The notes under the pieces: model-generated | The model's input: only the letters and a program-made list of their open reading frames with translations | Told to the model about the DNA's origin: nothing | Databases searched by the model: none | Part shown: positions 1 through 64,000 of the stretch, in pieces | How the letters are laid out: every line of letters starts with the position of its first letter | Numbering within the stretch: the stretch's first letter is position 1 | Program-made: the position numbers and the translations under genes | Source: Escherichia phage JY01 | Sequence record: OR995200.1 | DNA: 64,000 nt | Direction: 5' to 3' (one strand)

Positions 1-447
1 AATATAACAAATTACGTTATATTTTTCTTTTGCCTTTTTGAACAACTCTTCTTTTGAAGAATCATGACCACACATTAATATTTCTGAGAAGGCACCAGGA
101 AAAAGAGCATTCAAATTAAATTGACGATTCAGCAGAGCGTCAATAGAATCACCCAGTGCTGTAACAGCTACAAAATTATAATCTTCTTTTAATTTGTTAA
201 TTACACACAGGGCATCTTTATACGGAGACAAGTAACGAATAAAATCTGAACGATTGTATTTTTCAATTAACTTGACACCAAGTTCTTCATCGCAATTAAA
301 GAGCTTACCAGGAGAAATAAATTTTTCGTCCTGAATCATTTTTAAAATATGTTCTAATGGAAGATTATATTTTTGGGCAAAATAAGGAAGACCTGATTGC
401 CAGCTTAAACATACACCATCAATATCAGTCAAAATAGTAGGCTTCAT
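1..447 (-). CDS. HAD-superfamily hydrolase-like protein, partial (C-terminus runs off the window start); occupies the T4 30.2 position
   Basis: Minus-strand ATG at 445-447 overlapping the stop of the next ORF; N-terminus MKPTILTDIDGVCLSW carries a DxDx(T/V) HAD motif I; open to position 1. Confidence 0.5.
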   Translation of the reverse strand, partial: MKPTILTDIDGVCLSWQSGLPYFAQKYNLPLEHILKMIQDEKFISPGKLFNCDEELGVKLIEKYNRSDFIRYLSPYKDALCVINKLKEDYNFVAVTALGDSIDALLNRQFNLNALFPGAFSEILMCGHDSSKEELFKKAKEKYNVICYI

Positions 448-908
448 AGAGAGTCTCTTAATAGGTTTAACACATCAATAAATTCAGCTTCGGTTAGTAT
501 TGTATCATCTTTTGTTAGACCACTAGCCATGCTGTGCTTCAAAACTTTTCCTTTCGAGGCTTGTAATGCATCACGAAAGCCCTTGTTTTGGATCGCTGCT
601 TCAAAATATGCATTTGTGTATAATTCTTTCCACGCTGAGGAGTATCTTGAAAACGGAACTCCAAGCCAAAAGAGGGTCCCACGGTCCTGAGCTCTTGCAT
701 AAGACCTTCCAGCTTGTTGGGCGGCAAGCCCGGATAACCCAAATATACGACGTTGTTGTTCAACATTTTTCACCTTGCATCCTTGGAGGAATCCTTCAAG
801 ACCTCCAAATTGGATACCATCCATAACAAAAGGCCATTGGGCGAAATTACTTAATGCACATGATGGCCACCTAAAATTGCTTCTAATCTCTAACTCAGAC
901 ATTTTCAA
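444..908 (-). CDS. 30.3: YbiA/NADAR (DUF1768)-like protein, T4 30.3-like
   Basis: 154-aa ORF; LSNF...W...PF..DG..F...E motif pattern typical of the YbiA/NADAR family as recalled; position matches T4 30.3. Confidence 0.55.
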   Translation of the reverse strand: MKMSELEIRSNFRWPSCALSNFAQWPFVMDGIQFGGLEGFLQGCKVKNVEQQRRIFGLSGLAAQQAGRSYARAQDRGTLFWLGVPFSRYSSAWKELYTNAYFEAAIQNKGFRDALQASKGKVLKHSMASGLTKDDTILTEAEFIDVLNLLRDSL

Positions 909-1101
909 TGCTTATAATTTCAACATCAGCCCAATGACCATAGCAAGGAAGACGAAATTCAACTGGCCAGTTAGGGTCCTTTTCTAATATAATAGACTCA
1001 ACTCGTGGTTCTTCATGTTCATCAGTATATGGATTTTTATCTGTTACTTTATATGTGACTTTAATGTATTGAATTCCAAAAATCTTATTAATTATATTCA
1101 T
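895..1101 (-). CDS. hypothetical protein (T4 30.4 position)
   Basis: 68-aa ORF, minus strand, start/stop overlaps with neighbours. Confidence 0.45.
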   Translation of the reverse strand: MNIINKIFGIQYIKVTYKVTDKNPYTDEHEEPRVESIILEKDPNWPVEFRLPCYGHWADVEIISIENV

Positions 1102-1295
1102 ACTAATTCCTTTAATCCGTAAATAGGAGATAATTCATCACCCATACGAAGGTCTTCATTTCCATCTACCCAGGAAACAATATAAGCTTCTTTTATTTGA
1201 ATACCACTCCATTTAAATGGAGGTAGAACCTTAGAAATTAATCCAGGTATACCAACTCCCTTTAATTCAACAGTTTGACCTAAAAAGAATTTCAT
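1098..1295 (-). CDS. hypothetical protein (T4 30.5 position)
   Basis: 65-aa ORF, ATGA-type overlap with upstream ORF. Confidence 0.45.
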   Translation of the reverse strand: MKFFLGQTVELKGVGIPGLISKVLPPFKWSGIQIKEAYIVSWVDGNEDLRMGDELSPIYGLKELV

Positions 1296-1582
1296 TAGAA
1301 CCTCATCTGAAAACCGTGCGATTTAACATTACCGCCGCCAATATCAGAAATATTAATTTCACGCGCAATTGAAGGGTCAATGTCAATTTCACGATTGAGT
1401 TTAGTGATAGCTAAAGTATCGCACCCATTTACAATACGGAACTCCAAAGGGCAGACTATATTAACGTAGTTTTTAATTGATTCACTGGTAGGTTGCAAAT
1501 GAGCAGGAAGGTCTTTAGGCGCCTTAGAGAAAACCACTTCACAGAAATTTTTGCGGGTGTCAAAATAAGTAGTCATAAACAT
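1295..1582 (-). CDS. hypothetical protein (T4 30.6 position)
   Basis: 95-aa ORF; start preceded on the mRNA by a UUCG-tetraloop hairpin (1600-1613). Confidence 0.5.
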   Translation of the reverse strand: MFMTTYFDTRKNFCEVVFSKAPKDLPAHLQPTSESIKNYVNIVCPLEFRIVNGCDTLAITKLNREIDIDPSIAREINISDIGGGNVKSHGFQMRF

Positions 1583-1623
1583 AGTATTTTCCTTAGTAAG
1601 GGGCCGAAGCCCCTCATTTTATT

Positions 1624-1989
1624 TTAAATATCAAATTCGTTAAGAACTACATCAAAGATTGCTTCAAGATGCTCAGGTTTAGCTCTGTTACTCAGAATAT
1701 GACGAATCCAAGTTTTAACCAGAAGCTTGCGATTAACACCATTCCAGCAAGGATGAGTCCCTAAATCGCGTTGACGAAAATCATCATCCAAAGCGATTTT
1801 GAAGTTGGAACCTTCCATTGTGATTGAAACCGTGATGCCATTTTCAAATCGCATATAAACGTAGTTAGGAGTCATATACTGTTCAATTTCGCATACTGAT
1901 CCATTTTGATGTTTCCAAAGGCAGATAGTATCAATAGAACCTGCAATACCGTTAGAAACATATTTACGTTCAAAGTTGATGTAGTTCAT
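1624..1989 (-). CDS. hypothetical protein (T4 30.7 position)
   Basis: 121-aa ORF downstream of an early promoter module at 2025-2055. Confidence 0.5.
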   Translation of the reverse strand: MNYINFERKYVSNGIAGSIDTICLWKHQNGSVCEIEQYMTPNYVYMRFENGITVSITMEGSNFKIALDDDFRQRDLGTHPCWNGVNRKLLVKTWIRHILSNRAKPEHLEAIFDVVLNEFDI

Positions 1990-2024
1990 TTTTATTCTCC
2001 AAGATGTTTAATTGCGGTACAGGT

Positions 2025-2055
2025 ATATAATATCATATCCTGTACCAAAGTAAAC
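2025..2055 (-). promoter_or_regulatory. T4-type early promoter module
   Basis: Minus strand reads GTTTAC (2050-2055) and a TATAAT-like -10 about 17 nt downstream. Confidence 0.5.
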
Positions 2056-2057
2056 AA

Positions 2058-2390
2058 TTATTTTACTACTTTCCAATGCTGCATGTCAAGTTTACCAACT
2101 TTTTTCATCTTCTCAATCAAACGTTCGGCACGTTGGCGAGCTGTAACATAATACCATTCACCTAATTCATTTTGTTCAATTTTTCCAACGATTACTGTAT
2201 TCAATTCATAAATCCAACCAGTAAAGAAATTATGAACTTGAATTGTAAAGGTGAAATCTGTTCCCATACCTTCTGTTGTTTCTACTTCAATAATATCACC
2301 TTCAACTGCCATTAAGAACCACATAGTTTCATCATATTTACCATTGAAGCATTTAGTTTTAACTGCAGCGTTCAGATTAATCGTTTTCAT
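2058..2390 (-). CDS. hypothetical protein (T4 30.8 position)
   Basis: 110-aa ORF downstream of an early promoter module at 2417-2447. Confidence 0.5.
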   Translation of the reverse strand: MKTINLNAAVKTKCFNGKYDETMWFLMAVEGDIIEVETTEGMGTDFTFTIQVHNFFTGWIYELNTVIVGKIEQNELGEWYYVTARQRAERLIEKMKKVGKLDMQHWKVVK

Positions 2391-2416
2391 TTTATTCTCC
2401 TTTGTTTGTGTAAGAT

Positions 2417-2447
2417 AATACTATCACAAAGGAACCATACTGTAAAC
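2417..2447 (-). promoter_or_regulatory. T4-type early promoter module
   Basis: GTTTAC at 2442-2447 on the minus strand with a -10 near 2417-2425. Confidence 0.5.
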
Positions 2448-2470
2448 AACTTTATGCAATCTTTGGAAAA

Positions 2471-2495
2471 TAAAAAAGGACTCCCGAAGGAGTCC
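2471..2495 (-). terminator. intrinsic terminator (hairpin plus U-tract)
   Basis: GGACUCC-UUCG-GGAGUCC hairpin followed by UUUUUU on the minus-strand transcript. Confidence 0.6.
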
Positions 2496-2500
2496 TCAAC

Positions 2501-2677
2501 TTATGCTTTCTGCTTACCAAAACGAGAAGCATCATCTCGAAGAACCGCACGTGCTCGGCGCATGATCTTCTCAACAGTTTGATTGATACGAGAGTTCGAC
2601 CCACGCTTGTAGCCAGCGCGTTTAGAATCACCAACTTTCTTTTCAACTGCTTTCTTTGCTTTAGCTTGTTTTGCCAT
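2501..2677 (-). CDS. small basic protein (T4 30.9 position)
   Basis: Lys/Arg-rich ORF; likely start MAKQAKAKK at 2677 (track ORF extends to 2719); hairpin plus U-tract terminator immediately downstream. Confidence 0.45.
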   Translation of the reverse strand: MAKQAKAKKAVEKKVGDSKRAGYKRGSNSRINQTVEKIMRRARAVLRDDASRFGKQKA

Positions 2678-2921
2678 TATAAATTCTCTTTTAAATGAAA
2701 ATGCAGGACTTATTGGCATTGCCTGCGCAAGCCCTCAAGGGGAACGTAGGTTTTTGGATATTTAACGACCAGGATAACCATAAACCCGTCATCATTCACA
2801 TTCAAGAGGTACACCGTAAAACTGCCGGGGTCTTAAAACTATAATGATTCGCAAATCATTAATCAGACAGTTCGACGGCTCCTCGATTTAGCTCACACTA
2901 AGGCAGTGAATCTCCAATAAA

Positions 2922-3170
2922 TTACTTCAATGTTACCACAAAGTGACGAACTGCTTTTCGCGCAGCAGAAGCCAAAGGCTTAGCATATTTAAGTTCATCT
3001 TTTTCCTGAAGCTCAGCAGCTAATGCAGTTTGAGTAGGATTCAGATGTTTGAAATAACGCAGGATTTCAAGAGCTTCGGCTTCAACATCAATAGATGCGC
3101 CATAGTTTTCGTGACCATTATTCCATGCGTTTCGTTGCAGTTCAAGAGCGTGTTGTAATTGTTTAATCAT
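2922..3170 (-). CDS. rIII: rIII lysis-inhibition accessory protein
   Basis: 82 aa, same size as T4 RIII, located immediately downstream of gene 31 as in T4. Confidence 0.75.
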   Translation of the reverse strand: MIKQLQHALELQRNAWNNGHENYGASIDVEAEALEILRYFKHLNPTQTALAAELQEKDELKYAKPLASAARKAVRHFVVTLK

Positions 3171-3317
3171 TTAAAAATTCTCGTTAGAGATTAAAACTCG
3201 GTAGTCACGTTCTTCTGAATTTCATCTTCTTTCGACAGATCTCTCAGTTGTAGACTACCACATAGAATTGTTCGGTTAACTTATTATTCCGACACCCAAT
3301 TCATATTATTATTTATA

Positions 3318-3653
3318 TCACTTATAAAGACACGGAATAGCTTTATAGTGACAAGTAACGAATTTTTGTTTAATTTCTTTTGGCTGCTTAAGACCCAGAG
3401 CTACAAAAGGATGCGGAACATTTCGAATTTGACCAACTGGAAGAGAAGTCAAATCACCAACTTCGCAGAAACCTTCAGGAACATCAGGACCGACAGAGTG
3501 AACTACACACAGTTCAGGAACTTCACCTTGAACACGTTTACCGATAATAAGTCCTGATTCTGTAACTTCTTCATCACCGGCTTGTGCAGGTTCAGAAACT
3601 AAAATAACATATTCACCGACAGCACGAATTGGTAGCTGTTGTACTTCAGACAT
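3318..3653 (-). CDS. 31: gp31 co-chaperonin (GroES analogue for capsid protein folding)
   Basis: 111 aa; sequence and size as recalled for T4 gp31; synteny rIII-31-cd. Confidence 0.9.
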
Positions 3654-3709
3654 CGTTTTTCCTTTTTGTTAACAGATGAATTAATAATAACAAATAATTC
3701 TTAAAGCAT

Positions 3710-4018
3710 TTATTTACCAATAAATTGGAGCAAATGCTCAACTTTCATACCATTAACGGAAATCAATTTGTCAATAGAAAAACCTCGCCATGCACCAAGC
3801 TCAACATCAAATACCGGAATCATGTCAGTAGATTCTTTCCGAGTAGATTCAGTCAATTTGCCAGTTTGCATGGTTGGCATAAAGTCCGCGTCGCGAGTAC
3901 CTTTCATAACACGAATAGTACCGTCAGACTTTTCAAAAACTACGTTTGAAACACCCATGGACAATTTAGTTTTCAAAATTTCACGAATTGCTACTTTCTG
4001 CTCAGTTGTCAGTTTCAT
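3710..4018 (-). CDS. hypothetical protein (31.1 position)
   Basis: 102-aa ORF between 31 and cd. Confidence 0.5.
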   Translation of the reverse strand: MKLTTEQKVAIREILKTKLSMGVSNVVFEKSDGTIRVMKGTRDADFMPTMQTGKLTESTRKESTDMIPVFDVELGAWRGFSIDKLISVNGMKVEHLLQFIGK

Positions 4019-4255
4019 TTATTTACCTATTACAGTTTTAATATGAGTTGTTCCACGTTCTTTAAGGGTGGAAAGTAATTTTTGGCATTTTTCTAAATCA
4101 GATTTCCAACTATATGGTCTATCAATACAAACCCATTCTGACTTATAATACTGCTTCCATTTAGAGAAAAAATATTTCTTATACTCTACAGCAAATGAAA
4201 TGTTCTCGTTGGAATAAGAACTAATTGCTGTGAGTTGTACCAAACGAAATTTCAT
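4019..4255 (-). CDS. hypothetical protein (31.2 position)
   Basis: 78-aa ORF, stop overlaps cd region. Confidence 0.5.
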   Translation of the reverse strand: MKFRLVQLTAISSYSNENISFAVEYKKYFFSKWKQYYKSEWVCIDRPYSWKSDLEKCQKLLSTLKERGTTHIKTVIGK

Positions 4256-4836
4256 TATTCACCACAGAATTCGTTGATATTTTCCCAGTTTAACTTATTC
4301 AAGTTTTTCTTAGGAACATTAAACACTTCAATACCTGCATTTCGCAGAATATCATCCCAGCCAGGTTTATTTTTATCATATGTTTCGCAATAAACCAGCT
4401 TTTTAATACCAGATTGAGCTATCGCTTTTGCACAATCTGGACAAGGAGAAAGTGTTACATACATAGTAGCACCTTCAATAGAAGAGCCATTTCGTGCAGC
4501 AAACAAAATCGCATTTAGTTCAGCATGAATTTCATTTTTAGACGACCATTCCGAGTGAGCGCTACGATGTTCTTTCGCCAAAACAAAACGATCAGTTGAA
4601 CCAAATGATACGCATTCAGGCTTATGGCCTTGAATGATAGTATGTTTAGGTTTATTCAGCAACCAACCTTGCTCAGCGGCATAATCACAACAGTTCACAC
4701 CACCAGCAGGGGAACCATTATATCCGGTAGAAATAATACGTCCATTCTTTTCAATTACTGCTCCTACCTTCCAGGAGCAACATTTTGATTCCTGCGATAC
4801 TAAATATGCAATTTGAAGTACTGTACTCGCTTTCAT
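4255..4836 (-). CDS. cd: dCMP deaminase
   Basis: 193 aa; cytidine/dCMP deaminase zinc motifs HAELNAI and SPCPDCAKAI; T4 position. Confidence 0.9.
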   Translation of the reverse strand: MKASTVLQIAYLVSQESKCCSWKVGAVIEKNGRIISTGYNGSPAGGVNCCDYAAEQGWLLNKPKHTIIQGHKPECVSFGSTDRFVLAKEHRSAHSEWSSKNEIHAELNAILFAARNGSSIEGATMYVTLSPCPDCAKAIAQSGIKKLVYCETYDKNKPGWDDILRNAGIEVFNVPKKNLNKLNWENINEFCGE

Positions 4837-5171
4837 TTCATAATCACCAGATAAGCAGATTTAACAGTTTCAACACGATAAATTTCGTGACGAAGTTTAG
4901 TTATACTTTTAATAACAGAACTAATTATATTCTGCCCATCTTTAAAGCGGTTTTTCTTATCAATGAAAATTGCACCAGCCATCTTTTTGTGAAGCTCAAC
5001 TGGATACTTCGTCACAATAATAGCATCATACACAGAAGGATGAATACTATTCACTAGAGTATCGTTCATTAAAGTTATTCTAATGAACTGTGCTGTTTCA
5101 GAGTCAAGCGCTCTATGATCGCCAGTATCATTTTCAAGACAATTATCAATTATATCAGTTAAATTCATCAT
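4833..5171 (-). CDS. hypothetical protein (cd.x)
   Basis: 112-aa ORF, overlapping start/stop with neighbours. Confidence 0.45.
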   Translation of the reverse strand: MMNLTDIIDNCLENDTGDHRALDSETAQFIRITLMNDTLVNSIHPSVYDAIIVTKYPVELHKKMAGAIFIDKKNRFKDGQNIISSVIKSITKLRHEIYRVETVKSAYLVIMK

Positions 5172-5404
5172 AGTACGCCATACACCCTTTGTGCTTCAAC
5201 TAATCCATCAAAATCCAATTTGAGATGTGTTATTTGGTCACCATCACCTGGATTCACAATTACTAATACCGAACGAGGAGTTTCGGTAATAACACGAACC
5301 GACGTTTCAGGAAATCGTTCAGAAACCTTATTTACCAATTCTTGAGCAAATAGTTTAACTTTTTCTTGGAATTCTTTAACAGTAATTGGTTTTTCGCTTA
5401 GCAT
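5168..5404 (-). CDS. hypothetical protein (cd.x)
   Basis: 78-aa ORF. Confidence 0.45.
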   Translation of the reverse strand: MLSEKPITVKEFQEKVKLFAQELVNKVSERFPETSVRVITETPRSVLVIVNPGDGDQITHLKLDFDGLVEAQRVYGVL

Positions 5405-5925
5405 GTTGATCCTAGCTCCTTACTTTCAACATTTTTAACTAATTTGACAGAAACTAATTCAGCATCTTGGGTAATCATTACCGGACCTTCTTCATGCTCT
5501 TCAAGATATTCTAGAGCTTTCTTTTTAGCTTCTTCCTTCGTATCAGTTTGAGCATAGATATAGAACATACAACCAGTAATACCTACTACTTTCCACTTAA
5601 TTTCTTTACCAGTTTTAATTTCAAATTTACTTACAGAATCATCTTTTTGAACTTCTTCGAAAAAAGAATATTCTAACATATAAGCAATTGAAAATAACGG
5701 GCTAACTTTATAGGATTCACCCATTACATCAACAGCTTTATACCAACAATCATCAATTTCACGTTTAATGCTAATAACATTTTTCGCAGGATCTATTTTT
5801 ACTTTAAATGAATTTTCCCCAATAAACTGGGCAATTCGTTTATTAGCCCCGCAAGTTTCATTAAAAATATCTTTATATCCAGCTTTAAAGCGATAAACCT
5901 TATCTTCTTCAAACCATTCGCTCAT
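5398..5925 (-). CDS. hypothetical protein (cd.x)
   Basis: 175-aa ORF downstream of an early promoter module at 5955-5985. Confidence 0.5.
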   Translation of the reverse strand: MSEWFEEDKVYRFKAGYKDIFNETCGANKRIAQFIGENSFKVKIDPAKNVISIKREIDDCWYKAVDVMGESYKVSPLFSIAYMLEYSFFEEVQKDDSVSKFEIKTGKEIKWKVVGITGCMFYIYAQTDTKEEAKKKALEYLEEHEEGPVMITQDAELVSVKLVKNVESKELGSTC

Positions 5926-5954
5926 TTCAATTTCCTCATTTGTTTTGGTAGAGC

Positions 5955-5985
5955 TATAATATCACAACTCTACCGTAAAGTAAAC
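5955..5985 (-). promoter_or_regulatory. T4-type early promoter module
   Basis: GTTTAC at 5980-5985 and a TATAAT-containing -10 at 5955-5963 (minus strand). Confidence 0.5.
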
Positions 5986-5987
5986 TA

Positions 5988-6263
5988 TTAAATTGCTTTG
6001 AATTCTGATGTCTGTGATTCAAAGCGAATGTCGCCTTTGATAACTAGCTCAGCATCAAGACCAAATACAACAATGATATGCGCGGAACCTGGATACAACG
6101 TAATGGCAATAGAATCCACCTGGTCTGGAAGCAAAGCGTTCAATACATGAGTCACTTGAGCGTGGATTCGAAGTTCAGCTGCATTATCAAGCTTTTCAAA
6201 CATGTTATTAGCGATAATTTGGCTAAACACTACTTCTACGATTTTAGAGTAAGTCGGAAACAT
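5988..6263 (-). CDS. hypothetical protein (cd.x)
   Basis: 91-aa ORF. Confidence 0.45.
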   Translation of the reverse strand: MFPTYSKIVEVVFSQIIANNMFEKLDNAAELRIHAQVTHVLNALLPDQVDSIAITLYPGSAHIIVVFGLDAELVIKGDIRFESQTSEFKAI

Positions 6264-6265
6264 AT

Positions 6266-6458
6266 TTACCTCACATAATTTTCTTCAAGCCAATCAATAA
6301 CATCTAAAGCGTTATCAAAAGTTGAACCATCTACTCTGTCTTCTGTTTCATAATCAAGAACATCTAAGCCTACTCTTCCATCAACAATAGGCCATAAACA
6401 AAATAGATATTTCTTTTCTTTTTCAATTTTATCACAAAGATGATAAATCTTTTCTAGG

Positions 6459-6466
<8 letters not shown>
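6266..6466 (-). CDS. hypothetical protein (cd.x)
   Basis: 66-aa ORF. Confidence 0.4.
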
Positions 6467-7874
<1,408 letters not shown>

Positions 7875-7878
<4 letters not shown>

Positions 7879-8111
7879 TTATTTTTCTCAACTAATGATT
7901 GAATATAATCATGCAGATCTTTAGACGCCTTAGCCCAATTATTTTGATATTCATTTTTAAGATTAGCACGAGATTGAGCTAATAAAACATCATTAGTTGG
8001 AGGTAAAGATTCTAACCGCTGAATCTGGCGTCCGTAAATCATTGCAGCCATCTCGGATTCATAAATCAATCCTTTGAGATGTTCAAATTGATGCCATGAA
8101 ATCATTTGCAT
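7875..8111 (-). CDS. hypothetical protein (pseT.2 position)
   Basis: 78-aa ORF. Confidence 0.45.
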
Positions 8112-8401
8112 TTATCCTCTTTTAACTCTTGACGATAATAACATATCATAGTTTTCTGATCATGTACATATCGTTTTACATCATTAAGCCAAATGCGAAA
8201 TTCCTGGGAATCTTCAAATGGCATACCGACCCAAGCTTTACCATCAATAACTTTAACTTGCCAAGATAGTTTAGCTTCGTCATATGACTTTATTTGTACA
8301 GGCCAATTAGGATGAACTGTTTCTTTCTTTACTTCTAGAGGCTTTGTAGAACAACCAACTAGAAGACCAATAGATAATATTACTGCTGATAGTTTAATCA
8401 T
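8102..8401 (-). CDS. predicted lipoprotein (pseT.3 position)
   Basis: 99 aa; N-terminal signal peptide with lipobox-like LLVGC. Confidence 0.45.
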   Translation of the reverse strand: MIKLSAVILSIGLLVGCSTKPLEVKKETVHPNWPVQIKSYDEAKLSWQVKVIDGKAWVGMPFEDSQEFRIWLNDVKRYVHDQKTMICYYRQELKEDKCK

Positions 8402-8751
8402 TTAGAAAGGTCCTGGATGTCTTCTGCGAACTTATTGAAGGAGTTGTTGATTTGTTTTTCAACCAATCCTGGCTTACGAGCCACCACATCCGCCTTCTTT
8501 GCGTCTTTGCGCAGCTTTTCATTTTCACGCTCAATAGCAGCAATTGCCTCACGATTTTTATTATTCATTGCATCAATATAATTATATTGATTTTTTAAAT
8601 CATTTAATGCTAAAGCGTTTTCATTGGCCGTTTTTGTAATTTCAGTAACTGATGTTTCTAATCTTTCTACCTTATTTTTTAAAATAATAGATGTTCCGCC
8701 AAATGCTATTACAAGTAATAGCAATCCAGCTGTAAAATTACTTACATGCAT
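8398..8751 (-). CDS. membrane-anchored coiled-coil protein
   Basis: 117 aa; hydrophobic N-terminal helix (LLLLVIAFGGTSIIL) followed by charged helical region. Confidence 0.45.
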   Translation of the reverse strand: MHVSNFTAGLLLLVIAFGGTSIILKNKVERLETSVTEITKTANENALALNDLKNQYNYIDAMNNKNREAIAAIERENEKLRKDAKKADVVARKPGLVEKQINNSFNKFAEDIQDLSK

Positions 8752-9248
8752 AAAGTTTTAATAACCTCTATAATATCGTCTTGAGAAAGACCATTAATTA
8801 AAATATGATGTTCAGCTGGAGATTTAGAAATTTTAAAGCATGCCTCAACATCTTCTGCCATATCCGATGCACTACGATTTGGATTACTAATTCCAAGACG
8901 ATGTTTTCCCGTCAAAGGATTAACGATGATATAGCATTTGCAGCTATTGATATGAACATTAGGCTGAGTCTGATTAATGAATACTTCGCACTCATACTTA
9001 GCGAGTTGATTTTCTAAAAAGACTTTCATCTCCTCAACCGCATCAGGAAGCATATCACGGGCTTGCTCAAGACGACGATTTCGATATTCTTTAATGGTCG
9101 TTTTCCGTTTGACTTGCTTAGCTAAATCTTTCTTAAGATCGGTGATATATCCAACTCGACGATTTCCTTTAAATACAGAAATCCCATCCGTAGTATCACC
9201 GTATGCTTCAACAACCATTTCAGTAGTAATAAGCTGCAAATCCATCAT
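8742..9248 (-). CDS. alc: Alc-like protein (blocks host transcription on cytosine-containing DNA)
   Basis: 168 aa (T4 Alc is 167 aa), located between the pseT cluster and gene 63 as in T4; early promoter module just upstream (9277-9306). Confidence 0.6.
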   Translation of the reverse strand: MMDLQLITTEMVVEAYGDTTDGISVFKGNRRVGYITDLKKDLAKQVKRKTTIKEYRNRRLEQARDMLPDAVEEMKVFLENQLAKYECEVFINQTQPNVHINSCKCYIIVNPLTGKHRLGISNPNRSASDMAEDVEACFKISKSPAEHHILINGLSQDDIIEVIKTLCM

Positions 9249-9276
9249 AAAGTCCTCATGTTATGTCAGTAAAACT

Positions 9277-9306
9277 ACTATAACACAACACGAGAGACTT
9301 GTAAAC
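9277..9306 (-). promoter_or_regulatory. early promoter upstream of alc
   Basis: GTTTAC at 9301-9306 with a TATAGT-type -10. Confidence 0.5.
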
Positions 9307-9309
9307 AGC

Positions 9310-10897
<1,588 letters not shown>

Positions 10898-10919
10898 AAT
10901 AAAATGGGCCTTGCGGCCC
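10898..10919 (-). terminator. GNRA-tetraloop hairpin with U-rich tail between nrdB and denA
   Basis: GGGCC-GCAA-GGCCC then AUUUUAUU, immediately before the denA ATG. Confidence 0.45.
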
Positions 10920-10924
10920 ACTCC

Positions 10925-12103
10925 TTAAAAGTATTTTTTAAAACTCATCATAACTTTATCATCAACATCATTATCAATCTGTGCAACAAGATAAGATGAC
11001 AGTTCTACTTCTTGTGGCGCGGATTGAACATTATCAGAATTAAGGTATTCACGAATCCAAGGATATGGATGTTTAACCGGAGCATCGGTAATTGGGCATG
11101 GAAGACCACACTGTTTCATACGAGATACAGTTAAATAATCAATAAAGCTCCACATGCTATTTGTATTTAATCCAGGAACATCGCCATCTTTAAATAAATG
11201 AACTGCCCAATCTTTTTCTTGGCGGTTAACTTCCATGAAAATATCAACTGCTTCTTGTTCACACTCTTGAGCAATTTTAACCCATTCATCACCATCAGTG
11301 CCAAGTTGGAGCTGACGAATAATATACTGGGTGCCTTTAAGGTGGAGTTGTTCGTCTCGAGCAATGAATTTCATAATCTTCGCATTACCTTCCATGATTT
11401 CCATATTTTTATGGAAGTTGAAAGTACATGCAAAGGATACATAAAAACGAATAGCTTCCAGGGCATTGATAACATGAAGGCAGAGATAAAGCGACTTCAT
11501 CAATGCATATTTACATTCTTCCACATGCATAAGACTATTTGAATATGCATCTAAATCATATTCATTTTCGGAAAAACATTTAAAAATTTCTTTTGCATTT
11601 TCCCATTCGCGCGTCTTAACCAGAACATCATCATAATAATGACCAATAGATTCAGCACGTTTCATGATAGCTTTATCTAATACAATCTCATCAAATACCT
11701 TTGACGGATCAGTATAAAGATTTCGCATAATATGAGTGTATGAACGACTGTGAATAGTTTCACTAAAAGTCCATGTAGCAACCCATGTATCAAGACTTGG
11801 GTCTGAAATTAACGACATAAGTACAGCAGACGGTGCACGACCCTGAATGCTATCTAGAAGTGATTGATACTTCAGGTTATTAGTAAAAATATCTTGCTGA
11901 TATTGAGGAAGCTTGTTAAATTGCGCAGCATCCATCATTAAGTTTACTTCTTCAGGACGCCAGAAAAATGATAATTGCTTTTCGGTTAAATCTTCAAAAA
12001 CTTTATGGCGTTGAATATCATAACGCGCAATACCAAGACCTGAACCAAAAAACATAGGTTCTTTTAAAACATCAACTGGATTTGTATTAAAAACTGTGCT
12101 CAT
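10925..12103 (-). CDS. nrdB: ribonucleotide reductase small subunit (intronless)
   Basis: 392-aa continuous ORF with no interruption; adjacent to nrdA. Confidence 0.9.
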   Translation of the reverse strand: MSTVFNTNPVDVLKEPMFFGSGLGIARYDIQRHKVFEDLTEKQLSFFWRPEEVNLMMDAAQFNKLPQYQQDIFTNNLKYQSLLDSIQGRAPSAVLMSLISDPSLDTWVATWTFSETIHSRSYTHIMRNLYTDPSKVFDEIVLDKAIMKRAESIGHYYDDVLVKTREWENAKEIFKCFSENEYDLDAYSNSLMHVEECKYALMKSLYLCLHVINALEAIRFYVSFACTFNFHKNMEIMEGNAKIMKFIARDEQLHLKGTQYIIRQLQLGTDGDEWVKIAQECEQEAVDIFMEVNRQEKDWAVHLFKDGDVPGLNTNSMWSFIDYLTVSRMKQCGLPCPITDAPVKHPYPWIREYLNSDNVQSAPQEVELSSYLVAQIDNDVDDKVMMSFKKYF

Positions 12104-12154
12104 AAATTTTCCACTTAGTTAATAGACAGTGACTCGTCCATGAGTCAAATTATA

Positions 12155-14419
12155 TCATAATTTACAGGATGAACAATCTTCAGCTTTTGGAGTTTCTATT
12201 TCATAATCATCAGTACCAGAACCATCACGGGTATTATGATAATAGAAATTTTTTCCGCCAAAATACCAAAAATACAAAAGGTCATCAATCATTATTGACA
12301 TTGGAACCTTTCCTTTTGGAAAAATCTGTGGGTCATAGTATGTATTCGCCGAAGCTGATTGACAAACCCATTTCAGCATAATAGCTACCTGCGTGAGATA
12401 AGGTTTATTACCTTTCTTAGCTAATTTCCATGTATAATCATAGAGGTCTATGTTATGCTCAATATTGGGCACGACTTGATTAAAGGAGCCCTCTTTTGAT
12501 TCTTTAACAGAGACTGGTCCACGTGGAGGCTCGATACCGTTTGTACTGTTAGAAACTTGGGAAGATGACTCACATGGCATAAGTGCTGATAATGTGCTAT
12601 TACGGATGCCAAAGAGCTTAAGGTCTTCCCGCAGCGACGACCAGTCACAAACGTATTTTGGAGCTGCGATTTGGTCAATCTTTTTATTGTACCAGTCGAT
12701 AGGTAATTCGCCTCGAGACCAACGAGTGTCTGAATAATATTCGCAAGGTCCTTTTTCTTTGGCGAGCTTAATGGATGCTTTAATGAGTCCATACTGTAAT
12801 CTCTCAAATAGTTCATGTGTTAAATCGTTAGCATCTTCATAAGAAGCAAAGTTACTTGCCAGCCAAGCTGCATAGTTGGTAACACCTACACCGAGGTTAC
12901 GACGCTTTTTAGCTTTTTCTGCTTCAGGAACTGGATATCCTTGGTAATCCAAAAGATTATCAAGAGCACGAACTTGGACTTCTGCCAATTCATTAATTTT
13001 ATCTTGGTCTTGCCAGTCAAAATTATCCAGTACGAATGCAGAGAGAGTACACAATCCAATTTCAGCATCGGGGCTATTCACATCATTTGTTGGAATAGCA
13101 ATTTCACAGCACAAGTTACTCTGACGAATAGGTGCTTTTTCACGAATAAACGGAGTATAGTTATTCGTATTATCAATGAACTGTACATAAATCCTTGCTG
13201 TTCCTGAACGTTCAGTCATGAGCAATTCAAATAGTTCACGGGCTTTAATACGTTTTTTACGAATATTAGGGTCTTTTTCTGCTGCTTCGTATAATTCACG
13301 GAAACGGTCTTGGTCTTTAAAATAAGAATAATAAAGCTCGCCACCCATTTCATGCGGACTGAACAAAGTAATGTAATCGTTCTTTCCGAATCGTTCCATC
13401 ATCAAATCATTCAGCTGAACACCATAATCCATATGACGAATACGGTTTTCTTCAACACCTTTGTTATTTTTTAGAACGAGAAGATTTTCAACTTCCAAAT
13501 GCCAAATAGGATAATAAGCAGTAGCAGCGCCGCCACGAATTCCACCCTGTGAGCATGATTTAACAGCAGTCTGAAAATGTTTCCAAAAAGGAATAACACC
13601 AGTATGGCGGACTTCACCCATGCCAATCTTAGAACCTTCGGCACGAATCATACCAACGTTAATACCAATTCCAGCGCGTTTAGAGATATATTCAACAATT
13701 GAAGCTGAAGCCTTATTAATAGACTTCAGCGAATCACCTGCCTCAATAACAACACATGAACTAAACTGTCGAGTCGGAGTACGACAACCAGCCATAATAG
13801 GAGTTGGTAATGAAATCTGTCGAGTAGATACTGCTTCATAAAAACGAATAACATGTTTTAATCTATCAACAGGTTCATCTTGATGCAGTGCCATTCCAAT
13901 AGTCATAAATGCAAACTGCGGAGTTTCATAAATTTGACCAGTGGTTTTATCTTTAACTAGATATTTTTCTTTTAATTGCATCGCACCGGAATAAGTAAAT
14001 TCCATATCCCGCTCGTGCTTAATTTTTGATTCTAAAAATGTAATTTCTTCTGCTGAATATTTTGACAATAATTCAGGGTCATATTTACCTTCATTTACAC
14101 AGTAAGAAATATGGTCAATAAATGAACGTGGTTCATACTGCCCATAAACATGCTTACGAAGAGCAAACATTAAACAGCGTGCAGCTACATATTGATAATC
14201 AGGTTCTTCAACCGAAATAGAATTCGCAGCGGCCTTAATGACAATAGTCTGAATATCATCAGTTGTCATTCCATCACGGAGATAAGATTTAATATTTTCA
14301 TATAATTCATAAGGATCTACTGATGTTCCTTCAGCTGCCCAAGATAAAACTTTAATAATTTTTTGTGGGTCAAAGCTCTGAGAAACACCACTACTTTTGA
14401 TAACATTAATTAATTGCAT
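12155..14419 (-). CDS. nrdA: ribonucleotide reductase large subunit
   Basis: 754 aa, same length as T4 NrdA; class I RNR catalytic subunit. Confidence 0.95.
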   Translation of the reverse strand: MQLINVIKSSGVSQSFDPQKIIKVLSWAAEGTSVDPYELYENIKSYLRDGMTTDDIQTIVIKAAANSISVEEPDYQYVAARCLMFALRKHVYGQYEPRSFIDHISYCVNEGKYDPELLSKYSAEEITFLESKIKHERDMEFTYSGAMQLKEKYLVKDKTTGQIYETPQFAFMTIGMALHQDEPVDRLKHVIRFYEAVSTRQISLPTPIMAGCRTPTRQFSSCVVIEAGDSLKSINKASASIVEYISKRAGIGINVGMIRAEGSKIGMGEVRHTGVIPFWKHFQTAVKSCSQGGIRGGAATAYYPIWHLEVENLLVLKNNKGVEENRIRHMDYGVQLNDLMMERFGKNDYITLFSPHEMGGELYYSYFKDQDRFRELYEAAEKDPNIRKKRIKARELFELLMTERSGTARIYVQFIDNTNNYTPFIREKAPIRQSNLCCEIAIPTNDVNSPDAEIGLCTLSAFVLDNFDWQDQDKINELAEVQVRALDNLLDYQGYPVPEAEKAKKRRNLGVGVTNYAAWLASNFASYEDANDLTHELFERLQYGLIKASIKLAKEKGPCEYYSDTRWSRGELPIDWYNKKIDQIAAPKYVCDWSSLREDLKLFGIRNSTLSALMPCESSSQVSNSTNGIEPPRGPVSVKESKEGSFNQVVPNIEHNIDLYDYTWKLAKKGNKPYLTQVAIMLKWVCQSASANTYYDPQIFPKGKVPMSIMIDDLLYFWYFGGKNFYYHNTRDGSGTDDYEIETPKAEDCSSCKL

Positions 14420-14736
14420 AAGTCCTCAACTTGAAAATCGTCTTTAAACAATCGGTTAACTATATGAGCTATTATATCACCATGACACGGCTTTGGTTTA
14501 CATGTGCATCCTAGCCTCATTCCACGTAAAGGCTCTAAATGTGCTTTAGTTATTTCTCCGGATTTAATTCGACGTATAAAATCTTTTTTGAATAATTCAA
14601 TGGCAGCCTCCCGGCTGCCAGCATCTTTACCGACGTAATTTCCCCAAAATGTACCACGGTGAATATTAACATCAAAGTCGGATTTATATTTATTCACTAC
14701 TCGGCATATACGGCCTGCGCGGTTGTAAGTGTTCAT
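14410..14736 (-). CDS. hypothetical Cys/His-motif protein (nrdA.1 position)
   Basis: 108-aa ORF with [13 protein letters not shown] motif; 5' end overlaps the preceding ORF by 47 nt. Confidence 0.5.
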
Positions 14737-14965
14737 ATTGTTCTTCCGTTAAAACAGTAATATCGTAGTAACAGTCAGAAGAAGTTTTAACTGTAGAAAT
14801 TTTATTATCAAAATACTCACGAGTCATTTTATGAGTATAATATTTTTTGCCATAAATGATAATAGGCTGATTTGGTCCTGGAACTTCTAACTCGCTTGGA
14901 TTAGGAAGTGTAAAAAGAACTACACCAGAAGTATCTTTAAATCGTAAAATCATATATCCTCGCAA
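14690..14965 (-). CDS. hypothetical protein (nrdA.2 position)
   Basis: 91-aa ORF between td and nrdA. Confidence 0.5.
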
Positions 14966-14973
14966 TAATAAAA

Positions 14974-15834
14974 TTACACCGCCATCTTTCCTTTAATAGG
15001 AGGATGTGATTCATAGTTGTTAAGAACAAAATTATGAGGCTTTGCAAATTGACTCAACCAAAATACCTGCGATTCTGTGTCCCATTCATCAAATTCATCT
15101 GGAAATTTTAATTGTAATTCGCATAAATCCATAGGTTCACGACATAAAATTTCTTTACATTGTTCTACGTGATTCATATAGATATGAGTATTACCACCAG
15201 AAAATATCAAATCTCCCGGAATAAGATTACACATCTTAGCTACAATATGAACTAACGTAGCATATGATGCAATATTAAATGGAAGACCGAGGAAAACATC
15301 TACCGAACGTTGATACCATTGAAGGTCAAGGTATCCATTACGCACATTAAACTGATAGAACATATGACAAGGCGGTAATGCCATATATTTAAGTTCAGCT
15401 GGATTCCACGCAGAAACAATTTGACGCCTATCATTTGGCAGTTTTTTAATACGATCAATAACTTCTATAATTTGATCTACACCGCCAAAATCACGCCACT
15501 GTTTTCCATAAATTGGACCAAGTTCACCGCTATGGTATCCTAAATCTTTTGCTTGATTTTCGTAATTTTCATCCCAGACTGTTTTGCCTTGAATTAATGA
15601 ATCATGTTGAATTAATCGCAAATCATTGACATTTGTGCTTCCTGATAAAAACCATATTAGCTCAGCAATGCATGCATTCCAGGCGAGCTTTTTAGTTGTT
15701 ACTGCAGGAAAACCTTTGGTTAAATCCCAACGCAATTTAGTACCGAACAAAGCAATTGTTCCTGTGCCCGTTCGGTCATCGGTTTCATAGCCATTTTCAA
15801 AAATGTCTTTAATTAAATCTTGGTATTGTTTCAT
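14974..15834 (-). CDS. td: thymidylate synthase (intronless)
   Basis: 286-aa continuous ORF, same length as T4 TS; no group I intron or I-TevI ORF interrupts it. Confidence 0.95.
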
Positions 15835-15879
15835 TTAGTACCTTATATAAATTATAATACATTTTATGAAGCTAAATAA

Positions 15880-16239
15880 TCAATACGGTTTAGCATCAAA
15901 TTTTCTCTCAATTTCAGGCGTGAAATATAATTCTTTACCGCGTTTGGAAAAGCGACCAATAATATGATAATTATTCTCATCAAACGTGATATTACCAATA
16001 TCCATAGCTTTCAACCAAATATCGATATTTCTATCCAGCTTTATGTCAAAATTCCAATACGGAGAACTATTACCGAAAATACTACAAGCGGATTCAGTGA
16101 AACAACTGCTATAAATCTTGTCTTTAGGAACTACTAATTGATAAACACCTTTAATAAACTGAGGACCTTGCCATTTTGGCTGTTTCGCGTCTTCTTCTAA
16201 TAGAATAGGGTAATAATTAAAATTCATATTTTCCGCCAC
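15880..16239 (-). CDS. hypothetical protein inserted between frd and td
   Basis: 119-aa ORF filling a gap where T4 frd and td abut; no nuclease motif recognised. Confidence 0.5.
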   Translation of the reverse strand: MAENMNFNYYPILLEEDAKQPKWQGPQFIKGVYQLVVPKDKIYSSCFTESACSIFGNSSPYWNFDIKLDRNIDIWLKAMDIGNITFDENNYHIIGRFSKRGKELYFTPEIERKFDAKPY

Positions 16240-16247
16240 GCGTTATT

Positions 16248-17070
<823 letters not shown>

Positions 17071-17086
<16 letters not shown>

Positions 17087-17430
17087 TGAAAGGGGCCAGA
17101 AGCAAATCCGCTATCTTTAATCATTTTAACTAAAGTTACCATTCCTCTGTTAACTGCTTGCGAGATTTCATCAAAAACTTCATCACTATCACCATAAAGA
17201 TCGCTAAAAAGTTCTAACACGTTCTTCTGAACTTTTAATTTACAGCCAACAAATTCGCCTACAGTAAATTCGTTTCCGCCAACTCCAGCGTAAAACGTAA
17301 TTACACCAGTTAATGGTCTTTCACTAGAACATAGGTCGTGTGATAAATTAATATAAGCCGTCCCGGGTGCAGTTTTAAGTTGGCAACGAATACTTACTCG
17401 AGCAATTCCAGCTACACGAATGTCAGACAT
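17071..17430 (-). CDS. hypothetical protein (frd.2 position)
   Basis: 119-aa ORF. Confidence 0.5.
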
Positions 17431-17440
17431 AATATTTTCC

Positions 17441-17683
17441 TCAAATAGACTTTTTCACAATTTTCCAATCAGCTTTAAACTGATCAACGTCAGAATGATA
17501 AATCCAGAATCCTGCGCTTTCTCCATCCTCATAAAGAGGGCATCTATCACATTCATCTTCCCATCCCATATCACGTAAAAGATGTTCAGCTTTTTCAACA
17601 AGTTCAGAATCTTTACCGATGATATTAAAATACCATTTACCTCTAACTTCCGAATCTTTGATGCTCTGACGTTGTAATCTCAT
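17441..17683 (-). CDS. hypothetical protein (frd.3 position)
   Basis: 80-aa ORF downstream of an early promoter module at 17791-17823. Confidence 0.5.
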   Translation of the reverse strand: MRLQRQSIKDSEVRGKWYFNIIGKDSELVEKAEHLLRDMGWEDECDRCPLYEDGESAGFWIYHSDVDQFKADWKIVKKSI

Positions 17684-17790
17684 TTTATTCTCCTTAGCAA
17701 GCTTTAATCAAAAGATATAAACAAACTAACATAACTGCTGCCATAATATAAGGTGCGAACATTTTCTTTTCTCCATTAGTTTTGATAGGG

Positions 17791-17823
17791 TAATAGTATC
17801 ACACTACTACCCTGCTGTAAACT
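17791..17823 (-). promoter_or_regulatory. T4-type early promoter module
   Basis: GTTTAC at 17818-17823 with conserved -10 and leader. Confidence 0.5.
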
Positions 17824-18256
17824 ACTTTTTGAAAGTTTTTCGCAAAAGTTCAATGATTCGATCTACATTGTTTTCGTCAACGATGCAGTGAATTTTTGTT
17901 ACGCCAGAAATCGTGTCTTCGCCTTCATCTTCAGAAATCGGTTCTTTATACTCGCGAAAGCAATAAAATTCGTCTTCGCAAATTTCTGAAAGTCTATCAC
18001 AAAAGTAAAAATGTTTTCCATTGGCGCATTCAATATGTTTTACTGCTTTAAATCCATTATTAAAGAAAACTTCTTTAACTTCAAACCATCCACCATTTTC
18101 TTTGATAATTTTAACTATCGATCCATTAGAACGTGGGCTATGACTAATAAATGCGTCAATGAGACTTGGAACAAGTTCATACTTTTTACCGATATACATT
18201 TTCTTTTCCTCATTTTTAACGGGGTTATTGATAGCCCCTTGATAATTATTGTTCAA
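17822..18256 (-). CDS. hypothetical Cys-rich protein
   Basis: 144-aa ORF; the true start may be the internal MYIGKKYEL. Confidence 0.4.
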
Positions 18257-18473
18257 TCAGTCCCATGTAAAACTCTGCGTCTTCGGCATCCATACCATCA
18301 CAGTATTCATTAGCCATAAAGCGTTCAAGAACTTCTAAAGGACCTTCAACAACAATTTGAATACTCCAAAATTTAGAATCTTGCACACTTGCGATGCTAA
18401 GTTCAGGATAACGATTACGAATAATCTCTTCAATATATTCAAAATCAACGATGTCAATATCAACTTTAGCCAT
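18246..18473 (-). CDS. hypothetical acidic protein
   Basis: 75 aa from MAKVDIDIV; the track ORF (to 18599) includes in-frame translation of the conserved promoter leader. Confidence 0.5.
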
Positions 18474-18512
18474 ATTATTTTCCTCTTTGATCATCAGCAG
18501 TATTGCCGATAG

Positions 18513-18545
18513 TTGTATAGTACCATGGAAGGACAAGGATGTAAA
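18513..18545 (-). promoter_or_regulatory. T4-type early promoter module
   Basis: GTTTAC at 18540-18545, -10 TATAGTACC, conserved leader CAACTATCGGC. Confidence 0.55.
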
Positions 18546-18571
18546 CCGTTTTGTGAAAAAATTTTTTGAAA

Positions 18572-18596
18572 TAAAAAAGGGGACCTCTAGGGTCCC
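18572..18596 (-). terminator. intrinsic terminator after gene 32
   Basis: Hairpin GGGGACCCUAGAGGUCCCC followed by UUUUUU on the minus-strand transcript. Confidence 0.65.
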
Positions 18597-18619
18597 CAAT
18601 TAATTAGTAATATAATCTA

Positions 18620-19528
18620 TTAAAGGTCATTCAAAAGGTCATCCAGGTCCGTGTCATCAGCACTAGATGAACTGCCAGAGCTTGAGCTCATAAAATCATC
18701 TTCAGTTTTTGTATTGAAGTCATCAACATTGAATGCATCCAAATCATCAGCAACTTTATCAGCTTTCTTAGCAGCAGTTGCAGCGGCACCGCCCATCACA
18801 GCAGTTCCCATAACTTGACCGAATTTAGTGCTCAGTTCTTCAAACGATTTGAATTTATCTTTAGAAGTCATTTCAGAAAGGTCAACCATTTGTTCGAACA
18901 GTTCTTTCTGGAAAGATTCATCGTCAATGTTTGGAATCGCAGATTGATTCAGGAATTTAGATTCATCGTAGTTACTAAATCCAGAAACCTGTTTAACTTT
19001 CAGTACAAAGTTAGCACCTTCCCACGGACAAGTTACATCAACTGGAGTTTCACCCATTTCAACATCAACTGCAATCATTGCATTGATTTTATCCCAGATT
19101 TTCTTACCGAAACGATATTTAAATACTTTACCTTCGTTTTCTGGAGCAGCTGGGTCTTTTACAACAAGAATGTTAGCCCAGTAAGAAGTTTTGCGTTTAA
19201 CAAGACTGTACTCTTTATTATCAGTGTTGTACAAATCATTTTTACTGATGTACTGACATACTGGACAAGAATCGTAATCACCGTGGGTAGATGAACACGT
19301 TTCAATATACCATTTGCCATTTTTCTTGAAACCATGATTTACAAGAATTGCGAATGGTGCTTGTTCATCATTTTTAGACGGAAGAAAACGAATTACTGCT
19401 TGACCGTTACCCGCATTGTCGAGTTTCAGTTTCCACTCGCCTTTATCTTCAGAAGAAAAACCACCTTTATTTCCAGCCAGTTTAGCCATTTGCGCGGCGA
19501 GTTCAGCAGTAGATTTACGTTTAAACAT
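18620..19528 (-). CDS. 32: gp32 single-stranded DNA-binding protein
   Basis: 302 aa; sequence as recalled for T4 gp32 including the acidic Ser-rich C-terminal tail. Confidence 0.97.
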
Positions 19529-19625
19529 TTTTATTTCCTTTTTAATTTAATTAACAGTTGGTGCTATGACGATGTATGACCTCATAGCTGGTCAGTGAGA
19601 TAATTATAATCTATTTATAATAAGC
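19529..19625 (-). promoter_or_regulatory. gene 32 5' leader (translational operator region) with upstream promoter-like elements
   Basis: AU-rich leader with UUAAAUUAA repeats before the ATG and a structured upstream segment, as known for gp32 autoregulation; MotA-box-like TTGCTTAT and TATAAT on the minus strand. Confidence 0.5.
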
Positions 19626-19627
19626 AA

Positions 19628-20281
19628 TTAATACTTGCAAGATTTCACAGTTTCAATAAAAACTTTTTTAGCTTCCTGTGAATCGATATTTAAAATTTTT
19701 CTATAAGCTTTTAACTTTATAGAATAATTATTCCAGACTAAATTATCAGTCTGTTCATCATGTTTATCAATTATATTTAAAAACGAATCAAGCAAGATAA
19801 ACGTCTCAAACGAAATTATGTTCGATTGCAGAAGTTTAAAAATATAACTTGATTGAACTTTTGGATTATATTCAAAAATTTCTTTAAAAGCAGAAACTTC
19901 AACTTTTTTACTAAAATAATAAATGTTGCGAATATCTTCTTCAAACTTAAATTTAATTTGCTTTAAGCGTCCGATATATTCACGATAAAACACAAGTGCA
20001 TCAGCGTCAGAGATGTCACCAATCCAAGCATCTTGGTTAGCAACCAAATTACTTATAAAGATTAAAGCAAGTTCCTTTAATTTATATTTTTCTGATAACT
20101 TCTGAAAAAAATACTTATCCCTTCGCTTTTGATAAGCGGCATCAGACACCCGCATGCACCAATTATACTTAATAACATCATACTTTCCATTCATATGTTG
20201 TTTTATCATTAAGTATAATTTATAAACTGATTTACCATCAATGTATCTTTCACCACCAGCAGGCATGCGGAGTTTAATCAT
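19628..20281 (-). CDS. 59: gp59 helicase loader
   Basis: 217 aa, same size as T4 gp59; synteny 32-59-33 with no segG between 32 and 59. Confidence 0.85.
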   Translation of the reverse strand: MIKLRMPAGGERYIDGKSVYKLYLMIKQHMNGKYDVIKYNWCMRVSDAAYQKRRDKYFFQKLSEKYKLKELALIFISNLVANQDAWIGDISDADALVFYREYIGRLKQIKFKFEEDIRNIYYFSKKVEVSAFKEIFEYNPKVQSSYIFKLLQSNIISFETFILLDSFLNIIDKHDEQTDNLVWNNYSIKLKAYRKILNIDSQEAKKVFIETVKSCKY

Positions 20282-20616
20282 AGCAGAAAATCTAATGTAT
20301 TAGTTTTTTCACAACGAACAACAGAAGGACGTAAAAGATTTTCGTCAATAGCTTCTGACTGAATTTTTTCAATTATACCCGAAGGAATAAATTTAGCAAA
20401 TTGAGTTTCAGGAATAGAATTTTCTTCTAAGAATGCTGTTGTAGCTTCAAGATAACTCATTCCAAACTCTTCTACCATTTTTTCAATAATAAATCCATTT
20501 TCTTGGCGGTCAAGAAGCTTTGCAATTTCATCCTTTTCTTTCTTAATTGAAAGTTCTTTTTCTGAAAGCCCGGCCTCATCGACCGGGCGAATATCATTTA
20601 GAGAAAACTGTGTCAT
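20278..20616 (-). CDS. 33: gp33 late-transcription co-activator
   Basis: 112 aa from MTQFSLND (track ORF starts 3 codons earlier); acidic; T4 position. Confidence 0.75.
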   Translation of the reverse strand: MTQFSLNDIRPVDEAGLSEKELSIKKEKDEIAKLLDRQENGFIIEKMVEEFGMSYLEATTAFLEENSIPETQFAKFIPSGIIEKIQSEAIDENLLRPSVVRCEKTNTLDFLL

Positions 20617-20863
20617 AAAGTTCAACTACCTCTTCAGTTTCAGCTTCAAACACATCACGATTATCTTTATGATACAAAGCTAATAGACGATTAAACATCT
20701 TGCCATCAACACCAAGTTCATCTTTGGCACGAATTCGAATATCTTTAATCAATTCATTATAACCGGAAATTTTCAGTTTATGATCAGATGCTTCTTTAAT
20801 AAATTTAGCCAAGTCTTCGCCATGGATAGCTTCATCAAATTCAACCATTTCTTTTTTAGCCAT
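20594..20863 (-). CDS. dsbA: DsbA double-stranded DNA-binding protein
   Basis: 89 aa, same size and position as T4 DsbA. Confidence 0.75.
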   Translation of the reverse strand: MAKKEMVEFDEAIHGEDLAKFIKEASDHKLKISGYNELIKDIRIRAKDELGVDGKMFNRLLALYHKDNRDVFEAETEEVVELYDTVFSK

Positions 20864-20871
20864 TATTCACC

Positions 20872-21789
20872 TCAAAATTCATTAATGCTATTAGTTAATT
20901 TAGAAAGACCCGCTTTTACAAAATATGAATAAATTTTGCCACGCGGTGGTAATTTATATGAATTATAGTAATTCACAATGTTTGAAGCAATATTATCAGG
21001 AATATAATCAAAATCAATTAGAACTAAATTTTCTTTATAACGATTATATTCAGATTCTGTGAGAAGCACCTTAGCTTGCTCACGGTCATTAGCAATAGCT
21101 TCAATGATTGAAGTTTTCATTGAAGGAGTTCGTTCACCTTCAACTTTGGTAAACCAAAAGTCAGATCGTACTTTAACTGAAGCAACGTTATCCTTTTTGT
21201 CGCCTTTAAGGATTTTAGTCATACAGTCAATTTCAGCAGAACCGCTTTTAATTTTAACCCATTTCTTGTGCATCGGTGACCATTGCTTAACATTTGGATA
21301 TTTGTGAAGTTGAGTAAAGTCACCATCAGATGAAATGATTAAAATCTTGTGTCCTTCTAAAGAGAACTTTTTAACAAGAACAGCAATGTGGTCATCTGCT
21401 TCATACTTATCGATATCCATAACAATGTATGGCATATAAGCTTTCAATTCATCTATAACTTTATGACTGGATTCAAAATAACCTTCCCAGTCCCAAGTAG
21501 ATTCTTCTCGTGCTTTTCCACGGTTTTTCTTATAATAATACGCGAAATCACGACGCCAATATCCAGATTTCGCATTATCAATACACAGTACAATTTTAGT
21601 GTATCCAAGAGTTTTTGCTTTTTTGACATTAAACTTAATTGAGTTCAATATCAAATGACGAACCATTGATAAATTAATTTTTTCTTTATCTGGAAAGTTT
21701 ACCAAAGCAGTTGAAAGCGCAATTTGACTAAAGTCAATAAAGCAAATTCCTTCTTTGTAATCTTCATCCAGCATCATTTCTAAATCCAT
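20872..21789 (-). CDS. rnh: RNase H (5'-3' exonuclease, FEN family)
   Basis: 305 aa from MDLEMMLDEDYKEG as recalled for T4 RNase H; track ORF has a 5-codon extension. Confidence 0.9.
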   Translation of the reverse strand: MDLEMMLDEDYKEGICFIDFSQIALSTALVNFPDKEKINLSMVRHLILNSIKFNVKKAKTLGYTKIVLCIDNAKSGYWRRDFAYYYKKNRGKAREESTWDWEGYFESSHKVIDELKAYMPYIVMDIDKYEADDHIAVLVKKFSLEGHKILIISSDGDFTQLHKYPNVKQWSPMHKKWVKIKSGSAEIDCMTKILKGDKKDNVASVKVRSDFWFTKVEGERTPSMKTSIIEAIANDREQAKVLLTESEYNRYKENLVLIDFDYIPDNIASNIVNYYNSYKLPPRGKIYSYFVKAGLSKLTNSINEF

Positions 21790-21816
21790 ATGAACCTCGT
21801 TCAATTAGTGAGATTT

Positions 21817-21848
21817 CTATTATATACCATCCAAATCTTAAAGTAAAC
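21817..21848 (-). promoter_or_regulatory. early promoter upstream of rnh
   Basis: GTTTAC at 21843-21848 with a -10 near 21817-21828. Confidence 0.45.
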
Positions 21849-21851
21849 AAG

Positions 21852-21859
21852 TATAAATA
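21852..21859 (+). promoter_or_regulatory. late promoter (TATAAATA) for gene 34
   Basis: Exact TATAAATA 35 nt upstream of the gene 34 ATG. Confidence 0.65.
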
Positions 21860-21893
21860 CTTATTATTGAAAACACAATAGGAGCCCGGGAGA

Positions 21894-24800
21894 ATGGCCG
21901 AGATTAAAAGAAAGTTCAGAGCAGAAGACGGTCTGGACGCAGGTGGTGATAAAATAATCAACGTAGCTTTAGCTGATCGTACCGTAGGAACTGACGGTGT
22001 AAACGTTGATTACTTAATTCAAGAAAACACAGTTCAACAATATGATCCAACTCGTGGATATTTAAAAGATTTTGTAATCATTTATGATAACCGCTTTTGG
22101 GCTGCTATAAATGATATTCCAAAACCAGCAGGAGCTTTTAATAGCGTACGATGGAGAGCGTTACGCACTGATGCAAACTGGACAACTGTTTCGTCAGGAC
22201 CTTATCAATTAAAATCAGGCGAATCGATTTCAGTTAACACCGCAGCGGGTAATGACATTACATTTACTTTGCCATCTTCTCCAATTGATGGTGATACTAT
22301 CGTTCTCCAAGATATTGGAGGAAAACCTGGAGTTAACCAGGTTTTAATTACAGCTCCGGTACAAAGCATTGTAAACTTTAGAGGTCAACAAGTACGCTCA
22401 GTACTAATGACTCATCCAAAATCACAGATAGTTTTAATTTTTAGTAATCGTCTGTGGCAAATGTATGTTGCTGATTATAGCAGAGAAGCGGCAGTTGTAA
22501 CACCGGCAAGTCTTTATCAAGCGCAATCAAACGATTTTATCGTGCGTAGATTTACTTCTGCTTCAGCAATTAATATTAAACTTCCAAGATTTGCTAATCA
22601 TGGCGATATTATTAATTTCGTTGATTTGGATAAATTAAATCCACTTTATCACACAATTGTTACCACATACGACGAAACGACTTCAGTACAAGAAGTTGGA
22701 ACTCATTCCATTGAAGGTCGTACATCTATTGATGGTTTCTTGATGTTTGATGATAATGAGAAATTGTGGAGATTGTTTGACGGGGATAGTAAAGCACGTT
22801 TACGCATTATAACGACTAATTCTAATATTCGTCCAAATGAAGAAGTCATGGTATTTGGCGCAAATAATGGAACAACCCAAACAATTGAACTTCAGCTTCC
22901 AACTGATATTTCTATCGGTGATACTGTTAAGATTTCCATGAATTATATGAGAAAAGGACAAACAGTTAAAATCAAAGCTGCCGGTGAAGATAAAATTGCT
23001 TCTTCAGTTCAATTGCTGCAATTTCCAAAACGTTCAGAATACCCACCTGAAACTAAATGGGTGACTGTTCAAGAATTAGTTTTTAATGGCGAAACCAATT
23101 ATGTTCCAGTTTTACAGCTTGCTTATATCGAAGATTCCGATGGAAAATATTGGGTTGTACAGCAAAACGTTCCAACTGTAGAAAGAGTAGACTCTTTAAA
23201 TAATTCTACTAGAGCAAGATTAGGCGTAATTGCTTTAGCTACACAGGCTCAAGCTAATGCTGATCTAGAAAATTCTCCACAAAAAGAATTGGCAATTACT
23301 CCAGAAACGTTAGCTAATCGTACTGCTACAGAAACTCGTAGAGGTATTGCAAGAATAGCAACAACTGCGCAAGTAAACCAGGATACCACATTCTCTTTTG
23401 CTGATGATATTATCATCACTCCTAAAAAGCTGAATGAAAGAACAGCTACTGAAACTCGCAGAGGTGTTGCTGAAATTGCTACGCAGCAAGAAACTAATGC
23501 AGGAACCGATGATACTACAATCATCACTCCTAAAAAGCTTCAAGCCCGCCAGGGTTCTGAGTCATTATCTGGTATTGTAACTTTTGTATCTACTGCAGGT
23601 GCTACTCCAGCTTCTAGCCGTGAATTAAATGGTACGAATGTTTATAATAAAAACACTAATAATTTAGTTGTTTCGCCAAAAGCTTTGGACCAGTATAAAG
23701 CTACGCCTACTCAACAGGGTGCAGTAATTTTAGCAGTTGAAAGTGAAGTAATTGCTGGTCAAAGTCAAGAAGGATGGGCAAATGCTGTTGTAACGCCAGA
23801 AACGTTACACAAAAAGACATCAACTGATGGAAGAATTGGATTAATTGAAATTGCTACGCAAAGTGAAGTTAATACAGGAACTGATTATACTCGTGCAGTC
23901 ACTCCTAAAACTTTAAATGACCGTAGAGCAACTGAAAGTTTAAGTGGTATAGCTGAAATTGCTACACAAGTTGAATTCGACGCAGGCGTCGACGATACTC
24001 GTATCTCTACACCATTAAAAATTAAAACTAGATTTAATAGTACTGATCGTACTTCTGTTGTTGCTCTATCTGGATTAGTTGAATCAGGAACTCTCTGGGA
24101 CCATTATACCCTTAATATTCTTGAAGCAAATGAGACACAACGTGGTACACTTCGTGTAGCTACACAAGTTGAAGCTGCTGCAGGAACATTAGATAATGTT
24201 TTAATAACTCCTAAAAAGCTTTTAGGTACTAAATCTACTGAAGCGCAAGAAGGTGTTATTAAAGTTGCAACACAAACCGAAACTGTTGCTGGAACATCGG
24301 CAAATACTGCTGTATCTCCAAAAAATTTAAAATGGATTGTGCAGAGTGAACCTACTTGGGCAGCTACTACTGCAGTAAGAGGCTTTGTTAAAACTTCATC
24401 TGGTTCAATTACATTCGTTGGTAATGATACAGCCGGTTCTACTCAGGACTTAGAGCTATACGAGAAAAATAGCTATGCAGTATCACCATACGAATTAAAC
24501 CGTGTATTAGCAAATTATTTGCCATTAAAAGCAAAAGCTGCAGATAGTAATTTATTGGATGGTCTAGATTCATCTCAGTTCATTCGTAGGGATATTGCGC
24601 AGACGGTTAATGGTTCACTAACCTTAACTCAACAAACGAATCTGAGTGCCCCTCTTGTATCATCTAGTACTGCTACGTTCGGTGGATCAGTTTCAGCAAA
24701 TAGTACATTAACTATTTCTAATACTGGAACAGCAACTCGATTGATTTTTGAGAAAGGACCTCAAACTGGAACAAACCCAGCCCAAACGATGACTGTTAGA

Positions 24801-25763
24801 GTGTGGGGAAATCAATTTAGTGGGGAATTAGATACAACACGTTCTACCGTATTTGAAGTTAGTGATGAAACATCTAGTCATTTTTATTCTCAGCGCAATA
24901 AAGCCGGAAATATAACATTTAATATCAACGGTACAGTAACACCGATAAATGTTAATGCTTCAGGAACATTGAATGCAAATGGCGTAGCAACATTTGGTAA
25001 TTCAGTCACTGCAACTGGTGAAATTATTTCTCGAAGCGCAAATGCTTTCCGTGCTATTAACGGAAATTACGGTTTCATTGTTCGCAATGATGGATCAGTA
25101 ACGAATTTTATGCTTACTGCATCGGGTGATCAGACTGGTGGATTTAATGGATTACGCCCATTAGCTATTAATAATGCATCTGGCCAAGTAACGATTGGTG
25201 AAAGCTTAATCATTGCCAAAGGTGCTACTATAAATTCAGGTGGTTTGACTGTTAACTCGAGAATTCGTTCTCAAGGTACTAAAACATCTGACTTATATAC
25301 ACGTGCGCCAACATCTGATACTGTAGGATTCTGGTCAATTGATATTAACGATTCAGCTACTTATAACCAGTTCCCAGGTTATTTTAAAATGGTTGAAAAA
25401 ACTAATGAAGTGACTGGTCTTCCATATTTAGAACGTGGCGAAGAAGTTAAATCTCCTGGTACACTGACTCAGTTTGGTAACACACTTGATTCGCTTTACC
25501 AAGATTGGATTACTTATCCAACAACGCCAGAAGCGCGTACCACTCGCTGGACACGTACATGGCAGAAAACCAAAAATTCTTGGTCAAGTTTTGTTCAGGT
25601 ATTTGATGGAGGTAACCCTCCTCAACCGTCTGATATCGGTGCTTTACCATCTGATAATGCTACAATGGGTAATCTTACTATTCGTGATTTCTTACGAATT
25701 GGTAATGTTCGCATTATTCCTGACCCAGTGAATAAAACTGTTAAATTTGAATGGGTTGAATAA
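21894..25763 (+). CDS. 34: gp34 long tail fibre proximal subunit
   Basis: 1289 aa (same as T4 gp34); internal repeats of the ...TATETRRG(I/V)A.IAT... type; TATAAATA late promoter upstream. Confidence 0.95.
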   Translation: MAEIKRKFRAEDGLDAGGDKIINVALADRTVGTDGVNVDYLIQENTVQQYDPTRGYLKDFVIIYDNRFWAAINDIPKPAGAFNSVRWRALRTDANWTTVSSGPYQLKSGESISVNTAAGNDITFTLPSSPIDGDTIVLQDIGGKPGVNQVLITAPVQSIVNFRGQQVRSVLMTHPKSQIVLIFSNRLWQMYVADYSREAAVVTPASLYQAQSNDFIVRRFTSASAINIKLPRFANHGDIINFVDLDKLNPLYHTIVTTYDETTSVQEVGTHSIEGRTSIDGFLMFDDNEKLWRLFDGDSKARLRIITTNSNIRPNEEVMVFGANNGTTQTIELQLPTDISIGDTVKISMNYMRKGQTVKIKAAGEDKIASSVQLLQFPKRSEYPPETKWVTVQELVFNGETNYVPVLQLAYIEDSDGKYWVVQQNVPTVERVDSLNNSTRARLGVIALATQAQANADLENSPQKELAITPETLANRTATETRRGIARIATTAQVNQDTTFSFADDIIITPKKLNERTATETRRGVAEIATQQETNAGTDDTTIITPKKLQARQGSESLSGIVTFVSTAGATPASSRELNGTNVYNKNTNNLVVSPKALDQYKATPTQQGAVILAVESEVIAGQSQEGWANAVVTPETLHKKTSTDGRIGLIEIATQSEVNTGTDYTRAVTPKTLNDRRATESLSGIAEIATQVEFDAGVDDTRISTPLKIKTRFNSTDRTSVVALSGLVESGTLWDHYTLNILEANETQRGTLRVATQVEAAAGTLDNVLITPKKLLGTKSTEAQEGVIKVATQTETVAGTSANTAVSPKNLKWIVQSEPTWAATTAVRGFVKTSSGSITFVGNDTAGSTQDLELYEKNSYAVSPYELNRVLANYLPLKAKAADSNLLDGLDSSQFIRRDIAQTVNGSLTLTQQTNLSAPLVSSSTATFGGSVSANSTLTISNTGTATRLIFEKGPQTGTNPAQTMTVRVWGNQFSGELDTTRSTVFEVSDETSSHFYSQRNKAGNITFNINGTVTPINVNASGTLNANGVATFGNSVTATGEIISRSANAFRAINGNYGFIVRNDGSVTNFMLTASGDQTGGFNGLRPLAINNASGQVTIGESLIIAKGATINSGGLTVNSRIRSQGTKTSDLYTRAPTSDTVGFWSIDINDSATYNQFPGYFKMVEKTNEVTGLPYLERGEEVKSPGTLTQFGNTLDSLYQDWITYPTTPEARTTRWTRTWQKTKNSWSSFVQVFDGGNPPQPSDIGALPSDNATMGNLTIRDFLRIGNVRIIPDPVNKTVKFEWVE

Positions 25764-25771
25764 GAGGTATT

Positions 25772-26887
25772 ATGGAAAAATTTATGGCAGAGTTTGGACA
25801 AGGATATGTCCAAACGCCATTTTTATCGGAAAGCAATTCAGTAAGATATAAAATAAGTATAGCGGGTTCTTGCCCGCTTTCTACCGCAGGACCATACGTT
25901 AAATTTCAAGATAATCCTGTAGGAAGTCAAACATTTAGTGCAGGTCTTCATTTAAGAGTTTTTGACCCTTCTACAGGAGCATTGGTTGATAGTAAGTCAT
26001 ATGTTTTTTCTACTTCAAATGATACAACATCTGCTGCCTTTGTTAGTTTCATGAATTCTTTTTCAAGCAATAGACTTGTTGCCATATTAACTAGCGGAAA
26101 GGTTAATTTTCCTCCTGAAGTAGTATCTTGGTTAAGAACGGCAGGAACATCTGCTTTTCCATCTGATTCTTTATTGTCAAGATTTGACGTATCATATGCT
26201 GCCTTTTACACTTCTTCTAAAAGAGCTATCGCACTAGAGCATGTTAAACTGAGTAACAGAAAAAGCACAGATGACTATCAAACTATATTAGATGTAGTAT
26301 TTGATAGTTTAGAAGATGTTGGAGCGACAGGATTTCCTAAAAGAACATATGAAAGCGTTGAGCAATTTATGTCAGCTGTTGGTGGAACTAATAACGAAAT
26401 TGCCCGTCTACCTACAGCATCTGCAATAAGTAAACTTTCTGACTATAATTTAATTCCTGGAGATGTTCTTTATCTTAAAGCACAACTATATGCTGACGCT
26501 GATTTATTAGCGTTGGGAACTACTAATATTTCAATTCGTTTTTATAATGCGTCGAATGGATATATTTCCTCGACACAAGCTGAGTTTACTGGACAGGCTG
26601 GGTCTTGGGAATTAAAGGAAGACTATGTAGTTGTTCCAGAAAATGCAGTTGGATTTACGATATATGCACAGAGAACTGCACAAGCGGGTCAAGGCGGTAT
26701 GAGAAATTTAAGCTTTTCTGAAGTGTCAAGAAATGGTGGCATTTCAAAACCTGCTGAGTTTGGCGTCAATGGTATTCGAGTTAATTATATCTGTGAATCT
26801 GCTTCACCTCCGGATATAATGGTACTTCCTACGCAAGCATCGTCTAAAACTGGTAAAGTGTTTGGACAGGAATTTAGAGAAGTTTAA
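25772..26887 (+). CDS. 35: gp35 long tail fibre hinge connector
   Basis: 371 aa, immediately after gene 34; hairpin plus T-tract terminator follows. Confidence 0.9.
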   Translation: MEKFMAEFGQGYVQTPFLSESNSVRYKISIAGSCPLSTAGPYVKFQDNPVGSQTFSAGLHLRVFDPSTGALVDSKSYVFSTSNDTTSAAFVSFMNSFSSNRLVAILTSGKVNFPPEVVSWLRTAGTSAFPSDSLLSRFDVSYAAFYTSSKRAIALEHVKLSNRKSTDDYQTILDVVFDSLEDVGATGFPKRTYESVEQFMSAVGGTNNEIARLPTASAISKLSDYNLIPGDVLYLKAQLYADADLLALGTTNISIRFYNASNGYISSTQAEFTGQAGSWELKEDYVVVPENAVGFTIYAQRTAQAGQGGMRNLSFSEVSRNGGISKPAEFGVNGIRVNYICESASPPDIMVLPTQASSKTGKVFGQEFREV

Positions 26888-26891
26888 ATTG

Positions 26892-26918
26892 AGGGAGCCT
26901 TCGGGTTCCCTTTTTCTT
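26892..26918 (+). terminator. intrinsic terminator after gene 35
   Basis: Hairpin GGGAGCC-UUCG-GGUUCCC followed by a T-run. Confidence 0.6.
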
Positions 26919-26926
26919 TATAAATA
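26919..26926 (+). promoter_or_regulatory. late promoter (TATAAATA) for gene 36
   Basis: Exact TATAAATA 24 nt upstream of the gene 36 ATG, just after the gene 35 terminator. Confidence 0.65.
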
Positions 26927-26949
26927 CTATTAAAATAAAGGGGCATACA

Positions 26950-27606
26950 ATGGCTGATTTAAAAGTAGGTTCAACAACTGGAGGCTCTGTCATTTGGCAT
27001 CAAGGAAATTTTCCATTGAATCCAGCCGGTGACGATGTACTCTATAAATCATTTAAAATATATTCAGAATACAATAAACCGCAAGCGGCTGATAACGATT
27101 TCGTTTCTAAAGCTAATGGTGGTACTTATTTAAATAAAGTAATTTTTAATAAAGGAATGACTGTTCCTGGTGCTGGGTCAGGTGACAACGGTATTTTTGC
27201 CGGTCCTGGTGATAATGCCACATATGATACTACAAATATGGATATTGTTTCATGGTATGGTATCGGCTTTAAATCATCACAAGGGGCAGCAGGTAGAACT
27301 GTAGTAATTAACACACGAAACGGAGATATTAGCTCAAAGGGTGTAATTGAAGCATCACAAATACGCGCAACTTCGTTATCACCAGTAAATAATTATGACC
27401 TTACGAGAAAAGATTATGTTGATGGGGCAATAAATATTGTTACAACAAATGCAAACTCTAGAGTATTACGCTCTGGAGACACTATGACAGGAAATTTAAC
27501 TGCGCCAAACCTTTTTTCACAGAATCCTGCATCTCAACCCTCGCATGTTCCGCGATTTGACCAAATCGTAATTAAGGATTCTGTTCAAGATTTCGGCTAT
27601 TATTAA
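26950..27606 (+). CDS. 36: gp36 long tail fibre distal connector
   Basis: 218 aa; TATAAATA late promoter at 26919-26926. Confidence 0.9.
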   Translation: MADLKVGSTTGGSVIWHQGNFPLNPAGDDVLYKSFKIYSEYNKPQAADNDFVSKANGGTYLNKVIFNKGMTVPGAGSGDNGIFAGPGDNATYDTTNMDIVSWYGIGFKSSQGAAGRTVVINTRNGDISSKGVIEASQIRATSLSPVNNYDLTRKDYVDGAINIVTTNANSRVLRSGDTMTGNLTAPNLFSQNPASQPSHVPRFDQIVIKDSVQDFGYY

Positions 27607-27614
27607 GAGGACTT

Positions 27615-31737
<4,123 letters not shown>

Positions 31738-31767
31738 TTTGAATAAATATCCTTAAAAGGAGGGTCT

Positions 31768-32424
31768 ATGTCAGCACCTAGAATATCATTTTCGCCCTCT
31801 GATATTCTATTTGGTGTTCTAGATCGCTTGTTCAAAGATAACGCTACCGGGAAAGTTCTTGCTTCCCGGATAGCTGTCGTAATTCTTTTGTTTATGATGG
31901 CGATTGTTTGGTATAGGGGAGATAGTTTCTTTGAGTACTATAAGCAATCAAAGTATGAAACATACAGTGAAATTATTGAAAAGGAAAGAAATGCACGCTT
32001 TGAATCTGTCGCCCTGGAACAACTCCAGATAGTTCATATATCATCTGAGGCAGACTTTAGTGCGGTGTATTCTTTCCGCCCTAAAAACTTAAACTATTTT
32101 GTTGATATTATAGCATATGAAGGAAAATTACCTTCAACAATAAGTGAAAAATCACTTGGAGGATATCCTGTTGATAAAACTATGGATGAATATGCAGTTC
32201 ATTTAAATGGACGTCATTATTATTCCAACTCAAAATTTGCTTTTTTACCAACTAAAAAGCCTACTCCCGAAATAAACTACATGTACAGTTGTCCATATTT
32301 TAATTTGGATAATATCTATGCTGGAACGATAACCATGTACTGGTATAGAAATGATCATATAAGTAATGACCGCCTTGAATCAATATGTGCTCAGGCGGCC
32401 AGAATATTAGGAAGGGCTAAATAA
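31768..32424 (+). CDS. t: holin T
   Basis: 218 aa; N-terminal TM segment (VVILLFMMAIVWY) and large periplasmic domain; matches T4 T as recalled. Confidence 0.95.
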   Translation: MSAPRISFSPSDILFGVLDRLFKDNATGKVLASRIAVVILLFMMAIVWYRGDSFFEYYKQSKYETYSEIIEKERNARFESVALEQLQIVHISSEADFSAVYSFRPKNLNYFVDIIAYEGKLPSTISEKSLGGYPVDKTMDEYAVHLNGRHYYSNSKFAFLPTKKPTPEINYMYSCPYFNLDNIYAGTITMYWYRNDHISNDRLESICAQAARILGRAK

Positions 32425-32697
32425 TTATTTGTTCGTATACATCTCTAGATATCGATATACACCCTCAAAACCCTCGTTGAATTCGTCGATGAGGGTTTTC
32501 TTATCTTCTTGAGTTAATTCAGAAACAATTTTACGGAATGAATTCTGATTTAATTTTCTACCTTCATGCGTTACTCCAATCTCATTCAGAAATGCAATAA
32601 AATTAGCACGATTTTCAACAATATCTTCTCTGGAAAATTTAATCAAAATAGACGCAACAGTAATAATTTCACGAACTGTATCAATGTTTTTATTCAT
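32425..32697 (-). CDS. asiA: anti-sigma70 factor AsiA
   Basis: 90 aa; sequence as recalled for T4 AsiA. Confidence 0.95.
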   Translation of the reverse strand: MNKNIDTVREIITVASILIKFSREDIVENRANFIAFLNEIGVTHEGRKLNQNSFRKIVSELTQEDKKTLIDEFNEGFEGVYRYLEMYTNK

Positions 32698-32709
32698 TAA
32701 CTATACCAC

Positions 32710-32862
32710 TCAATTAGTTGACTTTGTTATAATATCATCAGACGCTTGATTTGTAAACTGGTCTGTGTTATTTTCTTCAAAAATTTTTTCTACGAATTCC
32801 TTGAACGACTCGCGTTCCTGAGCTGCATTATGCTCGATTACCTTTTCAAGATTATGACTCAT
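32710..32862 (-). CDS. small acidic protein (asiA.1 position)
   Basis: 50-codon ORF missed by the 60-aa track cutoff; ATGA overlap with the upstream gene stop. Confidence 0.35.
   Translation of the reverse strand: MSHNLEKVIEHNAAQERESFKEFVEKIFEENNTDQFTNQASDDIITKSTN
32727..32759 (-). promoter_or_regulatory. early promoter upstream of asiA
   Basis: GTTTAC at 32754-32759 with a TATAAT-containing -10. Confidence 0.5.
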
Positions 32863-33137
32863 TCGAAATAATCTTCAATTTCGTAATCATGGACGTAAAT
32901 CATTATAGTTTTTAATACATCATCAATACTTTTTCCTGGAGCTGGAATTACGTAAAAATATCCTGCTTTTGAGAGGTCTTTATAAGTTCCAACCAAGAAA
33001 TCATTATTCTCGAGATGTAATTCTTCAACTAATTCATTAACAATTGAGTGGTATAAATTTGGTAGAAACTTATACAGCTTTTCTAGAATATCAATTTTGA
33101 TTGTGTATTGAACCACAGACTGAGAATCAATAATCAT
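32859..33137 (-). CDS. arn: Arn-like anti-restriction protein (DNA mimic, McrBC inhibitor)
   Basis: 92 aa, acidic; size and position between asiA and motA as T4 Arn. Confidence 0.6.
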   Translation of the reverse strand: MIIDSQSVVQYTIKIDILEKLYKFLPNLYHSIVNELVEELHLENNDFLVGTYKDLSKAGYFYVIPAPGKSIDDVLKTIMIYVHDYEIEDYFE

Positions 33138-33220
33138 AGACCTTCCCCTTATGTTTCTGTTTGCGATTAGATTCTTTAAACGCTTTCTTCTTATCCTTAT
33201 GAACAGAAGCTTTATTAAAA

Positions 33221-33439
33221 TTATGTTTTGCGACTAAATTGTTCATAATGCTGAATTACCTCTCTTAAACATTTGCATGTGAATGAGAACTTTTTAGCTA
33301 CACCACATTCAAATATATGTTCTCTTAAATCACGTGTATCAGTATATCCCATCTCAACAATAAAATGCCTTATTAGATTTTTATCTTTATCATTGAGAGA
33401 ATTAAAATAATCAGATTTTGAATTAATTTCCCTGGCCAA
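33221..33439 (-). CDS. hypothetical Cys-containing protein (arn.x)
   Basis: 72-aa ORF. Confidence 0.4.
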   Translation of the reverse strand: MAREINSKSDYFNSLNDKDKNLIRHFIVEMGYTDTRDLREHIFECGVAKKFSFTCKCLREVIQHYEQFSRKT

Positions 33440-33719
33440 ATTGAATCACCTTCAGTTGACGTTTTAATTCTTTTATCATTTCTTCGTTCATCGCAATATA
33501 AAGATCGCGTAAAGCAGGTTTTAGCATTCCATTTACCGGAGAACTAAATGGGCATACATAATCTTTTCCTACAAGCTTTTTGGTAAATTCCATATCACAA
33601 AATTTAAATGCTGGCTCATTCGCATAAATTCCCCAATTAGTTGACATCATTTTATTGGCATATTCCAGTGCCTGAATTTGATTCATAATTCCATCGATTT
33701 GAAACTTTTTAATATTCAT
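33423..33719 (-). CDS. hypothetical protein (arn.x)
   Basis: 98-aa ORF. Confidence 0.45.
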   Translation of the reverse strand: MNIKKFQIDGIMNQIQALEYANKMMSTNWGIYANEPAFKFCDMEFTKKLVGKDYVCPFSSPVNGMLKPALRDLYIAMNEEMIKELKRQLKVIQFGQGN

Positions 33720-34180
33720 TAGTAAAGGTCCTCAGAGTAAAGTTCTTTTTCACTACCACCACGTTCAATACGTACTTGTCCAGCGTAAGTTGCAATAATC
33801 ATTGCTTCTTCACGTGTCCAATAATTACTATATTGGTCAATAAACCCTTGGTCATCATCACAAACTTGTTGAGTAACTAATTGAGGTTTAACTACATCTA
33901 AAACTTCGGCCATATCTTTAGAATAATGACGAGCACCTGGAATAATAAGAGTTCGTCCATCTTTTAATTTAAAACGGTTGGCCGCGCAGACAATTCGTCG
34001 TTGATACTTTTGGTTTTCATCCCAATATGCAGTCTGCCAACATATTTCAGGAACTTCTTTTAGAATATCTTCTTCTGTGCATTTATAACCATGCGCTTTA
34101 AATTTTTCAGCAAGACTTTCTGGAGTTTCACGAGATAAAGGAACATTCAGCATTTTTAAACGATTGATAAATGGGTTCAT
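33719..34180 (-). CDS. hypothetical protein (arn.x)
   Basis: 153-aa ORF. Confidence 0.45.
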
Positions 34181-34506
34181 TTAAACCATCCTTTAATACG
34201 TTGCCACAAAGTTTTCTGTTGAGCTTTGTTAACACCAATTGAGCGAATAACTGGTTGAGATTCCTGGAATTCTTTATAATCGGCAAGGTAAATTTCGTAA
34301 GCTGCATCTGTAAAGGAACTTATCGCTGCCATGAAATTATTGCGAATACCTACTGGAGCATCTTTACTTTCACGAATAATCATGTATTTACCAGTCTTAA
34401 TCTTTACAATAGTTCCAAGATAAGCTCCATGGTACCAAATATCCCAACCCTCTTGAGTAGGTTCTGCACAACGACGAAGTTCATTGATAATTTCTAACTT
34501 GTTCAT
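34177..34506 (-). CDS. hypothetical protein (arn.x)
   Basis: 109-aa ORF. Confidence 0.45.
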
Positions 34507-34516
34507 TATTTATTCC

Positions 34517-35152
34517 TCACAGTTCAGATGCTACAGTGATTACTGCTTCAATGTTTTCTTCCGAGCGTTTAATGTCAAGATACACATTACCGTTTTTAGC
34601 GATTTTACATGACATTCCGATATCAGTAAATTTCTGAATATGATGTTCCATCATTTTGTATCCAAAAATTCGCATATTTCCATTGTTGTTAATTTCAAAA
34701 TTACGAATTCCGTGAGTGCGTTTTTCTAAAATAGCGAGATAGTTACTACGATAAGTTTCGACCTTTTTAAGAACAAATCCATTTTCATCTAAAAGTTTTA
34801 ACATGAGGTCTTTATCTTCTTCCATATCAGAAGTAATCTCACGAGCTTTACGAGTTGCTCGTTTTTTCAGTAGTTCCGGAGCATTTTCCTGTGCGTATAA
34901 AGTTGCTGCATTTGAAATAATATCCTGAGCTTCACCAGTAATGATTAATCCATCACCTGATTTCTCCACCAGGCCTTTTTTAATCAACACCCCAATATTA
35001 CTATTAACTACTGCGTTACCTAAATCTGGATGCACCTCACGAACTTCTGCAGCTGTAATGAAATCTTTCTTAGCAATAGTAATTAAAATCGCAGCAGTTT
35101 TTTCATTCAGAACATCGTTAGAAGCTTTGATGATGTAAGTTACTTTAGACAT
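34517..35152 (-). CDS. motA: MotA middle-transcription activator
   Basis: 211 aa; matches T4 MotA as recalled; early promoter module just upstream. Confidence 0.9.
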   Translation of the reverse strand: MSKVTYIIKASNDVLNEKTAAILITIAKKDFITAAEVREVHPDLGNAVVNSNIGVLIKKGLVEKSGDGLIITGEAQDIISNAATLYAQENAPELLKKRATRKAREITSDMEEDKDLMLKLLDENGFVLKKVETYRSNYLAILEKRTHGIRNFEINNNGNMRIFGYKMMEHHIQKFTDIGMSCKIAKNGNVYLDIKRSEENIEAVITVASEL

Positions 35153-35191
35153 TTTCTAATCTCCGTAATTCTGTATCAGTAGTTGATAGTT

Positions 35192-35223
35192 GTATAGTAC
35201 CACAGTATGCTTTGGTTGTAAAC
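35192..35223 (-). promoter_or_regulatory. early promoter upstream of motA
   Basis: GTTTAC at 35218-35223, -10 TATAGTACC, conserved leader. Confidence 0.55.
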
Positions 35224-35249
35224 CGTTTTGTGAAAAAAATTTTTGAAAT

Positions 35250-35276
35250 AAAAAAAGGGAGAGCCGAGGCTCTCCC
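35250..35276 (-). terminator. intrinsic terminator after gene 52 / motA.1
   Basis: Hairpin GGGAGAGCC-UCG-GCUCUCCC followed by UUUUUUU. Confidence 0.65.
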
Positions 35277-35282
35277 TAAAAA

Positions 35283-35432
35283 TTACTGCATGACTGTGAT
35301 AACTGTCATGATAACACGTTGAATGCCGAACGCAAGAAGACCTCCTGCTACGGCTGGAACAACACCTAAACCCGCCAGTAAAATGCTACCGGATACTAAT
35401 GCAGCGCTTGTAATACCTATGAATGGACTCAT
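35283..35432 (-). CDS. small hydrophobic membrane peptide
   Basis: 49-codon ORF (MSPFIGITSAALVSGSILLAGLG...); ATGA overlap with gene 52 stop; below track cutoff. Confidence 0.4.
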   Translation of the reverse strand: MSPFIGITSAALVSGSILLAGLGVVPAVAGGLLAFGIQRVIMTVITVMQ

Positions 35433-36757
35433 TTGATTTCCTCTAAATCTTTAGTGTATTCGGTAACTACATTAGTAGTTTTCCAATATTCGTTTTCTTC
35501 TTTCTTAGCTTTAGCTTCTTCAGCAAGTTTCTTTGCTTCGTCGGAAGTCATATGAAAAATATTCATTCCAACTAGTTTATCAACATAAGAAGAATACATA
35601 TCGATTTTCGAAAGTTCTTCGGTCAGTTCTTTGCGAGTTTTACCCTGCACAACGATTTCACCTGAAATTACTTTCTTAATGAAATGTGCCTTGGCAAAGG
35701 CTAAACGAAAAGCTGACTCAGTTTCTTTGATTTTGTTATCAATTCGTTTTTTGACATAAGTTTTACGAACTTCAACAAAGTCTTTAATTAAATCGACTAC
35801 GTTATCGTAAACTTGTAGTTTTCCTTTCTCATTAATAACCGTAATATTCTGAGAACGGCGCTCAATTAACCCAAAGTCTTTCATAATTTTTGCATGGCGT
35901 TCTTCTTCATTATCGCTCAAAGAATATTCTTTACGGAATTTAACTTTAAAGCCAAAACCATGCTCACCACAAGCATCATCCCATGTAATGAAGCCTTTAT
36001 CTTCAAGTGGGTCTAAGATTTTACTCACATAAGTTTCACGATCATACTTATACGGAATCTCAGTGATATGCATTTGAGTTCGTGAAGTAAACTTATATGT
36101 TCCACGAATTTCATATTGCCCATCAATCTCAACGACTTCACCACGAAATTCTGGGAATTCTACCTTCGGTTTAGTTACTTTCTTTCCTTGAAGAGCTTGT
36201 AATACAGCTTTCTTAACAGAAGAAACGCTATGAGGAAGAATGTAAGTTGCATAACCAGTTGCAATACCGGAAACGCCATTAAGAAGAACAGTAGGAATAA
36301 TAGGCAAATAGAAAGCAGGCGGAATGTGTTCTTTATCTTGATGTACCGGAGCATATTCAGTATCTTTATATACGTTATAGAAATTTTTACTTACACGAGC
36401 AAAAATATAACGACTTGCTGCTGCTTTTTGGACGGTACGAGAACCAAAGTTTCCTTGACCATCTAACAAAGGAAAGTTATTATTCCAAGTGTTAGCCATC
36501 AAAGCCCCCGCATCTTGTGCAGAGTTTTCACCATGATGATATCCAAGGTCAGCTACACCACCTGCAATAGAAGCAAGTTTGTGAAACTTATCTTTATTTC
36601 CTCGTGCTAAATCAAGGGCTCGAGCAATAACAAATCGTTGGACTGGCTTAAATCCGTCAATCATATTTGGAATGGCACGATTTTCAACCGTGTACATAGC
36701 ATAAGCCAATGCTTCATTATCAATGATACTTTTTAAATCGCGATTATTCAGTTGCAT
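35429..36757 (-). CDS. 52: DNA topoisomerase II medium subunit (GyrA-like)
   Basis: 442 aa, same size as T4 gp52; synteny motA-52-ac-stp-ndd. Confidence 0.9.
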   Translation of the reverse strand: MQLNNRDLKSIIDNEALAYAMYTVENRAIPNMIDGFKPVQRFVIARALDLARGNKDKFHKLASIAGGVADLGYHHGENSAQDAGALMANTWNNNFPLLDGQGNFGSRTVQKAAASRYIFARVSKNFYNVYKDTEYAPVHQDKEHIPPAFYLPIIPTVLLNGVSGIATGYATYILPHSVSSVKKAVLQALQGKKVTKPKVEFPEFRGEVVEIDGQYEIRGTYKFTSRTQMHITEIPYKYDRETYVSKILDPLEDKGFITWDDACGEHGFGFKVKFRKEYSLSDNEEERHAKIMKDFGLIERRSQNITVINEKGKLQVYDNVVDLIKDFVEVRKTYVKKRIDNKIKETESAFRLAFAKAHFIKKVISGEIVVQGKTRKELTEELSKIDMYSSYVDKLVGMNIFHMTSDEAKKLAEEAKAKKEENEYWKTTNVVTEYTKDLEEIK

Positions 36758-36761
36758 AAAT

Positions 36762-36902
36762 TTACCATACTAGTGAATGTAGTGCCATAATAACATCAGA
36801 AATGAAAAGCACGACTTGAATTAATCCGAACATTACTCCATAATATAGTGCTACTAATAAAGTAGCAAGGGCTAATGAATAGCCCAAGATTTTCTTAATC
36901 AT
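36762..36902 (-). CDS. small membrane peptide (52.1 position)
   Basis: 46-codon hydrophobic ORF; overlaps the next ORF by ATGATTAA. Confidence 0.35.
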   Translation of the reverse strand: MIKKILGYSLALATLLVALYYGVMFGLIQVVLFISDVIMALHSLVW

Positions 36903-37047
36903 TTTCATTTAATAGCCAAAACAATGATAAAATTGCTAATACGCCTTGAGCTGTTGCTTGTAAAAATACTGAAGTTTCTCCAGTTATTACTGTTCCGGCG
37001 AATAAAAAGGACCAGCAGAAAAAGGCTATACCATAAACAAATTTCAT
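36895..37047 (-). CDS. ac: Ac-like small membrane protein (acriflavine sensitivity)
   Basis: 50-codon hydrophobic ORF at the T4 ac position; assignment by position and size only. Confidence 0.45.
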   Translation of the reverse strand: MKFVYGIAFFCWSFLFAGTVITGETSVFLQATAQGVLAILSLFWLLNEND

Positions 37048-37054
37048 ATTTTCC

Positions 37055-37135
37055 TCACTGGCGTCCGAAGACGCCTTTAGTTTTAAAATTATTACGATAG
37101 AACTGCATCACATGTTCGTTATGGAAATTACTCAT
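37055..37135 (-). CDS. stp: Stp peptide (suppressor of three-prime phosphatase; modulates the host EcoprrI-PrrC system)
   Basis: 26-codon [29 protein letters not shown], as recalled for T4 Stp; start overlaps the ndd stop. Confidence 0.7.
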
Positions 37136-37593
37136 TAATATGCCTGCAAAACGAATTTAAAGTTATCAGCCAACATACGGTTCATTTCTTCAAGTGTTTG
37201 ATACTCAGAATGATGATTACGAGTAAACGCTAAAGCTAACTGTCCTTTTCCAAATCCCGTCGTCAGAGGTTTCATCTTAGAAGCAGGCAGATAAAACACT
37301 GTGTATGGAACATTGTTATTTGCAATAGTACGTGCAAGCTGAGACCGACGTTGACGAATATGACTTAGAACTGCACTGAATCCTTGCTTAGAACGCTGAT
37401 TACCTACATAAAATCGTGCTGACACACATGGATTACTAAATGGACGACCATCTAATTTACTTACTAAAAAGTAAAATCCAGGTTTAGATAAAATATCTTT
37501 ATGCGGAGTTCCCAAAAACCACTCACCACCCTTGATTGTACCAATAACAGTAGCACCTGCATCATTCAGATCAGTAACAGTCATATATTTCAT
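37135..37593 (-). CDS. ndd: Ndd nucleoid disruption protein
   Basis: 152 aa from [10 protein letters not shown], matching T4 Ndd as recalled; track ORF has a 26-codon extension. Confidence 0.85.
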
Positions 37594-37651
37594 ATTAATT
37601 TCCTCTAAATTATTTTCTACTCCAAGGCCGCATGAATACGCGGCCATTAAA

Positions 37652-37867
37652 TTAATCGTCGCAGTCGACACTCAATTCCCAAAACTCTTCTACGGTATAA
37701 GTTTCAGTATCATTTTCAATACAGAAACGTTCATTACTATTGTTTGCTAAAGTAGCGTTAACTGTCATTTTTTCGCTAGTGCTCTTAAGAGGTGAAATAC
37801 GAATTAACTGATCGCCGTTATCTAAACAAAAAATTTCACCAACTTTTAAATCTTTAAAGATTTTCAT
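37652..37867 (-). CDS. hypothetical protein (ndd.x)
   Basis: 71-aa ORF. Confidence 0.45.
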
Positions 37868-37982
37868 AATTCACCTCAAGGAGTATAAAATCCGAATGCA
37901 GTTGTTGACCATCCCATCCAATATGGAAAATTTGCACCAATGTAAAACATAAGAATATAAAACCAACCGCTCAACAAATTCA

Positions 37983-38201
37983 TCATTTTACACCATTCCA
38001 AATTGTTTCAACCACAGATTTTAAACCATTTTGATGAATATCAATTCCGACTACTGTCATCAAATAGATTCCAACTACAACTGAACCTAAGACAAAAATC
38101 AGCATAAAAATGAATAAAGCCGGAAAAATATTATCGAAAAACCATTCAATAAATGTAAAAGCACTGCGTTTACGCTTCATATTTTCCTCACATAAATCCA
38201 A
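37983..38201 (-). CDS. small membrane protein (ndd.x)
   Basis: 72 aa with a long hydrophobic segment (LFIFMLIFVLGSVVVGIYLM). Confidence 0.45.
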   Translation of the reverse strand: MDLCEENMKRKRSAFTFIEWFFDNIFPALFIFMLIFVLGSVVVGIYLMTVVGIDIHQNGLKSVVETIWNGVK

Positions 38202-38301
38202 AGTAAACGTTTAATACATCAATCATTAAAACGATTGGGAATATACTCAAAACTATTAGTATTATAACTACATTCCATATAGCTTTAACAATCTTTTTCA
38301 T
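38188..38301 (-). CDS. small membrane peptide (ndd.x)
   Basis: 37 aa from MKKIVKAIWNVVIILIV; the track ORF's N-terminus is translated promoter leader. Confidence 0.45.
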   Translation of the reverse strand: MKKIVKAIWNVVIILIVLSIFPIVLMIDVLNVYFGFM

Positions 38302-38325
38302 TTTCTGTTCCTCCGTAGTTGATAG

Positions 38326-38359
38326 GGTAATAGTACCACGGAAGAACAGTCTTGTAAAC
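38326..38359 (-). promoter_or_regulatory. T4-type early promoter module
   Basis: GTTTAC at 38354-38359 with conserved -10 and leader CAACTACGGAGG. Confidence 0.55.
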
Positions 38360-38543
38360 AACTTTTTAAAAATATTCGTAATAAATGTGAATACCAATCA
38401 CCACTGTTGAAACCTGTGCAACCCACCACGCACAAGCAATAAGTACAGAATTCAAAATTTTCATAATAACCTCATCACAAAAGTAAATGTTAAACAAATT
38501 AATGGAATACTAATTAACCAAACGAAACACCACCATAATGAAC

Positions 38544-38807
38544 TCATAGTTCAATCTCAGCAATTTTCATTTCATTACTATTAATAGCCGCTTTAAGACT
38601 ATCTGAAAGAATTACATCCCAGTGGTCATTCATATGACCATTAATTAAGCGTGTAATTTCTTCTGGAGTTGAAAAATAAGGCGTATCAGACTCCCAATGC
38701 GATAGTCCCAAGCGAGTATAAATCATACCTTCATCATCGCTAGAATATTCAACTGACACAAATTCATCAGTTATTTTATGTTTAGCGTAATAAAATTTAA
38801 ATTTCAT
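38544..38807 (-). CDS. hypothetical protein (ndd.x)
   Basis: 87 aa from MKFKFYYAKH; the track ORF's N-terminus is translated promoter leader. Confidence 0.5.
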   Translation of the reverse strand: MKFKFYYAKHKITDEFVSVEYSSDDEGMIYTRLGLSHWESDTPYFSTPEEITRLINGHMNDHWDVILSDSLKAAINSNEMKIAEIEL

Positions 38808-38832
38808 TTTCCGCTCCTCCGTAGTTGATAGT

Positions 38833-38865
38833 TGTATAGTACCACGGTCCTTGTGGTATGTAAAC
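38833..38865 (-). promoter_or_regulatory. T4-type early promoter module
   Basis: GTTTAC at 38860-38865, -10 TATAGTACC, conserved leader. Confidence 0.55.
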
Positions 38866-38881
38866 TGTTTTATGAAATTTT

Positions 38882-39439
38882 TTAAATAGAAAGATACCAT
38901 CCGTTGTAGTTGCTTTTTCTTACAACCTTACGAAGGTCTTCTCTATCACCGATGAATTTCGGAGTGTACTGGATGACACCTGGATGAATTTCTTTAGTGT
39001 TGAATATAATTATACAGTCAGCGACTTGATGATTTAGAATGGGCCCTAAATTTATTCCAGAACCATATGGATACTCTCCGCTGCATCCCGTTGTTACCGA
39101 AATCCAACGCGAGTCAGTTTGATGTGTTTTGACTTCTACACGAAGCCCGCAATATTTTGGATGCGCTAAAACATCCCATGCATACGTGTACGGATCATCG
39201 ACATTTTCTTGGCCTTTATTGACATATCCGCTTAGCCAATCTGCCACAAAAAACTCTGCGTACACCGCGATACGGCATCTTTCGATAACTTCTGCTTTAT
39301 CCTGGTTCGGGTTTTGTTTTAAAGAGTATCTTGCTGTATCAGCAATTTTGACCTTCATTTCACTAGTCAAGTCACTGTTCGATAGGGTAAATGTCGGAAT
39401 CTGAAATAGTCTCTGCAAACCCGGATTTGTTTTCTGCAT
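38882..39439 (-). CDS. denB: endonuclease IV (DenB-like)
   Basis: 185 aa, same size as T4 DenB, immediately upstream (in map order) of rIIB. Confidence 0.7.
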   Translation of the reverse strand: MQKTNPGLQRLFQIPTFTLSNSDLTSEMKVKIADTARYSLKQNPNQDKAEVIERCRIAVYAEFFVADWLSGYVNKGQENVDDPYTYAWDVLAHPKYCGLRVEVKTHQTDSRWISVTTGCSGEYPYGSGINLGPILNHQVADCIIIFNTKEIHPGVIQYTPKFIGDREDLRKVVRKSNYNGWYLSI

Positions 39440-39480
39440 TTAAACTTTCCTTTATGTCGGAATCATAATTTCTCTTAAAA

Positions 39481-39510
39481 CAAAAGGGCCGAAGCCCCTT
39501 ATTTTATTTG
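39481..39510. terminator. bidirectional terminator hairpin
   Basis: GGGCCGAAGCCC stem-loop flanked by A-run on one side and T-run on the other. Confidence 0.55.
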
Positions 39511-39698
39511 AATTGTGCAATTCTTTTTTCTAAACACTCTGCGTAAGATTTCATTGAGATGAACTGTGAAAGTAGAAGTTCTTGCTCAACTGCACTAACT
39601 GTTAGAAACTTTGTGCTTTCTAAAAATTTGCTCAGTGCATTAATTTTGAGCATTAATTGATCGTATTCTTCTTTTACTCGTGCTTGATAACCTAACAT
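39504..39698 (-). CDS. hypothetical protein (denB.1 position)
   Basis: 64-aa ORF flanked by tetraloop hairpins. Confidence 0.45.
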   Translation of the reverse strand: MLGYQARVKEEYDQLMLKINALSKFLESTKFLTVSAVEQELLLSQFISMKSYAECLEKRIAQFK

Positions 39699-39726
39699 AA
39701 TTTTCCTTAGTTAAGGGCCGAAGCCC

Positions 39727-40665
39727 TTATTTAAATTGTTCAGTAACGTCTTCAACTACTTCGTATTGGCAGGTACGCATTTTAGCGTCGTTGTAATCAA
39801 TCGGAATTGATACTACATCACGTGGATGTACTTTAACTTTTACAACTCGGCTGGTTGAACTGCCAAAGTGACGAATATAAGATTTAGAACACACATGCAG
39901 ACCACGAGAACAAGTTTGTGTATCATCATCATTCACACGAGTACGTGGCATTTTAACTACTTTACCCGGACTGTTATCAAAGGTGTTTGAGTGACAGTCA
40001 AAGTAGTTGTCACGAACTACTTTCCAAGCATAGAAGTAACCATCTTCGGTGATTTCAATATCGTTTGCTACCAAGAAATCAAAGAGTCGAGATACCGCTT
40101 TTTGGCTTGGGTTTTCCAGCAGATTTTCCAAGAACGGAAAATAAAATTCAAAGTTTTCGCCTTTTTCCATCGAGTCAAGAATACGATCAACCAAACCAGA
40201 CCGCAATTCAATATTTTGATAGAACAAGCTTCCACCTTCAATTCGAACATCACCGGAAATATATTTTTCAACAGCGCGACGAACATTAATTTTTTGTGCC
40301 GCTTCTTCCAACTTATCTGCTACAAGCAGATTAAGAATTTCCTGGAAGTTTGAATGAGTATTAGGAGTTGCGTTATAAGTTACACCGTCAACAGTAATTG
40401 AAATGAATTTTTTAGAAGCATTCCAAATAATATCAGATTTAGCAACTGGAGCAATAGCTACATCGCTATTAACTTTAACTGTAATATCACCGCTAATAGT
40501 AACTTTAGGGCGTTTAGCTTCTTCAGCATTTTTCAAAACACGACGGATTGTGTCAACCGATACATCCTTCCAATAAGCTAATTCCTGCTGAGTGTAATTA
40601 CCGCTTGAATACAATTTAACAATTTCAGCTTGTTCGTTTTTGGTCAGGCATTTAATATTGTACAT
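39727..40665 (-). CDS. rIIB: rIIB protein
   Basis: 312 aa, same as T4 rIIB, adjacent to rIIA. Confidence 0.9.
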   Translation of the reverse strand: MYNIKCLTKNEQAEIVKLYSSGNYTQQELAYWKDVSVDTIRRVLKNAEEAKRPKVTISGDITVKVNSDVAIAPVAKSDIIWNASKKFISITVDGVTYNATPNTHSNFQEILNLLVADKLEEAAQKINVRRAVEKYISGDVRIEGGSLFYQNIELRSGLVDRILDSMEKGENFEFYFPFLENLLENPSQKAVSRLFDFLVANDIEITEDGYFYAWKVVRDNYFDCHSNTFDNSPGKVVKMPRTRVNDDDTQTCSRGLHVCSKSYIRHFGSSTSRVVKVKVHPRDVVSIPIDYNDAKMRTCQYEVVEDVTEQFK

Positions 40666-40676
40666 AATTTTCCTTA

Positions 40677-42854
40677 TTAGGCCGCAAGGGCCTTCATAGT
40701 TTTAGCGATTTGGGAAACTTCATCATCACTCAAAGAGTTACGATAACCGATGAAGTCGGAAACAATACGGAATTTCTTGGTAAACTCAGCAACCATTTTA
40801 TCACTATTTTTTGAAGCATTACGTGATAATTCATCAAAGAGATTAGTTACTGTCCAGATATCATGACCGATGGTATCTTTTCCACCATTGAAATACACAC
40901 CGCGTAATGAACTAACCATATTACCAAGTCGTGTATATTCTTCAGAAACTTCATCTGTACTGAAGTACTTCATCATAAAATCTAGTTCAGGATACTTGAT
41001 AATTTTATCAATATATCGTTGAGCTGAACTTGAATAACCTACATACTTATCATAATCTACATCATCAAAAGCATCTACATATAAATCACGCAAAGCTTCA
41101 AAAATACATTGGCACTGACCGAGTTCTTTTACCTTTTTCTGTAAAAGCGGACGAATAACATAAAATTCATTAATGCCAATAAGATTAGCCATACGAATCA
41201 AAATATTCATAGATGGATGACAAAGTGATGTAGTACCATCCATAGAGAAAATATCAGAACGATGCATATACGCTACATAACCAGTAATTTCATCTGCTTC
41301 TGACGTAAGTGTAAATAGTTCCTCTTTTTCCCATCGTCCATCTTTAATTTCAAATTTAAATGCTGTAGCAGCTTTAGGACGAGGAGCTTTACTTTTAACT
41401 ACCTTTGGAATATAGCTTTTAACTAAAGCTTCAATTTCTGACAAATAATGAATGTTAACTTCATCACTTTCAAACATTGCCATAATATCAGGTAGTAAAT
41501 CAATCTGCGATTCTACTTCCGGATTAATAAACAGAAGACGCTCATTGTGATGAATATTTAAAGTGTTATTAAATTCACTATCATCTAACGCATGCGCTAA
41601 TCCACGGACAATATTAACACGATTTTTAATATTATCAATAACGATATTAATTTTTGTTGTATTAATACCAAACAGACGATAACTTGATGCAACGGCTGAA
41701 GTTTCATGGCTTTGCTTAATGCGTTTCAGTCGAGGGTCAAGATTTACTTCATACACAACTCCTGCATTGCATAACTTACTATCAGGTTCAAACATGCTCT
41801 GCATCTTTTTATATGACAGATTTTTAGTCGTGAATTTGACTGAATTACTAATCATATAATCTCGAGCAGAATACCCCATCTTCATCAATTCACGATATGT
41901 GTGACGAGGAGATGTAGATTCTTTAAATCGTTTTACATCTTCATTAAATGCTTTCTCACTGAGTTCTTTAACTCGTTCAATGATATTTTTACGAGTGCGA
42001 TCATCTAGTGAAAGAGCCTCGCGAGATGGAGCAATATCAAGTGAACCCATTGGAAACTTAATGTAATTCACTTCATTGCGAATGCTTAGCCAGTTACGGT
42101 CTCTAATAACACCATCGATAGGATAAACAATACCGCCATAGATAGCATATAATCCACCGCGATCAGGCCAGTATCTTTCTGGATTTACGCCATAATAATC
42201 ATCAAAATCCGGAAAATAATCAATTTCGCGGTCAAGACCATTAATGATAGCCAAATCTTTGAATGGTCGCATGATATAAGAAACTTCATAAGCAAAGTTT
42301 CTAAAGTCTTTTTCTTCAACTGGAACTACGATTTCAATACCAGTTTTATCATTTGGACCCATTTCTTTTACGAATGTAGGTTTAATTTGTGGACCATCGC
42401 CATCCATGTAAGCTACATAACCACGAATTTCACCTTTATGATACGAAGTAATACTAAACGTATCAGTATAACTAAACGGAGATTTAGAACCTAAACCAAA
42501 TCCGCCAATAAAGTCATTAGATTCAGCCTTAGATGAACTGAAATATGAATTATACAGCCCAGGAGAATTATCATCACCCTGAATATCAAAATCACTCATA
42601 CCCGGACCAAAATCTCGACAAACAAATCGTGGATCTAAACGTCCAGGAACTTGAATGATAAATTTTTCAGGATTTCCATTGAGAGCATGGGCATCAATCA
42701 TGTTGGTAATCAATTCACGAACAACTGCGCGAATTTTGTTTGTATACAAATCAGATGACAGAATTTTAAATACTTTAGGAGATGCTGCGATGCTAAATGC
42801 TTTTGATTTAGAACCATTGCCAAGAATTGTTTCTTTTTCAGTGGTGATAATCAT
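40677..42854 (-). CDS. rIIA: rIIA protein
   Basis: 725 aa, same as T4 rIIA; N-terminal ATPase-like region. Confidence 0.9.
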
Positions 42855-42864
42855 AATTTCCTCA

Positions 42865-43068
42865 TTAATTCATATTACGCTTAATAACTTCAGCAACTTC
42901 TAGTAGTTCATCTTTAGTTGCAGTGTCGGATTGAATTTTATCTCTAATATCTTTAAAGCGGTTTTTAAATTCTTCGGCTTCTCCCATATCGAAAAAGCGT
43001 TGAATGATTCTATATTCTCGATGAACTGCTTTATCAAAAAGTTCTAAATTTACTTTATATGATTTCAT
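42865..43068 (-). CDS. hypothetical protein (rIIA.1 position)
   Basis: 67-aa ORF downstream of an early promoter module at 43093-43123. Confidence 0.5.
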
Positions 43069-43092
43069 TTCAATATCCTCATTTGCCCAATT

Positions 43093-43123
43093 AATTATAC
43101 CACATCCTTGTGGTAAAGTAAAC
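43093..43123 (-). promoter_or_regulatory. T4-type early promoter module
   Basis: GTTTAC at 43118-43123 overlapping the gene 39 stop. Confidence 0.5.
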
Positions 43124-44943
43124 TACTGGCTCATCCATTCTTTACGAAGGTCAGCATTATCTCCCATGAGCATTTCAAAAAGATCTTTCCAGTTCTCAGG
43201 AAGTTTAACAACATCATATACTGGATTTTGAATCATCTCACGATATTCAGATTTTTCCAAAGAGCCAAGTCCCTTAATATAACGGATGCTATGTTTAGGT
43301 AGAGCATCTTTAGCACTCTCATATTCAGCGACTGTATAAAACCATTCTTGTTTTTTACCGACCTGGGCGATGATTACAGGAGTTTTGACAAAGCGAATTC
43401 GTCCTTGCTCAAACAATTCTGGCCAATTACTAAAAAATCCAAGAAGAGAAGGATAAATGCTTCCTAGACCATCATGGTCAGCATCAGTCATAATAGCAAT
43501 ATTATGATAATTCAAGTTTTCAGCTTTTTCACCAAGAACTAATCCAGTGATTGCGCAAATATCAAATAGTTCTTTGTTTTTAAGCATATCAGCATATGAC
43601 ATACCCCAACTGTTGAGAACTTTACCGCGCAATGGATAACCACCATGAAGTTCTTTATCACGAACATCAATAAGATATCCGATAGCAGAATCACCCTCAG
43701 TCAAGAAAAGAGTAGTATCAGCATCTTTACCGCAAAGATTCGCTTTGATATGTTTATGAACCTTTGCCTTAGAAGCCTTTTTAGCTGCTTTAGTTTCAGC
43801 TGCTTTTTCTGCTGCCAATTTACGAGCTAGTGCAGCTTCAATAATTGGCATCAGAATTGCTTCATTATTTAGAATAGCGCGTGAAATCTTTTTAGCGTCA
43901 AGTTGAATATGACTACGGATTTCACCAAATGGAGAAGTCAAACGCTCTTTAGTTTGAGAATCAAATCGCATGTTTTTCATATCACGAACAAACATAACGA
44001 TAGTCAAACATTCTTTAACACGTGCTTTAGTTACATCAATTTTGAACTTACGTTTGATTTGTGGAATAAGGTCTTCACAAATATCATCCATAACACAGTC
44101 AATGTGATGACCACCATTCTTAGTATGAATGTTATTGACGTATGTTAATTGACGAAAACCATCCGGTGAACGACCAACCGCAATAGAACAATTTTCTTGT
44201 TCTTGAACAATAGCATGCTCATCATATTGGCGTGCATATTTCTTAAAATTACCCTGAACCTTTTTACCGTTAAAGGTAAATTGAATATCAGGATAAACTA
44301 CTGCAAGTGTCTGGAGACGATCTAGTGTAATGTCAAGATAAACCTGAGATAGCTCATTAGTTTCAAATGACATAAAATCAGGAATGAAAGTAACACGAGT
44401 TCCTTTCCATTTTCCAGGAATATCTTCCCATGATTTATTTTCCATGCCATTTGAACAACGAACTACAATATTATTTTGACCGTCGCCAGTTTCACCGACA
44501 AACATAACAGAAAAAATGTTAGTTAAACTAGAGCCAACACCGTTCATACCGCCAGTGACGCGTTCTTTATCATCGCCGAAGTTACCACCTGCTTTTGGAA
44601 TAGTCCAGGCGGCAACAGGACCAGGAATTTCTTCACCAGTAGGTGTTTTAACCATCGCTTGTGGAATACCACGACCGTTATCTTCAACTGTTACTTGATT
44701 GTTTTTAATAGTAACGTTAATTTTATTTGCGAATTTAAACTTAGTACGAATACCTTCATCTACTGAGTTATCGATAATTTCATCAATAAGCTTAACAAGA
44801 CCAGGTACATACTGAACACTTTCCCATTTACCAAACAGAAAGCGCTCATGCATTTCATTAGCAGAAGAACCAATGTACATGCCGCTACGCTTTTTGATAT
44901 GTTCAATATCGCTCAGAATTTTAATTTCATTCTTAATCATCAC
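43123..44943 (-). CDS. 39: DNA topoisomerase II large subunit (GyrB-like), single fused ORF covering T4 genes 39 and 60
   Basis: 606-aa continuous ORF; N-terminal GHKL ATPase region and C-terminal Toprim region (LTEGDSAIGYL); no translational-bypass gap and no mobA. Confidence 0.9.
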   Translation of the reverse strand: MMIKNEIKILSDIEHIKKRSGMYIGSSANEMHERFLFGKWESVQYVPGLVKLIDEIIDNSVDEGIRTKFKFANKINVTIKNNQVTVEDNGRGIPQAMVKTPTGEEIPGPVAAWTIPKAGGNFGDDKERVTGGMNGVGSSLTNIFSVMFVGETGDGQNNIVVRCSNGMENKSWEDIPGKWKGTRVTFIPDFMSFETNELSQVYLDITLDRLQTLAVVYPDIQFTFNGKKVQGNFKKYARQYDEHAIVQEQENCSIAVGRSPDGFRQLTYVNNIHTKNGGHHIDCVMDDICEDLIPQIKRKFKIDVTKARVKECLTIVMFVRDMKNMRFDSQTKERLTSPFGEIRSHIQLDAKKISRAILNNEAILMPIIEAALARKLAAEKAAETKAAKKASKAKVHKHIKANLCGKDADTTLFLTEGDSAIGYLIDVRDKELHGGYPLRGKVLNSWGMSYADMLKNKELFDICAITGLVLGEKAENLNYHNIAIMTDADHDGLGSIYPSLLGFFSNWPELFEQGRIRFVKTPVIIAQVGKKQEWFYTVAEYESAKDALPKHSIRYIKGLGSLEKSEYREMIQNPVYDVVKLPENWKDLFEMLMGDNADLRKEWMSQ

Positions 44944-45009
44944 TTATCCTCGTTTGGTTTCGGGAATATTATACTCCGGTAATCATAAAGCTAAAGGCCC
45001 GAAGGCCTT

Positions 45010-45282
45010 TTATTTAAAACGGATAGTCGAATCCTTGAAGAATAGACCAGAACATACGGTTCCTTCTACTTTCTGCCCGGTAGGTCCAATAGCGCGAAAT
45101 CCAGTATGTTGGAAATCATTTTCAGAGCAACCGAACCAATTGTATCCAGTGATTTCAATATTAGTAAAACCGCTTGATGACAAAATTTTGGTTGCATTAT
45201 CAGCATCAGTACATCCTGCTAAAGACACTGCTAATACTAATGCTGCGATAGAACGATTAATATATTTCATAATTTCACTCAA
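45010..45282 (-). CDS. predicted lipoprotein
   Basis: 90 aa; signal peptide with lipobox LAGC. Confidence 0.5.
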   Translation of the reverse strand: MSEIMKYINRSIAALVLAVSLAGCTDADNATKILSSSGFTNIEITGYNWFGCSENDFQHTGFRAIGPTGQKVEGTVCSGLFFKDSTIRFK

Positions 45283-45646
45283 ATTTAATGGCTTGAAGAA
45301 GACTAATAATTCTCAAGCGACTTCTTTCATCTTTAACTGTAAAAGAAAGAGGGTCACCAGATTTCATAGTGATGATGCATCCAAAATCAAAATCTTCTGT
45401 AACTTCTTCGAAGAAGTCAAATTCTTCATCATAAATTAGAACATTACTCTGAAAGCTGTGAAGAATTTTTCCATCATTTCCAGATGCTGTACTAATCATT
45501 GTAACATTATGACCTTTCATATCTTCAACGATAAATTCGCTTGTAGATATTACTGCATTAATAGAACCGTTCCTATGAATAGCAGAAAATAGATATTTCT
45601 TTTCTTCACCTTCGCGAACACGATATTTCTTACCGATTTTAAACAT
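45275..45646 (-). CDS. hypothetical protein
   Basis: 123-aa ORF. Confidence 0.45.
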   Translation of the reverse strand: MFKIGKKYRVREGEEKKYLFSAIHRNGSINAVISTSEFIVEDMKGHNVTMISTASGNDGKILHSFQSNVLIYDEEFDFFEEVTEDFDFGCIITMKSGDPLSFTVKDERSRLRIISLLQAIKFE

Positions 45647-45648
45647 AA

Positions 45649-45825
45649 TTACCCTTTAAGTAAGTCGTAAAATCCACCATTCACATGCTTAGGAGCAGAA
45701 GGCCGACGAGTAGACAAACGATGACATTTAGGGCAAACATCATTTTCTCGTTCAGAAATCTTTTTAATTTTTTCATATTCATGCCCGCAATCTTCGGATT
45801 GGCATTTATAATCATACATTGGCAT
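45649..45825 (-). CDS. small zinc-ribbon protein
   Basis: 58-codon ORF MPMYDYKCQSEDCGHEY...CPKCH with two CxxC pairs; below track cutoff. Confidence 0.45.
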   Translation of the reverse strand: MPMYDYKCQSEDCGHEYEKIKKISERENDVCPKCHRLSTRRPSAPKHVNGGFYDLLKG

Positions 45826-45827
45826 AA

Positions 45828-46247
45828 TTATTCCTTAAAGTGTGCTTTCAACATCTGATACAAGGACCATGCCTGTTCATTATTTTCAATAGTAACTTTC
45901 ATGACTGGGAATTCTGTGAAATCTTCTATTTGTTCTTGCTCTTCCTGCTCTTGTTCTTCAGCTGCCTGATATGGATTTTCCACTTCATCAAAGAACCCAG
46001 CTTCGGTAGTAGAAAGCCAGATAAAGTTTTCGTCAAGGATATCACCATGTGTTGCATATCCAACTGTGCCAGTAGATGTCACAATTTTAGTAGGACGACC
46101 AAGATGGTCAACATCTAAAATTTTAAAAGGATGCATACCTAAACGGCGTGCATAGATTCCGTTATCAGTATGGTCTTTAATAAAATTTTCTTGAGCTTGT
46201 TTATTTTTAAATTGATACCATTTATTAACTTCAAATTTAATAGCCAT
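45828..46247 (-). CDS. hypothetical acidic protein
   Basis: 139 aa with an [10 protein letters not shown] acidic tract. Confidence 0.45.
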
Positions 46248-46462
46248 TAATAAATTTCCTTCCAGTAAGTTGTGCCATCTTCAGTAATTTCACGAAATAC
46301 ACCGTAAATTGGTTGTTTATCACCAACCTTTTCATACACATAAACCGAAGTCAAGTGAGTAAACTTGATGGTGTGTTCCTTTTGAACTACTACCAAATCT
46401 GGATCGAATAATACATCTTCAAATTCGTCATTAGTGCAATTCTGAACAATTTTACGTTTCAT
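46247..46462 (-). CDS. hypothetical protein
   Basis: 71-aa ORF. Confidence 0.4.
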
Positions 46463-46475
46463 TACAATTTCCTCA

Positions 46476-46757
46476 TTAATTGAACAGTGGAGCGATGCGT
46501 TTCAGAAGAGTAGCAGCACCTTTAGCGAATTTTACATCATGAAAAACAGTTTCTTCTTCCGTTACAACACGAACTTTAATGTTTTCACAATCCCAATTTT
46601 TACGAACAATCTTCAAAAGCTGCAGTAAATCTTTACATTCAGCAATATCGATAACACATCCACGAGAATCTTCCATTATCGCACGATAACCGTAAGCCAT
46701 ACCATAATCGTTGAAAGATTGCTCGATGATAATTAAGTTTTCCATTTTATTCTCCAA
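46476..46757 (-). CDS. hypothetical protein
   Basis: 93-aa ORF downstream of a palindromic promoter-like module. Confidence 0.45.
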   Translation of the reverse strand: MENKMENLIIIEQSFNDYGMAYGYRAIMEDSRGCVIDIAECKDLLQLLKIVRKNWDCENIKVRVVTEEETVFHDVKFAKGAATLLKRIAPLFN

Positions 46758-46852
46758 GTTATTTTCTGTATCAGTAGTTGATATTGATATAGTACCATAA
46801 TCAACTACTGATGTATATAGTTTTATGAAAAAATTTTAAACTTTATGCAAAT

Positions 46853-47272
46853 TTATGCTAAAGCTGCTTCGCACCATTTTTTAATTTGGAATTCAGGAAC
46901 TACCATGAACTGGCCTGCAAAAACAATATTGTAGAGCTTGACACCATCTTCTACCCAACGGTCCGAAATAAAACCAGCGACTTGATTCGTTGTCCATGGA
47001 GTTCCATCTGTTGCCGCCGCAATTGTGAATTTATGGTCTTTTACAACTAAAACTGAAGAACAAAGTTTCCATTTAAATGCGCTTTCTTCTGGCTCAATGA
47101 ACTGACTTGAGACATAACCAATGTTACCATCAGCGTCACGAACTTTAACCTCGTTACGACCAAAAACTGGATCACTTACAGAAAGAACTTCAACCAGCTT
47201 TCCTGCAACTTTAGAACGAGAAGCAACGGATACATATACGTAATCACCAGTAGAGAGATTTACAATATTCAT
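46853..47272 (-). CDS. paralog family member A (shared C-terminal domain)
   Basis: 139 aa; N-terminal ASRSKVAGKLVEV and C-terminal GFISDRWVEDGVKLYNIVFAGQF shared with the adjacent ORF. Confidence 0.55.
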   Translation of the reverse strand: MNIVNLSTGDYVYVSVASRSKVAGKLVEVLSVSDPVFGRNEVKVRDADGNIGYVSSQFIEPEESAFKWKLCSSVLVVKDHKFTIAAATDGTPWTTNQVAGFISDRWVEDGVKLYNIVFAGQFMVVPEFQIKKWCEAALA

Positions 47273-47281
47273 AATAATTCC

Positions 47282-47755
47282 TTAAGCTTTACGAGGAGAA
47301 GCATAACGAGTGATTTCAGATTCTTCAACAACCCGGAAGTCACCTAAGAATACGATATTGTAGAGCTTTTCACCATCTTCAACCCATTGGTCTGTGATGA
47401 AGCCACACATCCTATCAGTTTTACTTGGACCAGCGAAATCATCAATATAATCGAATTCTTCATCAGTTACAAATTCAACGCCTTTACACAACGCCCATTT
47501 AAATTGTGCATTAGACTCAGTGGATTCAACTTCTTCAACAGAAGCAAAATGAGAGCTAACACGAGTTTCCAGAAATTTAGGACTTACGTAAGCGTACTGA
47601 GTTTCAGTTTTTCCAGAACTAGGAATGATTCGAACTTTAACTTCTATAACACGACCAGTACCATTAGTACGAAGTCCTACCACTTCAACTAGACGACCTG
47701 CAGCTTTAGAACGAGATGCAGACGATACACGCTTAATTTCACCGATAGTAATCAT
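47282..47755 (-). CDS. paralog family member B
   Basis: 157 aa; ASRSKAAGRLVEV and GFITDQWVEDGEKLYNIVFLGDF motifs. Confidence 0.55.
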   Translation of the reverse strand: MITIGEIKRVSSASRSKAAGRLVEVVGLRTNGTGRVIEVKVRIIPSSGKTETQYAYVSPKFLETRVSSHFASVEEVESTESNAQFKWALCKGVEFVTDEEFDYIDDFAGPSKTDRMCGFITDQWVEDGEKLYNIVFLGDFRVVEESEITRYASPRKA

Positions 47756-47827
47756 AATTTTTCTCTCTTTATTGTTAAGATTTATTCTCCATGAGAGCCA
47801 TTATAACAGGCTCTCTATAAAGTAAAC

Positions 47828-48322
47828 TTAATTAAGGATATTAATTACTGCACTACGTGGAACTACACTAAAATCACCTGCATGAACAACGTTCAGAAGT
47901 TCAACACCGTCTTCAATCCACTGATCAGTTACCCATCCACTCACTGGACCTGCGAACGGACGTCGAATTGAAACAGCTTTACACAACAAATCAGTAGGCT
48001 CAATAGGCTTAACCAGAGTACCGTACATACAAGCGATATCCATATCAATACAGATGTCTTTAACGGGTTCTACTTCTTCAATCAACAGTTCAAAGTCGGT
48101 GCTTGGAAGGGCGGTAGTAGAAATTGTACCGTATGAATTTTTAATTTCTAAGAATAACCAAGAGCCTTCAACTTGTTTGATGAAGTTAACAATAGTGAAA
48201 CTATTACCTTGAGTGGCGCCTAAAATTTCACAAAACTTTTCATAAGCTCGCACTGAAGCACCATACCAGTTGATTTGCTTTTCGTCTTTCAGGATGTAAG
48301 TAGCTGTAGTACTGATATTCAT
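47828..48322 (-). CDS. paralog family member C (C-terminal domain only)
   Basis: 164 aa; C-terminal GWVTDQWIEDGVELLNVVHAGDF matches A and B. Confidence 0.55.
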   Translation of the reverse strand: MNISTTATYILKDEKQINWYGASVRAYEKFCEILGATQGNSFTIVNFIKQVEGSWLFLEIKNSYGTISTTALPSTDFELLIEEVEPVKDICIDMDIACMYGTLVKPIEPTDLLCKAVSIRRPFAGPVSGWVTDQWIEDGVELLNVVHAGDFSVVPRSAVINILN

Positions 48323-48334
48323 GATGTTTTCCCC

Positions 48335-48838
48335 TTAATCTAAGGTAATAAAGCCTTTTAATTCGGCATGTGACTTGCGGAACATTACTTGATGACCGCC
48401 AATGATAACTTGGTCATCAGGTACTTCGTATACAGCGAGATAAAATCCTTTAGAAGCTAATTCTTCACGCTCTTCTCGTGTGAACCATCTCATCATATCA
48501 TATTCGCTAGCGAAAGCAAAATGATAAAGAGCTATAAACCATCCTGGAATATAGTGATCTACGCCTACATATTCTTCTTTCTCAAAATTAGTATTAATTG
48601 CTATATTAGCATTTTTAACTAATAGTTTGTCTTCGTGCGGAAGAGGAATTCTTTTATTATCATTACTATGATGCATAAAATTAGGTCTGTCATAACCTAC
48701 GTGTAATAACCACTCTTCACTCCATGAATCTATTATACTCCTGTACGGAGTTATTTGAACACAAAGATCTCGACGTATTGTTATAGCATCTTCATAATTA
48801 AGAATACTAAATGATGATTCAACACGATAAATTTTCAT
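48335..48838 (-). CDS. hypothetical protein
   Basis: 167 aa from MKIYRVESS; the track ORF start lies inside the promoter module. Confidence 0.45.
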   Translation of the reverse strand: MKIYRVESSFSILNYEDAITIRRDLCVQITPYRSIIDSWSEEWLLHVGYDRPNFMHHSNDNKRIPLPHEDKLLVKNANIAINTNFEKEEYVGVDHYIPGWFIALYHFAFASEYDMMRWFTREEREELASKGFYLAVYEVPDDQVIIGGHQVMFRKSHAELKGFITLD

Positions 48839-48862
48839 TTTATTATCCTCAGTAGCTATGGT

Positions 48863-48895
48863 GTTATAATACCACAACTAACCGAGGAAGTAAAC
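48863..48895 (-). promoter_or_regulatory. T4-type early promoter module
   Basis: GTTTAC at 48890-48895 with a TATAAT-containing -10. Confidence 0.5.
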
Positions 48896-48901
48896 AACTT
48901 T

Positions 48902-49585
48902 TTATCGTTTTGTTGGAAGAGACAGAGGATCGCACTCTTCCTCTGACGGAGCATCTTCAAGACCCATAGCGTATCGCAAAGCATACTTCATCATCAGGAT
49001 GTCTTTCGCGCAGTCATGAATAGAATCATGTGCAACGAATCCATCTAAAGTTCCTTTTGGAAGAGGACACGTGGTCATATCACGAACAAGCAGAAGTGCT
49101 TCAATTCTGGTACGAATATCACGCTGATTCCAGAATTTACAAGGTTCTAACTTAAATGTATCAAGCTCATTCTCGGAAACGCCGTTAAGACGTTGAATAT
49201 CGCGAATGAGATCGACTAAAATTGGAAAATCAAACGACATTCCACGGCACCAACCTTGAGATTTCCAAGGATCGATATTATGCGCATTGATGTAATCATT
49301 AAATTTTGCAATACCATCGATAGTGCTTACATCTTCATCTGATGGCGCAATATTTTTTCGAGCTTCAGGAGATTGATTCTTCCACCATTCGATAGTGCTT
49401 TTAGTAAAAAGACGATGTCCTTTTTGACTTTTTAAGTCAAATTTAATTTTAATGCCACGTGAAACTAGTTCATCGAATGTTTCAACAACTTCCGGGTTAG
49501 GGTCAAAAGCAATTACAGCCAAATCAATAACAGCTGCTTTTTCACCGCTTCCCATCGTTTCAAAATCTATAATAAAATCAAACAT
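48902..49585 (-). CDS. dexA: exonuclease A (DnaQ-like 3'-5' exonuclease)
   Basis: 227 aa, same as T4 DexA; N-terminal FDFIIDFETMG exonuclease motif. Confidence 0.85.
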   Translation of the reverse strand: MFDFIIDFETMGSGEKAAVIDLAVIAFDPNPEVVETFDELVSRGIKIKFDLKSQKGHRLFTKSTIEWWKNQSPEARKNIAPSDEDVSTIDGIAKFNDYINAHNIDPWKSQGWCRGMSFDFPILVDLIRDIQRLNGVSENELDTFKLEPCKFWNQRDIRTRIEALLLVRDMTTCPLPKGTLDGFVAHDSIHDCAKDILMMKYALRYAMGLEDAPSEEECDPLSLPTKR

Positions 49586-49827
49586 TAAACTTTCCTCGCT
49601 AAATCGCGAATTTGACCTACAGTATAATCTTGGATATAAACTTTATTAATGGGCTCATCAATAAATTTTGCCATAGATTCAATATCTTTTTGCATCTCTT
49701 CAAGACTGTATACTATCTTTGAAGCTTTTTCACGAATAGTTACATTTTCAGGTCCTGGATTTTCTTCAATGACAGCTTTAACATTTGCCATAAGAGATTT
49801 AAACTGATACCAACTTAATTCAATCAT
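49585..49827 (-). CDS. hypothetical protein (dexA.x)
   Basis: 80-aa ORF. Confidence 0.45.
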   Translation of the reverse strand: MIELSWYQFKSLMANVKAVIEENPGPENVTIREKASKIVYSLEEMQKDIESMAKFIDEPINKVYIQDYTVGQIRDLARKV

Positions 49828-50080
49828 TAATAATCGCCTTATAAAGATGGCTAATTTCGCCTAAAACATAATCACTGATTGTAACAGTTTTCACTTCACC
49901 ACAAAAGAATTCTAACGCAATTAAATCTCGTTCAATTTCTTCTAATTGAAGCATTAACTTGCCAGATTCAATTTTTACATTTCTACGATTTTTACTATAA
50001 GCTATTTCATAAATTTCGCTCACATTATCTTGAAGCAGATAAAACTGGTCTTTAGTTATTTCCACGAATAGCTTCCTCAA
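49820..50080 (-). CDS. hypothetical protein (dexA.x)
   Basis: 86-aa ORF. Confidence 0.45.
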   Translation of the reverse strand: MRKLFVEITKDQFYLLQDNVSEIYEIAYSKNRRNVKIESGKLMLQLEEIERDLIALEFFCGEVKTVTISDYVLGEISHLYKAIIND

Positions 50081-50312
50081 ATTTAATTAGTAATTTACAG
50101 ACACTTTCATCTAGTGTAATTACCGTATCTGTATTACTGTGATATGATTGTTTTTCAATTCGTTTAATTGCTAATATAGTATCACTTATAAGATAAAGCT
50201 TATGAAGGAGCTCAGCTCCTGTTACCATAACATCGAGATTATCTTGCTTATTAGTATGCTTCCTTATACCATCTATTAGACGATTTAAATATTTTGAATT
50301 GATGTTAATCAT
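50052..50312 (-). CDS. hypothetical protein
   Basis: 86-aa ORF. Confidence 0.4.
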   Translation of the reverse strand: MININSKYLNRLIDGIRKHTNKQDNLDVMVTGAELLHKLYLISDTILAIKRIEKQSYHSNTDTVITLDESVCKLLIKFEEAIRGNN

Positions 50313-50318
50313 ATAGCC

Positions 50319-51638
50319 TCACACATAAAACACATCATAACGACCACGTGTTACACCAACATAAAGAAGCTGCTGAGCTAGTTCAGCATCTGCATAATGA
50401 ATACAAGGCGTATAAATGAAAGCACGGTCTACAGACATACCCTGGGCTTTATGGAATGTTGATGCAGGAAGTGCTTTCACTTTACTAAACTGTGATTTAG
50501 CATCCCAAAAATCACTCCACGGAGCCTTTCCGCCTTTATTCCAATTTTTATAAGTTTCTGCCGTTTTACCTAAAAACAGGTTAAACTTATATAGCTCTTC
50601 ATCAGATGAAATTATTTTAATCTTTTCACGATAATATTCATCATCGCCGTAAGTTTCTACTGTTAAATCCCAATGACGAATTAAGTATTCTCCAGGAACA
50701 CCACGAGCTTTAACAAACGTTGATGTATACTCTGCTTCTATAATACGAACTAATTGTCCGTTATTAAAAATAATTTCTGATACCGGTTTTCCGTCAATTT
50801 TATACGTTTTAATTAACGGTTCTTGCATTACAATAATTTCACCGACAATAAAATCTTTATCAGTTTCAAAAATCTTTTTACGAATAATGCTATTTAACTT
50901 GTCAACAGATTTATTCGTAAATGCCATTACGCGATTTTCAAACAAATCATCTAATGATTTTACGATTGAAAAATAATTTACCATAAAATCGCGTAAAGCG
51001 GTATCACCAGTAAATCCACGTACTCCATGCCCGTCAACAACTTTATCATAAATCCACTTACCGTTGCGAACATCAGTAGCTACATCAATAATAGGAGCAT
51101 TACTGCGTTTAACTTCAGTAAGTTCACACTGATAAAAATCTTTGTGTGTAAAGAATGGACTGATATAAGCAGTATTTTCTCCTGGATCAACAGGTCTAAT
51201 TTGCTTATTATCACCTATTCCAATTATAGTACACCACGGCGGGATAGTTGAAAGCAGAATTTTAAATAGCTTTCTATCATACATTGACACTTCATCGCAG
51301 ATTAATACTCTGCATTTAGCTAAATCTGGTACTTCTTTTTGTTCAAAAAGAACGTTTTCTTCATATGTTACCGGGTTAATTTTAAGAATGCTGTGAATAG
51401 TACTCGCTTCTTTCCCTGATAGTTTTGAAAGAATCTTTTTAGCTGCATGTGTAGGAGCTGCTAAAATAATACCAGTTTCACCCGTAGATATTAAAGCTTC
51501 AATGATGAATTTAGTAAGAGTAGTCTTACCGGTACCAGCAGGTCCATTAATAGTTACATGATGTTTCTTTTCTTTAATAGCCTTCATAACAATGTTAAAG
51601 GCATTTTTCTGGCCTTCGGTCAAATCATCAAATGTCAT
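50319..51638 (-). CDS. dda: Dda DNA helicase (SF1B)
   Basis: 439 aa, same as T4 Dda; Walker A GPAGTGKTT. Confidence 0.95.
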   Translation of the reverse strand: MTFDDLTEGQKNAFNIVMKAIKEKKHHVTINGPAGTGKTTLTKFIIEALISTGETGIILAAPTHAAKKILSKLSGKEASTIHSILKINPVTYEENVLFEQKEVPDLAKCRVLICDEVSMYDRKLFKILLSTIPPWCTIIGIGDNKQIRPVDPGENTAYISPFFTHKDFYQCELTEVKRSNAPIIDVATDVRNGKWIYDKVVDGHGVRGFTGDTALRDFMVNYFSIVKSLDDLFENRVMAFTNKSVDKLNSIIRKKIFETDKDFIVGEIIVMQEPLIKTYKIDGKPVSEIIFNNGQLVRIIEAEYTSTFVKARGVPGEYLIRHWDLTVETYGDDEYYREKIKIISSDEELYKFNLFLGKTAETYKNWNKGGKAPWSDFWDAKSQFSKVKALPASTFHKAQGMSVDRAFIYTPCIHYADAELAQQLLYVGVTRGRYDVFYV

Positions 51639-51946
51639 CGGAAAGTCCCTGCAATTGGAATACTAACAATACGCCCAGTATCTAGAATTCGTTGATATAA
51701 TCTTTGTGTATCTACATCAGGCTTAACATGTTTAACTTCTATTTTATTAAACCAAAACTTGCGTGGAGTCTCAACTAGTCTTGGAATTCCCATACCTAAA
51801 GCTAGTTTATATTGGTCTTTGAGAGTAGTAAAAACTCTATCAGCAATCTCTCTTTCAAAAAACACAGCAGGACGATGTTCATCAAGTGGAACTGGCGCCG
51901 TAAATCCGTCTTTGTCTCGGTAAACTATCGCATATACATAAACCAT
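51635..51946 (-). CDS. hypothetical protein (dda.1 position)
   Basis: 103-aa ORF. Confidence 0.45.
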   Translation of the reverse strand: MVYVYAIVYRDKDGFTAPVPLDEHRPAVFFEREIADRVFTTLKDQYKLALGMGIPRLVETPRKFWFNKIEVKHVKPDVDTQRLYQRILDTGRIVSIPIAGTFR

Positions 51947-51947
51947 A

Positions 51948-52694
51948 TTATCCTCGGATAAGTTTAAAAATTGAACAATTTAGCGGGTATCCTCTTTTCA
52001 GTTTAAGTTTATCAATAAAAGACAAGTTTTGATACCGCTCTACACCTTGAATAATTTTATCACACATGTCATATTGCATTTCTGCTTCTGACAACTTTTT
52101 CACAATTTTCCAATCCGAGCCTTTAAGAAGAACGTTCAGTTTAACAACTTCAGCGCCTTCTGCTATGCGAGAACCATCAATACGAGCTTTAAGTGCTATA
52201 ATCCTTAGCTTAATGTCAGAGGTCTGTTTTGATTTAGAAAGCTGAGAAATGTGTTCAATTCGATTTTCACGCTTTTTCTGTATAGCTTTAATTTGATTAT
52301 AAGTCTTTTTGATTTTAGCCCATTTCTTTTCATCTAAATTTAGTTTATGAACTTTTTTCGCAGATGAACGACCAATTCGCAAAGCAAATAAATCCCGTTT
52401 TTCAATCAACTCTTCTAAAGTATAATCAGAACGAAATGTATTATACTTTTTCTTTACTGCAATAACGTTCCCTTTAATGTATCCAATGTTATTATCAAAA
52501 CGTTCTAATGATAATTTCTCTCCTTCAATACGATTATCAAAAGGTTCTCCCGAGTAAGCACAAACTTTTTGATCTAAAATGTTCTTAATGTAATTGAAGT
52601 CTAAGTTAAAATCTTTAGAACGTCTTTTTGCAGATGCCTGAGTGTGCTCTAAACGACGTTTAATTTTACGAATTTGATTATTAGACAGTTTCAT
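51948..52694 (-). CDS. Srd-like basic protein
   Basis: 248 aa, highly basic; position between dda and modA as T4 srd; identity not verified. Confidence 0.4.
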   Translation of the reverse strand: MKLSNNQIRKIKRRLEHTQASAKRRSKDFNLDFNYIKNILDQKVCAYSGEPFDNRIEGEKLSLERFDNNIGYIKGNVIAVKKKYNTFRSDYTLEELIEKRDLFALRIGRSSAKKVHKLNLDEKKWAKIKKTYNQIKAIQKKRENRIEHISQLSKSKQTSDIKLRIIALKARIDGSRIAEGAEVVKLNVLLKGSDWKIVKKLSEAEMQYDMCDKIIQGVERYQNLSFIDKLKLKRGYPLNCSIFKLIRG

Positions 52695-52722
52695 ATTTTT
52701 CTCACATCTTACGGACGATTGA

Positions 52723-52758
52723 CTACTATACTATAACATTTTTACCTTAACTTGTAAA
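52723..52758 (-). promoter_or_regulatory. early promoter upstream of the srd-like gene
   Basis: GTTTAC at 52753-52758 with a TATAGT-type -10. Confidence 0.5.
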
Positions 52759-52815
52759 CAACTTTATGAAAAATGCTTTAAAACTTTCATGGTATAATGA
52801 ATCTAAGTCCTTCCA

Positions 52816-53418
52816 TTATAGATTAAATCCTTCAAAATCAAGAGTATAGATAGTGTATGTTGAATACTTTTTATACTCATATCTATCTGCAATTCTAAAT
52901 ACACTTCCAGCTGGTATCATTACTTCTTGTTCATCTGAAACTAATTCCATATTACGATAACGATGGCTATCCGGAAACTTAAAGTTTGGATTGTATTCTT
53001 TACAACGTAGAGCTTTTATAGCATACTCCTGGAAATTGAATACCATAGGAGCTTTGAATTCAAAAATAACCTGTGTGTTATACTCTAAACCGGAAGCAAA
53101 ATGTAGAGCTATATTTTTATCATATGAAGCTGATACGACTTTATCAAATGTAATAATATCAATTCCTTGATTTAACACCTGCTTAGTCTCAATTGGAACA
53201 CCTCTCCAAAGAGGTTTATCGTTTGGAACCAAACGAGATTTAATTATTTCATTTAACCAAGTATGGTCATCTGGTTTGTTGGTAATACAATGAATTAAAA
53301 GTTCAATTTCAGATAAATTAAACCCTTCAGAAAGTAATTCTTCACGAATAGAAGCACGCACCGATGCATCCATTGATTTTATTTTAAAATCTTTTAGTTG
53401 CATTACTGAGTATTTCAT
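52816..53418 (-). CDS. modA: ADP-ribosyltransferase ModA
   Basis: 200 aa; R-S-ExE ART motifs (LWRG..., ...SASY..., SDEQEVMIP); paired with modB. Confidence 0.7.
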   Translation of the reverse strand: MKYSVMQLKDFKIKSMDASVRASIREELLSEGFNLSEIELLIHCITNKPDDHTWLNEIIKSRLVPNDKPLWRGVPIETKQVLNQGIDIITFDKVVSASYDKNIALHFASGLEYNTQVIFEFKAPMVFNFQEYAIKALRCKEYNPNFKFPDSHRYRNMELVSDEQEVMIPAGSVFRIADRYEYKKYSTYTIYTLDFEGFNL

Positions 53419-54038
53419 TCAACTACCTCAATATCATAAACTTTAAATGTTCCAAATGAATCGTGTAATTTTTCTTTTGAAATAGAAGTTATTTTATACT
53501 TTCCAATTGGAATCATCCATTCTTGTTCACGCACAATCATCATTAAGTTATCAGTTCTTTCTGAATCTAACCCGTCAGTATCTTCATACGTGTACTTAAA
53601 CTCAGTATTAGGAGAAGAAAGTATAATATCGCTGATATGGTCAGAATAATTAAAAGCTTTATCAGTTTTTAAGCGAAAAATTATTTCAGTGAAATACTCA
53701 AAATAAGAAAAACCACATGCTGTGTGCAAACTAGTAGTAAATGAATCTACCCTGTTCGTTGAAAACACTTCTCCAACTTGTAAATCTTTAATAAGTTCTT
53801 TTGTCGATTTTGATATACCACGATATAATTGATAAGGCGATTTAGTTAAATGCTTTTTAATGATTTTATTCAATTGCCGATGAAGAGCTTCATTCTTTTT
53901 GGCTTCCATACATTGCCAAAGAACAGACTGCTCAAAGTCAGTAAATTTTTCACAGACTTTTTTATACATATCATATTGAAAATCAACGCTTTCAGCTTTT
54001 ATAGATAACTGTTCAACATCTGCAAGATTAATAATCAT
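53415..54038 (-). CDS. modB: ADP-ribosyltransferase ModB
   Basis: 207 aa; R-S-ExE motifs (LYRGIS, FSTNRV, REQEWMIP). Confidence 0.7.
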   Translation of the reverse strand: MIINLADVEQLSIKAESVDFQYDMYKKVCEKFTDFEQSVLWQCMEAKKNEALHRQLNKIIKKHLTKSPYQLYRGISKSTKELIKDLQVGEVFSTNRVDSFTTSLHTACGFSYFEYFTEIIFRLKTDKAFNYSDHISDIILSSPNTEFKYTYEDTDGLDSERTDNLMMIVREQEWMIPIGKYKITSISKEKLHDSFGTFKVYDIEVVE

Positions 54039-54105
54039 GATAGCCTCCGTATACTTCAGAAGCTATCATATCATCGTTAGAAAGGAAAGTAAACAACTTT
54101 TTGAA

Positions 54106-54288
54106 TTATTTTGCCCAGGGAGCCCAAGGCGGAGGGTCAAGATGGTATGAAGCTAGTTCTTCTAGAAGAGCATCTGGGGCTTCAATTCCATAATTCTGTA
54201 ATACTATACGGTATTCTTTCTTATAATCACTAGAATCATTCTGGATATTCGTAGAATGATTATCTTCTAACATCTCAAATAAATCCAT
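54106..54288 (-). CDS. hypothetical acidic protein
   Basis: 60-aa ORF. Confidence 0.35.
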   Translation of the reverse strand: MDLFEMLEDNHSTNIQNDSSDYKKEYRIVLQNYGIEAPDALLEELASYHLDPPPWAPWAK

Positions 54289-54296
54289 ACTAATTC

Positions 54297-54767
54297 CTAG
54301 CGATAAAAACCAAAGTAACGATTAGCTTCAATAATCTTTCTTTCTTCTTCGGACATTCTCCAGCGTAGTCCAACATCAAAATGAGCCCAGACCATCTTAA
54401 CAAATGCATTTATATCTTTAATATCTTCAATAATGAATGTTTTACTTTTAGAAGGTTGACTCGCTAATTTAACTTTATCGTCTTCAAACATGTCAAAAAG
54501 ACCATATTCATGAGCTCTTTTATAGCCTTTAATAGTTAAAGCTTCAGAAGAAGAAAACGGTGAATCAGTATTCTGCAAAATATCTTCAGTATGCTTTATA
54601 ATTAGAATAACATTTTCTGGATATTTTCTTTCTTTTATATCTTTAATTAAAATATCCGGATTTTCTGCTAAAGGAATAATTAATGAGCACTTTTTATCAA
54701 GTGTATTTACTGATTTACCTTCTTTGGACATAAATTCTATTGAATAATGTTTTGCTACTTCAATCAT
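54297..54767 (-). CDS. hypothetical protein
   Basis: 156-aa ORF. Confidence 0.45.
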
Positions 54768-54920
54768 GTGATTTCCTTTTGCCTACTAATGGACCGTCAG
54801 GAATTTTATTTTCCTGAATGTATTTTTCATTTTCTTCCATCATTTTACTGCCAATTTTAAGAAGCAAATCCAAAGCTTCATTTGCTTTAGCCTTTGCCTC
54901 TTCTAACGTCATATCTTTGG

Positions 54921-55124
54921 TCATGATTTATCACCATAGATGTCTCTCATCAATTTAAGCGCTGAGCGTTCTAATTTCTTTTCTTTCTCAGCACTAATCA
55001 TTGATTTCATCCATTCTTCTGACTCGTTCTGCATTTCTTTATTTGCTTGTTCAACCCAACCATCATCAATATACATTGAGTTTGGTCTATTGAACCATTC
55101 AAGCATTTTCTTTAGGACTTTCAT
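54921..55124 (-). CDS. hypothetical protein
   Basis: 67-aa ORF. Confidence 0.4.
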
Positions 55125-55605
55125 TCATTTTACCTAAAACAATAGTAGGAGCATCGTCAAATTTATGAATTTTTAGCAAATTTGGAGTTAATTTATTCCA
55201 TAAAGAAGTAATAAAATATGATAGCGCAATTTCTTCCGCAATTATGAATTTATTTCCCTTATCTCCCTTATCTATTTTCCAGTCATGTACTGAATCATAT
55301 GAATAGAAGGACAACGGTTTATTGTTATAAAATGCTTCACCAGCATCAATATAGTTAGATTTAGTAAATGCTTGAATTGACGTAAATGGAGAATTTTGTA
55401 CAGTTTCAATAATTCCGATCTTTTTAAGTTTTATTTCAACATCTTCTGGAACTGGCATTGAAATAAAATCTTCTACTAGATACATGCTATTGTCATATCT
55501 TTTGTCAATCATTACTGCTACAGTAATTGGAACATCCTTGACAAACACCGTACTAATACTATTGATAAACATTTCAAACAAAATTGCTTCCATAATTTTC
55601 CTCAA
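55099..55605 (-). CDS. hypothetical protein
   Basis: 168-aa ORF. Confidence 0.45.
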
Positions 55606-55940
55606 TCACAGGATGTAGATGAACAACTAGAATCACAAGAACTTCCACATGAATCGCCCGTCCATACATGAACAGGAACATTAGTATCATATGAATCAGA
55701 ACTAGACTGTGTATTCTGTGTGTTAGATGATGTAGGTACTGACCAGCGCCAAGGATTTTTATAATATTCTTGGGCTTCTTCATAAGTCATAGTAACTTCT
55801 TCAACTGTTCCATCTCCCATATAAACATACTCAACTACAGTTAAAGGAAGGTAGTCATTTGAAATAGGAACTACACCTTCTCCCGGAGTTGTAGAGAAAA
55901 AATCTGTAAAGAAATTTTTAAACCAATTAAAGATAAACAT
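55602..55940 (-). CDS. hypothetical protein with Cys/Ser-rich C-terminal tail
   Basis: 112 aa ending ...[20 protein letters not shown]. Confidence 0.45.
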
Positions 55941-56146
55941 TACAAAAAGCCTCTTTTGAATTCGACTTGCTTCTCACCATAATCATACCTAATCTCTGCA
56001 TTAAATTCAACAGAACCATCTGCGTACATCATAAATGAATGCACAACAACTTCTGTAGACCATGGCTGCAGTTCATATTTCTTCATTACATGTCGTGAAA
56101 TGATAATATCTAAATCTTCATTTGGTTTAATCCAACGATTTAACAT
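55940..56146 (-). CDS. hypothetical protein
   Basis: 68-aa ORF downstream of an early promoter module at 56171-56202. Confidence 0.45.
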   Translation of the reverse strand: MLNRWIKPNEDLDIIISRHVMKKYELQPWSTEVVVHSFMMYADGSVEFNAEIRYDYGEKQVEFKRGFL

Positions 56147-56170
56147 AGTGCTCTCCTCTATAAGATAATT

Positions 56171-56202
56171 CTATTATACCATACTCATTTTGATATGTAA
56201 AC
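56171..56202 (-). promoter_or_regulatory. T4-type early promoter module
   Basis: GTTTAC at 56197-56202 with a TATAAT-type -10. Confidence 0.5.
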
Positions 56203-56212
56203 CGGTAAAATG

Positions 56213-56236
56213 AAAAAAGGAACCCCGAAGGATTCC
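56213..56236 (-). terminator. intrinsic terminator after soc
   Basis: Hairpin GGAAUCC-UUCG-GGGUUCC followed by UUUUUU. Confidence 0.6.
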
Positions 56237-56244
56237 TTAAATTA

Positions 56245-56481
56245 TTAACCACCTATTTCTGTAGGTGTAAACATCGCAGCATTCTTAGTTTTCCAGTCAG
56301 CTGCATCAGAAACTACAGTAGAATATGCCGCCTTTTCAGAAGGAAAGGTCTGATAATGAGAATCTGCAATACGATGCTCGTTAGAATAGATTTCAAATGG
56401 AACAGAAACTTCCATACCTTTAACTTCTTTGCCTTCACCTGCTGGATGAGTAAAGGTCTTGATGTTAACGAAACCACCCAT
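56245..56481 (-). CDS. soc: small outer capsid protein Soc (divergent from T4)
   Basis: 78 aa; conserved Soc motifs VNIKTF and HYQTFPSEKAAYSTV; hairpin plus U-tract terminator downstream. Confidence 0.8.
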   Translation of the reverse strand: MGGFVNIKTFTHPAGEGKEVKGMEVSVPFEIYSNEHRIADSHYQTFPSEKAAYSTVVSDAADWKTKNAAMFTPTEIGG

Positions 56482-56662
56482 AATAAACTCCTTTATTGTT
56501 TAATTACAGGTGTATTTATAACTTATAATTTAGCGGCTTTCCAGAGTTGTTCAATAATCTCTTGGTCTATTTCTTTAGTTATTTCATTACGTAATAAAGC
56601 AGTAAGGGCTTTCGCCCTTTTCTTATTCAACTTTTTGAGTTGACGTTTATTTAAACGAGACA

Positions 56663-57181
56663 TTAATAACCTCGGTCTTGACGTGCGAAATTTTCAGCAT
56701 TTTTCAGGTAATAAAGTTTAAAGATTTCTTCTGCTGTAAGACCAAGACCTTGGAACATATTCAGAACGAAATGGAGAATATCAATCATTTCAAATTTAAT
56801 TTCCAGTTGGTCTTGTGGAGACAAATCAGTAATCAGAGTTTCACGACGTTCACCATGCTGCGACTTCCAAGGTTTCCATACAGCAGATGCATCTTTTTCA
56901 CCATTGCTCATACCACCAAGAGAAGTCAGAAGTTCGCGGAATTCATCATCAATATAATCTTTCTGATTACGCATCCAATCAACAACTTCACCTGCAGTAG
57001 CCAAATCATCAGGATGACGGTTATATTCAGGTTTATCTTTAGCTAAACGAACCTGTAAAGATTTCTGCATATCAAGCATAACTTGCAGCGGGTCTTTTTC
57101 ATCACCGAGAATATCCCAATATTCATTTTGAGCTTTATCAGCGCCTTCAATCAGTTGTGAACATTCGTTAAAGTAAGCCAT
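56663..57181 (-). CDS. 56: dCTP pyrophosphatase (MazG-like)
   Basis: 172 aa from MAYFNECSQ; track ORF has a 31-codon hydrophobic extension that is probably not translated. Confidence 0.8.
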   Translation of the reverse strand: MAYFNECSQLIEGADKAQNEYWDILGDEKDPLQVMLDMQKSLQVRLAKDKPEYNRHPDDLATAGEVVDWMRNQKDYIDDEFRELLTSLGGMSNGEKDASAVWKPWKSQHGERRETLITDLSPQDQLEIKFEMIDILHFVLNMFQGLGLTAEEIFKLYYLKNAENFARQDRGY

Positions 57182-57252
57182 TATTTTTCCTTTCAATTCA
57201 TGGGTTAGTAGATTAATTATACAATAAATATATAAAGCAATAAGGAGGACAT

Positions 57253-57453
57253 ATGGTACAAAAATTAATGGCACTTGTTAATGCCATCAAAGGTAATAAG
57301 AAACGTATAGCTTTTACTATTTCTGCTATGGTAGGAATTTTACTCTGGAACTTTATTTTATCACCAATTGCAATTGCACATGGTGTTAATATTCCAGTAG
57401 TTACTCTTGATACATTTGTAGATTTAGCATTTGCTTTAGTTGGGTTAATTTAA
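57253..57453 (+). CDS. small two-helix membrane protein (plus strand, late-type promoter)
   Basis: 66 aa with two hydrophobic segments; strong SD AAGGAGGA 5 nt upstream; TATAAA-type late-promoter-like sequence upstream; convergent with gene 61. Confidence 0.45.
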   Translation: MVQKLMALVNAIKGNKKRIAFTISAMVGILLWNFILSPIAIAHGVNIPVVTLDTFVDLAFALVGLI

Positions 57454-58478
57454 ATCTTAGCATATTTAGATAACCGCATTTTAGCCATCAACCCCTGGGC
57501 AATATTATTTTTCATATATTCCATAATTTGTTCAGGGGTTGCACCTTCCTTTCTAATCATATCATTAACATCTTTTGATTTCCAGGGAGATTTATCCCAA
57601 AACATAACCCTTTCTCCTGCATCAACTAATTTAGTCATTCGCTTAATAGTGTCAGGATGACGAGGTTCATTATCTAAGACCCACACACGCCTATCTTTAA
57701 ATGGAACAACTTCTAGGTCTAATTGACCACCCGTAATAGCTATACCATTTTCAATAAAAAGTGAATCTATAGGTCCTTCTAAAACATATACATCACCATC
57801 TTTAACTCGTTCGACTCCATATATTTTTGTTGCCTCAGGATAAGCTTTGATGGTGATATATTTTTGAGGAGCATCTTTCTTTAATGCACGCCCTTGAAAC
57901 GACTCGGCTTTTCCATTAGCATTATAAATTGGAATAACAAGACGAGGCTCAGAAATTTCCTTTTTGTATGTTCCCGGTGCTATGCTATTAACTAATTTAG
58001 GCCATTCGGTTGTAAACCAAAGATATTTCCATTTATCCTTTGGAATACAACGAGCTTTTACATATTTTATAATTGGATGGTCTTCCACCAGTTTATCTAA
58101 TCTAACACATGACTGAAGAGATTTAATTATTTTCTTCTCAGGATGTTTAGGAAGTTCTTTAGGTTTTTCTACTGGACGACTTTTACCTTTTTCTTTTCTT
58201 ATTTCAAAGATATACTCACGATATAAATCAGGTTCAAACTCCTTTAAATATATTCCGATTGGTGCATGATAGTTACAGTTATAACAATGAATATTTCCTT
58301 CATTATTATCACCGTAATACCATCCACGGGCTTTATTCTGGTCGGTTTTTGAATCTCCACAAACAGGGCATCTAAACCGTAATTTAAAAGTTGAACTATT
58401 ATTTACTTGTGTGAATTTAGGTAAATGAGCTAATGCACGATACGCAAACTCATTATCAATCCAAGGTATTGATGACAT
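57450..58478 (-). CDS. 61: DNA primase
   Basis: 342 aa, same as T4 gp61; N-terminal zinc ribbon CPVCGD...CYNC. Confidence 0.95.
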   Translation of the reverse strand: MSSIPWIDNEFAYRALAHLPKFTQVNNSSTFKLRFRCPVCGDSKTDQNKARGWYYGDNNEGNIHCYNCNYHAPIGIYLKEFEPDLYREYIFEIRKEKGKSRPVEKPKELPKHPEKKIIKSLQSCVRLDKLVEDHPIIKYVKARCIPKDKWKYLWFTTEWPKLVNSIAPGTYKKEISEPRLVIPIYNANGKAESFQGRALKKDAPQKYITIKAYPEATKIYGVERVKDGDVYVLEGPIDSLFIENGIAITGGQLDLEVVPFKDRRVWVLDNEPRHPDTIKRMTKLVDAGERVMFWDKSPWKSKDVNDMIRKEGATPEQIMEYMKNNIAQGLMAKMRLSKYAKI

Positions 58479-58480
58479 TT

Positions 58481-58645
58481 TTACTCTTCTTTTTCTTTAG
58501 ATTCCTCTTTTTTCTTTTTAGGAATCTGTTCAGGACCTTTATTTACTACAGCGCCCGACGTTGTTCCAGTAGAGATATTTTCAGGATTACCACCTGAATC
58601 TCCAGCTACCATATCTTCTTTAATAAATTCTTTATATGTTTTCAT
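58481..58645 (-). CDS. small hypothetical protein
   Basis: 54-codon ORF MKTYKEFIKED...; below track cutoff; start lies in the 49-bp repeat. Confidence 0.3.
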   Translation of the reverse strand: MKTYKEFIKEDMVAGDSGGNPENISTGTTSGAVVNKGPEQIPKKKKEESKEKEE

Positions 58646-58646
58646 A

Positions 58647-59003
58647 TTAACCTCTATTCATAAAAGCATTAAAAATTTGGTCATCAATAGATGGAATAGC
58701 AACCTTTTCGGCATCATTTAGCAAATCATTAATTTCATCAGATAGCATAACACATGTGCCTTTATTTCCTGTAATTGTTACTGCGCAATTACGAACGTTT
58801 TCTTTATCAAATTTTAGGTTAATATTTTCGTAGTGAAAATCCTTTAATGCCGAATATATCTTTAAAATGAAATTGTCTTTTACTACAATAAACCCAACCT
58901 CACTATTAAAACGTGGTTCATGGAAACTGTAATAAACCTTTTCATCTATAAAATCGTATGAAATTTTTTCCATTTTTAAATATGAAAATTCAGAACTATA
59001 CAT
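58647..59003 (-). CDS. hypothetical protein (61.x)
   Basis: 118 aa; C-terminus IDDQIFNAFMNRG shared with the next ORF. Confidence 0.5.
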   Translation of the reverse strand: MYSSEFSYLKMEKISYDFIDEKVYYSFHEPRFNSEVGFIVVKDNFILKIYSALKDFHYENINLKFDKENVRNCAVTITGNKGTCVMLSDEINDLLNDAEKVAIPSIDDQIFNAFMNRG

Positions 59004-59004
59004 A

Positions 59005-59646
59005 TTAACCTTTATTCATAAAAGCATTAAAAATTTGATCGTCAATAGAAACTTTTACTTTAGGCTGTTCTTCAAACGGTAATTCATATCCACATATTAC
59101 AATTTTGTGATCAATATCAAAATACACAGAAGAAATATGATTAATGATGTTTTCAGTAAAGTCTAAATCAACATCAATATCTTTTTGACCACAGCCCAAA
59201 GGATAAATAATGCGAGTAATTCGATTATCTTTAACAAATATTCCACCGACATACTCTGTGCTGCGTTTAAAGTTTACACGTTTCCTAAATGAAAAATATT
59301 CAGGCTCTCTATGAGCTCGGCTCATAGGACACAACGAGTAACTAGAATAAGAGATGTCAAATCCTACACCTTCAATATGAGCCAACGCGTCATGATTAAA
59401 CCAATTATAATCGTACGCCAAATCCATTATATTGTAATATGTGAAAGGCACCGGATTAACATCATGCGTTGTACCTTTAAAATCTGCCCAGGCAACGATT
59501 TCGTTATCTTTAACAATTACAAAAATTGTGCCAATAAGATATCCACGGTTATTTTCATCAGGCGTTATATTATAACATTGTGCACCAGGAAATTTACCGT
59601 ATTTAAACGGTGGATTTTTGTGCATATAATAAATCATATTATTCAC
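59005..59646 (-). CDS. hypothetical protein (61.x)
   Basis: 213 aa; C-terminus IDDQIFNAFMNKG. Confidence 0.5.
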   Translation of the reverse strand: MNNMIYYMHKNPPFKYGKFPGAQCYNITPDENNRGYLIGTIFVIVKDNEIVAWADFKGTTHDVNPVPFTYYNIMDLAYDYNWFNHDALAHIEGVGFDISYSSYSLCPMSRAHREPEYFSFRKRVNFKRSTEYVGGIFVKDNRITRIIYPLGCGQKDIDVDLDFTENIINHISSVYFDIDHKIVICGYELPFEEQPKVKVSIDDQIFNAFMNKG

Positions 59647-59932
59647 CTGTGATTTCGGTTACGATATCTTTGTTATTAAAGTTTTTATCGCAATACAAAA
59701 CATAATTATACTGCATTACACCACCAGACTTAAGCTGTTTTTGCACTTCAGCTTTCATTTCAGGACGATCGCGCTCAACAATATTCATAATATCCGCTTC
59801 AATTTGAGTTTCAACTTCAGTCTGATCCGCAGTCATAGACCATTCACACAAATCTTTATCATAACCTGCCATAGCAGGCTGAGCAGCACAAGAAGCTAAA
59901 GCAAAAATTGTAGCAAAAATAAATTTTTTCAT
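59639..59932 (-). CDS. sp: Spackle periplasmic superinfection-exclusion protein
   Basis: 97 aa with cleavable signal peptide MKKFIFATIFALASCAAQPAMA; matches T4 Sp as recalled. Confidence 0.8.
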   Translation of the reverse strand: MKKFIFATIFALASCAAQPAMAGYDKDLCEWSMTADQTEVETQIEADIMNIVERDRPEMKAEVQKQLKSGGVMQYNYVLYCDKNFNNKDIVTEITGE

Positions 59933-59992
59933 GATAATCTCCTCAGTAGTTTATGTTTATATAGTATCTCAATTTCCAACAAAAGTAAATAG

Positions 59993-60250
59993 TTATTTTA
60001 AAACTTCTGCATAATCACATGTTACAAACTGTTTCTCTAACTTAACGATCTTACGAAAATATCTTTTGCATTGACGAATCTGCCTCTTCGTAGGACGTAC
60101 AGCAAACTTAATAAATTCCACTCGACCAAATGGAGGGCTTTCTTCTGCTGGAATATCTAACACCAATTCCCACGTTTCTGCAATAAGTGCTTTGAATTGA
60201 GTATTTTTCCTGACGTTATACGGAGTAGGTTTAAATAAAACAATATGCAT
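59993..60250 (-). CDS. hypothetical basic protein (61.4 position)
   Basis: 85-aa ORF. Confidence 0.45.
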   Translation of the reverse strand: MHIVLFKPTPYNVRKNTQFKALIAETWELVLDIPAEESPPFGRVEFIKFAVRPTKRQIRQCKRYFRKIVKLEKQFVTCDYAEVLK

Positions 60251-60251
60251 A

Positions 60252-60434
60252 TTATCCTCGGCAATCTACTTCACATACTTTCTTGTCATCAATGAAAGCT
60301 TTAACTAATGCTTTATTAACTTCAGCATATTGAGTAGTAGCCCATTGAACGTCATCTTTCATCATTGTGGTTTCTTTAGTAAACATGCTTTCATTCTTAA
60401 ACCACCCCATAAAAACTACCTTTACCAATTCCAT
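60252..60434 (-). CDS. dmd: Dmd antitoxin (inhibitor of host RnlA/LsoA toxins)
   Basis: 60 aa MELVKVVFMGWFKNESMFTKE..., as recalled for T4 Dmd. Confidence 0.85.
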   Translation of the reverse strand: MELVKVVFMGWFKNESMFTKETTMMKDDVQWATTQYAEVNKALVKAFIDDKKVCEVDCRG

Positions 60435-60462
60435 AACAATCTCCTCATTTAACCAACAAGAC

Positions 60463-60493
60463 TACTATACCATAGTCTTGTCAGCTTGTAAAC
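60463..60493 (-). promoter_or_regulatory. early promoter upstream of dmd
   Basis: GTTTAC at 60488-60493 overlapping the gene 41 stop. Confidence 0.5.
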
Positions 60494-61920
60494 TAAAATT
60501 TTAATTCATTTGCCAAAGCATCTAACTGAGCTCGAGTGGATTCATTTCTTTGATAGCGATTCTGTTCAGCCTGAATCTGTTGTGAACCTGCTACTTCACT
60601 CACTTCAGTTGGAGTAGAATCTTGTTCAATTTCTACCCATTTTTGATTTCCTTTTTGAACACCCATCAAAAACTTATTCCACTTATTCTTATCACCATAT
60701 CGTGATTTGATTTGCTTAATGAGTTGTTGTTCAGCAGCTGCTAGCTCCTCGGTTTCAATGACCGCAAGCATAAAATCAGCTGTTGCTGGAAGACCAGCAG
60801 ATTCTGCAATATCACTCATGTTAACATCAGAAGAGTCCCAAGCTTGTTTACCGACCTGTGCTGCAGTCCAAAGAACAGTTTCGGTTTCAACAGCCAGAGC
60901 ACGTAATTCCTCTGCAATAGCTTTAACAGTTGTGTAACTATTTTCTGAATAAACTCTAATGCGACAAGATTTACAAATACCTAGATAGTCGACAATAATG
61001 ATCGTTGGAACAAAATTCTTTTTGAGCTTCAATTCATTCAAGAGAGACCTGAATGTATTAGCGTCTGCTCCACCAGTGGGATACTGTTTAACGATTAAAC
61101 GACCGAGAGTAGATTTCTCACGCCATTTTTCCATTTTTCCTTTATACTCGGCGTAAGAAATATGTCCATCATCAATATCGTCAAGAGAAACATCGAGCAT
61201 GTTAGCATCAATACGTTTAGCACAGACTTCTTCTGCCATTTCCATGGAGATATAAAGAACGTTATGACCAAGCTGTAAATAATCCGCTGCTAATGAACAA
61301 AGTCCTAATGATTTACCAACGTTAACGCCAGCCATTAAAACGTTCAGTGTTCCTGTCTCAGCTCCGCCTTTAGTAATTTTGTTTAGAATTCTGAGTTTAA
61401 ATGGAACTTTACGAGCTTTATTCATATAAGATAGCCAGCGTGCTTCGTAGTCATCCATCCAATCATGACCAACGTAGCTATCAAATGAAATTGATAATGC
61501 TTGACGCATGATATCAGGAATAGCACCTACATCTGGCATTTTCTTATTTCGTTTTTCCGGAGGAAGCTCAGCATTAGTTTGAATTTCGATTATTTTAGAC
61601 GTAGCATTAAACATCGCCCTTTGCTGAACATATTTTTCTGTTTCTTTTACTAACCAACTGTGGTCTTCTGGAGAATCGGCTAGTTTTGAAATAAGTGTTT
61701 TTACACCAGAATATTCTGTTTCAGTAAATGAACTATTTTCTAATGCAACATTTAACGCATTAATAGATGGAACGCTATGATACTCATTAACATGAGATTT
61801 AATTAATTTGAATGTATTTTTAGCTGGACCACTTTCAAAATATTCTGAATCCATATATGGCCAAACTTTTGAAAAATAAGCTTGATCAAATATAAGATGA
61901 GAAAGAATAATTTCTACCAC
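60493..61920 (-). CDS. 41: replicative DNA helicase
   Basis: 475 aa, same as T4 gp41; DnaB-family Walker A GVNVGKS. Confidence 0.95.
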   Translation of the reverse strand: MVEIILSHLIFDQAYFSKVWPYMDSEYFESGPAKNTFKLIKSHVNEYHSVPSINALNVALENSSFTETEYSGVKTLISKLADSPEDHSWLVKETEKYVQQRAMFNATSKIIEIQTNAELPPEKRNKKMPDVGAIPDIMRQALSISFDSYVGHDWMDDYEARWLSYMNKARKVPFKLRILNKITKGGAETGTLNVLMAGVNVGKSLGLCSLAADYLQLGHNVLYISMEMAEEVCAKRIDANMLDVSLDDIDDGHISYAEYKGKMEKWREKSTLGRLIVKQYPTGGADANTFRSLLNELKLKKNFVPTIIIVDYLGICKSCRIRVYSENSYTTVKAIAEELRALAVETETVLWTAAQVGKQAWDSSDVNMSDIAESAGLPATADFMLAVIETEELAAAEQQLIKQIKSRYGDKNKWNKFLMGVQKGNQKWVEIEQDSTPTEVSEVAGSQQIQAEQNRYQRNESTRAQLDALANELKF

Positions 61921-61929
61921 ACTTACTCC

Positions 61930-62274
61930 TTAAAAGAATTTAAATTTTTTCTTTGACCTTTTATTAAATGCATCTTGTAGTTGCATTGTAATACATTTTT
62001 CTACATGAGGAGCTAACTCAGCTTTTCTTTCTTGGTCAAGAACAGCAAAGTCCATTACGACTTTTCCATCAACCCAATCTAATTTTGTCACATACACAAT
62101 GTGTGTAGAACCATCTTCTAGTTTAATGACAATCTCCTGGATAACATTTTCCATGGCAGATTTAATTATCTTAAGAGATTCATTAAAAAGACGTTCTTTT
62201 CTTTCTTCTTCCCCCTCCGAAGAGGGGGATTCATCGATAATTTCTAGATCTAAGTCTAAATCATCTTTATTCAT
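61930..62274 (-). CDS. 40: gp40 head-vertex assembly chaperone
   Basis: 114 aa from MNKDDLDL (track ORF is 120 aa); position between 41 and uvsX. Confidence 0.55.
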   Translation of the reverse strand: MNKDDLDLDLEIIDESPSSEGEEERKERLFNESLKIIKSAMENVIQEIVIKLEDGSTHIVYVTKLDWVDGKVVMDFAVLDQERKAELAPHVEKCITMQLQDAFNKRSKKKFKFF

Positions 62275-63448
62275 TAAATTCTTCCATATCACTTAACTGT
62301 TCGAGGTCAGTTTCTAAATCAGCAGCTGATTTACTTTTACTTTCTGGAGATTTAAATTTTTCAACCTTTGAGTTAATCAATTCATCAACTTCAGCTTCAA
62401 CAATTTCATTACTATCAATAGCACCTAACTGATAAGCACGTTTAATAGCATCTCGGAATGGTTGATGCTTAAATAAAGGACCCCAGAATGTAGTGCAGTT
62501 AGTATCTTTTGCACGCCAAGATTTTTCTTCGCGAATCATCTCGCCGGTTTCTTCTTCAAGAAATTCACGAGCATACCAACCATTCTTAGGTTTTACTACA
62601 AATCCTAATTCTAGAGCCATATCTAACAATCCAGAATAAGGATCGATACCACCGTCAAATTTAACATCAATAAAGAATTTACTTTTTTCTTTAACGGTAC
62701 GAGATTTTTCTACATTTAGAACAAATTGATACCCCTGAAGATCAGAACCATCTTTAATCTGACGCTTACCGATAATGAATACAGTATCAGCCGAATACAT
62801 TACGCCTGTACCACCTGTCATCACGGTTTTACTAAACATTTCAATTGTTTCAATTGTATGGTTAACCGCAACACACGGAATATTTTTAATGCTAAAATAA
62901 GGAGTAACGATACGGAATAATGACTTCAGTGATTTAGCACGAGTCATATCTGCAACAGATTTTTCATTCAAGGCATCTTCCGTTTCTTTCTTAGAAGCCA
63001 TATTACCGATTGAGTCGATGAATACAATAACCTTTTCGCCACGCTCAATAGCTTCAAGCTGATTCACCATATCAATTTTCAGCTGTTCAACTGATTGAAT
63101 TGGCGTATGAATTACACGTTCCGGGTCAACTCCCATGGATCGCAAATAAGCTGGAGTAATACCAAATTCGCTATCATAGAATAGACAAACCGCGTCAGGA
63201 TATTTGTTCAAATATGCCGCAACCATAGTCAAAGACATATTTGATTTAAAGTGTTTAGAAGGCCCTGCGAAAATAGTTAAACCAGACTGCATACCGCCAT
63301 CAATCGCACCAGAAATAGCGATATTAAGCATTGGGATTTTTGTACGAATTACATCCTTTTCATTAAAGAATTTAGATGTAGTCAGTTCGGCAGTCATTTT
63401 AGAAGTGGAAGCTTTAATCAAACGGGATTTTAAATCTGCAATAGACAT
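62267..63448 (-). CDS. uvsX: UvsX recombinase (RecA-like)
   Basis: 393 aa; Walker A GPSKHFKS; T4 position. Confidence 0.95.
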   Translation of the reverse strand: MSIADLKSRLIKASTSKMTAELTTSKFFNEKDVIRTKIPMLNIAISGAIDGGMQSGLTIFAGPSKHFKSNMSLTMVAAYLNKYPDAVCLFYDSEFGITPAYLRSMGVDPERVIHTPIQSVEQLKIDMVNQLEAIERGEKVIVFIDSIGNMASKKETEDALNEKSVADMTRAKSLKSLFRIVTPYFSIKNIPCVAVNHTIETIEMFSKTVMTGGTGVMYSADTVFIIGKRQIKDGSDLQGYQFVLNVEKSRTVKEKSKFFIDVKFDGGIDPYSGLLDMALELGFVVKPKNGWYAREFLEEETGEMIREEKSWRAKDTNCTTFWGPLFKHQPFRDAIKRAYQLGAIDSNEIVEAEVDELINSKVEKFKSPESKSKSAADLETDLEQLSDMEEFNE

Positions 63449-63525
63449 TCATTTTTTCCATAGGCATCATTATATTTTCCTCACTGGTTAAAGATAGAGT
63501 AATTATAACACAATAAATTTAGGCA

Positions 63526-64000
63526 TTAATCAACTGCTATTGGATGAATAGCATTAAACTTATGAAACGCTTCTGATTTTTCTTTGCGCGAAACACACAT
63601 GCGAAGAACCTTTAATGGCTCGTCTTCTTCACCCAACGATTTTCTCTTTTCAATATTCGATGTTTTCCAACGAGCTTGCTCTGGAAACTCTCTATTGATT
63701 TGCTCAAGCGCTCTATTATGTTTAGAATTACTACGAATTGAACTACATCCGCCAGGAGCTTGTGCTTTTCCAGATACAACCAGATATTTGAACAGGGCCA
63801 AATGCGGATAACCTTGACTAATTAAATTGAGAAATGCATACATATCTTCGCATAAATCAATTTTTCCATACCCAATTTGTTCTGTCGTAAGTTTTCCGAG
63901 GTCATACCATGTATTCGTGAATCCATATGAATTTTCACGATAATTACCCCAAGATGAAGTAATTTTAAAAATAGGTAGACGAGCATGGCCATGATAATAC
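63526..64000 (-). CDS. gene at the T4 beta-glucosyltransferase locus (beta-gt or beta-alpha-gt), partial; N-terminus beyond window end
   Basis: Frame is open from the window end to the stop at 63526 (at least 157 codons); identity inferred from position next to uvsX only. Confidence 0.35.
   Translation of the reverse strand, partial: YYHGHARLPIFKITSSWGNYRENSYGFTNTWYDLGKLTTEQIGYGKIDLCEDMYAFLNLISQGYPHLALFKYLVVSGKAQAPGGCSSIRSNSKHNRALEQINREFPEQARWKTSNIEKRKSLGEEDEPLKVLRMCVSRKEKSEAFHKFNAIHPIAVD

Follow-up and report, generated by a model that had tools for sequence, protein, structure and literature searches.

A conserved Ser/Cys-rich C-terminal motif in Mrh.1 of T4-related phages, possibly serving metal or thiol chemistry

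SlyD and HypB are metallochaperones with Cys/His-rich metal-binding tails, the C-terminal tails of RNR large subunits shuttle reducing equivalents, and the tails of T4 gp32 (the A-domain) and T7 gp2.5 are used for protein-protein contacts. The closest described relative of the protein considered here is Mrh.1 of phage T4 (UniProt P20706; DUF7206 / PF23836; PHROG 2031), the product of one of many T4 early genes left without a function after sixty years. The gene mrh.1 is already catalogued, and both DUF7206 and PHROG 2031 are annotated without function. A literature search found no main-text mention of mrh.1, DUF7206, P20706, T4p027 or phrog_2031, and around Mrh and Srh it found only work on Mrh itself. 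The analysis below covers a stretch of 64,000 nucleotides from Escherichia phage JY01 (OR995200.1; hereafter the window). It indicates that the Ser/Cys-rich end of Mrh.1 is a real motif conserved in related phages, and that this end possibly takes part in metal or thiol chemistry.

Mrh.1 and its early operon

The open reading frame at 55602-55940 lies on the minus strand, starts with ATG, encodes 112 amino acids and stops with TGA (55602-55604). Its position and length had been given in the initial annotation and are borne out here, with the strand now added. The frame is near certainly the orthologue of T4 early gene mrh.1, of the DUF7206 family. Pfam PF23836 matches the protein with 101.4 bits (cutoff 25.6), residues 3-112 aligning with profile positions 1-107 of 107, and phrog_2031 is matched with E = 3.6e-34. 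The orthologue carries the annotation mrh.1 in phages T4T, AR1 and UFV-AREG1, a protein of phage BECP11 is 100% identical, and the surrounding DNA is 99.9% identical to that of phage ECML-363 over 3.5 kb. T4 Mrh.1 is about 95% identical, occupies the same slot between mrh.2 and mrh and shows no substantive difference; the two tails differ solely by W-T-G against W-A-G. Mrh.1 is a small, probably cytoplasmic protein restricted to T4-like phages of Enterobacterales.

The gene lies between modB (53415-54038) and soc (56245-56481), in the order modA-modB-modA.2-modA.3-modA.4-srh-mrh-mrh.1-mrh.2-soc, which is that of T4T. This location agrees with the initial annotation, which had described the modB-to-soc interval as variable. 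Within Tequatrovirus, however, the interval keeps the T4 gene order and differs only between genera.

In its early operon, mrh.1 is the second gene. It follows mrh.2 (55940-56146, minus strand), which encodes a 68-residue protein of phrog_1873 with no assigned function and whose TAA stop overlaps the mrh.1 ATG (TAATG). Overlapping mrh.2-mrh.1 pairs also occur in the related loci L009-L016 and L018, and the Mrh.2 alignment has W5, K7, P8 and H36 invariant. Universal pairing was rejected, as the frames upstream of Muldoon-like mrh.1 members are unrelated to Mrh.2. A 40-residue match of Mrh.2 to BrxC in PADLOC (E = 0.0066) was considered stray and disregarded. Just upstream of mrh.2 lies a sigma-70-like promoter match (56173-56201, minus strand; TTTACA-17-TATAAT with a TG extension, 11/12), the strongest in the 5-kb region. 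A terminator-like hairpin 3' of soc (56217-56238, minus strand) separates soc from the mrh.2-mrh.1 operon. At the other end, the Shine-Dalgarno sequence of mrh, read from the sequence as GAGGA (55599-55603, minus strand), overlaps the mrh.1 stop, and mrh itself starts at an ATG at 55593 (start as annotated in BECP11). The promoter is consistent with published data that place T4 mrh.1 RNA in the 'early' class (PMC9697503 supplement).

Genome-wide screens of T4 also cover the gene. In CRISPRi-ART, mrh.1 is rated 'Semi-Fit', with a score of 0.79 and p = 0.069 (PMC11879866 supplement), a rating that it shares with just four other genes whose function is entirely unknown (PMC11879866). HIDEN-SEQ finds 31 of 31 TA sites disruptable and thus classes it as non-essential, while the supplements of another transposon paper contain no mrh.1 entry (PMC12676376). 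Mrh.1 was not detected in a T4 time-course proteome, an absence that its tryptic peptides of 8, 53, 4 and 47 residues suffice to explain. Frameshifted natural copies of the gene occur occasionally (P0006, L008).

The protein is predicted to consist of an N-terminal amphipathic helix, a core of about 30 residues formed by a beta-hairpin and a helix, a disordered linker and a C-terminal tail. The AlphaFold2 model used was built from a 28-sequence alignment, an earlier run with 8 sequences having given a pLDDT of 52.8. All segments are encoded on the minus strand. The N-terminal segment (residues 1-15, 55896-55940) has the consensus M-I-x-W-L-K-x-L-F, with K8 and F11 conserved and a predicted helix at residues 3-14. 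Its hydrophobic moment (0.44-0.63) is comparable with that of reference peptides, its mean hydrophobicity is 0.14-0.48, and it may be a membrane-targeting amphipathic helix of the MinD/FtsA type. A P-G-E-G-V-V-P-I motif follows (residues 19-26, 55863-55886), with at least 90% conservation of P19 and P25. In the folded core (residues 34-61, 55758-55841), AlphaFold2 places strands at 34-40 and 46-52 and a helix at 53-61, with a pLDDT of 79-85; the hairpin reads E-Y-V-Y-M-G-D-G-T-x-E-E-V, and Y40, G42, G44 and E47 are invariant. The linker (residues 62-92, 55665-55757; pLDDT 39-59) is of low complexity, being rich in Ser, Thr, Asn and Gln. Other genera have in its place a basic, helix-like L-K-x-R-L-x-x-R-R and a hydrophobic patch (D-T-T-P-I-V-V-A-A-A-V-S-S), and a 164-residue Sf24-type variant contains both linker versions. 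The tail (residues 93-112, 55605-55664) has a pLDDT of 45-51, lacks secondary structure in the model and is predicted to be disordered.

Searches with these data returned no usable structural relative. The family profile gave one weak match among PDB sequences, the major capsid protein 6ojn_A (E = 0.006), which involves the N-terminal motifs and was judged to be due to chance. Foldseek with the better AlphaFold2 model had a best E of 1.7 against the PDB, and PADLOC returned no defence or anti-defence family for Mrh.1 at E <= 1. Separately, a W-L-K-x-[WL]-F motif is common to the N-termini of Mrh.1 and neighbouring Srh (hhalign P = 3.5e-4, probability 37%). A membrane-spanning or secreted Mrh.1 that forms a disulfide in the periplasm was rejected from the sequence: Lys and Asp break the N-terminal hydrophobic run, which in most members spans only about 9 residues. 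The hydrophobic patch inside the protein was likewise rejected as a membrane segment, having about 12 residues and being absent in T4.

Composition and conservation of the tail

The last 20 residues of Mrh.1 comprise 4 Cys, 8 Ser, 3 Asp, 2 Gly, 2 Thr and 1 Trp. The initial annotation quoted the final 23 residues exactly but counted seven cysteines within 20 residues; there are four, C98, C102, C106 and C111, spaced C-x3-C-x3-C-x4-C, and the protein has no other. Under the composition of the frames in the window (Cys 1.26%, Ser 7.0%), at least four Cys in 18 residues has a probability of 6.6e-5, and at least 12 Cys plus Ser in 18 residues one of 1.1e-9. Among the 15,986 segments of 20 residues in the 72 frames of at least 100 amino acids, two have at least 12 Cys plus Ser, both in mrh.1; two have at least four Cys.

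Conservation was assessed in 37 full-length relatives, with an average family identity of 27-28%. The initial annotation had proposed examining whether related phages keep the tail or have it absent or frame-shifted throughout. A Ser-rich acidic tail closes all 37 proteins in frame, in the form ...Y-D-S-G...S-C-D-S-[GS]-x(2-5)-[SG]-C-D-COOH. It is missing only in sporadic damaged copies (P0005, P0006, P0018 and L008). The fuller family motif is ...[SG]-[SD]-Y-D-S-[GS]...S-C-D-S-[GS]-x(2-5)-[SG]-C-D-COOH, always at the extreme C-terminus and containing two Cys-Asp dyads; alignments A2, A3 and A6 document it. JY01 Mrh.1 carries it as S101-C102-D103-S104 together with C111-D112. A 42-residue profile of the C-terminal end, run against 5.8 billion proteins, yielded 2264 candidates, none at E <= 0.01, a result uninformative as to whether other domains carry the motif.

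Only C102 and C111 are family-wide, each followed by Asp. C-[DN] closes each of the 37 full-length proteins: at the Cys111-Asp112 codons (TGT GAT, 55605-55610), Cys is invariant and Asp is found in 36 of 37, with Asn in the other. Conservation of S101-C102-D103-S104 and D112 reaches at least 90%. In A1, a small alignment of 8 sequences, C106 and not C102 (TGT, 55635-55637) had stood in the family-wide column. Alignments A2 and A6 place C102 there, and the codon register GGA-AGY-(TCT)-TGY-GAT-TCN at this position is common to JY01 and L009-L015. Between the two family-wide cysteines lie 5-10 residues of distance with Ser/Gly filler. Tails outside Tequatrovirus have exactly two cysteines and those within it four, and almost all members have none outside the tail. 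The additional C98 (55647-55649), where other genera have the Gly/Ser of the D-S-G motif, and C106 (55623-55625), inside the Ser/Gly spacer, are specific to Tequatrovirus. Both are retained in every lineage of the genus sampled (T4, T2-like SV76, EO1, Sf24 and IMG/VR contigs), with codon changes that are synonymous only (TGT/TGC), which points to selection on the thiols.

The tail is near certainly maintained by selection at the protein level, as judged from these alignments. This conclusion follows from the conserved ends and Cys/Asp positions together with the DNA. Tandem Repeats Finder detected no DNA repeat, JY01 uses TCT, TCA, TCC and AGT for the tail serines, and the family uses all six serine codons with synonymous turnover between relatives. 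The terminal Cys-Asp is also kept where the intergenic layout and the next gene downstream differ (mrh, srh, a Mod ADP-ribosyltransferase or other frames). An origin by DNA repeat or slippage was rejected on the repeat search and codon usage.

Candidate roles of the tail

The initial annotation had likened the tail to a metal-binding segment rather than a structural zinc finger. The second part stands: the tail does not resemble a structural zinc finger, since it has no CxxC knuckles, its Cys spacing of 5-10 varies and it stays disordered in the AlphaFold2 model. A zinc finger or zinc ribbon would have two CxxC/CxxH knuckles, fixed in spacing, in a confidently folded mini-domain, and these are not found in it. 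The metallothionein-like, Cys-dense picture does not stand, because dense Cys in CxC/CxxC/CC clusters conserved in homologues is not seen and only two Cys are family-wide. With four cysteines instead of seven, two of them family-wide, no His and many Ser, a poor ligand, metal binding is plausible, and the computed data do not separate it from a redox-active dithiol tail or a docking motif.

The most likely mechanism, put forward tentatively from sequence features, is a flexible tether that presents thiol/carboxylate dyads and chelates a metal. The working groups would be the thiolates and adjacent carboxylates on a flexible, Ser/Gly-rich, net-acidic tether, and the dyads would chelate a metal ion of soft or borderline character (Zn2+, Fe2+/Fe-S, Cu+). 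Since a complete site takes more than the two thiols of one chain, the ancestral form would need a dimer or ligands from a partner. Such ligands, or a metal centre, could come from co-translated Mrh.2, with its invariant His36, or from a host metalloprotein. The four-Cys tail of Tequatrovirus could make a site alone. Mrh.1 would act early, as a product of the mrh.2-mrh.1-mrh-srh host-takeover operon, and would be dispensable on laboratory E. coli K-12. Several observations sit poorly with chelation. Pfam and NCBIfam hold no curated metal-binding family that matches Mrh.1, the PDB offers no relative and the tail has no His; there are two family-wide Cys only, in a Ser-rich setting poor in ligands. 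The conserved upstream Y-D-S-G is left unexplained, the variable Cys spacing would equally suit a disulfide loop or two short docking motifs, and the non-essentiality in HIDEN-SEQ and the occasional frameshifted copies (P0006, L008) speak against such a role.

The same spacing, with its Ser/Gly filler, suits a loop that a disulfide could close. By analogy with the C-terminal Cys pair of class Ia ribonucleotide reductase (RNR) large subunits, the tail may be a redox-active dithiol, the conserved Cys pair cycling between dithiol and disulfide or forming mixed disulfides, though this is rather unlikely. In that role it would serve proteins of the thioredoxin/glutaredoxin type (host TrxA/Grx, phage NrdC/NrdH) as substrate, decoy or relay. 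Phage NrdA (12155-14419, minus strand) is the only other long frame of the window with such an end: ...AEDCSSCKL-COOH is disordered and acidic, with Ser and a terminal Cys pair, and the tail of Mrh.1 is also predicted to be disordered. Mrh.1 and the RNR type resemble each other, in kind only, in having two cysteines at a disordered extreme C-terminus, and Pfam finds no RNR domain in Mrh.1. The likeness is compositional, however, for RNR ends in C-x-x-C-K-L (basic/hydrophobic) and Mrh.1 in C-D. A redox pair needs two Cys, and the two extra ones retained in Tequatrovirus are not obviously explained.

A short linear docking motif would account for other features. Here the disordered, acidic Ser/Tyr/Asp/Cys tail, especially its free ...S-C-D-COOH, would insert into a pocket of a partner, for which Mrh.2, Mrh/Srh and a host sigma-32 or proteostasis factor are candidates, and the Cys would act as shape or hydrogen-bond determinants, not through their chemistry. 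The motif is fixed at the very C-terminus in 37/37, the tail is predicted to be disordered, and Y-D-S-G and S-x-D-S, which are not ligands, are conserved. A conserved gene with an overlapping start and stop, mrh.2, could encode the partner; the host-takeover genes mrh, srh, modA and modB lie nearby, and the N-terminal W-L-K-x-[WL]-F is shared with Srh at the hhalign values given above. Docking nevertheless is also rather unlikely. It leaves unexplained why the only Cys of the protein sit in the tail, why spacer length varies two-fold and why Cys were gained and kept in Tequatrovirus, and its partner is a candidate only.

A bolder variant combines both ends of the protein and is a long shot. 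Mrh.1 would be a tethered thiol-carboxylate 'warhead'. Its N-terminal amphipathic helix, similar in form to one in the sigma-32 decoy Srh encoded nearby, would anchor it at the membrane or a host complex, and the free S-C-D...C-D-COOH would insert into a host metalloprotein of the heat-shock/proteostasis circuit and ligate its catalytic metal. One conceivable target is FtsH, the membrane Zn-protease that degrades sigma-32, which would be inhibited in a cysteine-switch or captopril-like manner with Mrh.2 as cofactor. If true, three neighbouring orphan genes of T4 would gain a function, and metalloenzyme inhibitors encoded by phages would have a new class.

Very improbable is a RiPP-like precursor, in which the N-terminal part would be a leader and the Cys/Ser-rich end a core that an enzyme of the phage or its host would modify (thioether, azoline, thiolactone). 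Such precursors usually have a conserved N-terminal region followed by a C-terminal core rich in Cys and Ser, and the T4-type tail weakly matches the FxLD lanthipeptide precursor TIGR04363 (14.5 bits, E = 0.026), the only NCBIfam match of Mrh.1. That score lies far under the 30 bits of the curated cutoff, however, and the non-T4 tail has no match. RiPP cores are usually hypervariable, whereas no polar segment of the family is better conserved than this tail, and 112-140 amino acids with a folded core are atypical of a precursor. No RiPP maturase (LanB/C/M, YcaO, radical SAM) was seen beside mrh.1, by annotation or Pfam domain, among the identified neighbours in at least 10 loci (mrh.2, mrh, srh, soc, Mod ADP-ribosyltransferase, Dda, DexA-like and dCTPase), several adjoining frames being unannotated.

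A functionless low-complexity end, produced by slippage, compositional drift, or an annotation or read-through artefact, would fit the masking of the tail by BLAST (matches end at residue 93), the non-essential gene and the few frameshifted genomes, but is effectively refuted by Cys/Asp positions invariant down to about 27% identity in a motif always in frame and terminal, by mixed Ser codons with synonymous turnover and no DNA repeat, and by a full-length Pfam match that takes in the tail.

Among the polar features of Mrh.1, the two terminal Cys-Asp dyads on a Ser-rich tether predicted to be disordered are the most conserved; the tail cysteines have doubled in number in the T4 lineage, and mrh.1 is coupled to mrh.2. 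These three results turn a 'hypothetical protein' into testable residues: C102, C111, the terminal Cys-Asp and C98/C106. If the tail chelates metal, exchanges disulfides or plugs a host enzyme, it would represent a new small-protein mechanism in phage host takeover; otherwise mrh.1 would be an ordinary accessory gene.

Comparison with known systems

FxLD lanthipeptide cores (TIGR04363) share a Ser/Cys-rich C-terminal stretch with Mrh.1, in a match that is weak and driven by composition. Compared with RiPP precursors, Mrh.1 is much longer, has a folded domain and a conserved 'core', and shows no adjacent maturase. The Ser/Asp-rich acidic tails of phage replication proteins (T4 gp32 A-domain, T7 gp2.5) are likewise disordered, net-negative and Ser-rich at the C-terminus. 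Unlike Mrh.1, they have no conserved Cys and no Y-D-S-G...S-C-D...C-D motif.

The tail of the class Ia RNR large subunit, represented by phage NrdA, shares a flexible, acidic, Ser-containing extreme C-terminus with a Cys pair. It differs in belonging to a 754-residue enzyme, in its C-x2-C spacing and in ending with Lys-Leu; there is no homology, and the analogy is one of kind only. Metallochaperone tails (SlyD, HypB) and metallothioneins are His/Cys-dense, with CxC/CxxC/CC clusters, whereas the tail of Mrh.1 has no His, two family-wide Cys (four in T4), x3-x10 spacing and more than 50% Ser. Mrh.1 shares with them a terminal segment that is unstructured and rich in possible metal ligands, in its case Cys and Asp.

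Identity and expression of mrh.1

The minus-strand ORF at 55602-55940, which reads from ATG to TGA through 112 codons, is by sequence a gene already catalogued as T4 mrh.1 (DUF7206). This identity rests on database matches, existing annotations, gene order and a perfect relative. The product aligns with Pfam DUF7206 over the full profile (101.4 bits; cutoff 25.6) and also matches PHROG 2031, annotated 'unknown function', and every feature used to assign proteins to DUF7206 or T4 Mrh.1 was found in it. By tblastn, 501 phage records carry mrh.1, and those that name the gene use this name. The protein of BECP11 (Tequatrovirus sf23) is 100% identical, and phage ECML-363 has 99.9% DNA identity over 3.5 kb around mrh.1. 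The tail of T4 Mrh.1 departs from the window's at one place, W-A-G for W-T-G. In T4T the order is dam-56-segF-soc-mrh.2-mrh.1-mrh-srh-modA.4-modA.3-modA.2-modB-modA; the window follows it from soc to modA and differs upstream of soc, where segF is missing. Main-text discussion of mrh.1 was not found in the literature searched.

Of the sigma-70-like sites in the 5-kb neighbourhood, the strongest (TTTACA-17-TATAAT with a TG extension, 11/12; 56201-56173, minus strand) sits right after the soc terminator hairpin and ahead of mrh.2, whose stop overlaps the mrh.1 start (TAATG). This overlapping pair recurs in loci L009-L016 and L018 and is absent from Muldoon-like phages; the invariant residues of Mrh.2 are W5, K7, P8 and H36. 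In the supplement of PMC9697503, T4 mrh.1 RNA is of the 'early' class and the protein is not detected, a result for which its tryptic peptides of 8, 53, 4 and 47 residues would suffice as a cause. The CRISPRi-ART supplement (PMC11879866) lists mrh.1 as one of five 'Semi-Fit' T4 genes with purely unknown function (score 0.79, p = 0.069), and mrh.2, mrh and srh all as 'Not Fit'. According to the HIDEN-SEQ supplement (bioRxiv 10.1101/2025.11.20.689424), 31 of 31 TA sites in mrh.1 are disrupted, making it non-essential on K-12, and the gene is not depleted in the single defence-challenge comparison shown there.

Architecture and conservation of the tail

The AlphaFold2 model built with 28 sequences predicts a helix (residues 3-14), followed by a conserved P-G-E-G-V-V-P-I motif, then a beta-hairpin (34-40, 46-52) and a helix (53-61) at pLDDT 79-85, with disorder from there to the C-terminus (tail pLDDT 45-51). 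The amphipathic segment at the N-terminus (hydrophobic moment 0.44-0.63) is too polar and too short to span a membrane. No sequence or structural relative was found in the PDB. The profile of the 34-sequence family alignment matches residues 220-297 of 6ojn_A weakly (E = 0.006), pairing N-terminal motifs (...E-Y-V-Y-M-G-D-G) with a phage major capsid protein segment (VFQNKDTGNVIPISATDI...EAYVYMTVGLV), probably by chance.

Between core and tail, members from other genera carry a basic L-K-x-R-L-x-x-R-R segment and a hydrophobic patch (D-T-T-P-I-V-V-A-A-A-V-S-S), in place of which T4-type proteins have a Ser/Thr/Asn/Gln linker. Both occur together in a 164-aa variant from Shigella phage Sf24 (L022:456-950) and phage 235Ecol030PP (P0003), a T4-type protein into which ~52 residues (...MEEIIRQPEKAGNVGAGALPLNSKKLKEHLDSRR...IDTAPIITATAVSS) are inserted between DTNV and WTGDSC. 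These residues have their homologue in the middle module of RB69-like members, and the four-Cys T4-type tail is retained. Sequence comparison indicates either a recombinational mosaic or an ancestral state whose module T4 deleted.

Searched with a word index, 5.8 billion proteins yielded 11 relatives; a HMMER profile run in full over 1.84 billion cluster representatives gave just 27 at E <= 1e-3, and IMG/VR gave 14 loci. All contexts are T4-like, with soc, dCTPase gene 56, Dda helicase, Mod ADP-ribosyltransferase and a DexA-like exonuclease, and all hosts are Enterobacterales (Escherichia, Shigella, Yersinia, Salmonella, Citrobacter, Klebsiella, Enterobacter, Edwardsiella, Kosakonia, Serratia and Cronobacter). 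Because the BLAST low-complexity filter ends every match at residue 93, tail sequences were read directly.

The tail sequence quoted in the initial annotation is correct, but its count of seven cysteines in 20 residues is not: the last 20 residues hold four (98, 102, 106 and 111, spaced C-x3-C-x3-C-x4-C) and eight serines. Against the composition of the window's own ORFs, the probability of at least 4 Cys in 18 residues is 6.6e-5, and of at least 12 Cys plus Ser 1.1e-9. Among 72 ORFs of at least 100 aa, just two 20-residue windows reach 12 Cys plus Ser, both in mrh.1, and just two reach 4 Cys. The enrichment is far beyond chance. A DNA repeat was ruled out as its source, since Tandem Repeats Finder found none and the serine codons are mixed (TCT, TCA, TCC, AGT).

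The tail is also conserved. All 37 of 37 full-length members end in Cys-Asp-COOH, save one with Cys-Asn, and alignments of 34, 28 and 23 sequences give the motif [SG]-[SD]-Y-x(0,2)-D-S-[GS]-x(0,4)-S-C-D-S-[GS]-x(2,5)-[SG]-C-D-COOH. Although the columns of this family average only 27-28% identity, C111 never varies, and S101, C102, D103, S104 and D112 each reach at least 90% conservation. The terminal Cys-Asp persists despite different downstream genes and junctions among genera, so overlap with a downstream ribosome-binding site cannot explain it. Loss or frameshifting of the tail in all relatives, which the initial annotation had named as fatal to its reading, is not what is seen: damaged copies in public genomes and contigs are few (proteins P0005, P0006 and P0018; L008:2095-2181). 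One of them, P0006 (141 aa), runs into the +1 frame, the counterpart of the window's 69-aa ORF at 55574-55783. These copies reflect either sequencing errors or natural loss, consistent with dispensability.

Outside Tequatrovirus every member has exactly two tail cysteines, mostly the protein's only ones; Tequatrovirus members have four. The two family-wide cysteines stand 5-10 residues apart, with Ser/Gly filler. Basic residues are absent from the tail across the family. In the first, 8-sequence alignment the internal conserved cysteine paired with C106, not C102. The larger alignments, together with a codon register common to the window and loci L009-L015 (GGA-AGY-(TCT)-TGY-GAT-TCN), favour C102 as the family-wide residue. 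C98 and C106 are Tequatrovirus additions, kept in T4, T2-like SV76, EO1, Sf24 and IMG/VR contigs with only synonymous TGT/TGC changes. As judged from the alignments, only two of the four cysteines are ancestral. A search of other protein families for the motif, made with a profile of the tail alone, gave no significant match.

Neighbouring genes

A short amphipathic motif, W-L-K-x-[WL]-F-x-x-P, is common to the N-termini of Srh (54921-55124, minus strand) and Mrh.1 (55896-55940, minus strand). In the metagenomic phage locus L018 (628-822 and 1067-1501, respectively) they read MKILSWLKGWFDRPS and MIKWLKGLFESSE, and DUF7206 member P0026 begins MKMNPLPWIKSWFETKP, resembling an Srh-like ORF of L016. 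Profile-profile comparison of Srh with Mrh.1 (hhalign) aligned 13 columns (P = 3.5e-4, probability 37%). The motif may be a common targeting or binding module of two adjacent early proteins, one of them, Srh, being a postulated sigma-32 decoy.

Pfam T4_MRH (PF24070) and PHROG 1234 are matched as strongly by modA.3 (54297-54767, minus strand) as by mrh (55099-55593, minus strand; E = 6e-38 vs 3e-36); by these matches the two, ~800 bases apart, are full-length paralogs. RB69-like loci L009-L015 have just the modA.3-type copy, and srh follows mrh.1 directly. Several GenBank records (among them vB_EcoM-UFV09, KMB42 and T4_ev151, and Klebsiella phage Potts1, L024:2570-2746) call modA.2, modA.3 and modA.4 'molybdenum ABC transporter, periplasmic molybdenum-binding protein', a name-transfer error from the unrelated E. 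coli modA.

Between gene 56 and soc, T4 has the homing endonuclease gene segF and the window does not (56481-56663, compared with L001:1202-1876). In its place is a 46-aa ORF (MSRLNKRQLKKLNKKRAKALTALL...; 56523-56663, minus strand), hypothetical in the BECP11 annotation and also found in L014. A 14-bp hairpin, TATGATAGCTTCTG-AAGTATA-CGGAGGCTATCATG (54036-54070, minus strand), reaches exactly to the modB ATG and encloses its GGAGG Shine-Dalgarno; a site resembling a promoter (TTTACT-17-TATGAT with TG, 54093-54065) overlaps the 5' arm of the hairpin. On longer transcripts the hairpin could keep modB translation from initiating.

Possible roles of the tail

The tail is an acidic, Ser-rich C-terminal tether, disordered in the model. 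Selection has kept in it a pair of Cys-Asp dyads, the second of them at the free C-terminus, and in the T4 lineage another two thiols. Nothing speaks more strongly for the thiols as the functional groups than the retention of the gained cysteines. Metal binding, the likeness drawn in the initial annotation, is tentatively preferred: thiolates and carboxylates of the tail would chelate a metal ion. One chain's two thiols do not suffice for a complete site, so the ancestral form would need to dimerise or to recruit a partner, such as His36 of Mrh.2 or a metal centre of the host. With its four Cys, the Tequatrovirus tail could make a site unaided. Against chelation, the tail lacks His, has few conserved ligands and is predominantly Ser, its conserved Y-D-S-G segment is left unexplained, and Pfam and NCBIfam searches matched no curated metal-binding family.

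A redox-active dithiol, by analogy with the C-terminal Cys pair of class Ia ribonucleotide reductase, is a doubtful candidate. The phage's own NrdA (754 aa; 12155-14419, minus strand; C-terminal end ...TPKAEDCSSCKL) closes with ...AEDCSSCKL, and no long ORF in the window apart from it and mrh.1 has an acidic Ser/Cys tail. A motif at the C-terminus by which Mrh.1 docks onto Mrh.2 or a host protein is doubtful to the same degree. That Mrh.1 works as a tethered inhibitor, turning thiol and carboxylate groups against a host metalloprotein of the sigma-32 circuit, is decidedly unlikely. A RiPP-like modified core peptide is harder still to credit, given a lanthipeptide-precursor match of only 14.5 bits (cutoff 30) and no recognisable maturase among mrh.1-adjacent genes in the loci examined. 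A functionless low-complexity end is the least probable of all, being at odds with the retained Cys-Asp of full-length members, the variety of serine codons and the aligned motif.

Described at motif level, through terminal Cys-Asp dyads, lineage-specific cysteine doubling and coupling to mrh.2, Mrh.1 becomes open to sharp, cheap experiments. Among known systems, the features looked for of metallothionein-like tails and RiPP precursors were not found. The initial annotation is borne out in part: the tail is real and, as that annotation had held, not a structural zinc finger, whose features it likewise lacks. To the redox tails of ribonucleotide reductases and the acidic Ser-rich tails of phage replication proteins, its resemblance is one of kind only.

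Follow-up and report, generated by a model that had tools for sequence, protein, structure and literature searches.

The small plus-strand open reading frame between gene 56 and gene 61 of Escherichia phage JY01 (OR995200.1) is almost certainly a real protein-coding gene. It extends from the ATG at 57253 to the TAA at 57451-57453 of the 64,000-nucleotide stretch of DNA analysed here (the window). It encodes a small membrane protein of 66 amino acids, MVQKLMALVNAIKGNKKRIAFTISAMVGILLWNFILSPIAIAHGVNIPVVTLDTFVDLAFALVGLI, which is the orthologue of RB32ORF030w and RB68_032 and belongs to PHROG 2024. The best explanation as a whole, namely that the ORF is an accessory late gene of the enterobacterial Tevenvirinae, is considered probable. 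With regard to function, the best guess, made with low confidence, is an accessory role late in infection, in which the protein would modulate a step of lysis timing or of the envelope. The gene is already catalogued as 'hypothetical' in hundreds of relatives and is functionally uncharacterised.

The window belongs to a Tequatrovirus. Over its 56.6-58.5 kb region it shares 99.9% identity with Escherichia phage ECML-363, and identity with many other Tequatroviruses is 96-98%. On the left the ORF is bordered by gene 56, encoding dCTPase (56663..57181, minus strand), which was identified from the gp56 annotation in relatives. The 203-aa ORF listed at gene 56 is an upstream extension, and the true start of the protein is MAYFNEC. 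The right neighbour is the primase gene, gene 61 (57450..58478, minus strand). The 66-aa ORF and gene 61 are convergent and have four nucleotides in common (TTAA, 57450-57453), so that their stop codons overlap. A preliminary description of this DNA had placed a plus-strand ORF of 66 aa among minus-strand early genes, with its 3' end overlapping that of gene 61, and both points were confirmed. The local G+C content is 35%, and shadow ORFs longer than 66 codons sit opposite genuine genes nearby. In such AT-rich DNA the length of the ORF is not significant by itself, and the case for a gene is made by its position, Shine-Dalgarno sequence and promoter box taken together with purifying selection and synteny.

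A tblastn search matched 692 phage records, and in 686 of them at least 80% of the length of the ORF was preserved intact. The count of records with the ORF rose to about 750 once divergent versions from other genera were added. Homologues of 60-68 aa, with 18-55% identity, are found at syntenic positions in at least seven clades of the Tevenvirinae, including Tequatro-, Mosig-, Gapriver-, Dhaka-, Jiaoda- and Moonvirus and the Klebsiella/Kosakonia (KLB31-like) clade. In these clades the homologue is always on the plus strand and converges on the 3' end of the primase gene. The left neighbour varies, being dam in T4, gene 56 in JY01 and a homing endonuclease or other ORFs elsewhere, and in DK-13 a homing endonuclease lies between the ORF and the primase gene. 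Conservation in related phages, on which the preliminary description had made its reading depend, was thus observed. The ORF was not found downstream of the primase gene in Roskilde-, Gualtar-, Biquarta-, Lazarus- and Slopekvirus. A same-strand gene follows the primase gene after 2-8 nt in Roskilde-, Gualtar-, Lazarus- and Slopekvirus, leaving no room for the ORF, and after a gap of 113 nt in Biquartavirus. Since these distant Straboviridae have no space for it, the ORF is regarded as a clade-restricted accessory gene.

The ORF is under purifying selection. Pairwise dN/dS values (Nei-Gojobori, NG86) were 0.12-0.22 within Tequatrovirus and Mosigvirus, whereas Gaprivervirus gave 0.3-0.7. Variable sites within clades were distributed over codon positions 1, 2 and 3 in the ratio 29:7:35 (chi-square p = 1e-4), and the changes at position 1 were mainly I/V/L swaps. 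These values bear on the explanation that the ORF is incidental, the conserved feature being either a set of minus-strand regulatory elements (the 3' UTR and terminator of gene 61 and the promoter of the downstream gene) or an antisense RNA directed against the gene 61/56 transcripts. Elements of this kind are present at the locus. A minus-strand terminator-like hairpin lies within codons 5-13 of the ORF (57290..57265) and is annotated as a terminator in the record of fPS-65, a MotA-type middle promoter overlaps the 5' leader, and a late transcript in Tequatrovirus must enter gene 61 in the antisense direction. However, the hairpin occurs in Tequatrovirus only and was for that reason rejected as the cause of conservation, whereas the protein is conserved across clades despite diverged nucleotide sequences. 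Codon position 2 is largely spared by substitutions, dN/dS remains far under 1 over the full length of the ORF, and a scan of Rfam gave sub-threshold chance matches only. Furthermore, the ORF stands apart from gene 61 in DK-13, EAWsc9 and Jiaodavirus, and an antisense overlap is therefore not required. Taking these points together, an incidental ORF is considered extremely improbable; an added antisense effect of its RNA may exist.

The ORF is also present in the reference genome of T4 (AF158101.6), at 17738..17938 between dam and gene 61, with 97% amino acid identity. No feature is annotated in AF158101.6 at these coordinates, and the exact T4 version of the protein has no NCBI protein accession. 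The remark in the preliminary description that the ORF is not among the named T4 genes was thus correct, the gene being encoded in the reference genome but left without annotation. A re-annotation of T4 from the 2020s (OZ209023.1) does call the ORF. No paper on the ORF came to light when the literature was searched by locus name, by peptide sequence and for ribosome profiling of T4. That the T4 reference omits the gene is the most useful result of the present analysis. T4 serves as the reference for the whole phage family, its curated gene list lacks a conserved and probably late gene, and many functional-genomics studies, including a transposon screen from 2025, rely on that list. Adding the ORF would close this annotation gap and would supply one more small membrane protein for study in T-even lysis timing and envelope control, of which the picture is incomplete. 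In practical terms the gain is modest, because the gene is a catalogued 'hypothetical' and is dispensable in the laboratory.

The evidence for dispensability comes from the close relative Bas37. The gene bas37_0144 encodes a 'hypothetical protein', is 201 nt long, lies on the plus strand at 91945..92145 and shares 4 nt with the end of the primase gene. It is a putative orthologue of the ORF, assigned by size, strand, position and this 4-nt overlap. In the HIDEN-SEQ transposon study, insertions were recovered at 20 of the 24 TA sites of bas37_0144, and the gene was classed as Non-essential (bioRxiv 10.1101/2025.11.20.689424). Of the six host comparisons, the three considered here gave log2 fold changes of +0.33, +0.20 and -0.28 for the gene, each with q = 1 (bioRxiv 10.1101/2025.11.20.689424). 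The mean read count per TA site was 119.5 in bas37_0144, compared with 0.0 in the dCTPase gene, 5.5 in the primase gene, 16.2 in rI and 10.4 in the endolysin gene, and insertions in rI and e (endolysin) were under-represented in this library (bioRxiv 10.1101/2025.11.20.689424). The Bas37 gene at the position of the ORF, assigned as its orthologue by position and size, is thus dispensable as far as these data extend. For T4 itself the ORF received no score, since the T4 table of HIDEN-SEQ lists no gene between dam and gene 61 (bioRxiv 10.1101/2025.11.20.689424).

Signals for expression were found directly upstream of the ORF. The Shine-Dalgarno sequence AAGGAGGA (57242-57249, plus strand) ends 3 nt before the ATG. 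AGGAGG or GGAGG precedes the ORF in 13 of 13 representative loci, in agreement with the strong Shine-Dalgarno sequence noted previously. A late (gp55-type) promoter box, AATAAATA, is located on the plus strand at 57223-57230, 22 nt before the ATG, and is the A(-13) variant of TATAAATA. T4 late promoters have their box at -13 to -6, with a poorly conserved T(-13) (PMC1524935), and A(-13) is the commonest deviation among them, being found at 9 of 50 sites (PMC2988020). By these descriptions of late genes (PMC1524935, PMC2988020), AATAAATA represents a TATAAATA-like box at -13 to -6 that stands immediately before the gene and lacks a -35 element. Thirteen representative loci, taken from seven clades with differing left neighbours, were compared, and in 12 of them the core NATAAATA was found 12-22 nt before the start codon; the spacer around it is otherwise diverged and not alignable between clades. 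The exception is CF1, with an extra mismatch in the box (ATTAAATA). Position -13 is A, G or C in every clade and never T, and because of this general deviation from the consensus the late promoter of the ORF may be weak.

The frequency of such boxes in the window was also determined. On both strands of the 64-kb stretch the ATAAATA heptamer occurs at 12 sites, compared with 36.4 +/- 6.5 expected, and this three-fold depletion is as expected if selection acts against stray late promoters. At five of the 12 NATAAATA sites, a Shine-Dalgarno sequence with start codon and ORF follows at a distance of 18-34 nt. One of these sites precedes a 1289-aa ORF at 21894, which is gene 34 by size, and another a 218-aa ORF at 26950. 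Two more precede the Pfam-confirmed holin gene t, with the same AATAAATA variant as the 66-aa ORF, and soc (minus strand), a Pfam-confirmed late gene. The fifth is the box of the 66-aa ORF itself.

The preliminary description had pointed to a TATAAA-type sequence as the late-promoter-like element. A late-type box is indeed present, but it is AATAAATA and not TATAAA. The TATAAA at 57231-57236 (plus strand) is better taken as the complement of a MotA box, belonging to a divergent minus-strand promoter. This is a middle promoter for gene 56, TGCTTTA-N11-TATAAT (57239..57216, minus strand), with a perfect MotA box and a -10 element when compared with the published MotA box and middle-promoter consensus (PMC2988021). 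The 71-nt spacer between gene 56 and the ORF would therefore hold back-to-back middle and late promoters. In T4 all early and middle transcripts run counter-clockwise (PMC2988020), and only the late polarity is consequently available to a plus-strand gene. Judged from box and polarity, the ORF is very probably transcribed late, with a predicted start near 57236 and a leader of 17 nt.

The late polarity is relevant for a second role suggested in the preliminary description, that of a superinfection-exclusion membrane protein. It was considered here as an exclusion or immunity protein comparable with Imm and Sp. The protein is of the right kind, being a small membrane protein, and T4 sp is found about 1.8 kb away in the same gene 61 cluster. 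However, the action of Imm and Sp begins within the first minutes after infection. Expression early in infection from the counter-clockwise strand would be expected of a protein of this type, whereas the ORF is clockwise, on the strand that is transcribed only late (polarity according to PMC2988020), and carries a late-type box. Superinfection exclusion is thus a poor fit with a gene that can be transcribed only late. The protein matched no PHROG besides 2024, and insertions in the Bas37 gene were neutral in three of the six host comparisons. A role in exclusion is accordingly rated as very improbable.

The 3' end of the late transcript is less well defined. A candidate stem-loop was assigned with low confidence to 57489..57541 on the plus strand, inside the 3' coding end of gene 61. 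The stem predicted by RNAfold has 19 bp and is interrupted, CAACCCCUGGGCAA...UUGUUCAGGGGUUG, and a pyrimidine-rich tract follows it. Analogous stems were found in Mosigvirus and in a KLB31-like phage, and none in Dhaka-, Jiaoda- and Moonvirus. RNAalifold across all clades gave no consensus terminator or hairpin downstream of the ORF. In Jiaodavirus and in Gaprivervirus EAWsc9 a separate hairpin is located directly after the stop codon of the ORF, which is consistent with a self-contained transcription unit.

The product of the ORF has a hydrophobic segment in every clade, with a Kyte-Doolittle 19-residue maximum of 1.65-2.66 and a K/R cluster directly before the segment. AlphaFold2, using an alignment of 18 sequences, predicted helices at residues 2-13, 16-42 and 52-63 with a mean pLDDT of 78.8 and a pTM of 0.49. 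The transmembrane (TM) segment comprises residues ~19-42 and was scored at -2.4 to +3.6 kcal/mol on the Hessa scale, and the C-terminal tail at +5 to +11 kcal/mol. With such values the C-terminal tail should not span the membrane. The designation as a small membrane protein was therefore upheld, with one predicted TM helix. The preliminary description had counted two hydrophobic helices, of which one is a clear TM segment; the other, helix 52-63, is short, acidic and amphipathic and is not predicted to be membrane-spanning. By the positive-inside rule for the orientation of membrane proteins, the N-terminus would be cytoplasmic and the last ~22 residues periplasmic or interfacial. From hydropathy, charge distribution and the AlphaFold model, with its pTM of only 0.49, the product is in all likelihood a single-pass protein of the inner membrane.

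Conservation within the protein is unevenly distributed. W32, P38, G44, K/R18 and D/E53 are invariant in 17 of 17 natural representatives, and N33 and P48 are each present in 16. [quoted passage not shown] Conservation of this kind suggests that the protein makes a specific contact close to the periplasmic leaflet. For the 22 residues at the C-terminus, which end in ...ALVGLI, the mean Kyte-Doolittle value is +1.8 and the net charge -2. Across the family the C-terminus is hydrophobic and net acidic or neutral.

An alternative reading of the same residues is that the N-terminal 42 residues serve either as a Sec signal peptide that is cleaved off or as an anchor of the SAR type that can be released. 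The product would then be an acidic hydrophobic peptide of 22-24 residues, HGVNIPVVTLDTFVDLAFALVGLI, freed at the periplasmic face. A basic n-region, a hydrophobic h-region and the invariant P38 are followed by small residues (A40 in 14 of 17 sequences, A/S/T42 in 16 of 17) and the invariant G44, and P-x-A-x-A is the c-region pattern expected under the -3/-1 rule. The TM segment is moreover rich in Ala, Gly, Ser and Thr and only marginally hydrophobic in several clades (+2 to +3.6 kcal/mol), and its end, F-I-L-S-P-I-A-I-A, resembles F-V-L-S-P-S-I-E-A in the SAR domain of RI. However, the resemblance to RI is not statistically significant, the n-region of 18 residues is unusually long, and the proposal comes from pattern reading only. 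A hydrophobic stretch of 18-24 residues and the one continuous helix of 27 residues in the AlphaFold2 model are more typical of a signal-anchor. Cleavage or release is regarded as quite unlikely, and a single-pass protein that stays anchored in the inner membrane is preferred. Homology with RI by way of FILSPIAIA and FVLSPSIEA was considered separately and rejected, since BLASTP gave E = 0.32 over 6 residues.

Database searches placed the protein in a family of its own. It matched phrog_2024 with E = 1.5e-31, residues 2-66 aligning to profile positions 1-65 of 65, and all 18 aligned family members matched the same PHROG, which is listed with 'unknown function'. The identical protein has been deposited as 'hypothetical protein RB68_032' and under similar names and occurs on 154 contigs, and in older RB-phage records the ORF is named RB32ORF030w. 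An exhaustive profile (HMM) search of 1.84 billion representatives returned eight clusters of ~60-68 aa, all from the ORF's own family. One of these eight clusters, P0076, is apparently a C-to-T-converted artefact. Scans of Pfam and NCBIfam with the protein and 18 family members produced scattered non-significant matches only, a PDB profile search nothing below E = 0.088, and a Foldseek search against viral structures family members only.

The holin/antiholin-like function suggested in the preliminary description was evaluated against these results. The protein would in that case be a holin, pinholin or antiholin, and would itself make membrane lesions or prevent them. In favour of this, it is a small protein embedded in the membrane and apparently late, at least one TM domain is present, and the t gene of the JY01 stretch has the same AATAAATA variant upstream. 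Two database records carry a corresponding label: the OE5505 orthologue is named 'Holin' in UniProt and the EAWsc9 record reads 'holin family protein', and no support for either label was found. On the other side, no holin family was matched by the 18 members in Pfam, NCBIfam or PHROGs, the only hit being GTA_holin_3TM with E = 0.1 for one member of 18. Holins typically end in a hydrophilic, highly charged C-terminal tail, whereas the C-terminus of this protein is hydrophobic without a charged tail. The same phage stretch already carries a canonical T holin (Pfam Phage_holin_T, E = 1.6e-116). For an antiholin, neither similarity to RI nor a periplasmic domain of comparable size was found, and the insertions in the Bas37 gene were neutral in three of the six host comparisons. 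The holin/antiholin proposal was thus left unsupported, although not shown to be wrong, and is considered unlikely.

For the accessory late gene preferred here, the following course of events is proposed. After the onset of DNA replication, gp55-RNA polymerase would initiate at AATAAATA (57223-57230), with a start at ~57236. A short mRNA with a leader of 17 nt and a strong Shine-Dalgarno sequence would then be translated into the 66-aa protein. In Tequatrovirus the transcript would continue into gene 61, antisense to the final ~90 nt of that gene, where the stem-loop at 57489-57541 may be its end. The protein would be a bitopic signal-anchor protein in the inner membrane with N-in/C-out orientation. 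Residues 1-18 are predicted to form a basic amphipathic helix on the cytoplasmic side with the K/R cluster at its end. Residues ~19-42 would form the single TM helix, with the conserved W32, N33, P38 and G44 in its periplasmic half. Residues 45-66 would provide a Pro-containing turn and then a short helix with the invariant acidic D/E53 at the periplasmic face. The partner would be a membrane protein, and action through a specific helix-helix or interfacial contact is envisaged, not bulk membrane damage.

Since the distribution of conserved residues suggests that a second membrane protein is contacted, the protein is proposed to be a small late modulator of an envelope-associated step, which most likely acts by binding another envelope protein and tuning it. 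The reality of the gene, its purifying selection and synteny and the promoter and Shine-Dalgarno motifs are established, and its late timing, membrane topology and above all its cellular target are inferred. Lysis timing or lysis inhibition was named as the likeliest target, since this is the main late, membrane-centred and non-essential process of T-even phages. An action on the lysis or lysis-inhibition machinery is nonetheless doubtful, and the comparisons with RI (E = 0.32; no exclusive co-occurrence) gave no support for such a target. A more specific version appears decidedly improbable, namely that the ORF encodes a T4 membrane partner of holin T, RI or RIII, or the precursor of a released periplasmic peptide of 22-24 residues, either one serving in the reception or maintenance of the lysis-inhibition signal.

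Comparison with known systems was made at four points. T4 Imm and Sp are, like the ORF product, small T-even envelope proteins from the same early-gene neighbourhood. However, they are encoded by early, minus-strand genes, whereas the ORF is a plus-strand gene with a late box, and they share no PHROG and no detectable similarity with the ORF protein. T4 holin T (class III), small class II holins and pinholins resemble the protein in being membrane-embedded and late, and the promoter variant of t is identical (AATAAATA). They differ from it in that the ORF protein has a single TM segment, a hydrophobic C-terminus and no match to their families, and in that the ORF is not needed for plaque formation, judging from the Bas37 gene at the same position.

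T4 RI, the SAR-domain antiholin that regulates lysis inhibition, is like the ORF product a small protein with a weakly hydrophobic N-terminal membrane segment ending in F-x-L-S-P-x-I-x-A, and both genes are accessory and restricted to enterobacterial T4-like phages. In RI the segment is followed by a holin-binding periplasmic domain of ~70 residues, whereas the ORF protein has only ~22 residues past the TM helix. RI is also more widespread, being found in 1115 records, among them Slopekvirus-sized genomes and clades without the ORF. As RI occurs in clades without the ORF, the two do not co-occur exclusively, and a link between them by phylogenetic profile was rejected. In the Bas37 library, insertions were under-represented in rI and not in the gene at the position of the ORF. 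The fourth comparison is with the RB32ORF030w/RB68_032/bas37_0144 family. This is the same gene, with no sequence difference for RB68-type copies and with the same convergent position on the primase gene.

The MotA-type middle promoter at 57216-57239 on the minus strand, a perfect match to TGCTTTA-N11-TATAAT, was directed toward gene 56, the dCTPase gene. It was found back-to-back with the gp55-type late box of the small plus-strand ORF for a predicted 66-aa inner-membrane protein, and the two elements overlapped in part. In Gaprivervirus the MotA box directly overlapped the late box CATAAATA. The frequencies of the two promoter types were calculated over the whole window. The TGCTTTA-N11-TATAAT-type pattern was observed 15 times, compared to 3.6 expected, and the ATAAATA late-promoter core was three-fold depleted (12 observed, 36.4 +/- 6.5 expected). 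Cores lacking an obvious adjoining gene start included those at 9847, 27430 and 59203 on the plus strand and, on the minus strand, those at 3310, 14687, 19612 and 34507. Of these, the core at 59203(+) was antisense, within minus-strand ORFs.

A terminator-like hairpin of 11 pairs, together with a T-run, was located on the minus strand at 57255-57290, within codons 5-13 of the plus-strand ORF. This hairpin is likely a terminator for transcripts of gene 61, the primase gene, and a terminator was annotated at the equivalent site in Yersinia phage fPS-65. It was found in Tequatrovirus only and was absent from other clades. A long plus-strand stem was observed at 57489-57541 in the 3' coding region of the primase gene (codons for ...ATPEQ...AQGL...). 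G-U pairs of this stem in the plus-strand RNA would become C-A mismatches on the minus-strand mRNA. In Mosigvirus a stem was retained at this position with different inner base pairs.

An exhaustive profile search with the small-ORF family returned, among others, the cluster P0076, whose 61-aa database representative reads as a "variant" of the protein encoded by T4. The changes relative to the T4 protein were A-to-V, S/P-to-F/L, T-to-I and H-to-Y, and the representative began at Met6, because Gln3 would turn into a stop. This pattern apparently reflects complete C-to-T conversion, of the kind seen when bisulfite or deaminated reads are assembled. P0076 was regarded as an artefact rather than a natural homologue.

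Upstream of 61.1, two ORFs of 118 and 213 aa lie side by side at 58647-59646 on the minus strand. Their C-terminal peptides, SIDDQIFNAFMNRG and SIDDQIFNAFMNKG, were near-identical, which suggests that these ORFs of the 61.2 region may be tandem paralogues or carry a duplicated tail.

The junctions flanking the small ORF are an insertion/deletion hotspot. In phage DK-13 a homing endonuclease was inserted between the small ORF and the primase. Gene content at 56663-57453 was compared with the corresponding T4 locus. In T4, dam separates gene 56 from the small ORF, whereas dam is missing from JY01 and gene 56 therefore directly flanks the small ORF. Likewise, segF is located between soc and gene 56 in T4, but is apparently lacking in JY01.

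Follow-up and report, generated by a model that had tools for sequence, protein, structure and literature searches.

One genomic island of T4-like phages carries inhibitors of toxin-antitoxin defences: dmd acts against RnlA, tifA against ToxN and adfA against DarT. This island, the interval from sp to 61, has been termed an anti-toxin-antitoxin island (PMC9391042). Among its products, AdfA (T4 gp61.2; Pfam PF23813) has been described in LeRoux et al. 2022 and PMC11825919: it binds and blocks the DarT1 toxin, with residue 164 (His or Arg) deciding its activity, and T2 is described as being without an adfA homolog (PMC11825919). Rearrangement within the island has likewise been reported: at the dmd-tifA locus of T4, recombination between short repeats yields tandem amplifications and deletions under toxin-antitoxin selection (PMC9391042). 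A further set of repeats described in T4-type phages is that of the PeSLs (promoter-early stem-loop): these are intergenic, combine an early promoter, a stem-loop and a ribosome-binding site, and occur at many sites (PMC2839356, PMC4122927). In RB49 and phi1, repeats that flank accessory ORFs excise them as mini-circles (PMC2839356).

We compared these systems with a locus in Escherichia phage JY01 (OR995200.1), of which a stretch of 64,000 nucleotides, here called the window, was analysed. Over the region 58300-59950, identity is 99.9% with Shigella phage SfPhi01 and with Escherichia phage ECML-363, and about 97% with RB51, RB27 and RB68, which places the phage in Tequatrovirus. Genes were named by comparison with the annotated T4, RB51 and Ec_O157kw records, and all those discussed here lie on the minus strand. 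In the direction of transcription, these are: gene 41 (60493-61920), dmd (60252-60434) and 61.4 or tifA (59993-60250), all three placed from annotated relatives; sp or spackle (59639..59932); adfA, the T4 gene 61.2 (59005..59637; 210 aa); an ORF of 118 aa (58647..59003; ORF118 below) of the RB32ORF033c type, which belongs to phrog_4122 (E 7e-73); gene 61.1 (58481..58645; 54 aa; phrog_1823); and the primase gene 61 (57450-58478), again from annotated relatives. For adfA we took the ATG at 59637 as the start, the mechanical ORF beginning at a GTG at 59646. Its product matches Pfam PF23813 over the full length (451 bits, E 4.6e-136), and the gene carries the annotation ‘anti-DarT factor A’ in PV857777. 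The window protein has a His at the position equivalent to RB69 R164H, the DarT1-specificity residue, which sits in the C-terminal module of AdfA. One of the two genes at the repeat is hence adfA itself, and it carries the His allele associated with DarT1 binding.

The repeat under study consists of two direct copies of 49 nt at 58643..58691 (copy 1, the second junction in gene order) and 59001..59049 (copy 2, the first junction), which match at 46 of 49 positions. The first-pass annotation had placed such a repeat at two successive gene junctions: its coordinates proved exact, as did the count of three mismatches, the minus-strand copies do span the stop, ribosome-binding site and start codon of the next gene, and both upstream proteins do end in the same peptide. 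Only the extent of the coding part needed correction, from 12 codons to 14, which are followed by TAA, a single T and the ATG that starts the next gene. The coding strand of each copy reads TCT ATT GAY GAY CAA ATT TTT AAT GCT TTT ATG AAT ARA GGT TAA T ATG and encodes a 14-residue tail, SIDDQIFNAFMN[K/R]G. Copy 1 holds the end of ORF118 (SIDDQIFNAFMNRG) and the start codon and ribosome-binding site of 61.1; copy 2 holds the end of adfA (SIDDQIFNAFMNKG) and the start of ORF118. The terminal Arg-Gly codons of the tail double as the Shine-Dalgarno sequence of the next gene, which lies within the last two tail codons: AGAGGT in copy 1, with GAGG inside the Arg-Gly codons, and AAAGGT in copy 2, where the Lys codon weakens it to AAGG. 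The copies are spaced 358 nt apart, that is the 118 codons of the ORF, its stop and one base. The sp/adfA junction is likewise TAA-T-ATG; therefore, three consecutive junctions share one geometry. Junctions of a similar Shine-Dalgarno-stop-start style are frequent in the window (10 matches against 3 expected).

The sequence of the repeat itself is rare. A degenerate pattern allowing up to three mismatches found these two sites only across the 64 kb, and none in 100 dinucleotide-preserving shuffles at the same tolerance. At 94% identity, the pair ranks top among the 20 largest listed direct-repeat families of at least 30 nt in the window. Its edges are abrupt on both sides, falling from 94% nucleotide identity to no detectable nucleotide similarity. 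In phage records the 49-mer occurs at 907 places in 709 records, once or twice per record among the matches listed, and among these neither a third copy nor a second locus was found.

The product of ORF118 is related to AdfA. It passes the Pfam PF23813 threshold (34.1 bits against a cut-off of 27), though over profile positions 113-211 only, and the GenBank note on the equivalent RB51 ORF reads ‘similar to gp61.2’. In BLASTP its residues 21-118 align with AdfA 114-213 at 34% identity (E 5e-8), with the tail alone contributing 31 of the 35 bits; the tail also scores 31 bits between AdfA and an otherwise unrelated protein. Once the tails are removed, the BLASTP match is weak (E=0.016, 37% over 60 aa), the Smith-Waterman score against the C-terminal half of AdfA is reached by 4 of 2000 shuffles, and hhalign gives an E of about 0.003 from shallow alignments. 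The residual similarity is centred on a G-x-I-x-VKDN-x-I hairpin, which in either protein precedes the tail by 69-70 residues. A Foldseek search of BFVD with the ORF118 model, tail included, retrieved a 212-aa protein of AdfA size (E 5.6e-5), and the structure searches recovered no solved structure resembling the ORF118 domain. The AlphaFold2 model of ORF118 (mean pLDDT 83; >90 for residues 10-90 and about 55 for 101-118) predicts a sheet of five to six strands with two helices (domain residues 7-100), a variable linker and a tail helix at 106-115. The AdfA model (mean pLDDT 68.5) contains two modules whose order of secondary structures is similar to that of ORF118, and its tail helix at 198-207 is likewise of low pLDDT.

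Thus, ORF118 shares with AdfA a score over the Pfam threshold, the tail, the VKDN motif and a neighbouring position in the same island. However, it lacks the two-module architecture of about 210 aa, having a single β-sheet and two-helix module in 118 aa; it has Asn in place of the specificity His in the BLASTP alignment; and it often occurs without adfA, as in T2. ORF118 is therefore probably an old and much-diverged relative of the AdfA C-terminal half, with one module only, and no recent fragment of AdfA. The first-pass annotation had named full-length paralogy of the two adjacent proteins as the finding that would make its repeat simply part of a gene duplication; homology of ORF118, over all its length, to the C-terminal half of AdfA is what the Pfam match (34 against 27 bits) indicates, weak as the similarity is beyond the tail. 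Since ORF118 is a relative of AdfA, the repeat is best read as the most conserved part of two tandem paralogs and not as a scar of recombination.

We surveyed the tail with a pattern back-translated from QIFNAFMN over IMG/VR and metagenomes, and with a profile search of 1.84 billion proteins. Across IMG/VR, the metagenomes and the protein search, its place in T4-like phages was always the gene or genes directly after spackle, and it is borne by three protein families in at least four T4-like genera. The order after sp is as follows: in Tequatrovirus, [adfA]-[ORF118]-61.1; in Mosigvirus, adfA, a 65-aa gene and a 155-aa gene; in Dhakavirus (JS98, IME08, IME341), phrog_8539 (144 aa), a tifA paralog (DUF7279), a 63-aa gene and 61.1; in Gaprivervirus (VR7, VR20, VR25, ECML-359), phrog_8539, an ORF118 homolog and downstream genes as in Dhakavirus; and in two further lineages (represented by P0008 and P0011), a single ORF118-like gene. 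The VR25 homolog, in the same slot, is 48% identical to the window ORF118 over the full length (E 1e-31), and the relatives P0008 (41% identical) and P0011 (28% identical) follow sp immediately in other T4-like contigs. All three retain the DDQIFNAFM core and end in RG. The bodies of the ORF118 family have thus diverged to 28-48% identity while the tail has stayed near-invariant: the core DDQIFNAFM is invariant across lineages, and the linker ahead of it varies in length. The third tail-bearing family, phrog_8539, is annotated as ‘gp61.2’ in VR7 and is also found in JS98-type phages. BLASTP and hhalign detected no significant sequence similarity between it and AdfA or ORF118 outside the tail, and Foldseek with the ORF118 model retrieved the VR25 phrog_8539 protein (E 3e-4, TM 0.57). 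Two long repeat-protein matches of the 1.84-billion search (P0009, which is repetitive and coiled-coil-like, and P0010) were discarded as spurious. In the searchable literature we found neither the tail peptide nor its occurrence on phrog_8539.

The last residues of the tail vary in a patterned manner. At residue 12, the two paralogs have N in Tequatrovirus and K in Gaprivervirus, and the final two tail codons of the upstream gene co-vary with what comes next. The tail end is NRG in 5/5 single-copy Tequatrovirus loci and in 7/7 Mosigvirus loci examined, NKG or NRD in 15/16 two-copy Tequatrovirus loci, and KRD in Gaprivervirus; among the two-copy loci ESh36 alone departs from this, a record marked ‘UNVERIFIED’ and with a frameshift in the ORF. 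A simpler rule, by which the AdfA tail is always NKG ahead of ORF118, was abandoned when the sample was enlarged: it is broken by NRD (slur13, EC.W5-4) and by NRG (ESh36).

The pattern of substitutions indicates what is being conserved. In comparisons of orthologs, pN amounts to 0-0.07 for the tail and to 0.07-0.36 for the bodies, and pS in the tail is 0.27-0.72, similar to or above that of the bodies. Synonymous sites of the tail hence diverge about as fast as those of the bodies, so the constraint acts on the peptide. Across genera the flanking genes retain 66-70% nucleotide identity and the 49-mer 84-94%; in distant lineages the peptide is retained with 6-10 of the 49 nucleotides differing. 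That the tail ends three families in at least four T4-like genera likewise speaks for selection on the peptide. Judged by these comparisons, it is mainly selection on the peptide that keeps the repeat. The bodies, with a dN/dS of about 0.33-0.41 against 0.07 for the primase, evolve fast, as expected of counter-defence proteins. A simple hydrophobic-moment test of tail amphipathicity was not significant.

Recombination at the repeat is suggested by the distribution of the intervening unit. T4 has adfA joined directly to 61.1 through a single repeat copy, which is identical to copy 1 of the window. It differs from RB33 by exactly one 358-bp unit, its copy being the same as the downstream copy of RB33; a variant lacking the intervening 358 bp, as the first-pass annotation had predicted, therefore exists. 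RB33 and the metagenomic locus L054 otherwise carry a T4-type adfA (291/300 identical over the last 300 nt, 97%) and a T4-type start of 61.1 (156-157/160, 98%), and one base separates their own two repeat copies. Gaprivervirus-like phages provide a second, independent case of presence and absence, with VR25 and VR20 on one side and L023 on the other. In the phage database, ORF118 is present in 298 records, adfA in 486 and the junction of adfA to ORF118 in 157. Consequently, about 141 records have the ORF without adfA (T2-like; sp followed by the ORF), and about 329, a count that includes Mosigvirus, have adfA without the ORF. A simple microhomology deletion from the two-gene form was considered for T2 and set aside, as the T2 junction sequence does not fit it. 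More likely, the T2-like form is an older one, of the kind seen in the lineages of P0008 and P0011. For T4 and RB33, unequal crossing-over within the repeat would be the simplest link, either as deletion or as insertion. Short-homology recombination has been reported for T4 in precisely this region (PMC9391042). The events at the dmd-tifA locus belong to the same genomic island; unlike those incidental microhomologies of 6-10 bp, the repeat here is 49 nt long with 25-36 perfect bases, is conserved and forms the ends of paralogs.

We further measured the homogenisation of the copies as codon identity at positions with the same residue, each copy offering about 7 synonymous sites. The two copies of the window agree in 11/13 codons (expected 7.4, P=0.026, which is marginal), those of RB33 in 13/13 (P=3e-4), Sf21 in 12/13 (P=0.004) and VR20 in 12/13 (P=0.003), against 7/24 (expected 12.1) for the bodies of the window paralogs. 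The window ORF118 tail agrees with its VR25 ortholog in 7/12 codons and with the JS98 tail in 8/14, both at chance. Over these few sites, tail copies within a genome are therefore more alike than orthologs between genera. Together with the one-unit difference between T4 and RB33, this likeness suggests that the repeat undergoes both unequal crossing-over and gene conversion. The shared tail codons and the N/K pattern at residue 12 would fit gene conversion, or else co-adaptation to one partner. Codon bias shared within a genus may yield part of the signal, and the haplotypes of the D-D codons follow the allele lineages as well, as simple inheritance would also allow. The situation resembles the concerted evolution of tandem paralogs in that a short similar segment of diverged neighbours is more alike within a genome; it differs in that the homogenised tract spans no more than about 49 nt and falls together with a peptide under strong selection, such that selection and conversion are not fully separable.

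Taken together, the repeat is probably the shared 3' end of two tandem members of one family, adfA and its single-module 118-aa paralog, together with a junction for translational coupling; this shared end would be conserved mainly through selection on the peptide and plausibly also recombines. Three other explanations have to be weighed against it. That a regulatory element within the coding sequence (a MotA promoter, an RNA structure or a translational operator) accounts for the nucleotide conservation is, in our view, very improbable. It could appeal to the Shine-Dalgarno sequence and start codon of the next gene, which do fall inside the repeat, and to a match of both copies to a loose pattern of MotA box and -10 element (TGCTTTTA, 12 nt, TAATAT), a pattern with 25 sites in the window against 14 expected. 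However, a MotA middle promoter was rejected as the cause of conservation: its TGCTT box is not conserved across genera, being broken by synonymous changes of the Ala codon (GCA in Mosigvirus, GCC in Dhakavirus and Gaprivervirus), and transcription from it is predicted to start downstream of the ATG of the next gene. RNA structure was dismissed as well, the folding z-scores of 109 nt around both copies and the T4 junction ranging from -0.01 to 0.74. Neither a sigma-70-like promoter nor an intrinsic terminator was found at either copy, and pS in the tail is not reduced. Equally hard to sustain is a scar, in which the end of adfA was recently placed, by duplication or by illegitimate recombination, on a neighbouring ORF of no relation; we give it hardly any credence. 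To the first-pass annotation, the junction had looked like one left by duplication or illegitimate recombination. The very sharp drop in similarity at the repeat edges, and the fact that the tail supplies most of the BLASTP score between the two proteins, are what such a scar would leave. Against this, the body homology that remains is in register, with G-x-I-x-VKDN-x-I at the same distance from both tails, and tail-bearing relatives of ORF118 (28-48% identical) occur in other genera, often as the sole tail gene after sp; hence the ORF118 family must have had the tail long before Tequatrovirus diversified. The presence of the same tail on three families in several genera, and the kinship of ORF118 with the C-terminal half of AdfA, are at odds with a scar of this kind.

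Linker-sequence models of phage mosaicism reportedly go back to Susskind and Botstein in 1978. The remaining explanation is that the 49-mer is a dedicated DNA-level linker for cassette shuffling, selected for gene swapping like the PeSLs of RB49 and phi1, which we regard as improbable, if less so than the previous two. The likeness to the PeSLs is that a small accessory ORF of a hyperplastic region lies between direct repeats placed at gene boundaries and that relatives differ by the exact flanked unit with one chimeric repeat left (T4 against RB33 and L054, L023 against VR25 and VR20), such unit-exact variants being found in two genera. The 49-mer also joins three upstream families to four downstream genes: 61.1, the ORF118 family, the TifA-like DUF7279 gene and the gene of 63-65 aa. 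In T4-type phages, PeSLs have been documented to mediate excision, with mini-circles (PMC2839356), and by analogy the same mechanism would apply to the 49-mer. Unlike the PeSLs, however, the 49-mer is coding, possesses neither early promoter nor stem-loop, and occurs at this locus only, as one or two copies per record among the matches listed; its amino acids are invariant where its nucleotides drift by 6-10 of 49 in distant lineages, and its synonymous sites are unconstrained between orthologs. With one or two copies per genome, all at this locus among the matches listed, it is no dispersed shuffling element. A dispersed mobile element was also looked for with the degenerate pattern in IMG/VR and metagenomes and was discarded, the search having returned T4-like loci and chance matches in unrelated ORFs. 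The notion of a cassette-shuffling site from the first-pass annotation accordingly survives in part: the repeat bounds a unit that is present or absent and plausibly recombines, but it does so at a single locus and not as a dedicated or dispersed element.

Under the preferred reading of a selected shared 3' end, the tail would be the peptide through which all tail-bearing proteins dock to, or interact with, one shared partner, and the globular domains would provide target specificity. As near-identical 49-nt stretches 358 bp apart in a highly recombinogenic phage, the copies would in addition be substrates for unequal crossing-over and gene conversion: the former would lead to loss of the 118-aa gene, giving the T4 arrangement, and the latter would make for a closer likeness between the two copies than with orthologs in other genera. 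More tentatively, and with less than even likelihood in our judgement, it is possible that the tail, as (S/T)(I/V)DDQIFNAFM(N/K)R(G/D), is a portable C-terminal docking peptide which tethers AdfA, the ORF118 family and phrog_8539, as anti-defence domains that evolve fast and are otherwise unrelated, to one and the same partner, with its coding sequence serving as a homologous joint; we consider this doubtful. The common partner might be a replisome hub such as the sliding clamp, a candidate suggested by Q-I-F-N-A-F, which we take to resemble loosely the clamp-binding motifs of the QAMSLF type. If the tail were such a portable docking peptide, T4-like phages would stack, lose and exchange anti-defence domains through the tail coding sequence, which would then be the protein-coding equivalent of a PeSL.

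As a type, the feature is ordinary, and GenBank already hints at its paralogy. Even so, it shows that a small family occupies the slot after spackle with either one or two of its members, three arrangements being common in the Tequatroviruses sequenced, and the invariant tail that marks all these proteins suggests a shared partner or mode of action. T2, described as being without adfA, carries the short paralog, which is therefore a candidate inhibitor of another DarT-like toxin or of an unrelated one; in the searchable papers we found no description of this paralog as retained by T2 without adfA. Both this short T2 paralog and the near-invariant tail of three families merit modest follow-up. 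From the repeat one would further expect laboratory stocks to lose the 118-aa gene spontaneously. For downstream translation, engineered deletions of adfA should spare its last 12-14 codons. The published T4 adfA deletion, which removes residues 65-196, does leave the last 12-14 codons intact.

The 118-aa ORF, a single-module relative of adfA (61.2), also occurs where adfA itself is absent: in phage T2 (AP018813) it is retained immediately after sp (spackle), and TTAGAGGTTAGTATG precedes it at the corresponding locus (L024:2880-2900). T2 has been reported to have no adfA homolog (PMC11825919). The T2-like arrangement is common to about 141 phages in the database. Two Shigella phages show apparent disruptions at this locus. 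Phage CT01 has two ORFs of 72 and 101 aa in place of an intact adfA (L014:2001-2563), the second of which also lacks PKVN, the four residues immediately preceding the near-invariant C-terminal tail; the split reflects a natural disruption or else a mistake in sequencing. Phage ESh36, from an ‘UNVERIFIED’ record (L069:459-849), carries a frameshift in the 118-aa ORF just upstream of the tail. It is the sole case among the two-copy genomes seen of an adfA tail ending in NRG, and for this reason its two copies of the 49-mer differ by a single base. The ESh36 locus may have arisen by conversion, or may reflect an error of assembly.

Both repeat copies in the window contain a loose MotA-box plus -10 pattern (TGCTTTTA, 12 nt, TAATAT) on the minus strand (58644-58668 and 59002-59026). 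Other genera do not conserve this match. The transcription start predicted from it would lie past the ATG.

Gene 61.1 (window 58481-58645) encodes a T4-type gp61.1 of 54 aa. In a Mosigvirus protein of 155 aa (gene at L011:2879-3346) its match is the C-terminal third, and in phrog_2086 it is positions 109-154 of 156. From these matches the short Tequatrovirus 61.1 looks like a C-terminal remnant kept from a longer gene. In Dhakavirus and Gaprivervirus the gene next after the tail junction encodes a 73-aa DUF7279 protein (L020:3722-3943; L017:5146-5367). It is 40% identical (E 2e-13) to 61.4, TifA (window 59993-60250), so the island of these phages includes a second paralog of the tifA type.

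Elsewhere in the window, a family of 58-76-nt repeats has members containing ATAGTACCAC...GTAAAC (2407-2464, 17782-17839, 18508-18583, 35183-35260, 38319-38396, 38825-38902 and 46778-46855). In minus-strand orientation they resemble early-promoter regions of T4 of the PeSL (promoter-early stem-loop) type, elements that are known shuffling sites of T4-type phages (PMC2839356). A GGGGCCGAAGCCCC stem-loop with a T-run after it occurs three times (1586-1641, 39471-39526 and 39700-39737), and the copies are probably shared intrinsic terminators. Adjacent minus-strand ORFs of 139 and 157 aa (46853-47755) share nucleotide stretches that are 71-79% identical and spaced 429-495 nt apart; they form a further tandem paralog pair. 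Finally, internal repeats with a period of 108 nt and peptide units such as RRGVAEIATQ...TPKKL occur in a plus-strand ORF of 1289 aa (21894-25763), whose product may be similar to gp34, the proximal subunit of the long tail fibre.
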